From NCBI GenBank assembly GCA_013265495.1, contig MU058198.1, positions 4,104,419-4,168,418 on the forward strand: a stretch of DNA of 64,000 nucleotides, in the 5' to 3' direction. Below the pieces are notes generated by a model, which did not search any database, was not told where the DNA came from, and saw only the letters and a program-made list of their open reading frames with translations. The position numbers and the translations under genes were made by a program. Positions 1 through 64,000 of this stretch are shown here, one piece after another; the stretch's first letter is position 1, and each line of letters starts with the position of its first letter. Origin of the DNA: Vicugna vicugna. Taxonomy: Eukaryota.

Positions 1-7
1 CTCCCTG

Positions 8-114
8 GGAACTATATTCAATATCTTGTAGTAACCTATGATGGAAAAGAATGTGAAAAGGAATATATATGTGTTTATATATATATAGTGCTTTCTTTTC
101 TTTTACATGAATGA

Positions 115-157
<43 letters not shown>

Positions 158-222
158 CAAGTCACTGTGCTGTACACCAGACACTAACCCAACATTGTAA
201 ATTGACTGCACAATAAAAAAAT
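8..222 (+). mobile_element. L1 LINE 3' end fragment (cetartiodactyl-type) containing a (TA)n tract
   Basis: GGGAACTATATTCAATATCTTGTAGTAACC...TGCTGTACACCAG...AACATTGTAAATTGACT plus A-rich tail; same 3' end seen at ~3950-4115 and ~12340-12507; (TA)n at ~119-152. Confidence 0.8.
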
Positions 223-329
223 TTTTTAATAAGTATTGTTTTGGGAAATTGGAGAGCAGATCCTTTTTGAGACAGGGCAGAATGTCTGAGCCTACCATGC
301 TTGAGAAATTAATTTGGATGAAATGTGCA

Positions 330-750
330 GCAGTCAGGGTCCCAGCAGGAAAGAGCAGGCACACTCAAAATAGGTAATTTAAGGAGCATGTAATAGAGAC
401 TCTTTCCAAAGGAGGGCAGGGTGTTGGAAAGCCGTAAGTAGCCTCAGGGACTAATGCCAGTGGGCTCTGTTGTCACCCCTAGACCTGAAGGAGGGACCAA
501 GGGGAAGGGTGACTACTGTAACCTGGAGACTGAGAAGCCCAGGTGGAGAGGGCCACCAGGCAGGAGCTGTGACCCTCAGGTACCACCACCCCCCAGGAGG
601 AAGCTGGAGATTAGATACCCCCAACTTTCTCCCCCAACCCCTGCCCTATCACTTTCTATGGCTTCCTACTGGTCAAAACCAATAGGAAGCCAGAGGGTAA
701 GGGATCTCTTTGAATGGTCCATGTGTTTGACCTCCCAAAGGCACAGGGTA
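330..750. mobile_element. old ERVL-class LTR remnant (LTR33/LTR16-like)
   Basis: CAGTCAGGGTCCCAGCAGGAAAGAGCAGGCACACTCAAA resembles the reverse-complemented terminus of old ERVL LTRs; family assignment from memory. Confidence 0.45.
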
Positions 751-756
751 TATGGT

Positions 757-928
757 ATACAGTAAGTGCTTAATAAGTGTGTCACTGAATTTAACCCTCA
801 TGGGAATCCTTTAAGGTGGGCACTTATATTCCAGTGGGGAAACTGAGGCTCAGAGAGACTAATTAACTTACCCAAGGTCACACATCTAGTTTTAGAGGGC
901 GCCCAGGCTGTGTGCTCTGAAGTGCTAT
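757..928 (+). repeat. L2 3' end + MIR composite, copy 1 of a local direct duplication
   Basis: L2-like tail CAGTAAGTGCTTAATAA joined to MIR core GGAAACTGAGGCTCAGAGA; aligns with 2155-2320. Confidence 0.75.
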
Positions 929-1589
929 GCAGCTTGGATCCGAGGGCAAGCAGACAGTGGTGACAATCAACATTTTGTCAGATAATAAAGTTCCCCAACA
1001 CAGGGTAGGATCCAAGGAACTGTGGTGGCCACAAATGACCCTCCTACAGCTTCTGAGACACGTGAGGCGGTCATAGCTCAGGTGAGATGCAGTGAAGAGT
1101 CCCGGCTCTAGCGGCAGGTCCAGCGCGGCCGGCATCCCCGGCGACACCAGCCTCAGCACTCAGGCGCACCCAGGAGAGGTGGCCGGGCTCAAACTGTCCA
1201 GGTTCAAGTCCTGGCCGTCACCTACCAGTTGTGTAAGTCTGGGCAAGTCCCAAGGATCTCTGTCCTGTTTCTTTGTGTGTAAAGTGAGGGTCATCCATCC
1301 AAGAACCTACCGTGGTGAGCACGTCCCGAGGGAACAAACACGGATGCCCCCACCTTGACACCAGCTTCAGCGCGAACTCGTGGGGAACTTGAGTGTTGCT
1401 TCCTGGCTTGGCTGCCCTTCAAGGATCCCAGTGCATGACCTTTCTGTCGTTACACTCTGCTCCCCAAAGCCCGAGGCGTCCTGTCCAGGGCAACTTCTTT
1501 CTATTCGGGTCAAACATTCAGTATTTTCTGCTCCGGGGGGCGGTCCTTCTTTGTCATCACTACTGAAGCCGCTGGCGCAGAGCCCTGCG

Positions 1590-1805
1590 GTCAACCTGGG
1601 TGTGGCTGCGTTCCAATAAAACTTTATTTGCAGACACTGAAATTTGAATTTCGTATAATGTTCACATGTCACAAAATAATCTCTTTTCAAATTCTTTTTC
1701 AATGACTTAAAAATGCAAAAGGCATTCTTAGTTGGCAGGCTGGTACAAAAACAAGCAGCTGGCCAGACCTGGCCCTCAGGCGGGAAGTGGCTAAGCTAAC
1801 CCCTG
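1590..1805. mobile_element. hAT-Charlie MITE, MER58B-like
   Basis: GTTCCAATAAAACTTTATTT...CACTGAAATTTGAATTTC...TACAAAAACAAGCAGCTGGCCAGA...ACCCCTG matches the remembered MER58B pattern. Confidence 0.65.
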
Positions 1806-2154
1806 GCCTAGGCCCCTTCCAGCAGGACAGACCCCTGACAGTGCACTGGACACCTGACTTCCTTCTGTAATCTCACAGAGTCAGGCCTGGGGCCAACCCC
1901 ACCTCTTCCAATTAGAGGTGAATCTACGGTGGGTACTCTGTGATCTAGCTTCTGGCCCTCTCCTCCACGCAGCTCGGAGCCCTTCTGGCTTTCTTCCAGT
2001 CCTTCCAAGAAGCCAACTCCTTCCTGCCTGGGGGGGCTCCCAGGGGCACGCTTCCCTCTGTCCTGAACTTGTCTGTCCATCAAAGCTGTGTGATCCTGGG
2101 AAGATCTCCGTCTTCCATCCCACTGTACTTTCAAGTCCCAACATAGTGTCTGAC

Positions 2155-2320
2155 ATACAGTAAGTGCTCAATAAATGTGCACTGAATTTAACCCCACAAC
2201 AACACTTCAAGGCAGATGCTTCTGTACCACTGGGGAAACTGAGGCTCAGAGACACTAATTAACTTGCTCAAGGCCACACTAGTTTCAGAGGCTCTTAAGA
2301 CCTGCGTCCTTAAGTGCTAT
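2155..2320 (+). repeat. L2 3' end + MIR composite, copy 2 of a local direct duplication
   Basis: aligns with 757-928 including the L2/MIR junction. Confidence 0.75.
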
Positions 2321-3946
2321 ACTCCATTGTGCAAGAACTCTCCAAGTGCCTCAAATTCTGGTGCCACTATCAACTATCTGGTAACCTTGGGGGAGTCATG
2401 GTGTCTCTGTGCCTCAGTTTCCTCATCAGTAAAATGGGTATGATAATAACACAATGCCTACCTCATTGGTTGCCATGAGGAGTGAGTGAGTTAATAGATC
2501 ATACCTGACACCCAGCAAAGAGCGTATAAATGTTAGTCCTTGTCGGCATGAAGCCCCCAGCTGTGAAGGAGACTGAGGCTTGGGGTCCAGACAGAAAAAT
2601 GGCTTCCTCCTTCAGCCCTGGGTCCCTGAGTGGGCTGGAGCCATCGCTCAGCCCTTGGTTCTGAGGGTCCCTGGAGGAGAGGCCACTGGTCTTTCATTTC
2701 TAGTGAAAACCAAGACTTCTCAGACTAGAAAGTGAGGCCACCCTGGCTTCGTGGGGGTTAAGTCCAACCAGAACGTGTTTATTTTCCCCTGTGTCTGGAA
2801 GGGCCTCTCTGGTCTCCATGGCAACGTGATTTCCTGTCCTGGTTTTCCCTTGGACGAGATACCTGCTGAATGCAGAGGCGCCTGGGCTAGAGCTTGGGGT
2901 GGAGGCCAGCCTTGAGGCAGGCCGCTTTCACTGCCTCCCCCACGCAGCCGAGTGGCCAGCCCGGCCAGGGCCCCTGTCACAAGAGCCTTTGTTTACCAGT
3001 CCAGACATCCAACTTCAGGGTGACGTCATGGAATCCAGCCCGGAATCCTTGTTACGCCCCATTTTCTTTCTTCCTTTTCAAGGGTTTTGTTTCTTCCTGA
3101 GCCCGAGGAGACAGAGGCTCACACACACATCCCCGGTTTCTCGAGACTGTTTCAAAACCCTCCTGCTCACAGGCCGTCCCCTGGGTCTGGGAACTTTATT
3201 GATGGTCATGCATTCATTCATGCATCGTTTCATTCATTCATCAAACATTTGCATCCGGGATTAAATGCCAAAACTGTGCTGGAGCCGAAGAAACGGAGGG
3301 GACCAGGTCGGGTCTTTGGTCTTGAGGACTGGAGAATGGAGACAGAAGTGGAGCTAACCAAACACTGCACAATATGGTGCCTCCACAGGGGCCTCCTTGG
3401 GGCTGGTGTGGATTATGATGGGAAGAAGCGCTGTCTCTGCTACCTGCCTGCTTGCAGGTTCAGCTCCTAAACTCCGTGCCCTTAGGCAAATCTTAGCCTG
3501 CGCCTCAGTCTTCTCATCTGTGAAATGGGGATGACACTGGGACCCACTTGAGGGCACTAGCTAGCATGGTGTTTAGGAGTCCGAAGGACTGATGGGTTCA
3601 GGCCTCAGCTCTACCCCTTACTAGCTCTGTGTCCTGGGGCATGCGACTTATGCTTTCTGTTAAATTGGGATGGTCCTGGTGCCTACTGCACAGAGCTGTG
3701 GGGTTGACTTAGGTGAACACATGCTCTTAGACCTTGTTGTGTTACTGCCACCAGCTCAGGGAACCCTGGGAGCCCAGAGGAGGGAGATACTGGGTTCCCT
3801 GGAGAATAAAGGGATAGCAATTAGAGAGACCTTCCCAGAGGAGGTAGCATCTAGCTAATTAGATATTCAATGTCTACACCGTCAGCCCTCAGTATCCAGC
3901 TTCAACATATGCGGATTCAACCAAGTGCAGATCGAAAATATTCAGG

Positions 3947-4120
3947 AACAAGGACCTACCATATAGCACAGGGAACTATATTCAATTCCTTGTAATAGAA
4001 AAGAAACTGAAAAAAATGTGTATATGTATGTATGTATGTAACCAAAACACTTTGTTGTACACATGATTAACATTATAAATCAACGACCCTTTGATTAAAA
4101 AAAATAATAAAAAAAATTAA
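3947..4120 (+). mobile_element. short L1 3' end inserted in the Tigger element
   Basis: AACAAGGACCTACCATATAGCACAGGGAACTATATTCAA... followed by an A-rich tail. Confidence 0.75.
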
Positions 4121-4800
4121 AGAGAAAAAATTGGGGGGAAAATTTTTCCAGAAAGTTCCAAAAAGCAGCACTTGAATTTACCACCAACTGAGCACTACGT
4201 TGAATCCATGTGAACGCGGTGATGGGTCGGCAGGCCCTGCTGTAACCAACCTCCCGCCGTTCAGGGATCCTCAGTGTCTCTCCAGCGCCGGCTGTTTGAG
4301 CATTGTTCACCGTGCCTCTCACTCCTTGGGTCCTTGTGTTGTGTGCGCTCTTTGTTTTTGTAAAAAAGTGGCTCCTAAAGAGCCATTAAGTGGTCAAAGC
4401 AACCCCTCAAAGGCTAAGAGGGAGCATAAAGTGCTGTCTCTCAACAGGAAAGTAAAACTCTGAATCTTTGGAAAAGTGGCCTGTCACTTGCCAACGTGGG
4501 CACAAGAAAGCAGAAGGAAGCTGCAGCGTCAGCACTGCCCCGACAATGGCCAAATGGTCTCTCCAGTTCATGATAAAGTGCTTGCAAAGACAGAACGCAT
4601 AAAGTGTGTGGCTAGGGGACCTGTCACTGAAACATGTCCCTACTGATGGCAAAATTATGTGTGAGAAAGTACCTGACCTCTGAGAACACTACTGGGAGAG
4701 GGTGGAGGAGACAGAGAGGAAGGAGTTCAAGGCTAGTAAGGGACGGCTGGCTAGCTCTGTGAAGTGCTACAACCTCAAGAACTTAAAGAGCAGGGAGGTC

Positions 4801-4870
4801 AGGGAACGGGTAATCTCAGTGGTAGCGCATGTGCTGGATTCAGTCTCCAGTACCTCCATTATAAAAAAGT
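4801..4870 (+). mobile_element. truncated tRNA-derived SINE inside the transposase remnant
   Basis: CTCAGTGGTAG...TGGATTCAGTCTCCAGTACCTCCATT plus A tail, a shortened form of the SINE at 17759. Confidence 0.55.
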
Positions 4871-5375
4871 AATCAAGGGGCGTTATCAGTGTTCCTAGAA
4901 GAGCTCAAGAAACTTGTAGATGAGGAAGGCTATCTTCCAGAGCAAGTCTTCAACTGGGATGAAACAGGCTTGTTCTGGAAGAAGATGCCCACCCAATGGT
5001 ACCTACATCCATAAGAGTGCCACACATCCAGAGGTGATTTAAAGTACAGGGGAGGATGTGTGTAGGTAGGTTATAGAAAAAAGACTATGCCATTTTATAT
5101 AGAGGACTTGATCAGTCATGAATTTTGGTGTCTGCGGGGGTGTAGGGGGAGACTGGAACCAATCCCCTGCAGATACCAAGGGACGTCTATTATCTCCCCA
5201 TACTTCCTTGAGGTCAGGGGTCATATCTGCATTATTGCGTCATCTCATTCCCACCTCCTAGCACAGATCATGGAGTAGGAGATCAAAGAATGTGTGAATG
5301 GTTGAATGACTAACAGATAAACCCAAGCTCTTTATCATGGCATTCAAGACCTTTTATAATTTGACTAAGACCCAC

Positions 5376-6130
5376 TGTGATGGTTAATTCAACTTGGCTG
5401 GGCCAAAGGGTGCCCAGATATTTGATTAAACATTATTTCTGAGTGGCATGTGTCTGTGAGGGTGTTTCTGCTTATGGGTTGCCCACCTCAGGGTTATGGA
5501 CCTGATTATATCACGAGCGTGCCCCTCCTATCGTCCCACTGTGGTTCCTTCTTTATGTCTCCAGTTGAAGAAGATGTTTTTTGGTAGGTTCCCATCTTTT
5601 TTATTGATGGTTCTTGACCAGTCAGTTGTGGCTTTGCTGTGTTTGTGAGAGGAGACAAGTTCATGGTCCTATTACTCTGCCATCTTGACCAGACATCCTA
5701 TGAGGGTGTTTTTGGATGAGATTAAAATTTGAATCAGTAGACTTGAGTAAAACACGTTGCTTTCCCCAGTGTGGGCGGGCCTCATCTAATCTGCTGAAGC
5801 CTGAATAGAATAAAAGGCTGAGTAAGAAAGAATTCTCTCTCTCTCTGCCTGTGTTCGTTTTGTTTTTGTTTTTGTTTTTGTTTTTTTGCCTGACTGTTTT
5901 TGAGCTGGGACATCAGCCTTCTGCCTTCAGACTCAGAATCAGGTTGGCACTCACACCATCATATTTCTTGGTTCTCAGACTTTGGCCTTGGACTAAAACA
6001 ACATCATTGGCTCTCCTAGGTCTGGACTTCTCAGCCTTCATAAGCATGTGAACCAATTCTTTATAAAAAAAAATCTCTTTCTATACACATCCTATTAGTT
6101 CTGCTTCTCTGGAGAACCCTAACAATCTCA
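5376..6130 (+). mobile_element. MLT2-type (ERVL) solo LTR, interrupted by an L1 5' fragment
   Basis: Starts TGTGATGGTTAATT...CAACTTGGCTGGGCC and ends CCTATTAGTTCTGCTTCTCTGGAGAACCCTAAC, typical MLT2 termini. Confidence 0.8.
5471..5697 (-). mobile_element. L1 5'UTR start fragment with target-site duplication
   Basis: Minus strand begins GTCAAGATGGCAGAGTA (YY1-type L1 5' motif); flanked by a 17-bp 15/17 direct repeat at 5454-5470 and 5698-5714. Confidence 0.6.
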
Positions 6131-6361
6131 CTTGGTCTAATTTCTGGAAATTCTTCCCAGCTCTACCACCCTAGGCTCTAATTGTAATAAACCTTAAGGA
6201 GTCTTGGCTTTCTAAGCTGTTCCAACTTTCTTGGACATCTTTCTTTTCCTCTCTAGCAGATGAAACTCTATGCATTCACTTATTTATTTACTCATATTTA
6301 TTCAAAATAAACACCTGTGATAATTAAAGGAATATAGGGTACAGAATGCTAGGAGGTAAAT

Positions 6362-6935
6362 TGTGTTATCCTCTCAACATCCTCCCCACCTCCTTACCAC
6401 CATTCAGAAGCCACTGGAGGCATTGACCCTAGGTCCTGGGAAGCAGGAAAAGGGAGGAGCCTGACTGATAGAAACCAGTTTTGATGTTCCATCCTCCATG
6501 TCGGTGATTGATTCAGAAATCCAGACCAAGGTCAAGCCAGGCATAGCTTTCTCCTAGAGGCGGGAACTGGTTTAAGAATGGAAAATGACCCAACCTAGTC
6601 CAGTGAGGCCCAGAGGGAAGTTATACAAGGACTTACGACACTTGAGAGAGAGCCCCGAGATACATTGGTCTCCCCTCTTCTGGACGTCATTGAGTGAAGA
6701 AGTAAGGCCAGCACTGAAGCTGCTTTCTCTCCACAAGCCTGTGAATGAAACCTATGTAGGGTTGAGCCAAGGAAGGCCAGTGGAGCAGGGCCCCTAGGTC
6801 AAATCAGACCCGGAGGCTACTCCATATCTGGACTCTTTATTGGATTCAGTTCATTTCCACACGTTAAAGCCAGTGGAAGGGATGTTTTCTGTTTTTTTAA
6901 AAAAAAAAAATCCAGGAGCATCCTAACTGGTGTCA
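6362..6935 (+). mobile_element. old ERVL LTR remnant (LTR16-like)
   Basis: 3' end TTAAAGCCAGT...GTTTTCTGTT...AGCATCCTAACTG resembles an LTR16-family terminus. Confidence 0.4.
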
Positions 6936-7021
6936 ACATGGAACATGGGGATCAAGCCATCAAGAGGCAACACAGATTCTTCCGGAGAAGAGTGACAAGA
7001 CCAGGTCCAACGCTTGAGAAG

Positions 7022-7038
7022 GAGCCCTCTGGTGGCAG
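7022..7038 (-). promoter_or_regulatory. candidate CTCF binding site
   Basis: Minus strand CTGCCACCAGAGGGCTC closely matches the CTCF core CCACCAG(A/G)GGGCGC; motif only. Confidence 0.5.
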
Positions 7039-9276
7039 TGAGAAAAGCGAGCAGGATGTGAGACTAAAGGCAGGACCATGCTCTCAAGATGTCTGGTGTG
7101 GACATGGATCAAGGACACATTGAAGGAGACACGTAAGACAGGAGACGAAAATGTGTACATTGACAAGAATTATTCTTCAGACTCCACAAATGCTCTGAGA
7201 CTGTGGGACCACGTGCCGATCTGGAGAAAATTTAGGAATATTCATTAGAGCGTCCGACATATTTTTGGGAGCTCCTATGTGCCAGCGCGGTGGGAGCTGC
7301 TGGGGATACAGCAATGAACAAGGTGGACACAAATCGTTCTTCTTTTAGAGCTGGCATCTTAGGGAGGGATAGCCGATAAACGAAATGAATAAGAACACAT
7401 GAAGTTGGTTACATAGTGACACATGCTACGAAGAAAAAAATTGGTAAAGCGAAAAGAAATAAGGAGTGTCAGAAAGGGAATTTATTAATCCAGAATTTCC
7501 CAGTCCATGGTCTTCAAATGCGAGGTTTTCCTCAACAGAAAGCTTCAAGGAATGGTAACTTTCTGTATTATTTTGTGGCTGGCTAGGCGCAGAAACATCT
7601 TTCCCAGATGAAATAATCCTAACATTTAGAAAAGAAAAGAAAAAGTAATAATAACCCTCACCTTTGTTGTGTGCCTACTGTGTGAAAACCAAAAGCATTG
7701 TTCCAGTGTGTTCACAAATATTATTTTATGTCATCTCCATTTTATAGATAAGAGAACCAAAAGCGAGTGATGTGCAGTAAGCCACCCAAGATGGCACAGT
7801 GGCACATGCTCCGAACCTGGGTCCATTCAGCACAGAGTCCGCTGTTTTGCGTTTTGACTGTGTGATGCTAACTCTGCGGGGTGCCTCCTCTTAATCCCAA
7901 ATTCGTGTTTCTCGGCAGCTACAATTAGTCGTGTTAGACAAGACAACCGAACAGAAAATGAATTCATTATGAAGGCTATGTTTGATGAGATAAAGGAAAT
8001 TTTCAAATGGGTTCCGTGAGAGGAAATGTCCAGGTCTCTGGAGGGTAAAGATGGTTAAGCCTGCCGTCCAGACCTGGGTAGCCTTTTCACCAATATTCTG
8101 GATTTTCTCTCACTTCATACCCTCATATCTCCTCCTTTGGTTTCCAAGTTTCTAATCTCTAGGGGCTGCCTGGAGTTTGTTGGAGATCTGGAATAGACCC
8201 AGAAAGGTGAAGATCTTTGGTGTTTGGAGCAGAGACTCAACCAGATTTCAAAGCATGTTCTCCCTGTCCATTTCTCAAACAAACAAACAAAAACTCCATG
8301 TAGTTATGGAAACCACCTGTAAAAGACCCAAAGGGAAAAAAGCAAAGGAAAGGATGCTCTGTGGATACCCTTACTTGGGGCTACTTGGCCCCTCTCCCAC
8401 CCACTTTTTTTTTTCAATATCAAGTTAACTTGTTAGAAAATTGTACACGTAAGATGTGAATATCTTCTCCTTAAAACAATTAAAATGTAACAGGTAAGAA
8501 TAGTTGCTGCTGCCAAGCCCAGACTCCCCTTCCCTGCCCCCTGTTCAGTGTGTTTGGAGTATATCCTCCCAGACATTTTTCTAAATGTTTCTTTTTTCTA
8601 CAGAATCTACACGTTGTTGCTGTCTGGGTGCCTTTTTGAAAAATAATGATAAATGATGTCATACTGTACAAGTAATTCTGAAATTCTCACTCTTTATTTA
8701 AAAGATAATCGACCTTAGGCATCTTACGTCCCACCAGGAACTGTTAGTGAAAACTGTGGGAGGAAAACTAATTTATCGTGGTTCAAGTAGGGGCCAGACA
8801 CTGCACTAAACAGTTCATGACAGATCCTTGAGGTCTCAAATTTGAGCCAAAGCTGTATTTACCCTAGGGTAAACTGGCTAATACGTTCCCAACTGCAATA
8901 TATTTTAAATAATAGTATAATAGTAATAATTTGAAAAATAACCATAATAAACACATTCACTATAGCCAGATAATTTAGAGAGCTCTTAGTTGATCATTTG
9001 TTCCCAGTGGATTTTTTCCCTCCCTTGCTCCAAGAAGGAAACCAGACTTTGTGTTCTCTCACTTGAAAGGGGTTGGTTGATAAGGAAGAAAGCAAGCGTA
9101 ACCTCAAAAGAGCCCCCATCTCTGGCTTTGTTCTTCAAAATACTATTTGTTGCAGGATTGATGTGGGGTCATCTCTGAGAACAAGGGGAAGAAGGCAAGA
9201 ATCTTAGGTGGAGGGGAGGCAGAGCAATGAATGCCCAGGGGAACAGAATTATCCCCAGGACTAGAAATGAGCCAGA

Positions 9277-9410
9277 GGGGACAGGGTGGAGCTCAGTGGC
9301 AGAGCGTATGCTTAGCATGCACAAGGTCCTGGGTTCAATCCCATGTACCTCCATAATAAATAAATCATAAAAACCTAATGACCTCCCCCCCAAAAATTTT
9401 TTTTAGAAAA
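9277..9410 (+). mobile_element. tRNA-Ala-derived SINE (camelid vic-1-like)
   Basis: A box AGCTCAGTGG, B box GGTTCAATCC, CTTAGCATG anticodon region, tail AAACCTAATGACCTCCCCC; AGAAATGAG repeated on both flanks. Confidence 0.85.
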
Positions 9411-10689
9411 AGAAATGAGGCTGAGACTGGCATGTCTCCATCCATGTCCCACCTCTTACCACACCCTGGGAAGGTGGCCATTTGGACAGTGGGCCTGGGG
9501 CTCTCGGCTTAGCCAGGGCCCCTTTGTCCAAGCTCCACACAACAGCAGCCAGGCCACTTATCTTTAAAAGCCCAGCACAGGGACTCAGACAATGGTGCTA
9601 AGTCAGTGATCCAAGAGCAAGGCCTGAGAGCGCTCCCAGGACCGTCGCCTCTAACACAAACAGCTGAGCTGAAACTTCCAGCCGCTCCAGTGAGCTTGAA
9701 GCTCCCAGGGCTTCAATTAGATTTAGAAAAAAAGCCACAAAGCACTTGACTTTCCTTGCACCTGAATGTGCTGGGGCCTCTCATTTAATTCCCCCATGAG
9801 GGTGTTTCTGTTTCCCCACCTTTGCAGCTGAAGAAACAGGCATTTGGAAGTAATGTCAAGCAGTTAGCAAGTGATGGGAGAGTTTGCTGCTAGAGCCCAT
9901 GCATGCAGCCATCCTCAGTGACAGTGCCTGCTTGTGTTAGCTACGGTGCTTCCAATCTGCAAGTCACAGAAGACCAGTGCAAACTAGCTTTACTGAAGGA
10001 AGGAAACTTGTTGCGTCGGCAAATGAAACAGCAAGCGTGCTTTACGTAGGCTGTAAACGTTGCGACTTTTCTTTCTCCATTTCTCCGTTCCATCTCCTCC
10101 TAGTTGGCTGTGTTTTCAGTTAAGCTCACCTCCTTGTGACTTCAAGAGGGAAGCTTCTGGAGATATGGCCGTCCTTGTGGACATTCAGCCTGGAAAGGCA
10201 AGTCTGCTTCTCCAGTTTTTCAGGCAGAAGCACTGGGCTGAGTCTCTTGAGCACTGATGGTTGTTTTAGCTCTGATGATGGGTTTAACTGGTAAGGCTTG
10301 GGGGCTAAAATGAAAATCTCTCCATGCCCCTGAAACACTCTCTCCTAACCCTCCAAGTGCCACAATCCCTGAGAGGCCATCAAGGAGACATTCCCCGAGA
10401 ACTCCCCTGTTAACATGCCCAGATGTCCCCAAGGAAGGCGGTTGGCTCATCAGATTGGCTGCCTGTCAAGTGGTAATGGCAGCCAAGGGGTGAGGGAGAC
10501 ATGGGAGGTACAGCAGATCTCAGAGGGACTCTCAATCTGCTGACTTTAGCTCTGATGATTGACTTGCTATGATAGCACCCAAAACGCTAAAGATTTATAA
10601 ATATTTTTTTTTAAATCCAGCATTGAATAGAAATAAAGGGTAGGTAAGGACATAGTCACCCATATCTCAGCAAACGATTGGTCACCTGA

Positions 10690-11685
10690 GGTGGGGAGGG
10701 TGGAGGGATGGACGGGAAGGTACAAACTTACAGTTATAAAATAAATCAGTCAAGGTTATGTAATATGGGAATATATAACATGGGAAATCACATAAGGTAT
10801 TTTATCAAAAACAGAATGACTTTGGTGACAAAAATGGTAACTAGACTTTTCATGGTGGTGATTATGTAACATGTAAAAATATAGGATCGCTAGGTTGTAC
10901 AACTAAAGCTAATATAATACTGTAAGTCAATTATAATTTAGTTTTTTAAAAACCCACCTTATACCTGCTAGGTTGGATAATTCAAAAGGCTAGACAATAA
11001 TAAATATTGACAAGAAAGTAGAAAAAATGGAACAGTCAGACATTGCTGCTGGGGTCGCATAATGCTGCAGCCACTTTGGAAGTAGCTGCATGATTCCTCA
11101 AAATATTAGACGTAGCAAGAATTACCATGTGATCTTAGCAATTCCCCTCTTAGCAATCCCACGTGAGATTACTGAAAACCTATGTTTTCAGCACAAAAAC
11201 CTGTACCTAAATGTTCATAGCAGTGTCATTCATAAAAGCCAAAACCTAGACCCAATCCAAATGTCCATCAACTGGTAAATGTAAAAAAGAATATATCCGC
11301 ACAATGGAATATTATTCAGTCACAAAAAAGACTAGAGCAGTGACACATGCTACAACATGGATGAATCTGGAAAACATGCTAAGTGAAAGGAGCCTGTCAC
11401 AAAAGGCCATGTGTTGTATAATCCCAATTATGCGAAATATCCAGAATAGGCAAATCTGTGGAAACAAAAAGTAGATTAGTGGTCACCAGAGCCTGGGGGA
11501 AGGGGAGTAAGGAGTGACTGCTAATGGATGTGGAGTTTCTTTTGGGGGCAATGAAAATATTTGAAAATTGATAGTGGTGATGGTTGCATAACCCTGTCAC
11601 TAGAGTGAAGACCATTGAATTATACACTTTAACAGGATGAATGTTACAGTATGTGAATTATATCTCAATAAAGTTATTATTCTTT
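10690..11685 (+). mobile_element. old L1M 3' fragments (ORF2 end and 3'UTR; L1MA/L1MB-like)
   Basis: CCAAATGTCCATCAACTG, ACATGCTACAACATGGATGAATCT, and terminal GTATGTGAATTATATCTCAATAAAG. Confidence 0.85.
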
Positions 11686-11699
11686 TTAAAAAAGGATTT

Positions 11700-12507
11700 C
11701 TGTCATCAAAATTCTACAAATAATAATTGCTGAAGAGGGTGTAGAGAAAAGGGAACCCTCCTACACTGTTGATGGGAAGTAAATTGGTGCAGCCACTATG
11801 GAGCACAGTATGGAGATTCCTTTAAAAACTGAAAATAGACTTACCATATGATCCAGCAATCCCACTCCTGGGCATATATCTGGAGGGAATAATAATTGGA
11901 AAAGATACACGCACCCCAATGTTCATAGCAGCACTATTTACAATAGCCAAGACATGGAAGCAACCTAAATGTCCATCAACAGTTGACTGGATAAAGAAGC
12001 TGTGGTATATATGTATATACACACACACACATATATACACACAATGGAATACTACTCAGCCATAAAAAAGAATAAAATAATGCCACTTGCAAGCAACTTG
12101 GATGGACCTGGAGATTGTCACACTTAGTGAAGTAAGCCAGAAAGAGAAAGACAAATATCATATGCTATCACTTATATGTGGAATCTAAAAAAATGAGACA
12201 AATATACTTATTTACAGAAATAGACTCACAGACATAGAAAACAAACCTGTAGTTACCAGGGGGGAAAGAAGATTGGTGGAGGGATAAACTGAGAGTTCAG
12301 GATGTGCAGATACTAACTACTATATATAAAATAGATAAACAGCAAGGTCCTACTGTAGAGCAAAGGGAACTATAGTCAATATCTTGTAATAGCCTGTAAT
12401 GAAAAAGAATATGAAAAGGAATATATATATGTATAAGTGAATTGCTATACTGTACACCAGAAATTAACACAACAGTGTAAACTGACTGTACTTTAGTTAA
12501 AAAAAAA
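11700..12507 (+). mobile_element. younger lineage-specific L1, 5'-truncated
   Basis: AGAAAAGGGAACCCTCCTACACTGTTG...TTACCATATGATCCAGCAATCCCACTCCTGGGCATATA...CAACCTAAATGTCCATCAACAG; ends in poly(A). Confidence 0.9.
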
Positions 12508-14744
12508 CATAGTGGGAGATCATCACAGGCAGCTGGAGTGAGAGAGAGGGAACACGGCAGGGCAGCCAGGAGGACTGATGTGGAGCATTTTCTGAACGCT
12601 TATTAAATACTTACATGGAATTTGCTACATTCCAGGCGTGTTACAAGCGCTATGCCAAGAGTAGCTTATTTAATCTCCATGGCAACCTTATGTCTCATTT
12701 CGTGGATGGGTAACCTGAGGCACAGATTGGGTAAATCATAGAGTTGGCGAGTGGCAGAGCCAGGATGGAAACCCATGCATTCTGTTTCCAGGGTCTGTGC
12801 TCTCTTCCCTGGAGTTTCGCAAAAGTCTTTGGGGAGAATTTTAAGGGTGCCAAAGCACCTGTAGAGCGGGTAGACGGTAGATAAGTCTTCTTTTGTGTTC
12901 CTAGTGTGTTTTGGGAGGTGTGAGCTCAACATGCATTATCTCCCTTTGTGTTCAAAACTTCATCCTAACAACACATCTCTGTTGAGTGCTTGGCATGTGC
13001 CTTGTATGATGGTGGCAAGTTACTACTCCTGCCTCCACAGAACTGGGGGTGGGGGGATGGAGTGGGAGCGGCACTATGGGAGCTCAGGGGAGGGATACCT
13101 AATCCAGGAGGGCTGGCAGGAGACATAAAAGAGCCAGATGAGACACCAGGGATGACCAGGAGACAGTCAGGCAAATCTGGGTTGTGTAAAACGTGCTTCC
13201 AAGGGAATAACAAAAACAAAGGCCGGAGATGGGCAAGAGAGTGGCCCTGGATGGCCATGGGTACCATCTCTTCAGCAGCCAGCCCTGAGGGGGTAGATAT
13301 TCATTTCCATTTTACAGATGTGGAAACTGAGGCTCCGAGAGGCTAAACAGTGTGGCACATGATAGCGTTACACAGGAAACAAGCAGCAGAGACTTAGACC
13401 AGCAGTAACTCCAGTGTCTGGTAATAGCTGAGGTCGAAAGGTGCTTCCCAGGGTTTCCTTGCACCCTCCCCTTTCTCTTGGGACACTCCTGGATCCTAAA
13501 GGGCTGTGGACCTCCAGGGCAAAGGGGCTTGATTGGCTATGCTCCATGACTAGGTTCAAGGTGACGGATCATATATACTGTACCTGTCAGGCTGCCCTTA
13601 CCAAGTGACATGCCGGCCCTGGGGCATGTTCCATATATGTGTCTCCACCCCTGATCCCTGACCCTACACCTTCAGACGTTCGCCACTCACCAGCATGTTA
13701 AACATTTTTCTAGCTTCTGTGACAAACCACTGGTCTCCTCCTGCCCCCATGTTCTCCAGTGCCTACAAAGGAGGACTGATAGATTTCTCTCTGCTCTCTG
13801 GGTTTGTTTGTTACTGACCCAATGTCATGGGGTTGCCAAGTGGAATCTTGGTCATCCTAGGTTGAATTAATGAAAGCATAGGGCTCAGAACCGGGGAGGT
13901 GGACTTGGATCAGCGCTCACCGGCAAAGAACATTCAGTTCTGGAAGGAAGGTTGCCAAAGGCAGTCTGTTCAGAGGAGACTGTCCAGAGAGTAAGAGGCT
14001 CAAAGCCAAAATGTATGAGTAACATTGAAAGAATTGGGGTTGTCTGGCCTGAAGTAGAGATGACTCAGGAGGAGATGGTTCCCCAGTGAGGCTGCAGGGA
14101 ACTGCAGGGGCTGGGCCGCATCTCATTGTCGCTTCAGAATCCATTCCTCTGCTGGCAGCCAGGTCTTCCCGGCTCCTGAGCCCCTCTGGGTGCCTCTCTC
14201 ATTCCCCTGACTAAGCTCTTCAAACTTTCCCCTCTCCTCAAACCTACGACCTTGCTCTCTTACGTTTACGAGTCTCTTCTTTTTACAAATGATTTTGCCT
14301 TCTTTCTGGAGAAAATGGAGGCCAGAAAGAAAAAGAAATTCTCTGTACCATTAACTAATTAGTGTCTGAACTCATCCTCTCCCCCTTCCTTCTGGTCTTA
14401 TGGAAGAGAGTCTCGACTCTTTCTAAGGTGATTTCTTCCGCCCAGACTCCAGAGGTCATCCATCATCCTTGTTCCTGTTTCCCCAACATCCCCCACTCCA
14501 CTGGTCCTTTCTCCTCCTCCTATACAAGAAGTGGAAGTCTCTCCTACCCTCAGCAAACAGACAAGCCCCCCCCCCACTGATCGCCTCCTTTCCCATATTC
14601 TCATGCAAGTAACCTTTACACTCCTTCTCTTCTTCCCAGGTGCACATGTAAACTCTATCAAGTCTTCAAGCCCTACTGTCTAACCGCGTGCTATTTAAGA
14701 GATGGTACAATACTAGACTGAACCACGTGAAACTGACATGTTTT

Positions 14745-16445
14745 TGGTAACAGCTTTATTGAGATGTAACTCACACACATAAACTACAACTCACACATTT
14801 AAAGTGTACAATTCAGTGTTTTTGAGTATATTCACAGAGCAACCATCACCACAATCAATTTTAGAATATTTTCATCACCCCCTAGAAGAAATCCCCACAT
14901 CTTTTAACTACCCCTTACCCCAGTCTCCCAACTCTCCACCTCAGTCCTAGACAATCACTAATCTGCTTTGGGACTCTATGGAATGGCCATATACATGGAA
15001 TCATGTAATATGTGATCTTTCCTGAACGGCTTCTTTCACTCAGCATAATGTTTCCAAGATTCATCCACGTCTTAGCTGGTATCAGTACTTCATTCCTTTT
15101 TATGGCCAAATCATGTTCCATTGAATGGATATACCACATTCCTTTAGGCATTCAGCTGCTGATAGGCATTTGAGTTATTTCTACTTCCTGACTATTGTAA
15201 ATAGAACCGTTAAAAACATTTATGTATGAGTTTTTGTGTGGACACATGCTTTCATTTCTCTTAGATGTATACTTAGAAGGGGAGTTGATGTGTCCTAGGG
15301 CCATTCTGTGTTTAAATTTTTTGAGGAACTTCCAGACTGTTTTTTAAAATGGCTGCAGCATTTTACATTCTCACCAGCAGTGAACGAGGATGCCAGTTTC
15401 TCCGCATTCTTGTCAGCCCTCGTTGTTATCTGTCTTTTTTGACTATTGCCATCCTAGTGCCTATGAAGTGATATCTCACTGAGTTTTGTTTGTTTGTTTG
15501 TTTGTTTGTTTTCACATTTAGCTCATGGCTAATGATTTTGAGCATATTTTTATAAGCTTATTGGCCATTTGTACATCTTCCTTGCAGGAATGTCCTTATA
15601 AATCCTTTGCACATTTTTTATATGGATTATGTGTCTTTTTAATATTGAGTTCCAAGAGCTCTTTTTATTTATTTTGGAGATACAGGTCCCTCATCAAATA
15701 CATGCTCTGCAAATATTTTCCTCCACCATACAAGTTGTCTTTTCACTTTCTTGGGAATGTCTTTTGATGCACCAAAGTTTCTAATTTTCACAAAGTCCAC
15801 TTTGTCTGCTTAATTTATCTATTTTGTTGTTCTTGCTTGAGATTTTAGTGTCATATCTAAGAAACCATTGCCAAATCCAAGATGGTAAAGATTTACTGCT
15901 ACATTTTCCTCTAAGAGTTTTACAGTTTTAATTCTTACATCTACGTCCTTGATCCATCTTGAGTTAGTATTTGTATATGGCATGAGTTAAGGATCAAGCT
16001 TCATTCTTTTGCATTTGACTACCCTGTTGTCCCAGCACTATTTGTTGAAAAGACTACTCTTTCCCTCATTGAATTTTTCAATATCTTCATTAAAAGTTAA
16101 TTGATCATAGATATGAGGGTTTATTCCTGGAGTCTCAATTCTATTCCATTGATCTATATGTCTATTTTTATGTCAGTATCAAACAGTTTATTTACAATGT
16201 TTGTAGTAACTTTTGAAATCAAGAAGAGAATCCTCCAAATTTATTCTTTTTCTAGATGGCTTTGGCTCTTCTGTGTCCCTCACATTTCCATAAAAATTTT
16301 AGGATCAGCTTGTCAATTTCTATAAAGCATCCAGCTGGTATTCCAGCACAGATTGTGTTAAATTTCTCAATCAATTTGAGGAGTATTGCCACCTTAGCAA
16401 TATTAAGTCTTCTGGACATTCTTCCATTTCTTTAAATCTTCTCCA
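14745..16445 (-). mobile_element. L1M (L1MB-like) 3'UTR and ORF2 remnant
   Basis: AACAGCTTTATTGAGAT...TTTAAAGTGTACAATTCAGTG antisense 3' end, followed by antisense ORF2-type sequence. Confidence 0.85.
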
Positions 16446-16779
16446 ATGCCATTGCTATTTTTGTAGTTCCAAACCAGTTGAATGTTGGCAATTTAGGAGT
16501 TTTTAACCTAGTATATAAAGAAAAGAAAGTCAGCTTTTTCTACAAAGCCAGCATAATGTTGATACACCAACCAGAATCCAGTAGCACCTTGAAACCATAA
16601 GAGGCCACAACCTGTTTGCAACAAGGGTGGTGATTTCCTGTGGGAGGGGTGTAGGGGTGGAAACTGGGAGTGGAATGTGTGGAGTTGTGTGTGTGTGTTC
16701 ACTTTTGTGGTAGTTCATCCAGCTTTTCTTCAACAGCTATTTTTTAAACATTGTTCTAGATGTACCAAGATTAAAAAAT

Positions 16780-18410
16780 AAGAAGTTTAAGGATTCCAAA
16801 ATGGAGACAATATGATGATTATTTACAGGTAATATAATTACGTATCTAGACAATCTGAGAGTACTTCTAGAAAAATCTCCTTTAGAAGAAAATAAAGAAA
16901 ATCTCTTAAACAAAATAAGTTAAGTCAGAAAGGTAATTGGTTACAAAAGAAGTATCCAAAATCAACAGCATTTTTATGTTTCAGAAAAAAAGCTAAAAAA
17001 AAAAAGGAAGAAAAATATTGTACTTAAAAGAGCACCAACACCCACTATTACAATGTCAGCCCCAACAAAAATGCAGGAAAATGAAAGAAGAAACAAATGA
17101 AAATATACACCCCGTTCATCAATAAGAAGACTTAATGGTGTAAAGATGCATATTCTCCCTAAATTAACCTTTATTTTTAACATTATATCAATAAAAATAC
17201 ATTATGAGATTTTTTTTGGAAGTAGACTCACTGAGTCTAAAGTTCAAATGGAAAAATAAACAAGTGAGGCTAGCCAGGAAAATTCTGAAAGAGGAAAGTA
17301 ATAAAGAAGGATTAACCCTAGTATGCATTGAAGCATATTATAAAGCTGCATTTATGAAACAAGTTTGGCACTGGTACATGAAAAGAAAGGCAGATTAACG
17401 AAACAGATTAAAGCTAAGAAATAGATCTAAGTACATTTGAGGCCCTAGTATAAGGTAAAGCTGTATTTCAGACCAGAGAGGAAAAAATAAAATTATACAA
17501 TGCAGTAATTGGTGCTGGGGTAATTGGCTAGCCATTTGGAAAGACATAAGTTAAAGGTGGATGCCTATCTGATTCCTTATACCAAATAAATTCCAGACAA
17601 ATAAACAATTTAAATGTAAATAAGAGAAATAAAAAAACAAGGAAGTCTGTATACACACATATAATTTTGAATTGGAGAAAATCTTGCCAAGCAAGCCACA
17701 AAACTCAGAGGCTAAACAGAAAAAATTGACTACGTAAAATTTAAAATACCTGCACAGTGGGGAGGGTACAGCTCAGTGGTAGGGTGTGTGCTTGGCATGC
17801 ATGAGGTGCTGGGTTCAATCTCCAGTATCTCCATTTAAATAAATAAATAAACCTAATTACCTCCCTCCCCAAAACAAAACAAAACAAAAAACCAAAAATG
17901 AAATAGCTGCACAGTATAACAACAGCATAGGCTAAGTTAAAAGATACATAACATGCTAGGGAAAAAAAGTGTTTTACAATTCAGACTACAAAAAATCAAT
18001 TTCCGTAATATACAAAAAGTTCTTATAAATGAAAAGGAAAATACGAATAGCTTTAGAACTGGACAAAGGATATGGAGATGTAGTTCACACACACACACAA
18101 AAAACCCCAAATTGCTTATGAACACATAGAAAGTTTCTCAACTTCACTAGTGTCTAAAGAAATAGAAATTAAAATGAGATAATAGATAGGCAAAGATAAA
18201 AGTGTTTAATAGTGTCCAAATGGAATAAGAGGAGATGGATGCTTTCATAAATTTTTGGCCAGGGTGTATATTGGCACAATTTCTTTGAGAGGTAATTTGG
18301 CGATACCTATTACATTTAAAGATGTTCACATCCTTTGACCCAGAGAGTTCACTTCTATGAATCTATTCCACAGATATCTCAAATACATTAACAAAGGTAT
18401 AAACAGAAGA
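16780..18410 (+). mobile_element. ancient L1 ORF2 remnant
   Basis: 17204-17398 translates LKFKWKNKQVRLARKILK...GLTL...YYKA...VWHW, homologous to L1 ORF2p downstream of the RT domain. Confidence 0.8.
17759..17900 (+). mobile_element. tRNA-Ala-derived SINE (camelid vic-1-like)
   Basis: GGGGAGGGTACAGCTCAGTGGTAG...GGGTTCAATCTCCAGTATCTCCA; TSD AAATA(C/G)CTGCACAGT at 17744-17758 and 17901-17915. Confidence 0.9.
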
Positions 18411-18414
18411 ATTT

Positions 18415-19090
18415 TTTTTTAACAATCATGAACTAACGGAAAAGTTGGAAGTGCAGAAGAAGAATTCCCCCCACCCCCGAACCATTTGAGAGTTAAATTG
18501 TTGACACAATCTGAAAGTAGACCCAAACTCATGCTGCATCACCCCGGAATAGTGTATATTTCCTACATGCTAAGAAACTGTCTTGCATAACCTCAATACA
18601 ATGATTGAAATCAGGAAATAACACTGATATCATTTAATCCTCAGACCTTTTTTAGATCCCTAATTATCTGAATGATGTCTTTGTAGAGAAAGGATCCAGT
18701 GCAGAATCAAGCTTTGTTTTTAGTTGCCGTATCTCTCTAGTCTCCTCTGACTAGTCTTTCTTTGATTTTCCTAACCTTGACACTTTATTACAAGCCAGTC
18801 ATTTTGAAGCATGCCCCACAATTTAGTTGGTCTGAGGTTTCCTCATGATCAGGTTCAAGTTATGCATCTTTGACACGAATAGCACAAAGTGATGCTGTAT
18901 TCTTGTTGCATCCTACCAGGTCGTACTAGATTTTGAAGTTTCTGTCTCTTGGTGATGCTCACTTTGATCATTTAACTGAAAAGGTATCTGTCAAGCTTCT
19001 CTAATGTAAAGCTATTCTTTTTCCTTTTACATTTATAAGTATTTTGTGGGAGGTGTTTTGAAATTTTGTAAATATCCTGTTCCTTGCCAA
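18415..19090 (-). mobile_element. L1MC-like 3'UTR remnant (probably resumes at ~22745-22880)
   Basis: GAACCATTTGAGAGT..., TTTCCTCATGATCAGGTTCAAGTTATGCAT, CACTTTGATCA pattern; related copies at ~35690-36180 and ~42330-43560. Confidence 0.6.
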
Positions 19091-20139
19091 ACTTTTTTTT
19101 TGAAACAGCTTTAATGACTCACATATTTAAAGTATAAAATTTGATAAGTTTTGACATATGTATACAGCTGTGAAACCATCACCCCCAAAAGTTTCCTTAT
19201 GCCTTTTTGTAATCTTTCCCTCTTAACTTTCCCTGAATCTTTCCCACCCCCAGCAAGCATTGATCTACCTTCTATTGCCATAAAATAAATCGCATTTTCT
19301 AAACTGTTATATAAATTGAATCATACCATTTGTATTATTTTTGGTCTGCATTCATCCATGCTATGTATATAAATAGTGTATTCCTTTTAAATGCTGAAGA
19401 ATATTCCACTATATAGATGGACACCAATTTGTTTATCTATTCTTCTGTTGATGGGCAATTGGGTTGTTTCCAGTTTCAGAGTATTACAAGTGAAACCTCT
19501 ATGAACATTCATGCACAAGTCTTTGTATGGACAAATGTGTTCACATCTCTTGGGTAAGTATCCGGGGATGTAACAGCCAGCTTATATGGTAGGGCTGTGC
19601 TTACCTTCCAAGAAACTACCAAAATGGCTTTTCAAAATAGCTGAATAATTTTACGTTCCCTCCTGCAGTGTATGAGAGCTCCAGTTGCTTTACATCCTCA
19701 GCAATAATAGTATGATGAGTCTTTTTAATTTTGGACATTTATGGGCATGTGGTGGTATCTTGTTGTGATTTTAATTTGCATTTCTCTAATTACTAAAGAT
19801 TTTGAGCATGTGTATATCTTATTCACGAAACAACCTATTTAAAAAATAGGTTGTTTTCTTATTATTGAGTTTTGTGACTCCTTTATATATTCTGAATGTA
19901 ACTTCTTTATGTGATTTGCAAATAGTTTCTCCCAGTCTGTGGCTTGTCTTTTCATTTTCTGAACAGCATCTTTTAAGGAGCTGAAATGTTTCCCTTTGAC
20001 GTCTTATGGATGGTGGTTTTGGTGACTATGAAATCATGGTCTAACCCGAGTTTATGAAGATCTCTCCTATACCTACTTACAGAAGTTTTATAGTTTTTGC
20101 TTTCATATTTATGTATATGATCCACTTTGAGTTAATTTT

Positions 20140-20273
20140 GTTTATTTTGGGGAGGGAGGTAGTTAGGTTCATTTACTTACTTATTTATGTATTTAATGGA
20201 GGGACTGGGAATTGAACCCAGGTCTTCATGTGTGCTAAGCATGGGTCCTAGCACTGAGCTGTACCCTCCTCCC
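20140..20273 (-). mobile_element. tRNA-Ala-derived SINE (camelid vic-1-like) inserted in L1
   Basis: Reverse complement of the SINE; TSD TTTGAGTTAATTTT at 20126-20139 and 20274-20287. Confidence 0.9.
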
Positions 20274-21360
20274 TTTGAGTTAATTTTTGTCTGTGATATG
20301 AGGTATGGGTTGAGGTACCATTTTTTTGCATATGGATATTCAGCAAAACTTGTTGAAAAGATTCTCTTTGCTCCACTGAGTTGTCTTTGCACCTTATGCT
20401 GAAAGTAAATTGATCATGTGTGTATTGGTTTGTTTCTGGACTCTGTTCTGTTACATTGATCTGTTTGGCTATCTTGGTGTCAATACCACAATGTCATGAT
20501 TACTGCTGTTTTCTAATAAGTCTTAAAGTCAGGTTGTCGACACTCACCAATTGTCTGCTATTTTTCAAGGTTATTTTTGCTATTCCATATCCTCTACAAT
20601 TCTGGGTGAGATTTAGAATCAGCTTGTCAGTTTTTACAAACAAAAAAAAGCCTGTTGGGATTTTGATTATCATTATATTAAATCTATACATCAGTTTGGA
20701 AGAATGGACATCGTAATAATACTGAGTCTTCCAATTCATAAATATTGTATATCTCTCCATTTACTTAGGTGCTCTTTAATTTCTCCTCAGCAATAATTTG
20801 TAGCTATCACGGTATAGGTTTTGCACATGTTTTGTCAGATTTATCCCTAGTATTTTGTATGTTTTGATATGATTGAAAATGGTTGTGACTTTTACTTACA
20901 ATTTCCTACTGGTTATTGCTATTGTATGACATTCGCATGTTGATTTGTATCTTACAACCTTACTAAACCCACTTATTAAATCTAGTAGCCTTTTTGTAGA
21001 GTCCACTGAATTTTCTGCGTAGATGATCACACCCTCTGTGGATAAAGACAGTTGTAGTACAGGTCTGCTTGCAGCAATATTTTCAGATTTTCTAATCCTG
21101 AAGAGTCTTTATTTCCTCTCTAATTTTGAAAGTATTTCTGCAGGTAATAGAATTCTAGCTTGACCAGTTTTTTTCTTTTAATGCTTGAAATATGCTGTTC
21201 CATGTCTTCTTGCTTGCGTTGTTTCTAACAAGAAGTCTACTGTTATCTGACTCTATTCCTTGGTGTATGATGTATCTTTTTCTCTAGCTGCTTTAAAGAT
21301 GTCTTAATCACCATCTTTAAATAATTTGATTATGATGTGTCTGGCATCATTTTCCTCTTG

Positions 21361-21391
21361 GTGTGTTGTGTGTGTGTGTGTGTGTGTGTGT
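21361..21391. repeat. (TG)n microsatellite
   Basis: Read directly from the sequence. Confidence 0.95.
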
Positions 21392-24300
21392 TTGGGGTTT
21401 GGTGATATTCTTGAATCTGTGGTTTATACTTGTCATCAAATTTGGAAAAAATTTTACTATTATTTCTTCAAATATTTTTTCTAGTCCCCAGTCCTTTCCT
21501 TCAAAGACTCCAATAACACAAATATTACCCATCTTAAGTTGTTTTGGGACTCACTGATTATCTCTTCATTAATTTTTAGTCTTTTTCCCTATCTGATTTA
21601 TTTTAGATAGTTTCTGTTGTTATGTGTTCAAATTCACTAATCTTTTCTTCTCCAGTGTCTAATCTGCTGTTACCCACACCCGGTATACATTTCTTCCTAG
21701 ACATTACAATTTTTGTGTCCAGAAATTTGCTTTAGGTCTTCTTCTAAAACATATCTTCCAGGTCTCAACTCAACCTTTTAGAACATATGGAATAGAGTTA
21801 TAATAAGTGTCTTAATGTCCTTTCCTCCTAATTTTAGTATGTATGCCATTTCTGGATCAATTTCAACTGATTAATTTTTCTCCTCATTTCAATCACATTT
21901 TCCTATTTTTTTTTAATGTTTGGTAATTTTCTGTCTGATGCTAGACATTGTAAATTTTACTTCATTTGGTGTTGAATATTTTTGTATTCATATAAATGGT
22001 GCTACGTTTTCTTCTGGGATATGGTTAAGTTATATAAACACTGTTTGAACCTTTTAAGGATTTTTTAAAAGCTTTGCTGTGTAGCACCAGAGCAGTTTTT
22101 TTTTTTTAACTTTATTGGGTAGCACTAGAGCAGGGTTTGTTTAGACCTAACTTTGTCCCATTATTAATGCAAAACCCTCCTGAGTATTCTACCATTGCCC
22201 CAGATTTTCTACTCTGATTAATAGGAAGAGGAACTATTCCAAGCTCTCTGTGAATCCCAGATATTGTTCTTTCCAATCCTTCCAATATTTCCTAATCTTA
22301 AGTAGTTTCATGACATGAAGGCACCATTCAGTCCTCAGCTGAAGACTCAAGCACGACCCTCTGCAGATCCTGGAGGACTCTGCCAGTGTGGTTCTCTCCT
22401 TTCTGGAACTCTGACTTGTCAATCTAGCCACCTTGACCTCTCCAGACTCACAGCCACAGTGCTCAACTCAAGGAGTCCACTGTGCTTGGGTTGCCCCTCC
22501 CAGTACCACTGCACCATTGCCTGGAAACTGTCTTCAAGCAGTAATCTAGGGCAACCATAAGGCTCATCTCATTTTTTGCCCATCTCTCAGGGATTACTGT
22601 CTTTCATTACTTGATGTTCAATGTCTTAAAAACTGTTGTTTCATAAATTTTATCTGTATTTTTAGTTTCTTTGCAGAAGAGAAGGTAAATAGAGTTTTGG
22701 TTGCTCCAGCTTGGTTGGAATCGGGTGAAGAATTCCCTATTCCTCATCTAATGTTTAAAAATGAATGAGTGTTATGCATTTATGTCTATGCAGACATATA
22801 GTTTTGTATTTTATTGAGTGGGTTATAATCCCTTACTATCTCTATTTATTTTAATATTAAATTTATCCTAAATTTGGTCAGTGAGTATAAAAAATTTTAA
22901 ATATGAAAGTGTTCAATGTAGCATTTTTTCACCAAAATTAATGGACTGTGAATAAAGGAGGTTTGTCCTCAAGGAAAAGCAGGTGCCATCATCACTTGTT
23001 CAATTCAGAGAAAAAAGGAAACAACAGCTGATTATTTTCGTAGTAAATGCTGAGGGACTTACTAAGAGGTAGGAGTACCTATTTTTTCCTCAATAAAAGA
23101 GTGAAGGTGCCTGGTGGATCTGGTGGAAAACAAAAACATTATGAAAGAAGGTTGCTTGCATCTGTAAGATAAAGCAAAACCCAGCAGATCTAAGAAACTA
23201 AGCAGAGGTCTAGGGGAGTCTAGTTCTTGCTCAGAGTCAAGATGGTAACACGCAGGTACCTGGGAGAACAGTGATGCTCTTTGACACACATTGTGGAATT
23301 GCTTGGAAGAAAGACAATATTCATTCTTCATCACTCAACTAATATTAACTCAATGTTTAATACCTCCTGGACACCACTATAGGTACTGGGAATACAGCAC
23401 TGAACACTATAGACAAGTCCCCACTCTCAGGGGACCTACGTGCCAGCAGTGCCCGGATAAAGTGAGTTATCTCATGAGGACAGCTGTGATTCCAGCCCTA
23501 CGTGCTCAAGAGGTTCTTTCTAGGGAGGCTGAGTTTCCACCGGAATAGGAGGGGGCAGCAGTCAGTGAAGTCTCAGTTGGTATTGGTACATGAATCCCAT
23601 CTGTATTGGTATGAGGTCCAGAGAATCTCAGGAAGGGCTTATCAAAGGAGGTCACATTTGAGCTGGGCTTTGAGGTAGATGTTTGTTAGGGAGACATAAT
23701 AGGAGAGATGTTCCACTTAAAGAAAGTAACATGTTCAAGTCAGAGGGGCTTGGAAACACATGAGAAAGTGGCAATAACCCAGTGTCACTGGGACACAAAG
23801 CAGGAATTCTAAGAAATAGGGCAGGCTAGCTTGAAGAGCCTGTCTTGCTAAGCAAGGGGTTTCAGATAGGATTCCATACAGTACAGAGATCTGGTGAGGA
23901 ATTTTGAGCAACGGCAGCATCTGATCAGATTTACTTGTCAGAAAACCACTTTGGTGGCAATGTGGACATTTGGACAGAGGGAGGTAAGCAAGCATAGAAT
24001 CATTCCTTCATCCAATAAGTATTATTAAGGGCCTAATATGGACCAGGTGCGAGATGCTAAAGCAACAGTGAGAACAAGGCAGACATGGTCCTTGCTCTCC
24101 TGGAGCTATAGAGAACCTGGAGAATCAAAGACTAAACAAATAATGACAGGAATACTACATTACAAATGGGATCATGCCACAAAGACAAATAGAGGATGCC
24201 TTGAGAATACGTAATTGGAAGACCTAATAGAGTTAAGGCGGATGGTGGTCAGAAAAGCCTTCCGTGAGGAAGTTATATGGGGTTGAGAGCTGCAGGTAAG

Positions 24301-24440
24301 GATGAAGAATGGTAAGGAGCAGGCTGGGCGAAGGACTGGACACCTTTTAGGAAACGAAAAAAGCGTCCTTGGATGGGATTGTCTGGAGCAAGGGGGAGTG
24401 ATAGGAGGTAACACTGGGGAGATCTTTGCAGACATTGTGC

Positions 24441-24595
24441 TTTTTTTTTTTAATTGAAGTTTAGTCAGTTACAATGTGTCGATTTCTGGCATACAGCATA
24501 AAGTCCCAGCCATGCCTATACATACATATATTTGTTTTCATGTTCTCTTTCATTAAAGGTTATTACAAAATACTGAATGTAATTCCCTGTGCTAC
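24441..24595 (-). mobile_element. short lineage-specific L1 3' end
   Basis: Poly(T), then AATTGAAGTTTAGTCAGTTACAATGT...TTCCCTGTGCTA. Confidence 0.75.
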
Positions 24596-24754
24596 GGATA
24601 TTAGGCTTTGCATCAAGAGCCCTGAAAAAGCTTTGATTTATTTTAAGCTGGAGAGTAAGATGATCAAGCTTCCAATTTAAGAAAAATCACTGAGGCTGCT
24701 AAAGGAAGAACCATTTCAAGTGAGGATGTGGAGCAGCTAGGGCTCTTCCCTTTC

Positions 24755-25375
24755 AGAGATGGGAAATGTAACCTGGTGTAACCATTTCAGAAACATTTTA
24801 TAGCTTCTTATGTAGTTAAGAATGCACTTATTCCGTGATTCAGGAATTCTATTCCTAGCTATTTATCCAAGAGAGATTAAAAACATATGTCCACTGTCCA
24901 CACAAAAAAAGACTTATCCAAGAATCTTCACGGCAGCTTTATTCCTAAGAAGCCCAAACTGGAAGCAACCCAAATGTCCATCAACAGGAGGATGGTAAAC
25001 AAAGTGCAGTGCAGTCATTTAATGGAATAATTCTCAGTAACAAAAAAGAATGAACTTCTGACACCTGTAACAACATGAATGACTCTCACAGCAGAAGTCG
25101 GGCACAAAAGGATGTATGTATACTGTCTGACTCCATTTATATGAGGTTCTAGAACAGACAGTACTAATTCATGGTGATATAAATCAGAAAAGTGGTTTCT
25201 GGGTGTCAGGTGTGTGGTGGAAGGTGCAGATCAGGGGAGTGAATGGAAATAGGCACAAGGGAATTTCCTGGGCTGCATCAAGCGTTCTATACAATGATTT
25301 TGGTAGGGGTTACCTGGGTGTGTTTCTTTGTCAAAACTCATCAATTTTTTCCACTTCAAACGTGTGCATTTGAAA
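24755..25375 (+). mobile_element. old L1 (L1MC/L1ME-like) 3' fragment
   Basis: AAACTGGAAGCAACCCAAATGTCCATCAACAG...TTTGTCAAAACTCATCAA. Confidence 0.8.
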
Positions 25376-25774
25376 AAAGAGAGAGAGAAAAGAGAATCTG
25401 GAGGGTTTTTAGGATGCACTGGAGGTGGCAGTGGAGAAACAGGAAGGAAAGAATAACAGAGAAGTTTGGCAACAAAATAGCAGTGATGAACTGGATGAGG
25501 GGGAGCGAAGAGTCAAAACTGACTCAGGTTTCTGACTGGGGCCGCTTAGTGCCTGGTATTATTACTACTTGGCGGGGGGGGGGGGGGAGGGGACTGTCCC
25601 CTTTGGGACAGGTTTGTGTGTGGTGGGGGGAGAGAGACAGAAAAGGGGATAAGGCTCAATTCTGACACATTAGTCTGAGAAGCATCATTTGTCCCCATTA
25701 GATGACACTTAATCTTGTAAATCCTACCTTGCCAGGATGGAGTCCCATTTGTCTACTCTTTCCTCACTCCACAG

Positions 25775-26540
25775 CAGTGGTTCTCAGTAAAGTAACACTT
25801 CACCTCCACTCCTCAAAGGGGTTGGGGAAACCACAGGAGTGTTTTGGGATGTCACAAAGAGGTGGGAGGGGTGTACTGTTAAGATCCAGTAGAAAAGAAC
25901 CATGGACACCAGACAGCGATAGTCCCACAAAACGGAGGGATTCCCCCCTTCCCTGGACAGTCACAGGAGTGAAACCATGTTTATAATTATCTGAGGACTT
26001 AACTCTTTACTTTTGTTCAGTTTTAATATACCCTTAAATTTTCAGTAACAGTAACGTAGTTTTGTTAACTATGTATGTATGTGAAAGCTACAGTAACGTA
26101 GCTTTCACATACATCAAAAGAGAATTGTTTTCTAGTTGTTCAGGATCTGATTGAGAGTTGCTCTCTCTCCCAGATAAAGGACATCTCCCACATTCCCCTA
26201 CAGTTCTTGGGGGACGAGTAGTCATGTCAACACTGCTGTGTTGTGGCTGCTTTTGTGGGAGTGATTCAACACATAGGTGCCAGCGTTTGCCTACGTTGCG
26301 GACTCTTCCAGTGTAGACCACTGCCAAGTAGTTACCTAGCGAAAAAGACATTGTATTTTATGGTACTTAATATTCGTTTACTTCCCCATTCTATCGGATA
26401 TAAGTCATATATGTGATTTGAAAATTAGGTGTTACCTAGATTATGTTATCTAGGATTATCATTTCGGTTTAGTAAGGATGGTGTTAACAAAATATTTCTT
26501 ATCAAAGGGAGCGGTAGGGTCTAGTTCATTTGAGAAAAAC
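25775..26540. mobile_element. hAT-Charlie-like element (MER20B-like)
   Basis: Starts CAGTGGTTCTCA and ends ...TTGAGAAAAAC; weak overall resemblance. Confidence 0.4.
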
Positions 26541-28907
26541 AATTCTACAGTGTAGTGGTTAGTGATCTAGGCTCGGGAGCCAAATGGCTTGGCTTTACCA
26601 CCTATTATTTTAGGGAACTTTGGGCGAGTTAATTATCCTCATCTGTAAAATGGGATAATATCCCTCATTGGGCTGTGTGTGGACAACACTAATGATTAGT
26701 TAACATTTGTAAAGCACTTACAAGGATGCAGGATTGGCACATAGTAAATACCAAAACTGTTTTAGTTAAAGAAAATATACTCTCTTTAGGAAATCTCATT
26801 TCTATTCAAGTTTTCAACATCCATTTACACATTGTGGAAACATTTTGAAATTTAAAACTATTTTGAGTGAGCTTTGCCTAAAAATATATATATATTTATA
26901 TATTATTTATTTATATATATATTTCATGATAGCATTAGAGTCTTGGCAGAAAAAAAAATCCTTTCAAGTACATAGTTTTCCAAGTATTAGACTAGTCATT
27001 TACCCTTCTTGGTAAGATAAGGAAGAGAGGGTTGAAGAACATTTATGTTCTGATAACCTCTGAAACCAAAGGAGTAAAGAACCTGAGGAAGAAAGACAAA
27101 TAGAGAAAAAAATCTTATTTAAATTTAAACGTGTACAGCCTCTGTTTCTTATTATGCTCACTGTGAAGAAGCAAGATGCTTCCTGAGATGGTTACAGATT
27201 CTTCCTGAGCTCTTCCATAAAAAGTTACTGTAGGAAAGACATTTAATGTTATATACAAATCCTCAAACTGTAAACTCCAACGATGAGGCATGCAAAATAT
27301 AATATTCACTTAATCTAGAGAACATACTTGCTGTAGGAAACGGCATTTGCTTACTTAAATGAGCTGTGTTAATGAAACCCATTATTCTGCACGGGACCTT
27401 GTTCCTGGTTTTGTTTCTAATTGATTATCCAAGTAAATAAAATGGTGGCTCCAGGGGATTTAAAACCAAATACAACATGAAGCTTGTTTCAGTTCACAGT
27501 GGGACCCACAAATTTCAGCTTCCAGCCAGAGATCCCTCCTTTACTGTTCCCTGGGTCTTGATCAGTTGCTCCTTATCTTTCAGCTCTAAAGTAAGCTTTA
27601 CATTTTCAAAGAAACCTTCTTTGATCACCCAACCTATGTAATATTCCTTTGTTTCACACTTAGAACATTTCTTTCCTTCTGTGCACCTGTCATAGTTTAT
27701 AATTATACACTTTATGGTTTGCTTAAAAAAAAATCTGCCCCATTAGATTTAATGCACCAGAGCAGTTGCTCACAGTGCCAGAGAACTGGGGTCTAGCACA
27801 GCACCAGCCCATACAGAGCTCAATAAATATGTGTTACATGGGTGAACTGTCATTTTAGCTTTCTAGGGTACATGGGTGAGATAGAGGCTAAAAATATGGA
27901 TTTGAGAGTCATTTGCACTTAAATATTATTTAAATACAAGAGAATGGATGAGATTACCCATCTCAAGGAGAAAGTGGAGAGTGAGAGAGGGAAGAGTCTG
28001 GCATAGAGCGAACATTTATTTCATACAAAGCAAGAGATGCTGGCAAAGGATACAAAGAAGGAATGGCAAAAGAGGGAAAAAGAAACTCAGAACAGGCTGC
28101 CAAGACAGCCAAGATAAGAGATTCTCTAAAAAAGGTGGGAGTGGTCAGTTGTGGCAGGTCCAGCAAAGAAGTAAATCAATTCAGGATGGAGATGTTACCA
28201 TTGAGTTTGGGAGCTTCAATGTCATTTATGACCTTGATAAGAGCAATTCTGGGGGAGGACTGGGGCTATCAGGTTAGAGTGGTTTGGGGAAGGAGGTGAA
28301 CAATGAGAAGCAGCTGGTGTAGAACTTTTTCAAGAAGCTTTCCTGGGAAAGGGAGCAGAGAGATGAAACAGGACAAGGAATAAAGCTCATATTTTATAAT
28401 AACTATAAATGGAGTATAACCTTGAAAAATTGAGAATCAATATATGGTACACCCATAACTTATGTAATATTGTACATCAACTATAATTAAAAAAGAGAGA
28501 GAGAGAGAAATGAAGCTAGAGAGGAATGAGGTATCCAAGGAGTTGTTTTTTGTTTTGTTTGCATTTTTTTTTTTCTTGGTGAAAGTTACTAGAATATGTT
28601 CGCATGATGATGGGAAATACTCATCAGGGAGACTAATTATTTAAAAAAAAAAGAGAGAGAGAGAGAGAAAGAATAACAGGAGAAGATCCCTTGATAGTTT
28701 TCTGATAAGGAATCTGTGCTGGTCTTCTGCTGTCATTCTTCTTTGACCTACCCCTAGGCACCAAGTTTAAGAGATAGATAATCAAAAAGTGATTACGATT
28801 ACTTCATAATGCAGCCCTGGAGGGGTCATATGGGATGCGTCAAACCATTCTGAAAAGATCTTCAAGAAATTATATCTTCTCAGCTTCCCTAGAGCTAGGA
28901 ATGAGTT

Positions 28908-29130
28908 CTAGGGTTTCCCAACCTTGGGTGCTATTGGCATTTTGGTTTGGATACTATCATGTTTGGGGAGAGAGGGACCGTCCTGTGCTTTGTAGGATGT
29001 TTAGCAGAATTCCTGGCCTCTGCCCACTAGACACCTGTAGCATCCAATTGTGATGATCAGAAACCACAAATTGCTAAATGTCCTAGCCTTGGGGTTGGGA
29101 AGTAAAAGTGCCCCAGTTGAGAATCAATGA
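28908..29130 (-). mobile_element. MER20 (hAT-Charlie MITE)
   Basis: GTCCTGTGC..TGTAGGATGTTTAGCAG..CCTGGCCTCTGCCCACTAGA...GTTGAGAATCA matches the MER20 reverse complement. Confidence 0.8.
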
Positions 29131-29617
29131 TTTATTCAAACCTAAAACAGTCTAATTAAAAAAAAAAAAAGAATCAGCTAATCTTAACAGCTGTGTAAAT
29201 GTTAATAAATATCAGTTTTCATTGCCTATTGTTGTAGAAAATTATTCATAAACCTGTTATGAAAGCATTATTTGTGCCATTCCTACATGCTCATATTTTT
29301 AACCTCTAAGGAAATACTATAATTTGCATGTTTTAAGTAGAAAGAGCAATGAAAGAAAAGCAAACCAAATATGTGTGTATATGAATTGACCATGGTGATG
29401 AATTCATGATGACAAGAAAAGGAAAGTCACTGGCATTTATTGGTGCCCCCTACATTTCACATTTTACAAACCTGATTTTTAAAATAAATATAATTTTTTA
29501 CACGCTTATTGTATAAAAATGAGAAAGAAAAGCCAGACACATTAAGGGAAGAAAATTAAAAACCTCATAATATCACCAGTTAATATTTTGGTGCATATGC
29601 TTTAGGACTTTCTGTGA

Positions 29618-29650
29618 ATTCATTCATTCATTCATTCATTCATTCATTCA
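29618..29650. repeat. (ATTC)8 microsatellite
   Basis: Read directly from the sequence. Confidence 0.95.
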
Positions 29651-30882
29651 CTTATTTATCACACATCTTCCTGAGAGAGTATAGGAATTAGGCAGTCAAG
29701 GGCTTTATTTCTTTTTAATGGGAGAGATTTGGACATGTTTTAAAGCTGGCAGAAGGACGTAGTTTAGAAAGAGGAAAATGAGATGATCACAGAGTGAGAT
29801 TTTGAGAAGGAGTGGGTTTTAAGCACAGCGCTGTAATTATTTTTAGATTAGAAAAAAAAAGTGTTGTTGAGAGTATGGAAAGAATACACACATAGACACA
29901 CGAATATATGTATCTTATTGTATCTACATGTACGTACATGGTTGTATCTACTCCTACACGGATGTATCTTACTGTCTACAGTAAGATATATATATATGTA
30001 TACATATGTACCTATCTTACAGTATCTACATGTTTCTACCGTATGAGCTACTTTGGAACTTGCTTTTTCACTTACTCTATTGTAACCATTTCCCCATGCC
30101 GTTACTTTTCCTCCCCATCATTTTTACAGTATCCTAACGCATGCCAGTAGTTCAGGTTTTAAAGCCACCTGGTAACGTTGGACATTTTGGCCGTTCACAA
30201 ATTTTTACTATCAATGCAGGGACTTAATATCACGACGGTGACATATTTGTAGTTCTCCAGGATTATTTTCTGAACAGAAATTTGCACAAGTGGAATTGCT
30301 GAGTCAAATGGTCTGCAAAATTCGCTGGATAAAAATCGCTTTTCAACCTCACAGTCATTCTCAGGTATACATTCTTTACCTGAAGAGGAAACAGAGAAGC
30401 GGAGAGGTTCAATAATTGGCCCAAGGTCAAAAATAATCTAGAAGTGGTGGATTTCAAAAGCCGCGCGAGCTCTTCGTGCTGCGGCAGGGGTAGATTTTGC
30501 GGTTTAGGCGATTTTTTTTTTTTTTTTCTTGGTGTGTTTCAGTTGGGGGAGGGGCCGGGCAGCAGGGAAGGAAACTTGTGTCGCAGCAAAGAACGAGGAG
30601 GAGGAGGGGAGGGACTCAAGTCAGATCCGAACCGGCGCGGCGAGAAAGGCTAGGCTCAGGGCCCGGCGGCTCCCCAGCCGTTGTGAGGGTCGCCCGGGAG
30701 GCTGTGACCACCTGCCCCTTCCTAGGGAGGTCCGGCCGGGGGCCGCGCGCCGCACCCAAGCGGTTGCCAAGGGCCTGCCCCGACTGCTGGTCCAGTTGCT
30801 AGGGCCTCCATCTTGAGGCCGGTGGCCGCGGCGGCCCCGGAAGGGGTTGCCGAGCGGGGCATTCACTTCCGGTCTGGGGCCT

Positions 30883-30883
30883 G

Positions 30884-30914
<31 letters not shown>

Positions 30915-30924
30915 GGCGGCAGCG
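30883..30924 (+). repeat. interrupted GCG/CGG repeat in the 5'UTR: (GCG)6 GTG (GCG)5 GCA GCG
   Basis: Read directly from the sequence. Confidence 0.95.
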
Positions 30925-30938
30925 GGTCGGTGTAGAAA

Positions 30939-30992
30939 ATGGCGCTGGTGCAGCGGCTCGGGCCTCTCCCCGCGGCGCTGCGGAGGGCTTGA
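30939..30992 (+). other. upstream ORF, 17 aa (MALVQRLGPLPAALRRA*)
   Basis: AAAATGG strong Kozak context; TGA at 30990-30992; lies in exon 1 if transcription starts near the ETS site. Confidence 0.65.
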
Positions 30993-31043
30993 GGCTCGCG
31001 AGCCTCACTCGCCGCGCCCCACTTGCTCGTGCACTTTACACAC

Positions 31044-31048
31044 ATGAG
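31044..31048 (+). CDS. TNRC6A: TNRC6A coding exon 1 (ATG AG; M and part of R)
   Basis: ATGAG|GTGAGC donor; splices in frame to 31455 to give MRELEAK, the recognised N-terminus of the long TNRC6A isoform. Confidence 0.9.
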
Positions 31049-31117
31049 GTGAGCGGGGCGGGGGCTTCCCTCCGGGCGGGAGGAGCCTCGGGCGCTGCCG
31101 CAGGGCCCGAGACCGCG

Positions 31118-31159
31118 GGCGGCGGCGGCGGCGGCAGCGGCAGCGGCAGCGGCAGCAGC
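31118..31159 (+). repeat. (GGC)6 (AGCGGC)3 (AGC)2 repeat in intron 1
   Basis: Read directly from the sequence. Confidence 0.95.
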
Positions 31160-31454
31160 GCCGGGCGTCTCCGGGACCTCGGGCCTCGGCGCCGGGGGCG
31201 CCGGCTGCGCTGCTGAGGAGGCCGGGCCAGAGGCCTGGAGGGGCCTCGCTGCTCCGCTGGGGCCGGGCCGGGGGCTGCGGCTCGTCCGCGCCGCCTGCCC
31301 GCAGTCCGGGCTGCAGCCCCGCAGCTTTGTGAGCCCCCCCGGGCTCCCCTCCCCTCCCCCATCCGGCCCGGGCGCGAGCCTCTGCCGCAGCAGCTCCGTT
31401 TTCACGCGCATCTCTCTTTCTCTCTCTTCTTTCTCTCTTTCTTTTCCGTTCCAG

Positions 31455-31502
31455 AGAATTGGAAGCTAAAGCTACCAAAGACGTAGAAAGGAATCTTAGC
31501 AG
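31455..31502 (+). CDS. TNRC6A: TNRC6A coding exon 2 (48 nt; ELEAKATKDVERNLS)
   Basis: Long CT tract + CAG acceptor, CAG|GTAAGA donor, frame continuous with exons 1 and 3. Confidence 0.95.
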
Positions 31503-33529
31503 GTAAGATGGGCGAGCTTTCCGTCTCTCGCCCCATTAATCGTGTATTTCCACCCCGGGTCGTCCTTGCTAGGTTTAGAAGTTCCCCCATGTCATTTTCT
31601 TTCGCATGTAGGGAACCGACATTCGGGAGAAGAGGCCGGAGGGAATACTGGATGGAGGGATTGCGGGGAGATGCGTAATTACGCGTGTGTTCCTTTCTTT
31701 AGGGGGAGAAAACCCCAGTGAAATGCAATTCTTGTAAACTTAGTTAAAGCATTCTCACCCTTTTAGAATTTAATTAGGGGACTTGTGCATTAATTACTAT
31801 TGTAAATGGTTGCAGGCATTGTGTGAGTCATGACTGAGGCGGCCCTTATGGCGGGCTGTCAAACTGTTTTGGCTTCCCCGTTATTACTTTGTAACTCAAA
31901 TTGTTGCCTTTATAAAAAGATACTATGTGTTCGCATTTTTGTTCAACACATTGTAGTCAGGCGGATTCTGTTGCACTGGAAACAGTTTTGCCCTTGAACT
32001 TTACCGAGCATAAACTGCGTTTTGTTTTCTTTTGAAGCTACATTTATATCTACGTTCGGCGTGTGCTCTTTTTTTATCAGCTGGTGAAATAATTAAAAAC
32101 CTGTTCCCAGTGCATGGTTCTCTTTCCTTTTGGACCTGAGTGCTTTTGCACTGGTAACTTAATTCACTACCACAGAGGGAGTTTTTGTTTTTTAAACGAC
32201 GCCTTTATGGAAATTCTTGGCTTTATTGAGCTGTAATTGCTTAAGTATTAGGGCATTGCACTGTATTTAACTCTTTTTCACATTCATTTTCTGCCGTACG
32301 GTCTTTTCCTTTCTCATTATTCACCGTTTTCTTTTGCATCATATTGGGATATCCAGAGAAACTTCTAGATTAACCTGATCAGTGGGATCTCTTTCTCTTG
32401 GAAAGAATAAAATAAAATTTCTCTGTCAGAGGTCTTAATGTAGTTTGTGCTTGGTGATTGTTTTAGATTTATGTTGGGATTATTAACATCCGCAGTTCAA
32501 ATCATCTGAATATTTTTTCACCATATAGAATCATTTCAGATTGTTAGTCTTTTGAGTTTTATAGGTATGAATTTGTTTAAGTGCTTGTTAAAGAATCTGT
32601 TCAGTTGGTGAAGGATGGGCGTCATTGGTTTACCAGATAAGAGATTTTCTGTTATTCAAAATAATTTCAGGATCATTTTAAGGAAATTAAGCCTGACGTC
32701 ACTGACTAAATAAATGTTGGATATTTAAATAAGTTTTGTTGTCATACTCTATTAAAGGAATATTAAAATATGAAACCATTAAATAAAACAGGTTGTGTTT
32801 TTAAAGTGTAATTTCAGAAAAGAACTTGGAGGGTCAGTCTATTTCTCCTTCTATTTTTGCTTTGTCAGGTAACTATATCAGTATGATTCCTATGGAGGTT
32901 TTCTGGGACTTAATTAAAAACTGAGTCTAATACAGGTATTAATTTTCATATGCTATTTCAGTTGGATAGAACTTGGAATCTCGGTATAAGAGCTTGAATC
33001 CCAGCTTTGCCACTTACAGTATGACCTTGACTCTTGGCAAATCACTTAGCCTCTCTGTTCTAATCTATAAAATGAGAGGTCTGAGCCAACTAGTTGCTAA
33101 GGTCTATTAGACCAGAACAGACTCCTCAGGAAGTCACGGCATTATCCTGTATTCAGGTTAGTAAACATTTCTTGAGCATCTTCTATGTTCCAAATGCAAG
33201 ACTAGGCACTAGGGAGGGGAAGAATGGAAGTAGCTGAATTTATTGAATGCTTACTATCTGCCTGGCACACTTTTCTGAAGACATTAACTCATCTGATCCT
33301 GTAACACTCTGGGAGGTAGGTACTTTTATTATTCCTGTTTTACAGATGAAGACTTTGAGGCACAGAGAGGTTAATTAACTTACAGGAGGCCACACCACTG
33401 GTAATTGGAGGAGCTGTTATGCTTCAGAATGTATTGTGTTGCCTCACTAGAGGCATGATTTTTCACCTCAAAAAATTTGAAAATACCTTTGAGGAGGTAA
33501 AACCCACAAATACACACAACACTTCTAGA

Positions 33530-33720
33530 TCAGAATTTCTCAGCCTGGGCTGTTGAGACTTGACATTTTGGACCAGATAATTTGTTATTGTGAAGTCTGC
33601 CCTGTGCGTTGTGGGATGTTCAGCAGCATCTCCCAGAAGTACTCCTCTGCCACTTGTGACAATCAAAAAATGTCTTCAGATGTTGCCAAATGTCCCCTAC
33701 CCAGGGAAGTAGGGGCGGGA
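33530..33720 (-). mobile_element. MER20 (hAT-Charlie MITE)
   Basis: TTTCTCAGCCT...TTGACATTTTGGACCAGATAATT...GGATGTTCAGCAGCATC...AAATGTCTTCAGATGTTGCCAAATGTCCCCT. Confidence 0.8.
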
Positions 33721-36274
33721 GCCACCTCCACTTTTCTAGATTTTCATGTTACCTGAAAATAGCCAAATATTTGGATTTTCAATGTTCAATGTGTAAGTGC
33801 TAAATATCTTTTAATACTGTAGAACTCCAGATTCCCACTGTGTAGACCCCCAGGTTTGGAAACTCTAGTCTCTGAATGAGTGATGACATTATATGGCCAT
33901 TTTCCTTTTCCTCTGCTAAGGTACAAACAAACCCTTAAGACAGTGTGCCGGGTAACCAGTGCCAGTTAAAAGTGGCACAGTAGGTAAATTTAGTTGAACA
34001 TATGAGGTAGGCTTAATTCACGGATGGCCATTAAAATTGTCGCTTTTTGTTGGTATCCCGGCCATTCAGGAGAGGGAACTATCATGTCTAGATCTGAGTG
34101 ACCACCATTGGAACTAAACTTTAAAAAATAGAATCAATTTTGAAAGGCAGAGAAAAGGGCAATATAGGAACAACAGCAGAAACAAAGGGACAAAATCCAG
34201 AAAGTACAGGGACTTTTGAAATAGCAGTAAGTAGTTCAGTTGGATTGGCATAGAAGAATGGGGGCAGGTGTAGTTTCTTGAATAGCAGGTTGAGGACTTT
34301 TTGCATAACTCTTACATTGTGGAGAGCTATTACATGCTTTTAGGTAGAATGGTGATAGGATAGAAAACTATAACTAATTATTTAGGCAAGAGGTGGTAAA
34401 GATCTGAATTACATGTTAGTAGAAAAGAGGGGAGAGTGTGAGATACTAAAGACATGGAATCTGGGGTTTGGCAGCTAATTAGTCTGGGATCAGTTGTGAG
34501 AGGACTCTGAATTCACAGGGGTCTTCACATCTTGGGTGAGTGAGAGATTGACCCAGCCTCTGAACAGGGTACTGGTGAGAAAAGGAATAGGAGTTTGGGA
34601 AGAGAAGATGATAAGTTACAGTTTAGAGTTGTAGAAAAATCTGTTCTAACTCAATTTCTCTGGTTTTAAAAAAAACAAACAAGCAAACCATATTGTGGAG
34701 TCCAAGGTGATAGAATTGCTGAGTACTTAAATCTGGGCCATGATACCAGCTAGTATTCTGATCCCTTCGTTTTACAAGTGAGAAAGCCATGGCCAAGTTA
34801 TATTCTTTAACAAGTGACAGAGCTGGGGTTCAAACAGGCCTTGTGACTGTAACCATAGGGTTCTTCCAGCTAGGCAGTATTTTATATTGCACAATAGAAA
34901 AAAGATGACTTTGGTTTCTCCTTTCTGAAAATGTAAAAATTACGCCAACATAGTTTGTGGCCATTTTACTAATTTACTATATTGTTGAGTGTATTGTCTA
35001 AAGTAGAAGTTACATGCTTCATGTTACACTGATTTTTTTTTTTTGAAAACCAGCATGAAATGCCATCATGTAAGAAGAGTTGTGTATGCTGTGTACCATA
35101 TAATGTAACATCTGAACTGGGACATTTTTATCTGAGACATTTTTGCCTGGGACATGCTAAATAAGAAAAGACTGAGGGACAGAAGGAGTAAATCAGGGTG
35201 TTAGGTCTTCCTATGTAAGGTGGACCCTGCTCTTGGAATTCATCAACTTTTATCTGAATTTAAAAAAAAAAATCATCTGATTTTGTTAAGCTTTTCTGGT
35301 TTTTTTTTCCCCCGTGAAGTTTGTAGGCCAACAGTTTCATATTGGTAGGTTTCTTTCAGCTGTGTGTTATATCAGTAGGTAGGATAAATGAATCACAAAC
35401 TCTAAGCTTAATTTTTAAATGTGTAACAACCCTCTATGGAAAATTTAAATATACACATCATTAAAAAATCAGAGTACCGTTCTGTAACCTTGCAAATTTT
35501 GGCATCTGAAGTAAGTCTGCAACGATAAATTAGAGTCCCTTGCAGTTGTGTTTCATGACAGCCTCAAAAGTGTTGTCCATAATTGGAAAGACTGAAATAG
35601 ATATTTGCTGTATCTATTCTGCTTGGACTGACTTATGACGTCTTTTAAAATCAAGAAAGTGTCATCCCATTTAAAAAGTTTTAAAAACTCATCCTAACAT
35701 TCAGCAAAGTGGCAAGAATAGTGCAACCAACACCTGCATCTCTGTCTAGGTTTACCAGTTGCTAATATTTTGCCACATTTGTTCTGTGATGCCCCTTCAT
35801 CTCTAAGTAAGACATCATTTATCTCCCAGGAACAAGCGCATTCTCTATAACAGATAACATGATTATCACACACTGGGAAGTTTAACTTTGTTACAGTACT
35901 GTTTGGTCCATGTTCACTTTTTCCCAGTTGTCCTAATAATATCTTTGTTCTTTTCTCTCAATTCCTTAATCCAGGGTTGAGTTTAGTTGTAATTTCCTTT
36001 TATCAGGAGCAGTTCCTTATCCATTTATTCCCCTTTCATGACATTGACGTTTTGGAATAGTCCAAACCTTTTGTTCTTGCAGGCTTCAATTTGGATTTGT
36101 CTGGTTGTTTCTGTATATGGTTCAGGTTAAAACTTCTTGGCAGGAATAACACATAGGTGATGTGTTCCCAGTGCGTCACTTCAACCTCCCTCCCCCACCA
36201 CTTTGAAGGAAATAAACTGAAAGTTTACCCAGCACTTTTACCTTTACACTAACTCAGTGTTTCTTTCATTTTAG

Positions 36275-36300
36275 GATATGCCAAAAAATGTGAAACTGAG
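36275..36300 (+). other. TNRC6A: candidate alternative 26-nt exon in TNRC6A intron 2
   Basis: Branch point CACTAAC (36247-36253), pyrimidine tract, TAG acceptor, GAG|GTATAA donor; its ATG (36278) is in frame with exon 3. Confidence 0.5.
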
Positions 36301-36880
36301 GTATAATTTTAAATAGTTGAGGTTACAATAATTATAAGACTTCATGTTTAAATTGGTCAGCTGTAATGATTGCAGCTTTTTTGAAGTGTTATTCTGAAGG
36401 TAGCTCTTTTATTGTTAGACGTAAAAGTTGCCTGTTTTTGGCTCTCACAGTAATAAACTGATAATCCTGCTAAGAAAATGAAACATAGGGCTGGACTTGT
36501 GATATACATTCTTCAAAAGAATGCCCCATTGAAATTAGAGTGGCATTGTGCTGACAGAACAGGGGTTCTCATCCTGGATTCCACAGAGGGACCACAGATG
36601 GTGTGAAGTAGTTTGAGAAATTGAATGTGTGCTTTAAAAAAAAAAAAAAAGGAAAGGAAAAAAGATAGTCCTTAGCATTTATCAGATTTCAAAGGCTCAG
36701 AGCTCCCCAAAGATTAAGAAACCTTGTATTATAGGGAGGATGTGAGAGAAGCTGAATAATCTCAAGAAAAGGGAGATTTTAAGATTTAAAAGAGAGAAAA
36801 TAACATTAGACTAAGGCATAGGTTCTCTCAAAAAAAAAAAAAAAAGAAAGAAAAAGGAAAGAAAGAAAAGAAGAAATTAT

Positions 36881-37337
36881 GTCCCTCAGTATCTGAAGGG
36901 GATTGATTCCAGAACTCCCCGCCCCCCAGGATACCAAAATCCAAGGATGCTCAAGTCCCTTATACAAAATGGCATAGTATTTGCATATAACCTAAGTACA
37001 TTCTCCCATATACTTTATTTATTTTTAAAATATTTATTTTTAATTTTTATTTTTTAAAATTTTTGAGGGGGGAGGTGATTAGGTTTATCTGTTTATCACT
37101 TTTGGTTGGGGTACTGGGGGTTGAACCCAGGACCTCGTGCATGGTAGGCACGCACTCTACCACTGAGCTGTACCCTCCCTCCTCTCATATACTTCAAATC
37201 ATCTCTAGATTACTTATACCTGATATAATGTAAATACTACGTAAATAGTTATAAATACAATGTAAATGCTATGTAGATTGTTGCTAATGTATGGCAAATT
37301 CATGTTTTGCTTTTTGGAACTTACTGGAGGCCAACTG
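36881..37337. mobile_element. MER2B-like Tigger MITE interrupted by a SINE
   Basis: GTCCCTCAGTATC...GGATACCAAAATCCAAGGATGCTCAAGTCCCTTATACAAAATGGCATAGTATTTGCATATAACCTA...GGAGGCCAACTG followed by TA. Confidence 0.8.
37016..37181 (-). mobile_element. tRNA-Ala-derived SINE (camelid vic-1-like)
   Basis: Reverse complement of the SINE; TSD CTC(C/T)CATATACTT at 37003-37015 and 37182-37194. Confidence 0.9.
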
Positions 37338-38192
37338 TATAGTTTCAATGTCCTGTTAATGTGGTATTATTTTTTAAGGGAATTGCATACTCTGAGCTAG
37401 CTATGAAGCAGAAATCCTAGTGTTTCTTTTCTTATATCTAGGGAAAAGTGTTTTGATTTTTAGACAGTAGTATGTTATGTGATCATGACTCAGCTGACTT
37501 CCCATTTCAAATGGAATGTTCAAAACAGATTGAAACTTGGTTAAAGAATTTTATACTTTGAACCTTACAAGATATTTTCTGCAAACAGCGATTGATTGGA
37601 TTTTGTATAATAACAAACAAGATTAAACCACTTGTTTTGCTCTTACTAGTGGTTTTGAGTCAGCCAGCGTTTGTTGAGCAGCTTGCTGCAATGATACTGA
37701 ACATTTTTATAATTTTGATGTCTGTGTTTTGTTGACTTTGGTCCCTTCTTCTTATTTTGGAGAATCCCCCTAAAACACAGGAAATAGTGCTGTGTGGAGT
37801 GAAATATGCACTGGTTTTTAGGTGTATTTTTAAGTATTACTTCACTTTTTTGATAACTGGCCACACAAAGGCTGTCAGAGGAATATGTTTTATTTAGTAT
37901 TCTACTTGTGAATCCCAGGCAATATGAGGCACGTAAGTGAGACTCCTAGCAGGTAGAGCTAATATACAGTGTATATTCTCTGCACTGTTGCAAGTTAATC
38001 CTGTTCAAGCCACAGTTCTGAGCCTGTCATTCACTATTTCTTAAAAACCGCTGCTATCTCCATAGTGACTCTGGAATTTAAGCCCAAACTCTTGTGTGTG
38101 CTCAGCTTGTCTTTTTAGCTTCCTCCCTTCTACCTCTTGTTCTAGCCTCAATTCCTCCTTCTCTGGATGTTCCTTTCAATTTCTCTTTCAAT

Positions 38193-40155
38193 TTTTTTGA
38201 TAACAGATTTATTAAGATAAAATTGACATACCATAAAGTTCACCCTTTTAAAGTATATGATTCAGTGGTTTAGTATATTTACAGAGTTGTTCAGTCATCA
38301 CAGATACCTGATTCCAGAGCATTTTTTAATATCCTCCCTCAGTAAAAACCCTATACCTTTGGCAGTCACTCTCCATTCACCCCACCTCCAGCCCCTGGCA
38401 ATCACAAATCTATACTCTGTCTCTATGGATTTGCCTATTCTGGACATGTCATATAAGTGGAATCACGTAACATGTGGCCTTTTGTATTGCTGGTTTCACT
38501 TAGCATGTTTTCAAGGTTCATACATGTTGTAGCATGTATCACCTCATTCTTTTTATGGGCAAAAAAAGAAATGCTCCATTATTTAGCTATACCATATTTT
38601 GTGTATCCATTTATTGATGGGCATTGGGGTTGCTTTCATTTGGGGGCTGTTATGAATAATGATTCTATGAATATTTGTGCACAAGTGTTTGTGTGGACAT
38701 AATGTTTTCAGTTCTCTTGGGTATATACCTTAGAGTGGTATTGCTTGGGCATATGGTAATTCTGTGTTTAAATTTTTGAGAAACTACCAAACTGTTTCCA
38801 GAGCAGCTGCACCCATTTTACATTTTCACTAGCAGTGTATGAGTGTTCCATTTTCTCCACATCCTCAGCAACACTTGTTATTGTTCTTTTTGATTAAGTT
38901 ATCTTAGTCGATGTGAAGTGATACCTCATTGTAGTTTCGATTTGCATTTCCCTAATGATTAATAATGTTGAGCATCTTTTTGTGTGCTTATTGGTCACTT
39001 GTGTATTTGATTGGGAGAAATGTCTATTCAAATAATATGCCCATTAAAAATTTTTTTTTTAAATTGTTGAGCGGAAAGAGTTCTTTATGTATTCTAGATA
39101 CAAGTCCTTTATTAGATACATGATGTACAAATATTTTCTTCCATTCTGTGGGTTGCCTTTTCACTTTCTTGATGTTGTCCTTTGTAGCACAAAAGTTTAA
39201 AATTGTGGTATGTTCAGTTTACCATCTTAACCATTTTGAGTGTACATTTCAGTGAAATTAAGCACATCCACAATGTTGTACAACTGTCACTACGATCTAT
39301 CTCCACAACTCTTTTCATCTTGCAAAACTGAAGCTCTGTACCTATTAAACAATAACTCGCCATTCTCCCCTCCCCTCCACCCCTGGAACCACCATTCCAC
39401 CTTCTTTCTGTATTAATTTGACTGCTCTATGTACCTCATGCAGTGGAATCATAGGCTTTGTCCTTTTGTGACTGGCTTATTTCACTTACATAGTATCTTC
39501 AAGGTTCATCCATGTTGTGGTACATCAACCAGTTGATTTTTGTATGTTGATCCTGTATCCTGCAGCTATGCTGAACTTGTTTATTATTTCTAATAGTCTC
39601 TGTGTGTATTCCTTAGGACTTTTTATATATAAGATCATGTCATCTGTGAACAGTTAGTTTTATAATTTCCTTTCCAGTCGTGGTACCTTTTATTTGTTTT
39701 TCTTGCCTATGTTTTTCTAGCTAGAACCTATAATGCAGTGTTAAATAGGAGTGGCAAGAGTGGACATCCTTGTCTTGTTTCTGATCTTAGATGAAAAGCA
39801 TTCAGTCTTAAGCATTAAGTGTAATGTGAACTATGGGCTTTTATAGATGGCCTTTATCAGGTTAAGGAAATTTTCTTCTGTTCCTAGTTGGAATGCTTTT
39901 GTCTTGTCATGAAATGATGTTGAACTTTGTCAGATGCTTTTTCTGTGTTTACTGAGATCATGTAGTTTTATTTTTTGCTCTAATAATGTTATGTTACAGT
40001 GACTTTCATGTATTAAACCAACCTTGCATTCCTGGGATAAATCCCACTTGAGTATAGCATATTATCCTTTTTATATGTTGCTACACTTGATTTATTAGTC
40101 TCTTGTGAGGATTTTTGTGTCTATAGTCACAAGGTTATTAATCTGCAGTTTTGTC
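38193..40155 (-). mobile_element. L1M fragments (3'UTRs and ORF2), antisense to TNRC6A
   Basis: TCTGTCTCTATGGATTTGCCTATTCTGGACAT, TTTGCATTTCCCTAATGATT, GAGTGGACATCCTTGTCTTGTTTCTGATCTTAG. Confidence 0.85.
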
Positions 40156-40414
40156 TTCTGGTGTTATCTTTGTCTCTTCTAGTGTTACGTTTGGTACCTT
40201 GGATGGTCTGGTTTGGAATCTGGAGTCTGAGGTCTTGAGTTGCTGGTTTGGCATCTACCTCATTCTGCAGTGTACTATAATAATTGTGTTTATATATCTG
40301 GTTCTATTTTCACTTTAAAATTTTTTTCCACTTTAAGGTATGATTGACAAATAAAATCAGTTCCATTTTCTTCTCCCCCCTCACCCAGCAGTTAGTGCAT
40401 TGCCCTTGTGTGTG

Positions 40415-41390
40415 TGTTTTATTGAGACTTAATTGACATCTAACTTTGTGTAAGTTTTAGGTGTACAACTTGCTTGTTTGAAACATTTATATACAGTTGA
40501 CCTTGAACAACATAGGTTTGAACTGTATCGTTCCACTTTATATGTGGATTTTTTCCCATTAAATACATACCACAATACTACACGATCTGTGGTTGGTTGA
40601 ATCCGCTAATGCAGAACTGTGACTATGGAGGGCTGACTGTAAAGTTATATGCAGATTTTTGACTGTGTAGGGCCAGTGCCCCTAACCCCTGCATTGTTCA
40701 GGGGTTTGCTGTATTCCAGTATGACTGCTGCTGTCATGTCACATAATTATCATTTCCTTTTTGCAGTGAGAACATTTAAAATCTAGTCTCTTAGCAACTT
40801 TGACGTATATACCAATATTGTTAACTGTAATCACTATTCTGGACATTAGGTTTACAAAATTTATTCCTCTTTTAGTTGCAAGTCTGTGCTGTTTAACAGC
40901 ATCTCACTCCCCCCCCCAACCTGCCCCTGATAACCACCATTCTATTGTTGAGCTGTTTTAGATTCCATCTATAAGTGATATCATACAGTATTTGTCTTTC
41001 TTTGACTTATTTCACTTAATGTTCTCAAAGTTGATCCATGTTGCAAATTGCAGAATTTTCTTCTTTCTCATGGCTGAATAATATTCCATTGTATGCATAT
41101 ACCACACCATCATCCATCCATGGACACTTAGATTGTTTCTATATCTTGGTTATGGTGAGTAATGCTGCAATGGAGTTCAAATATCTTTTTGATATGCTGT
41201 TTTCATTTCTCATTTCTCTTGGCTATATACTCAGAAGTGGGATTGCTAGGTCATTAGTTGTTGTAGTTTTCATTTTTTGAGGAATTTCCATACTATTTTC
41301 TCCATTCCTGACAGCTGTCCTTTTCTCTATGTCCTTGCCAACACTTTTTACCTCTTGTCTTCTTGATGATAGCCATTCTAAGAGGTGTGT
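40415..41390 (-). mobile_element. L1MA-like 3' fragment interrupted by a Tigger MITE
   Basis: TTTTAGATTCCATCTATAAGTGATATCATACAGTATTTGTCTTTC...GGCTGAATAATATTCCATTG. Confidence 0.75.
40494..40711. mobile_element. Tigger2-derived MITE
   Basis: TA-CAGTTGACCTTGAACAAC ... TTGTTCAGGGGTTTGCTG-TA: imperfect TIRs and TA target duplication. Confidence 0.8.
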
Positions 41391-42329
41391 TAGTTCTGTT
41401 TTCTACTGTATGCTCTCCTTTCTTTGGTTACAACCTTCTTTGTCTCCTAACCTTAGGCTAGTGCAGCATTTTGTACCTAGCCTCTTGCAGCTCATGTTTA
41501 GTGTACACTCATGTTCATCTCTTAAGCACTTCCTCTGCATTACCTAATTTAATCTTCACAACAACCCAACAAGGGAGGTACAATTTAAGACCTCTTGTAA
41601 ACGAGGAGATGGAGGCTTTAGGGAAATTAAACAAGTTGCTTACACAAGGTAATGGAGTTGAGATTTAAGCCCACTTCTCTTTGGAATTGGAGCCAGAGCT
41701 CTTAAACTCATGCTGTGCTGCCCAGGAAATGCTTGTTTGAATAGATTGGATTTAAACTGGTCCTTAAAGAAGTAGAATGTGGGTAAAAGAAAGAGTGAAA
41801 GAGTGCGTGTTTGATGGTGGATGGGGTAGTGTTAGTAAAAGCAAGAAAGCAGGAATTGGTATTTAATTGCAGTACCTAATGCTGGGGGAGTACAAGTAGA
41901 ACTGATTTTTGTCCCCAGAACAGTAATTAGTTCTATTTGGAAGAGTGAGATTAACATCAGAAATAATTAGAAAATGAGCATTGTTTAATTGAAGGTAAAG
42001 GGTGAGATTTGTATGAGTTGGAAAGAATCATGAAGGAACTAGCAATTAAGTTAAGCCTAAAAAGAGGAGTAGATTCAGGACGGTAGTTTAGCAACCAGAT
42101 TTTGGGTCAGCCTTAACCATTGCCTTGTATTATACAAGTCACTTAGACTTTCCAGTCCTTGGTTTCTTTAAGTGTCATATGGGAAAAACATCATTTCTGT
42201 GTTTTGGTGTTGTGGGCTCAAAATAGGTAACATCTCAGAGTACCTTGTAAGCTATGCATTGCTTCTGTTATTATGGAAAGGGGTATCCGTTCTCTTAAAA
42301 TTCTAATCTCACCAACTGTCCTCAACCTG

Positions 42330-43565
42330 AGCTTTTTATTTTAAAATAATTTCAGTCCTAGAGAAATTTTTTAAGAACAGAGCAAAAGATTCCTGAATAT
42401 CCTTCATCTGTATTCCTTGAATATTGACATTTAACCACATTTACTTTCTCATTTTCTTTCTACAAGCATATTGGACAAACAAACAAAAACAAAGCATAAA
42501 TACATGACAGAAATAGACTCATAGACAGAGAATACAGTCTTGTGGTTGCCAGGGGGGCGGAGGGTGGGAAGGGATAGACTGGGATTTCAAAATTGTAGAA
42601 TAGCTAAATAAGATTATACTGTATAGCACAGGGAAATATACACAAAACGTTATGGTAGCTCACAGAGAAGAAAATGTGACAGTGAGTGTGTATATGTCCA
42701 TGTATGACTGAAAAACCCCCCCGCCCTGGACTATTTGAGAGTAGCTTAGAGATGTGATATCCTTTTACCCCTAAAAACTTAAATATTTATTTCCTAAGGT
42801 CAAAGACATTTTCTTAGTACAGTGCCATTATTAAAATTAGAAAAGTACTATCAGTAGAATCTTAATAGCAAATCTACAAACCTTACTCAAATTTTGCCGA
42901 TTGGCTCAATAATACCTTTTAGAGCAAATCAGAAAAAACCCTTTTTTTTTTCTGGCCTAGGATTTAATGTAGGAATACATTGGGTTTTCATATTTGCTTA
43001 ACCACCTGTGTTCTGGAACAGTTTCTCAGTCTTTCTTTGTTGTTGAAGACCTTGATATTTTTAAAAGAGTACAGGCTGGTTATTTGGTCAGATGTCCCTC
43101 TGTGTTTGTCTTGATTAGATTCATGTTGTGCACTTTTGGCAGGATTAGCACAGGACTGATGTGTTCTGCTTAGTGCATCATGTCAAGAGGAGCACGATGT
43201 CCATTTGTCCCATTATTGGTGATGGTAACTTCAACTACTTGGTTAAGATGTGATATATGTTGGGTTTCACCACTGTAAAGTTAGTATTTTCCCCTTTGTA
43301 ATTAATAATGCTATTGTTGGAAGAACTTTGAGACTATGTAAACATCTTATTTCTCATTGAGATTCTTGCCTGAATCAATGCATTGCCAAATAGTGATTTT
43401 CTAAGTCCATTATTCTTGCTGCATTAGTTGACATTCTACTGTACGATCTGCATCTTTACCCTATTAATTCATCTGTTCATTCGTTTATTCATATCAGTAG
43501 GGACTCATGGATTCCTTTTTTATTCAGTGGGTTGTAATCCTTTACTAGCATTATTTTATTGCTCA
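42330..43565 (-). mobile_element. L1MC-like 3'UTR remnant, with a younger + strand L1 3' fragment inserted at ~42475-42715
   Basis: CTATTTGAGAGTAG, CACTGTAAAGTTAGTATTTTCCCCTTTGTAATTAATAA; insert ACAGAAATAGACTCATAGACA...CTGTATAGCACAGGGAAATATA. Confidence 0.7.
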
Positions 43566-45553
43566 GATTATGAGGCTAGTAGAGGCCTTCTTCAAACTCA
43601 GCCTCTTTTTGAAGAAATCCAGATTATGTATCATCTGGATCTTCACTGCTACTTCATCATATCCTATTTTCTCCTCTTAAGAGGAAGATATGGTGACTTC
43701 GCTACCACCTGTGCCTCAAAACAAAGCTTTCTGCCTGTGCTTTATGGTTCAAAGTCAAATGCTATCTGGAAATATATAATATTGCTGCCATCCTGTCTTT
43801 TGTCCTCTTTTTCTCTACATATTCCTGTCACAAGTAGGTATTTTTGTTAACCTGTGTGTGTGCGTCCAGAATTTATGCAAATACAAGCATATGAGGATAT
43901 GTGTTCTTATCTCAACCCTTTTTAACCTTAGTTTTTTTTTCCCCAATTAACTATACACCTTCCAGATCCTTTCATACCAGAAACCTTCTTTATCTGTTTT
44001 ACAGCGGCATAGCATTCAGTTTTATGGGTGTATCAATTTTATGTAAGTACTTGAGTATTTGCAGATGTAAACTACCTGTGACTATAAACTGGCCCTTCTT
44101 GTGATACCCTATCTGTCATCACCTTCTCTGATACCTTTATTCCTTACCCTTTTTAGAAAAGGACTTCCAAACAAGTACTAGTCTTCCTTAGTCAAAAAAA
44201 AAAACAAAAACAAAAAAACAAACGAAAACACTTCATTTTTATCCTGTTTTCTTCATATCATGGCCAAAATTTTTGAAAATCTGATCACTCTTAACGTAGT
44301 TTTGCAGCAGTTGGGTTTCCATCTCTATTATCTGGTGAAATTATGGTTTTGAAGTTTACCAGTGACTTCCTGTTGTGTAGTGCCAGACTGGCTTTGGTGA
44401 TTAATTTAGGTGTAGGAGGACAAGGAGGGAAAAAGAAGAGGCTGGCAAGCAGATAGAAAAAGGAGAAGTGGGAAGGCTGGGAGAGAATAGAATAAAGTGT
44501 AAGGGGAAAAGTAGGTGAACAACATTTTTTGGCAGAAGATGTGAAACTATTTTCATAACTAGCGTGTAACATACAGCTGGCTTCTGTGTGACGATGAGCT
44601 GGCTTACGGTAAGCTGTGACTGATAGGCTAGTTGGGCCCTCTGGAAATTTGCCCCCCTATTTTCTCTGTCCCATTATTACCAATTTTGACTGTAGAGCTG
44701 TCATTTTAAATTTTTTGCTTTCTGAAATCTGGAGTTGTCATTAACCTGGGTCTCTTTTGTCATTCTTAACTAATATTGTCAACTATCCCAATTTCTTATG
44801 ACTGTCTTGGATTGATTCTTTGCTTTTCATTTCCTTTTGCCACCATCATGGTTCAGGACCTTGAACTTTTACCTGGATTACTGCAACGGTCTTCTCACTG
44901 TGTGCAGCAGATTTATTTCCTACTTTTACACAACGCTTTTCCTCCTTTTTTCTATCCCAATCAATACTGGCCCCTGACATTGCCACGCTAAGTCTCTGCT
45001 TTGCTGGTGTCCATACCCTTCTGTGTTCCCTTGTGGGAAAAGGCCCACTTCTCTGTCTGTAGAAATCCTGCCTCTTCTTTAAGACCGAGATCAACAACTT
45101 AACTGCTCTGTGAAGCCTTCAGCTGTAACAGCTCATATGCATGTCTTATTTACTAAACTTGCTTACAGCCTCTACCAAGTGATTGCTTGTTTCTTTATTT
45201 CAAGTGTGTTCAGTTTTGTTCCTACAAAATGGTAGTTTAAAACTGTTTTCTGTTTGGGTTCTCCTAGTGCACAGCAAACTGCTTGACTTACAAGAATTCC
45301 AAAGGACATTCTTAGTGGTTTATTGATTAAACATTGTGTAGTTTATTATTAAATAGTTTTGGATGCAGAGAGGCAGCTCATCCCAATACCTTGAGGGTCT
45401 GCTTCCCTCTGCTTCCCTACTATACTATGGAAAGTGTGTACTTTTTAATGGGATTTTCTTTTTGTTTTCCTAGCAAGTGATATACTCTCTGGACCTTGAC
45501 CTTTTTTTGACTTAGCAGTGTGTCCTAGAGATCTTTGTCTGTAAACCCATGTT

Positions 45554-46064
45554 TGTTGGTGGTCCCAAAGACCACCCTCAGATTTGATTCACTAGAAAGA
45601 CTTGCAGGATTCAGCACATAGTCATACTCATGGCTATGATTTATTACAGTGAAAGTATACAAAGCAAAATCAGTAAAGGGAAAAGGCATGTGGGACAAAA
45701 TCTGGAGGAAACTAGGGGCAAGGTTCCAAGGTTTCTCTCCTTGTGGTGTCACACGGATGTGCTTAACTTCTCTAGCATCAAATTACGACAACATGTATAA
45801 AATATCTACCAGGAGAGCCCATTAGAAATTCAGGGTTTTTTGTTCAGGACTGATAATGTAGGTACCTGCTGCCTAAGTGTACCAGAATTCCGGACTGCAA
45901 GAAGGAAAGTAGGTTTTCAGCAGAACTGTATTGTTTGTACTAAGTTTACCCGTGTTATCAGTTAGGGATTTGTAGAACCTTCCTGACTCCAGCCAAGGGC
46001 CAACCTTGCAGTGCTTTTTCCTAGGATTGGTCTCAGACCTGCTGTGTTAACTCTTCCCTGCACA
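45554..46064 (-). mobile_element. ERVL-class solo LTR (MER68/MER21/MER77 group)
   Basis: Minus strand starts TGTGCAGGGAAGAGTTAACACAGCAGGTCTGAGA...TGCAAGGTTGGCCCTTGGCTGG and ends ...ACCAACA (TG...CA termini). Confidence 0.65.
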
Positions 46065-48750
46065 TCGTGGAATTCTACAATCCCTCCCCACCCCCTGCTT
46101 TTTTTTTTAACTAACGTGTAGTATTCCATGGTATGACTGCATTATGATTTGTTCAGTTTTTCCCTGCCGATTGGCTTTTAAGGCTATTATCTATTTTTGT
46201 ACATTTGCTTTTCTAGAGGCTTAGATTAAAATTGATGGGTCATAACATAGTGACATTTAAAATTTTAATATTAATAGGTACTTTCGAATTGCTCACCAGA
46301 GATCCTTACTAGTCCTTATTTCCGACAGCAGTTTATGGGAGTATCCTTTGGAAGTGATTGTTTTTAATGATATTCATGTTGGGACTGTAGGGAAGACTGA
46401 CTGTCAAACATCAGGAAGAGCAGGTCCAGGGAGGGCTTTCTAAATCCCAGGTCTGTCCTACTGCTGTTCTGGACACTTCCCTCACCCATCCTCTTCCTTT
46501 TCCCAAGACTCTTGGTTCTTACACTCATCTGCTTCTTCGTCTGTCTCTAATCTGCCTCTTTATTGCCTTTAATCGTTGGTGTGGAGGCTTGTGATTTTTA
46601 TTTTTCTTTTATTATGGAAAATTTTAAATATACACAAAAATAAAGCAATGAAGAATCTTTGTGTACCCTTTACCTGGTTTCAGCATTTGCCAACATTTTA
46701 TCAATCTTGTTTCATTTTTCTCTTTTACTTTTTTGAGAGGATAGGGTGGGGCCTGGAGTAGTAAAAGCAAATCCTAGACATGGTGTTTTTTTAAAAAAAA
46801 TTTTTTGTACTAATTTACAAAAATAATGCATAACATTTAAAATAGTGATATACTTTTTAAAAATTTAACAGTTTCCCTAAATACTTAGTTCAGTTGTGAG
46901 GTTACTCTAATGTTCCTAGTTCAGGAGAGCATTTCCTCATGAATTTCCTGAAATTCGTGTAAAGTTATAGAAACATATACAGACAACTTAATAATATGGG
47001 TTAATAACGTTCACCCATCTGTAAATTGCTTTTTTTCATTTAACAGCGTGTTAGGGACGTTTCATCAAATCAATAAACAGATCACCTTCTTTTCAGTATG
47101 ATATGCTATGCTACTATATAGCCATTTCTTTACTGATGGACATTTTAGTTTTTCTGCTTTTCAGGCCTTGTGAAGCTTTCAGCAAACTTTCATATGCTTA
47201 TGACCTTGTGTACTAGTGCTTTATTACTGTAAGATACATTCTGAAGAGTTAGGTGGCTGATTAGACTTTGTATAACTTTAATTGTTAAAACTATTACCAT
47301 AACACTGTCCAAAAGGTTATAGTAGTTTTCCACGAGGTATAATATAAGAGAAAACCTCCTAACTTTCATTGTCGCCAGCACTGGATATTATTATTCTTGA
47401 ACATTTTTGCCAGTGAAGTTAGTATAAGAAAATAGCATAGCATTATAGTTTTTTGCCTTTATTAGAAAGAAAACCCAGCAATTTATTTTTTTTAAATAAT
47501 ATAATTGGTTTGGGTTCATACTAGCAAATGTAAGTTTGCCTCAATACTAGGAAATCCATTGATACAATTAATCATACCAGCAATCAAATCACAAAAATTC
47601 TGTAATTATTTCCATAGCTACAGAAAAGAAATCTGACAAAATATAGCATGCATTCATGACCCCAAATCTTCCAGCAGACCAGAAATGGAGAATAGCCTTT
47701 TATTTTTTAAATATTAAAGCTTACTCATTTGATATTAATACTTGAAATTTTTTAATATTTAATTTTTGAACGCTTATTCCCATGGCTCAGAAATTAAAAT
47801 GCTATCTGAAAAAGTTTATACAGTGAGATCTTCCTTCCTCTTGTCCCCCACATGCATAGTTCCTCCTGCCTCCTCCTTCACAATTACTATTAGTTTCTTA
47901 AGTGTTCTTTTAGAGTCATTTTATATACACACAGGCAAATATAAATACATATCCTCTCCCTTGCTGTTTACACAAATGATAGCATGCTGTGCAGTCTGTC
48001 ATGCATCATGCATTTTTCATGAGTTTTTTCCCCTTACTTCTGATAGTGTTTTAGCTACCTTCCTATTTCTCTCTTAAACAACAAAACAAAACACTGTTGA
48101 ACTCCTCAAATATGAGACCTTAACAGTTATTATGTAGTTGTAGTCTAGTTGTTTCTTTCACATCACCATCCCACAAACATTCACAGAATAAAAGCACTGA
48201 AATTGCTGTCTTAAATATCAATAATGCCTGGTCCCTCTTGTTAAAACCAGTTGCTGTTCAGTTTTTTTCTTTGATTCTTTTGCTGTTCTTCCTCCTGATA
48301 ACACATTCATGATTCTTGGAACTCTAATACTTTGTGTTTCCTGCAATACATTCTGTTAAGTGTTCTTGTAAAAGGTAGAAAGAAATAAGAAAAGGAGGCA
48401 CACAGTCTGGAGGAAAAATATTAAGTGAGAAGATCTGTCACTTAACCTATCCAAAGGAAAAGGATTTATTTTCTGTGGCTCCTGAAAAGAGAGCTAGTAC
48501 TTTACTTTGGGAGGGGAGATACCATGGTATAGGGGAAGGGGAAGACCATGACTTTGAGAACCTAGATTTGAATCCTGTCTCCACCCTGAACTAGCCATAT
48601 GACCTTGGACAAGTCATTTAACCTTTCTTAGCTTCAGTTTCTTCATCTACAGAAGGGAATTATTTGTACCTATCATTTTTTAAAAAGTGACAAATGGGAA
48701 ACTATACATAAATGTACACCAAGTGCCCAGCATAGTCACTGTAACATTTT

Positions 48751-48887
48751 CTTTAAACATTTTTTTTTTAGGGGAAGAGGTTATATTAGTTTATTTAATT
48801 TTTATTTTAATGGAGATACTGGAGATTGAACCCAGGACCTGGTGCATGCTAAGCACATACTCTACCGCTGAGCTAAACCTTCCCCCT
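48751..48887 (-). mobile_element. tRNA-Ala-derived SINE (camelid vic-1-like)
   Basis: Reverse complement of the SINE; perfect 16-bp TSD GTCACTGTAACATTTT at 48735-48750 and 48888-48903. Confidence 0.92.
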
Positions 48888-51620
48888 GTCACTGTAACAT
48901 TTTAATCACACAGAGATTTGTTCTCATTCTAGGTCCAGAACTTGCGTATTTGAGGTGTCCTACTAACTTTCAGGGAATCAATGATTACTGAATGTAATTG
49001 CTGGAATGCTGTCTTTGTGGAGCATGTAGCAAATATGATGGACCACTTAGACCTATTAAATCTAATCAACCCATACTCCTTTTGATAGATATGGTGAATT
49101 ATAGAATTAAATATCTTAAACAGATCTCCACCAGCATTTAAATTCTGCAAGTGAAGTGTTTTAGCACAGGTGGTATATTTATATATATTTTTTCCAGTTG
49201 GCTTTCTGAAGGAGATGTGGGAAAAGTGTGGTTAGTCCTCTGTGATAACAGTGTTTTTTCTTCTGTGCTTCTGGTATTGACTGATACTATAATATTTCCT
49301 TGAGGAAATGCGGTACATCTTTTAAGTACTGCAAGACTATTTTTGGACAGGAAAACACTTGCTAATGTCATCAAAAAGCCTTCAAAATGAAGTTTGAGAA
49401 GGGAGGAGAAATTCCAGGTAAATAGTAAAGAAACATCCTATAGAGTAAAATTAGAGGGACAGAGAACAAGATTTAAAAAGGACTTGTCCGTAATTCACAG
49501 GCAGACACAAAGAACAGATGCTGAAGATTTGGTGTTTCTGTATGATAAGTGATTCTGAATGTCTTGACAAAAGCAGAGTACAGTCTTTGGGGTGTCACTG
49601 AGAATTGGGAGAGGATTCCTGACTAGATGTTTGTGTACTTAAATAGGTTAAGGAAGCACTCCTTATTTAAACCTTATAAAAATGTTATAGAGTAGGTGCA
49701 TACAGTAATTTAGCCTTCGTTTAATGAAGAAACTGAGGCTGAAGAAGATTGAAGTATTTAGAACTAGAAATCAGCTTTTGTTGAGTAACATTACAATGGT
49801 GTAACTTAATTGCCTTTGTTTACTAATTTTACTTTCATGCTGCGGCTTTCTTGATCCTTGGCTTCCAAGGATTATAGTGAGTGAGCTTGCTCACTCTCAT
49901 TACCTCCCTCACACAGAATGCTAGTGAGTCATGGTTACAGTTGGCCTGAATGTGCTTTGCGACTCTCTTAGCCACATGACAGAGCTACAGAACAAAATGG
50001 CAGTGGAATGCAGCAAGTTACCATCCTCTTCTTCCATCTTCTGATTTTACCAGTCATATACTTAACTTTACTAAGTTATCAGTTATACATAATGTCACTC
50101 ATTTTGTTTTTCACTGTCTTCCTGCATCTCCTCTCAGTTTCTTCCATCAGCAAAGCTAACTTAAGTTTTGTGTAATCTCATTACAGTGCACCCACAGTAC
50201 CCACCTCTAGTTTCTAAGGTATTTGTCTGTGTTTCTCATTTTATCTTCTACTGCATCCCCTCTGCTGTATGCATGCACTCAGCCTTTATAAATTATTTAC
50301 CGTTTCCCAAATGTCTAGTTCATGTCCCTTGAACCTCTCCTTTTCTGCCTGATATTCATCATGTCCCCTCTGGAATGCTTCCTCAGGGCAGAATTAGGTA
50401 CTTTTTCTTTGTGTGTTGATTTTAAGTATCTCATGATTTTTGGTTGTCTGTTGTAGTGAATGAAGGTTTAGGTTCTAAACTCTAGGGTAATTAACGTATG
50501 TAACTTGAGTTAAGTTTCTCCCAACTTTGCATAGATTTCATTACCGAGTAGCCCCCTACCTTGAAGAGGTGAGGGTGGGGGTGCTCATGTGGAGCTCTGT
50601 GTGTATGAAGGGTTTTGTTTGGCAAGTTTCATTTCAGAATGTTTCTTTGTTTTTAGGCTGGATTTAAATGCATTGGCTACTTGTGGCCAGGTCGGCATAG
50701 GGATGGGAGGACTTGAGTAGGTGTGGCCTTTCTATTCCTTACACAGTCTTTGCTCCGTGCTCATCTCTGTTCAGTTGGCCATGATCGTGGAGCCTCTCTG
50801 GAGCTCCACCAGAGGATGGCACATACAGACATTTAAGATTTCTCTTATGTTTATATCTTCCTTTGCTCTTGTTTATTCATCAGCTCTGAATGGATTTGGT
50901 ATTTTTTCCTCTGTCATTTCAGTGAGGTAGAGTAGAAAGGAGGAGGCAAACACATTTGTACAATCATTTTGAAATCCTGAGCCAGGGGTTCTTTGGGCAA
51001 CTTGGAGCATTTCTGATTTTAAGAATTGAAACAAACTTATATAATGAGTGCATTATGGGTTGTTTCCTAAGCATTGATAGAATAGTTTGGAATGTTTACA
51101 GAATATGAAATTATTGTGATGCTAAAATACAAGTCATCTATTTATGAGTAAGTTGTGTTCTAAAAATAGTTACAAAGCTTTTTAGAGGAAGGAAGGCTGA
51201 AGATACCCCCAGGTACCTGGGCAGGAGAGGACTGTGGGAGACGATCCAGGCATTGCCATTAGCCACTAATTGATAATTGGGGCCAGAAGCAAGGTGACTG
51301 CTCATGAGATGATGTTTACATTCTAGAATTGGAGGGAGTTGCTTATGTCCCAGTGTAAAATTTGCTAACTTTAGGTTGCCTTCCTTGATATAACATTAAA
51401 ATAAAAAGCTCCACTGATTGTGACTTACTAAAGAAAAATACTATATAGTGGCTATATAGTTAGATTGAGGTTGAAAGTTATGTTTTATTTCAATGAAAAA
51501 ATGATAAAAATAATTTGCCATGTCTTTACTTTCTAATAAGAGTAAAAATGAATCTGTATGCAACATTATTTTTATTTCTTAATACATTTTGGGAAAGTTA
51601 ATTGCAACTGTGTGGTTCAG

Positions 51621-51708
51621 GGATTTAGTGCAAGAAGAAGAACAGTTGATGGAAGAAAAGAAAAAGAAAAAAGACGACAAGAAAAAGAAGGAAGCTGCTC
51701 AAAAGAAG
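51621..51708 (+). CDS. TNRC6A: TNRC6A coding exon 3 (88 nt; [29 protein letters not shown])
   Basis: CAG acceptor, AAG|GTAGTA donor; peptide recognised as the TNRC6A N-terminal Lys/Glu-rich segment; phase matches exons 2 and 4. Confidence 0.95.
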
Positions 51709-54700
51709 GTAGTATATGTATAAACTAATTATTTACATTAAGCAGTTTAAACATAGATTAAAAAAGAAAATTACTCTTACTGGATTATTTAAAACATTTG
51801 ACTTAATGTTTTAACTTTAGTGGAGATTTATTTTAATATTTAATGTCTTTGAATATGCATATATTGTAACTTGGTAAGTGTGTACAATTTAATGCATATT
51901 TAATTTTGCCAATCCTTTTTTTCAAAGGTAAGTGCTTTGTATAGGTCTTTATTTTTCAATTAGATATTCTTAGGTTTTCTTAATACTTACATCATTTTAC
52001 ATTATTTATAAGTGAGAAGAGCGTGGAATTTGTGGCTGCATAGAGAGGATTTGAAATCTGGCTCTCCACCATAGCATACAGAACGGTGTGGCCTTTAACT
52101 TTATTTAGCCTCTCTGGGCCTTAGTTTTCTTATGTTTTGTAAAGTGAAAGTTGAATTAAACAAGGTAATATGTACACATAATAATACGCATAATAGAAAA
52201 TGAAATCGTAAGAATAGCAAACACAATAGGAAATAAAATGTCAACTTCCTTTTCTCTTTAGCTCACTTTTTATATTTGCAGATTACATTAGAATATTTAA
52301 AAATAAGCCTAAGACATAATTGCTGCAAAAGATCTCTAGCCAATACACTATCAAAAATGTAATCAAAGCAACACAAATGGCAGAAAAGTGGAAGTCTATA
52401 ATTATAAAGATTTTTGCAAATTAATACTAAAGGCTGATGACAGTTAACTAAGCTGGACATGCATCTCCTGTATCAAGGTTTCAAGGATCTTAAAAATGTT
52501 CTAAAAGACCCAGTGGAACTACTGTTCCATGTCTGTATTCTAATGAAAAATGATGACGTAGTTTTTAATATATACCTTTTTTGTGCTAGGAACTGGATAC
52601 AGACTGTAGCAACATACTTGCCTCCACATTATTTAGTAGGAAAAAGAACAGGATACAAAACTGTGGCAGGGAGAGAACTGTTCAGCCAGAGAGAAGTGCT
52701 TAACTTGGCCTGAAATGGGGCAGAGGGACAGCGAAATTTTCTTGGAATAGAAATGAGCCAAGTGAATAAGAAGCAGAATAGAAAATAATTCTAGCAGCAT
52801 AAACTTGGAGCTAAGCATCTCTAGACTGTATGTGTTAAAGTACGGATTTTGACTGGAGGTGAATAGGTGGTGGGAAGAAGCCAAATACAGAAATGTCAGG
52901 GGCTGAGACTGGTGAGGTTGGTCCTAGCTCTTGGTGCTTTTCCCATTTTAGCCATTGGGTGTTGGGGAAAACACTGAAGACATTTTAGTAGAGTGACATA
53001 AAAATTTATAGTTTGGAATGTTTACCTTGGCAAATTGTGGAATTGGATTGGAAGGGGTAGAAACCAGAGACTGAGATACTGGTGAAGGGACTATTAAAAG
53101 AATCCACAGAATTTGTTGAAAGGGTGTGAAGGAAGGGTAACCTACGTTGACTCTTAGGTTGCAGGCTGAGTGGCTAAGTACATTTTGGGAGCAGTTAACA
53201 AGGGATACATGGCAAGGTGAAAAGAAATACAATTCAGTTCTGTACTTGCAGGGTTTGGGGTGTGATCAAGCAAGCAAACTGGGGAGGGGCAGAGTACAGA
53301 GCACTGTGGAGGACTGGAGGATTAAGAGTGATGAGATGCGTTGATACACTAGGTGGCCCTTGTTATTGGCCTTGTAGTTACTCAGGAGTGACTGGGAAGA
53401 GATGCACTGGTAATTGCCATAGGACTTGGAGTAGGTTTCTAGTATACAGTTTTGGCATTGGTATTGCCTTAGGCTCCTGTCAGAGGCCTCTTGGTATGGG
53501 ATGGTCTTTGCAGTTTGATCAGTCTTTGCTCAGGCTTTGTTATGAAAAAGTTTCATTCTCTGTAAGTCTAAGGTTGGGGTAAGACATCAGATTCTTGTTT
53601 TGTGGTGTGAAGTCCAGTACTTAATGAAAAGATCCGCTAAGAAGCTTGAGATTTATTGAGGAAGATGCTTGGGTATACTTTATGTAGAATCGTTAGTTTG
53701 GCAAGCATCTGGGTGATGTATTAGGCCATGCTGATCCCTACTTCTAAGGAGTTCAGGATTTAGCTGGTAAGTCAGGATGCATATGAAATGGTTAAAGAGA
53801 CCTTAGAGAAGAGGCCATAAGTTGTCATATAATGAAGCATATTTATTTGAATTTGCTCTGTTTACTGAGGAAATTCTACAAAAGAAAGGAGTCACTCAAA
53901 TGATTTCTATAAATATTGTGTTTTTTTTTAATTGAGTATAATTGACATACAACATTATGGTAGTTTCATGTGTAGAATATGATTCAGTATTTGTATGTAT
54001 TGTGAAATGATCACTGTAGTAAGTCTAGTTAACAATTATATCCGTACATAGTTGGGAAATTTTTTTCTTATGATGAGAACTTTTAAGGTTTTAAATACTT
54101 TGTTTTTAAAATGTGTAATGTGAGTACAGTTTTGTTGAAACATATATAATGACTCTAATTGTCAAAGTTTATCTTTATATTCTTCCATAACCAAATCTAA
54201 GTCACCAAGTCATTGTCTTTAACACACGAATGATGATTTTTGTGCTATTTGGCTTCTCACCAAATCAGAAGTGACAGTTCTTCATACTCTTTACCACTCC
54301 ATCCCTGCCTCACCGTATGGTTCCAGTCTCTCACCCCAACTATGTCCTGCTAGAACCATCATCAGAGGCTTAGAGATTTGGGGAGGTTTTTTTTCTTTTG
54401 CTAGATCTTCATCATTGATAGAAATTCTTATGTATCCTATAGACAACAATATCTAGCCACTGAACATAATATAAAGGAATATTTAATACCGCTAAAAAAT
54501 GTTAAGTTTAGTAGACTAAACTGCCACTGTAAATAAGACTGTTCTCCAAGTTCTAAATAACCAGCTTACAGCTGAATTTGGATGCAGCCCATTGGTGAAG
54601 TGAGGACAGCTGGTATTTCTGTAGGCTGTTACCAGATAGCTCTTAAAAAACAAAACAAAAGGAAAAATCTCCCAGGTTGGCACACTTATAGCCCATGTGA

Positions 54701-57274
54701 AAGATTGTGAGTCACAGGAGTTCTAAGACAAGTTTCCTCGAGCTTGTCCTTTGTCAGTAGTAGGAGCCAACAGGTGTATCCAGGTAGGAGGCACATCTAC
54801 GTGAGCTAGGGCAGCAGCCCCACTTATGTAAATGTTGAAACGTGACTTCACTGTAGTCAAAACAATCTGCCCATTTTATGTAATCCATGAATACTTTAAA
54901 AAAAACTGTATATTTTTTGTTTCTGAGAAAGACTTCAGATACTGCCTGTTTTAATCCATTCATTTTATATACAAGGAACCCAAGCATTAAAATGAGTTAA
55001 GTATTACTATCAGGATGACAGAACTAGGAATAGAACTGAAATCTTCTAATTCCCCTAGCTGGTGTTTTTCCAAAACTTGGCACTGTCGCTTTATTCTTTT
55101 GTTACAGAACATTATCTTATACTTCTGCTTTATTTTCACAAACTAAAGATGAACTTTAAAGCTAGAAATAATATATTATGGTCATTTTTATAAGGCATTT
55201 AAAATTTCTTTATGCCATGAATGCAGAAAACGTAGATTTAACAGTTCCTAATAACCACAGTCATCTTCTAAAGAAATTTAAATTCAGACCAGAAGTTAAT
55301 TTCTATTTTGAATAAAAAAAAACAGGTAACAACCCCTTATAGAAACAATTAGACACCAAACAAAGCTCACTGCACTATTTATACTATGATAGTTTTTCTC
55401 ATTTTATCTATTAGTTAAATATAAATTTAAATATTTAAATTCCTCTAAAATTTTTTACACAAAATTACACAGTTTTAAAATTATATCTCAGTCCTAGTAC
55501 ATCTCTAGTTAATAATGGAAATCAGTGACTGGATGGCTTTGTTTGTAATTTTTTTTAAGCCTTCTATTTCACATCTAAGAATTACAGCTATTTGCTTCTC
55601 TCCTGATTCTAAGGCATAGAAAGTAATTTGATAATAACACAGGAATGTAGTTTCTGTACTTTAGAAAGGGCAATAAATAATAGCAGTAGGCTGTTACCAT
55701 GGATTTGTCTCTAGGTTCTGGTCTTAGAAGAAATTTCTAGAAGGAATCTTGAGGGAAATGCAGTGAGGAGGAAAAAAGGATGAGAAATAGGTTAATTACA
55801 GGGGGATAATTTAGCATAAACTTTAAGCATGTGGTTGTAGTTCCTAGAAAGCATGTAATGGCTGAGGGTTGGAGGGAAGCGACAACACAGATTGTTGGGA
55901 TCTTCCGGTGTTGAGAATGTTTAGTCAGTGTTCATGGGTATTTTTGTTACTGTATTAAGCTCTTGAAGGGATTTTTATAAAAGGCTTTGTGGATTTAAAT
56001 GTACTCAGTTCAAGTTTACATGAGATTTAGGCTGTAGAAAACCTCCAACTTCATTCCTCTCTTTTGGAAATTTTAGTATGTACTAATCATGTCTCCCAAA
56101 GACCGTTTTGATCTGAGACCTTGAGTCATATTCAGCAGTGTAAGTAGTGAATTTTCTCAGTAACCTAGGTGGAAGTATAACCAGCCTAGACCGTTGCACT
56201 CATCTAGGGAAGTTAGGTGTTGTCTTTACAGTTCTGGCCCCTGTTTCAGCTTACTATTCTCTTTTCCTTTTTTTTTTTTTTAACTTATTAAGCAGACCTG
56301 AGTTCTAGACTGTGTGCTGCTTGCTAAGAAATGATAGAAGTGGTCTCTGACCACTAATTATCTCATTTAAAATAGGTGAATTTAACTAGTAATTCTTTAT
56401 TCCTAATGTTAGTTTCTAATACCTGGCACTGTTAAGACATTTAGATGATTAGAAAAAGAGAAAAAAGCAAGACATGGTAACTGGGAATGAGTTTGAATCA
56501 GGTCATTTCCAAGTGCAAGAGAAAGGAGTCAAAGCGTGGGCAAGTGGGGCTGACTGCGCCAGGTAGTATCTGTTGAACGCTTCCTGTATGCTAGGCGCTG
56601 TGCTGTCCTAAGCATGCGCTCTTGTTTCCTCCCCCACCCCCCCCAAGCTCTTTGAGTTAAATCCTTTTAACCTCACAGCAACTCTTACGTAGGTGTTTTT
56701 GTTCCTGTCTTATAGATGAGGAAACCAAGCTTTAGAGAAGTTAACTAATTTTGACCAAGGTCACACTGTAAATGGTGGAGCCAGGATTCAAAGCCAGGCA
56801 GTCTGGCTTCAGACTGTGAGCTCTTAACCACTGAGGGTTACTTAGGGATCAGGGAATTGGGACGAGTGGTACAAAGCCTGACAGAAACAAAGCGCCTGGC
56901 ATGCTGGGTATCCGCCTCTTGTCTGATGCCTTCACTAAGAGATTGAAGCGATTTCATAATTGCTTGTGGCATCACAGCTCAGGATTTTTGTTTGTTTACT
57001 TTTAGAAAAAGAAATGTTCAAAATGGAAATAATTTTACTTCTCAATTTGCCAGAGTCCTTTATTTCTGTTGTACAAGAGGATCTACAATGACACCTCACA
57101 TTTAAATAGTATTACTTTTCTAGAAAGGAAATTTTATATTTATTTTATTTATATTATATTTTATTTGAGGCTCATAATAGCCCTGGAAAGGTAAGCAGTA
57201 CAATTGTTTTTTTTTTCTCCTCTCTTCCATTTGAGGAATTAGGAAACAGACCTAGAGGGTTTAAATGACAAGGT

Positions 57275-57520
57275 CATTTAAAAGTGTTTTTTAAAAAAGC
57301 TGAAGTTAATTTTAATACATTTTATGTAGCAGTATATCCAACATATTTGTATTTTAACATGTAATGAGTATAAAATATTATCAGTGAGGTAATTTACCTT
57401 CTTTTTAAAATACTAAATAATAGAAATCTGGTTGTGTGTTTTACACACATCAGTTCAGACTAGCTATACTTCAGCGCTCAGTAGCTGCGTGAAGATAGTG
57501 GCTATCATTTAGAAGTGCAG
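57275..57520. mobile_element. hAT-Charlie MITE, MER33-like
   Basis: TGAAGTTAATTTTAATA...AACATGTAATGAGTATAAAA...TTCAGACTAGCTATACTTCAGCGCTCAGTAGC...TAGTGGCTA. Confidence 0.65.
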
Positions 57521-59402
57521 ACAGATACTCTTAAAATCACTGACCCCACTTGGAAAATTCTCTTTTGAATAGTTTGAATAATATATGAGGTCCCTGGACC
57601 AACCCACAAAAGCCTATTTAAAAAAAATAGAACTCTGTCAGTTCCATTTCCTCTCATCGGGAGCTCTTGAGTTCTATCACTTACATTCTTTCACTGTATT
57701 AGCCAGTGTTCTGATGGGCAGACTCTTTGAGTGTCTCCTTGCTGCTGCCCTCTATAGATGGCACAGTACTGAATGAGGCTGACCATTGTTCTGAAGCAAC
57801 ATGGAGTTAGTTTGTTTTCCAGAGGAGTTGCATGGTAGATGTTCTTTATGTTGTGAGGCCTAGAAGAGCAGCACTGTGTATCTTGTGATTTAGTGATGTG
57901 GTCATGGTTTCTATGTACTGTATTCTAGTTTCCTTTGGAAGTAAACTGTGAAAGACACCAGGAGAGGTAAAAAAAAGAAAAACAAAAACCCAAAACAACA
58001 CACAAAATCTGTTTTCAACATGCAGAATAATTTTTGTGTTGATTTAGCTTCAGAGAATTTTGTATCTTATTGTTTGACATGATGCTTATAATACATGAAG
58101 GTATTCTCATACTGAGTTCTCTCTAATAAGACTATTTTTCTACTACCCGATTTTAAAGATGATTTCTCCTGGAAATAAATTAAGTGTTCAAGCTAGTTGA
58201 CTGGTCTTTTGCCATTGTCCTTCCATCAATTTTTTTTTTTAATTTTTGATCCATATAAAGTAAAAGATGGGCCTCCATTATTTTACATATCGTTAGTACT
58301 CTAAACCTTGGTAAAGCACTTCAGTGCCTACATTGATTCTCTGGCTCTCCAAGGGAAGATTGATGTTTGGTGTGGCTTGAGCGTTAGGGTAATTGCCATA
58401 TAGTTCTTTATCATATAGTTCTATGATATAACTTTTAAATGGTGTTTTTGATAACTTAATATGCCTAAGCAAAATGAATTATCACACCCTGTGACAGTTA
58501 AGAAAAGCTTTACATTTAGAAATAATTACTTGTTACGGGTTACTAATTATTCAGTCTCTCCTCACCTCCCTGCCTGTCCTTGTATCTAACTTTTTAGGAC
58601 TCCCACACAATTAGGCATAATCAGAAAGTTGATTTTTCCATTGTGGCCTCCATCTGTAGTCAGTTCTTTTTGAGGCCCTTGAAGTTTGAGCTAGTCACCT
58701 TGAGGCAGCTCTGCTCTCTCAGGCCCCACTCCCTGTGTGTCAGAGACAGTGGATGTAGGGGTAGGCAGGGGAAAGCAGGGCCCGTGTCACTTTAGCTTCG
58801 GAACACACTAATTTTAATTGGATTCTCAGATGTGTCAGAAGTGGCAAACATGTTTGAAAATTTTTACCACTTAAAAGTTAACTATATTTAACCATAGCAA
58901 CCCAACTTCCAGGAGTTAAATTATTACTAATTTGACCAAAGCAATTAAGCAGCTTTTCTTCCAGAAAACTTAACTCACCTTTTATCATTTGAAACAAGAG
59001 TTTTTAAAGGCATTTAAACATATTCAAAACTTATTAGATCCATTAAAGGTAAAGGTGACAGTTATAAAGAAATCACTTTAAAACTAAATGATGAGAAAAG
59101 TACAGTTCCATTTTTATTTATTATTATATACTGTCATGCAGTGGTGTCTTCTCTGCTTTGTGTCTAAAACATTTTTTAAAATTTTATTAATAAACATTGT
59201 ATCAGGACAATGGGGCACATCTATGGGAAAAGCATGCTCTTTGCATATCTTTTCCTATGTAGTTCATCTAAATGACAAATTCCTTATTTAATAAGAATGT
59301 GTATGTCTTGTATAATAGTAATATATGAGCATTTTATCATAACAGTCCATTTCTTTCAGTTTCATATTTACATTGTTTTTTGTTTGTTTGTTTTTATTTT
59401 AG

Positions 59403-59424
59403 GCCACTGAACAAAAAATCAAAG
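59403..59424 (+). CDS. TNRC6A: TNRC6A coding exon 4 (22-nt microexon; ATEQKIK); CDS continues beyond the window
   Basis: Long T-rich tract + TAG acceptor, AAG|GTACGT donor; continues ...AAQKK-ATEQKIK. Confidence 0.93.
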
Positions 59425-62400
59425 GTACGTTGTTTAAAGCTATTTTTTATTCGTTTTTTCATTAAAGCAAGGTTGTTGATATGCATTTTTATTCACCTCC
59501 AGGATGGGAGAGAAGAGCATGAAAGGAACAGAGGGGTGGGGGCAGACTTCTTCAGTGACATCACCTTGGAGTCATCTTTTGGGGTTTATGGTTTATTATA
59601 GTGTACATTATCCTGTCCCAAGACCTCCCTTAACAGCTGTCTCGTAGGATAAACACCACTTCCTACCATACTCCCTTGATTTGAATTTTTGAGCACATGT
59701 ACCTTTTCCTTCAGTTTTCCACCCAAAAGTCTTCTTGTCTAGAGCTGCCTCCAGGGCTTTGTTCTTTGTTCTCTGTGCACTGCTGCCCCTACTCCTCCTT
59801 GTAGGCAGACGGCGACATCCATTCCGTAGTATCGCTGAGGATGGTGGCCTGCTAACCTTGTGGTCAGGTTGAACAGCCTCCAGTGCATGCCATGCAAAAG
59901 ACTTCAGGGTGGTAAGGAGACCGGAACCTAATTCCGCTCAGATCCTGCGTCAGGAGTTCTTCACCCTCCCAGGAGTTGACTGCCTGGCAATGAAAGGTAT
60001 AGGGCTCTCAGATGCTGAACTTGTTAGGCCTGGGGATTCTGAAGTTTTACTTAAGCTATACCAAAAGTATAATCTCTGCATTTGGTTGATACCTGTAGGC
60101 AGAACTGCCTGCTTTTACTAGAGGTCAGCATTGGTTAAGGTAACATTTATTAGGTGCAGTTGTGTAAGAGTGAAAAAGAACAGTCATAGTTCATATTTTA
60201 CTGGAGAAAGAGTGTCAGTGGAGGGATGTACCCAAACACAGTGTAGTATAGTGCGATTTGGTTTAAGTAAAGGTGCCTGAGTTGTCTTAAGAGTGCAGAG
60301 GAACAATAATTAGCCCTACACAGCGGATTAGGGAAGACCTCCTTAAGATTATGAGTCTTAAAAGATGAAACAGCCAGTCAAAGAAAGAATGAAATGGCAG
60401 CAGGATCAGCTGATTGAAGGCACAGGGACAAGAAATAATGTGGTGTTATATGCAATGGTGGTATTCCTAGAGCATTAAGTACCCAGTGATAAATGGGCAG
60501 CATTGAAGGGTTTTTCTGAAGGAGATAGGTAGGGGCCAGGGCCTTATATGCTATGTGTACCAAGGAACTCAGACCTTTATAGGCAACAAGGAGTCACTGA
60601 AGAGCTTGAGTAGAGGGTAGAATCATTTGGTTTTTCATTCTTTTTTTTAAAAAAAATCTGTCAGTCACTTACATGGATAGTGTTGGTTGAAAGATGGAGC
60701 TAACAGAACAAAAATACTGAGCAAAGGAGGCAAGTGGACAAGGAGAGGGAATATTCAGAGAATGAGTATGGGGGTATTGCAGGGAAGTGGCAGAAGATAA
60801 TAGGCCTGGAGGTAGGGGGAACCAGAGGGCTTCATGCTAGTTAGATTGGAGGGCCGGCAAAGGTTTTTGCATTTAGAGGTCATGGTCATAAGCTGCGCTT
60901 TAGGAACCAAATAGAAGCAGTACCAGAGAGGGAAGAGAAGGAACAGAGAGGGTAATGAGGACTTGAACTGAGGTCTTGGCAGTAGAGGTAAGAGATGGAA
61001 GACAGATGGTGTGAGGATTGGCAACTGATGAGATCAGAAGAGGAATTGAAGGTGATATTCTGGCTGAATCTGGGTGTCTATGAAAGTTATAGGGGCATGG
61101 AATGATGCAGGAAGTAACACTGTCAAATTGATTTAGTAGGCACATGACCAAATTAATTTTCTTAAAACTCCACTTTACTCACATCACTCTCCTGGATAGG
61201 AATGTTAAGTTGTTCCTGTGACTTTGCTTCAAAACCAAACTCCTCTGGTTGGCTTTTAAGGCCCTCTTTAGTATGACCTCCCATAATCTAAGCAGCTTGT
61301 TTCCCATCCATCATTCCTTTATACTTTTCAGATCATTCTTATCTTTTTCGTGTTTATTTCTGTTTCTTTTTGATCCCAACTTCTTGGCTAAGGATGCCTT
61401 TCAGAGTTCGTCTGCTAAGGGATCCCTCCAACTGCCGTTGATCCCCGTCTTTCTGATTTCTTAGGATGTTGTGATGCATGTTGGACTGGGGCACTCAGTT
61501 CTGGTCTGTCTGAGATTTTTGACTGGTCCATGGATATTTGTTTCTTCAGCATAATCTTTGAGTACCTACTGTTTATATCCTTTCCAAATCATTCTTTTAC
61601 ATCCATACATTAAAATATGAGCATATTTGAATCGTCCTGTTTTCAGATTTTCCACAGTTCTGAGAATGTTAGGCTGAGTATATGAAAAGTCACTTCAAAA
61701 TGCCTTGTGTTGTTTTATCAACTATTTTACTTGGTCCTTTTTTTTTTTTTTTAAGATGGCAGCTCCCTTCATACTTGGTCATGCTTATTCTGATTCATGA
61801 AAATGTATTTATTTTCATGGTGTGTATAGTACCTGTGTGATGTTTAGGGTTTTGGCCTCAGTGATTAGATTACAAATTGGAGGCTTATGGGATGGGTTCA
61901 GTCTACACAGTTGTTTTTTACTAAACTTTATTTTGTAATAATTTATGATTACAACAAGTTGAAAAGATAGTATAGAGAGTTCCCATACAGACCTCACCCT
62001 GTTCCCTATTATTAACATCTTACGTTTCTGTGGTACATTTGTCAAAACTAAGAAACTAACATGCATTGGTATTACTGAACTCCAGTTCTTCCATTAACTT
62101 TTTTCTGTTCTCGGATCCAGTGCAAGATAATTTGTTTTGTTGTCATGTCTCCCCAATCTCCTATGGTCTCCACACGGTGTTTTTATTCTTGTTCTTTAAA
62201 AATAATTGATGCTAACACCTAAAAATCAGGGGAATTCACTTGATTCAGAATTATAGTTTATACTGTCAACATCATTTTTGTCTTTCTGTATTATAGCCAG
62301 TATAAAGCCTAGGTATAGTCCCATGTGACTGTTAAGGACTTGAAATGTGGCTAATGTGACTGAGGAATACATTTGTAATTTTATTGGACCACATAGCTCT

Positions 62401-64000
62401 AGAGCCTTCTTGTTAAGAGTCAAGATTTTAGTGCTCAGACTGAGCATAACTGGTTAGGTCCAGCACTCCCTGTAGAGTTCTACCTTAATGGGCTGTTTCT
62501 TTTCTGAGGCTACTGCCATTCCTGATTAAATGATACCTACTGATGTTTCTGTCATTCAGTGATGAAACTGTTCTTGTAAAAGTTGGATTTTTGTAAAGTA
62601 TCATAAGTTGAAGTAAATTATTGACCAGTTTATATGAAGACACTTTGATGTTTATTTCTTTGTGCAGTGGACTCATGCTTCATCTGATAAAAATGTGGTC
62701 CAGTATGATGAGTGACACAATGAAATTGTTGAAAATTTTATTCTTCTGATTTGAACTTTGAAAAACTATAAGGAGCATAACTACTTGAATGTTAGAATAG
62801 AATATTTAAAACACCTTTTAAAAATATATATATTATGAGTATGTCTTTGTAACAGTAGGGGAGTGAAATGTTGAAAAATTTATGGTGAGATATAAGAATA
62901 GGTGGATAAATTTTAAGATGCCCTTTGGCCTTGTGTATTGTTAAGGCAAGGAAGGAGTGGTTGGGAACTCCATCACGATTAATAGTCATTTTTTAAAAAA
63001 CAGCTTTTCAGTTCTAACAGTGGCTTGTTTTGGAAGCATACTGATTGTACATTCCTTGCAAAAGAAGAAGCACTGTTAATTTTTGACAGCTAATATTTAT
63101 TTTTCAATATACCCATTGGTTGATGGATCGATTGATTGATTGATCATGCCAGTGCTTTTCCAGGTGATTTCATAAGCAAGCTGTATTTCGGAGAATAACA
63201 AACCCTAGAGCTCCTTAAGGAGATGAGGGGAGCCTGGCATGGAAGCAGGAATAGAGAGAGTGTGATACAGAGTTTTTGTTTTCTGCTGATTACATAGGGA
63301 AGCATAGTTTATTACTGCTGTTCTCTTTCTGGATTAATTAAAAACTCATGAAAACTGAATCAACATTTACAGCACAGTTTTGTTCCTGCCACAATTGGAA
63401 ACCATTATTCTTACTCACTTCTGGCCTTACTATTTGTTTTTCTGTCAGACACAATTTCAGTACTTAAATCCATTGGTCTAGAGAATTATCAGAAAATTCA
63501 ATTCAAGAGCTGTTAAATCAGCTGCATGTCAAACCGTGCTGGAGACATCATGATAGCTGACTCTGAGCACTTCCTCTGCTGCATGCACTGTGTGTTATAT
63601 TTACTTCACTTAATCAAGGAGGTCCTCTAAATAATGCATAGGTACTGGTGATTCAGGACACTGTACTCGAGCAGCTTTTTGGGAAATGTGTGGGGACTCG
63701 GGAAAAGGGCCAGGGCAGCAGGCAGGGAACTGTGAGACTTCATGGTGGTGGATTTTTTAAAATGACTAATACAGGAATAGGGCTTCATCAGTGTGCACCA
63801 GCACAGTGTAATAGTCCCTTCAGCAGCTCTCTGAGGGCAGTTCTGTCACCACTTACAGGTGAGATCGGGGCTAAGAAAAGTAAGTAACTTGCTTGCTGGT
63901 TGTGCAGCTGAGTCAGGGTTTGATGGCTAACTCCACTGGGCTGTACCTGCTTCTTTTTCTTTGAAAACAGTCATGTAATTAGTTACATGGAAGACAAAAT

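Follow-up and report, generated by a model that had tools for sequence, protein, structure and literature searches.

A candidate 26-nt exon with a near-perfect branch point in intron 2 of TNRC6A: pseudo-exon or regulated cassette?

Introduction

TNRC6A is a core microRNA-silencing gene. Its 5′ part lies in the stretch of DNA analysed here (64,000 nucleotides, referred to below as the window), and the long intron that follows its second exon raises the question of whether a further exon lies hidden there. The original prediction had placed such an exon between exons 2 and 3 and had given it one of two roles, that of an NMD poison exon or that of an N-terminal switch. TNRC6A occurs in the N-terminal isoforms GW220, GW195 and GW182, of which GW220 nucleates GW/P bodies (PMC3514032).

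The TNRC6A Locus and the Splice Signals of the Candidate Exon

The following parts of the gene frame the candidate:

whole window, plus strand: 5′ part of TNRC6A, a placental mammal gene
31044..31048, plus strand: ATG1, where the long isoform starts in a weak initiation context, up to the end of the coding part of exon 1
31455..31502, plus strand: exon 2, 48 nt, upstream partner of the candidate, placed by splicing at the coordinates and by its match to named proteins
51621..51708, plus strand: exon 3, 88 nt, downstream partner of the candidate
51649-51651, plus strand: in-frame ATG of exon 3, Met27, with G at +4
59403..59424, plus strand: exon 4, 22 nt, a real microexon that served as the calibration case

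Intron 2 of TNRC6A measures 20.1 kb. Translation of the spliced coordinates gave the N-terminus of the named TNRC6A proteins when exon 2 was joined to exon 3 directly, with the candidate left out. Exon 3 is itself bounded by weak splice sites on both sides (8/15 pyrimidines at 51600-51620 and 5/11 U1 matches at 51709-51716); its peptide is highly conserved despite these sites, and the intron sequence beside it has an identical translation in several placental genomic ORFs, i.e., its flanks are conserved as well. Upstream of ATG1, a uORF of 17 codons (30939-30992) lies in a strong context and in the frame of ATG1, with its stop about 50 nt before that codon. The equivalent uORF stop is read through into TNRC6A in the unnamed protein P0010, and the marsupial protein P0077 has the same leader in another frame; taken together, the two proteins suggest that the TNRC6A leader is conserved.

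The candidate exon, called X below, is delimited in intron 2 by these elements:

36247..36253, plus strand: branch-point consensus CACTAAC, branch A at 36252 (-23)
36260..36274, plus strand: pyrimidine tract and 3′ splice site AG, TTTCTTTCATTTTAG, 12/15 pyrimidines at -18 to -4
36275..36300, plus strand: candidate exon X, 26 nt, in TNRC6A intron 2
36301..36308, plus strand: weak candidate donor GTATAATT (GTATAA), 6/11 U1 consensus matches, no G at +5
36400..36407, plus strand: competing donor for the X acceptor, better-scoring, 7/11 U1 matches, no G at +5

The branch point, the tract, the AG, the 26-nt exon and the GTATAA donor were each found where the original prediction had placed them. Its "hidden exon" is thereby confirmed as a sequence pattern, in both signals and spacing, and not as a spliced exon. 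Scored with approximate splice matrices, the X acceptor reached 7.9 vs. 3.4 for the real exon 3 acceptor, and the donor at 36400 reached 6.1 vs. 2.8 for the one at 36301. The X donor matches U1 at 6/11 positions, compared with 5/11 for the real exon 3 donor, and because that real donor is equally weak, weakness alone is no bar to the use of the X donor. When the acceptor at 36275 is paired with the donor at 36400, the exon is extended to 125 nt (36275-36399), and it then closes the ATG1 frame as well as the frame of the ATG in X.

Expectation by Chance

The motif YACTRAC occurs three times in intron 2, and only the copy at X is paired with a tract and an AG by a rule-based caller. The rule, which was set after X had been seen, combined a branch point, a tract, YAG and an AG/GTR donor within 60 nt; X was its sole match in the whole intron, and the antisense strand gave none. 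Among 100 introns simulated with an order-3 Markov model, 12 contained at least one match to the rule, 3 contained a match together with an in-frame ATG, and 58 matched when the branch-point rule was loosened. With the approximate matrices, the X acceptor was equalled or bettered by 33 of the 1245 AG sites of intron 2 and the X donor by 188 of its 1239 GT sites, and 140 acceptor-donor pairs lay above similar matrix cut-offs. X therefore exceeds the chance expectation only modestly. What distinguishes it is its branch point, which is near-perfect and at the right distance.

The coding properties of X were set against 20,000 random exons with lengths of 6-60 nt. A frameshift or a stop resulted from 80% of these, an in-frame ATG was supplied by 11%, and in 6% the in-frame ATG also had a purine at -3. 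Because of the first two rates, the poison property of X says almost nothing and its ATG says little.

Sequence Surroundings of X

One repeat lies close to the candidate:

35785..36175, plus strand: old interspersed repeat, separated from the branch point by about 70 nt, with X outside it

This repeat, which may resemble the 3′ end of L1MC, has further copies in the same orientation at 42753-43176 and 18534-18895, three in the window overall. A transposon origin of X was considered and rejected, as X was missed both by a SINE-like profile (25 matches to E 20) and by a profile of the upstream repeat; the rejection holds within the sensitivity of these profiles, both built from copies in the window. 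Folding of 36200-36420 gave no unusual RNA structure (z -0.76, 47/200 shuffles as good). No Rfam family was found near X, and intron 2 as a whole gave only two tRNA-like matches, neither of them close to X. These lie at 37107-37177 and 48811-48882 (- strand), in a repeat pair of 80% identity, and are most likely the heads of tRNA-derived SINEs.

Among the regulatory motifs, the branch point contains ACTAAC (36248), a site of the dual SF1/QKI type, and a TAAT QKI half-site at 36304 overlaps the donor. There is no second ACTAAY in 36100-36500, where the nearest separate TAAY is the one at 36304, on the other side of X. The same interval has no RBFOX motif TGCATG. No TGC occurs between 36173 and X, the nearest upstream copy being at 36172, 103 nt before X.

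Coding Consequences of Inclusion

Splicing by coordinates with X in the mRNA brings the ATG1 frame to a stop at codon 24, inside X, and the ATG at 36278, which has G at -3 and C at +4, then shares the reading frame of exon 3; the original prediction was correct on both counts. With its G at -3, this ATG has a better context than ATG1. We also agree that leaky scanning is the route by which ribosomes would arrive at it: the ATG at 36278 sits within the ATG1 reading frame, and for this reason re-initiation after ATG1 cannot reach it. In the product initiated in X, 8 residues (MPKNVKLR) replace 18, and the polyQ and GW regions are unaltered.

The original prediction did not include Met27 (ATG 51649), which lies 35 nt past the X stop in the inclusion mRNA, nor the point that a stop as early as this may escape NMD. 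As in AS-NMD exons, the X stop is located more than 50-55 nt before later junctions, from exon 3/4 onward. Beta-globin stops up to codon 23 escape NMD according to PMC3273812, and by this analogy a stop at codon 24 would fall at the edge of the escape zone, where NMD may be partial. Re-initiation 6-243 nt after a stop is described as feasible and able to stabilise mRNA in PMC6614817; contrary to this, PMC10187673 describes re-initiation without robust protection from NMD. We infer that inclusion of X would result in partial decay together with a protein shortened by 26 residues, and not in a clean poison or a clean switch. An annotated start at the equivalent of Met27 was found in 11/177 proteins, mostly TNRC6C paralogues. 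This methionine could rescue any frame-breaking event in TNRC6A exons 1-2.

Evidence on Use in RNA, DNA and Proteins

Of 24 sequencing runs, six were of RNA type (three recorded as RNA and three guessed). In these six runs of a relative, which belong to four studies, 0.49-0.55 of 55 words from 36000-36600 were present, a measure that is silent on splicing and conservation. Exact patterns for X (21 nt) and for an exon 2 control (20 nt) each had 0 matches in metagenome contigs, and because the control was blank too, the blank for X is uninformative.

The search for the X peptide in annotated proteins, suggested together with the original prediction, was negative: none of 177 TNRC6 proteins contained MPKN, KNVK, NVKL, VKLR, ICQK or CQKM in the first 300 residues, and a start resembling MPKNVKLR was seen in none of 20 spliced placental-type N-termini. 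The placental-type start of exon 3 was present in 28 proteins, where it followed exon 2 in 18, an alternative first exon in 2, genomic read-through in 8 and X in none. Only a small number of placental sources are named for these proteins, namely Chinchilla, Callithrix, Cebus, Myotis and one EukProt entry, with no large placental cluster. The protein negatives are more telling for the switch than for the poison exon, because a poison transcript leaves no protein and because placental sampling is thin.

The junction between exons 2 and 3 is variable in other proteins. The models of Chinchilla, Callithrix and Cebus have an upstream first exon joined to exon 2 or exon 3. Eight bird proteins (P0027, P0095, P0097, P0099, P0102-P0104 and P0106; Heliangelus, Phaethornis and Hirundo) carry a 12-residue in-frame insert (AFLPHLCGTERR) between exons 2 and 3, and the isoform P0098 is free of it; the insert is apparently a conserved cassette of birds, carried here by hummingbird and swallow models. 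Homology of X to this insert was rejected, the best ungapped score in intron 2 being 23 vs. a self-score of 79. The junction thus appears flexible, tolerating cassettes and new N-termini, with X not implicated, and such tolerance keeps the rival readings of X alive.

Published Splicing Events of TNRC6A

The human NMD list of PMC7347940 holds two TNRC6A rows, an exon at chr16:24778344-24778468 (125 nt) and a 3′ site at 24809482-24815354. The unannotated-junction list of PMC8091538 holds one, in which a 5′ site at 24777224 connects to 24789231; its splice-site letters encode KRGQHF, which belongs to the polyQ exon, and the beginning of the exon that follows. If both lists share a genome build, these rows place the human 125-nt NMD exon after the polyQ exon, so that it is not X. 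None of the three TNRC6A rows in these two NMD-linked lists, which cover few cell types and another species, is an intron-2 event. As a poison candidate for the long isoform, the human exon at chr16:24778344-24778468 has better support than X.

We also rejected the identification of X with a KCl-/activity-regulated exon of mouse Tnrc6a, as the two of four rows seen in PMC12129014 are an Ago-hook exon of ~33 nt and an exon of ~147 nt, both further 3′. TNRC6A was absent from the microexon supplements searched, namely those of PMC4317164 (all but file 1), PMC7821500 and PMC11188260 (all but file 13), and from the 11 supplement files of PMC13004596, out of 20, that were searched. Because these supplements do not contain exon 4 either, a real exon of 22 nt, such blanks carry no weight. 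The literature search found no paper on a TNRC6A intron-2 exon, and the passages of PMC12271549 that were covered held nothing relevant.

Likeness to Known Systems

X resembles the pseudo-exons or cryptic exons of long mammalian introns in its plausible branch point, tract, AG and GT, in breaking the frame and in showing no sign of use; it differs from them in its unusually good branch point and its microexon length. SRRM4-type neural microexons are defined by a UGC close upstream of the 3′ splice site. X shares with them a length below 28 nt and a strong branch point, but it has no UGC before its 3′ splice site, its 26 nt are not a multiple of three, and its donor is weak; the near UGC and the frame-preserving length of the SRRM4 type are thus both absent.

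The AS-NMD poison exons of RNA-binding-protein genes offer a parallel in the human TNRC6A exon itself (PMC7347940), which belongs to the same gene and likewise has its stop far before many junctions. The human exon of 125 nt, however, follows the polyQ exon, whereas the stop in X is at codon 24 with a Met 35 nt behind it. RAI14 exon 11, which QKI represses and SF1 activates, has in common with X an ACUAAC branch site near the 3′ splice site (PMC13004596), and X carries the ACUAA(C) of QKI/SF1 targets at its branch site (ACTAAC at 36248, A at -23). In RAI14 the ACUAAC elements are tandem, at -34/-43, and strong QKI repression needed both; X has one together with a downstream half-site. The GW220/TNGW1, GW195 and GW182 forms exemplify the N-terminal variation of TNRC6A that X would also give, but these (PMC3514032) gain or lose the polyQ region or ~253 residues, while a form initiated in X would alter only the first 18. 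As for alternative N-termini generally, the ATG of X is in frame with the downstream exons.

Competing Readings of X

The indirect evidence leans against both the poison exon and the N-terminal switch, and X is probably a pseudo-exon, silent or spliced at noise level. Our weighting of the readings is a judgement in which a modest prior for unannotated cassettes in genes of RNA regulators is balanced against the rate of chance occurrence, near 0.1 for an intron of such length. On the pseudo-exon reading, a 20-kb AT-rich intron would by chance have brought together a branch point of good quality, a fair tract and a donor that is weak; an exon of 26 nt with neither a donor +5G nor an upstream UGC (SRRM4-type) or TGCATG (RBFOX) enhancer would be poorly defined, and the spliceosome would join exon 2 to exon 3 almost always. 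Rare inclusion would then be splicing noise, cleared by NMD or rescued through re-initiation at Met27, and would serve no function under selection. Sites of a similar kind abound (140 pairs; 12/100 simulated introns), the coding coincidences are cheap (80%, 11% and 6% of random exons), there is no TGCATG or near TGC, the X peptide is found in 0/177 proteins and the human lists have no intron-2 row. Against the pseudo-exon stand its near-perfect branch point at the right distance, the only one of any intron-2 candidate, an acceptor that outscores that of exon 3 and a donor whose U1 match is no weaker than that of exon 3. In addition, X is unmatched by the two in-window repeat profiles, a bird cassette is located at the same junction, and the negatives are weak, given the thin placental sampling, poison transcripts that leave no protein and the few human cell types.

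It is rather unlikely that X is a real low-level cassette by which the long isoform of TNRC6A is attenuated. Inclusion would be promoted by SF1 at the ACUAAC and repressed by QKI, which would bind this branch site together with the UAAU half-site that follows the donor; ATG1 would then open a 23-codon upstream ORF, and the mRNA would go partly to NMD and partly to re-initiation at Met27 or beyond, leaving GW220/TNGW1 lower where QKI is low. The quality and spacing of the branch point speak for this, and the literature documents competition of SF1 and QKI at ACUAA branch sites (PMC13004596), another human TNRC6A NMD exon (PMC7347940), feasible re-initiation 6-243 nt past a stop (PMC6614817) and the importance of isoform balance for GW/P bodies (PMC3514032). 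Other points tell against it: strong QKI repression of RAI14 took two ACUAAC elements and X has one in 36100-36500, X is missing from the two human NMD-linked lists, and protection from NMD by re-initiation is disputed (PMC10187673 vs. PMC6614817). That the acceptor is real and works with the donor at 36400, giving a plain 125-nt poison exon with both frames stopped and no new N-terminus, is quite improbable, even though this donor has the better score (6.1 vs. 2.8) and more U1 matches (7/11 vs. 6/11) and the exon would have an ordinary size. The donor has no +5G, and the human TNRC6A NMD exon of equal length lies past the polyQ exon and is thus different.

A switch, in which ribosomes would bypass both the uORF and the weak ATG1 by leaky scanning and start at 36278 on a functional TNRC6A beginning MPKNVKLR, is highly improbable. 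The frame is correct, the ATG with its G at -3 is better than ATG1, and annotated TNRC6A isoforms have varied N-termini joined to exon 3; set against these are the 0/177 proteins and 0/20 spliced placental-type N-termini, a chance rate of 11% for an in-frame ATG, the need to leak past two upstream ATGs, one of them in a strong context, and a product in which merely 8 residues replace 18. The layered start-site control of TNRC6A that the original prediction had suggested from the uORF and X finds no support other than their co-occurrence. We likewise give little credence to the joint claim that X is a conserved QKI-gated microexon which would create a 23-codon uORF, escape NMD through AUG proximity and send ribosomes to its own ATG, Met27 or the GW182 start, with tissue tuning of the GW220:GW182 ratio and of GW/P-body formation as part of the same claim.

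Significance and Further Observations

As the pseudo-exon that we favour, X would be of little import, except in marking a place at which an exon that breaks the frame could be switched on by a variant that strengthens the donor. A real and regulated X would let splicing act on a core effector of microRNA silencing, the long isoform of which nucleates GW/P bodies (PMC3514032). It would also be a natural test of whether a stop at codon 24 escapes NMD when an in-frame Met is close by. Even then, all of its parts (poison exon, AUG-proximal escape, re-initiation, QKI/SF1 competition) would be of kinds already known.

Frame changes were also observed at the 5′ end of TNRC6A in marsupials. In the annotated isoforms P0074, P0076-P0078 and P0081 the frame is shifted over exon 3 or exon 4 and is restored at exon 5, which would imply skipping of the 22-nt exon 4 or of the 88-nt exon 3; these are possible frame-switch events.
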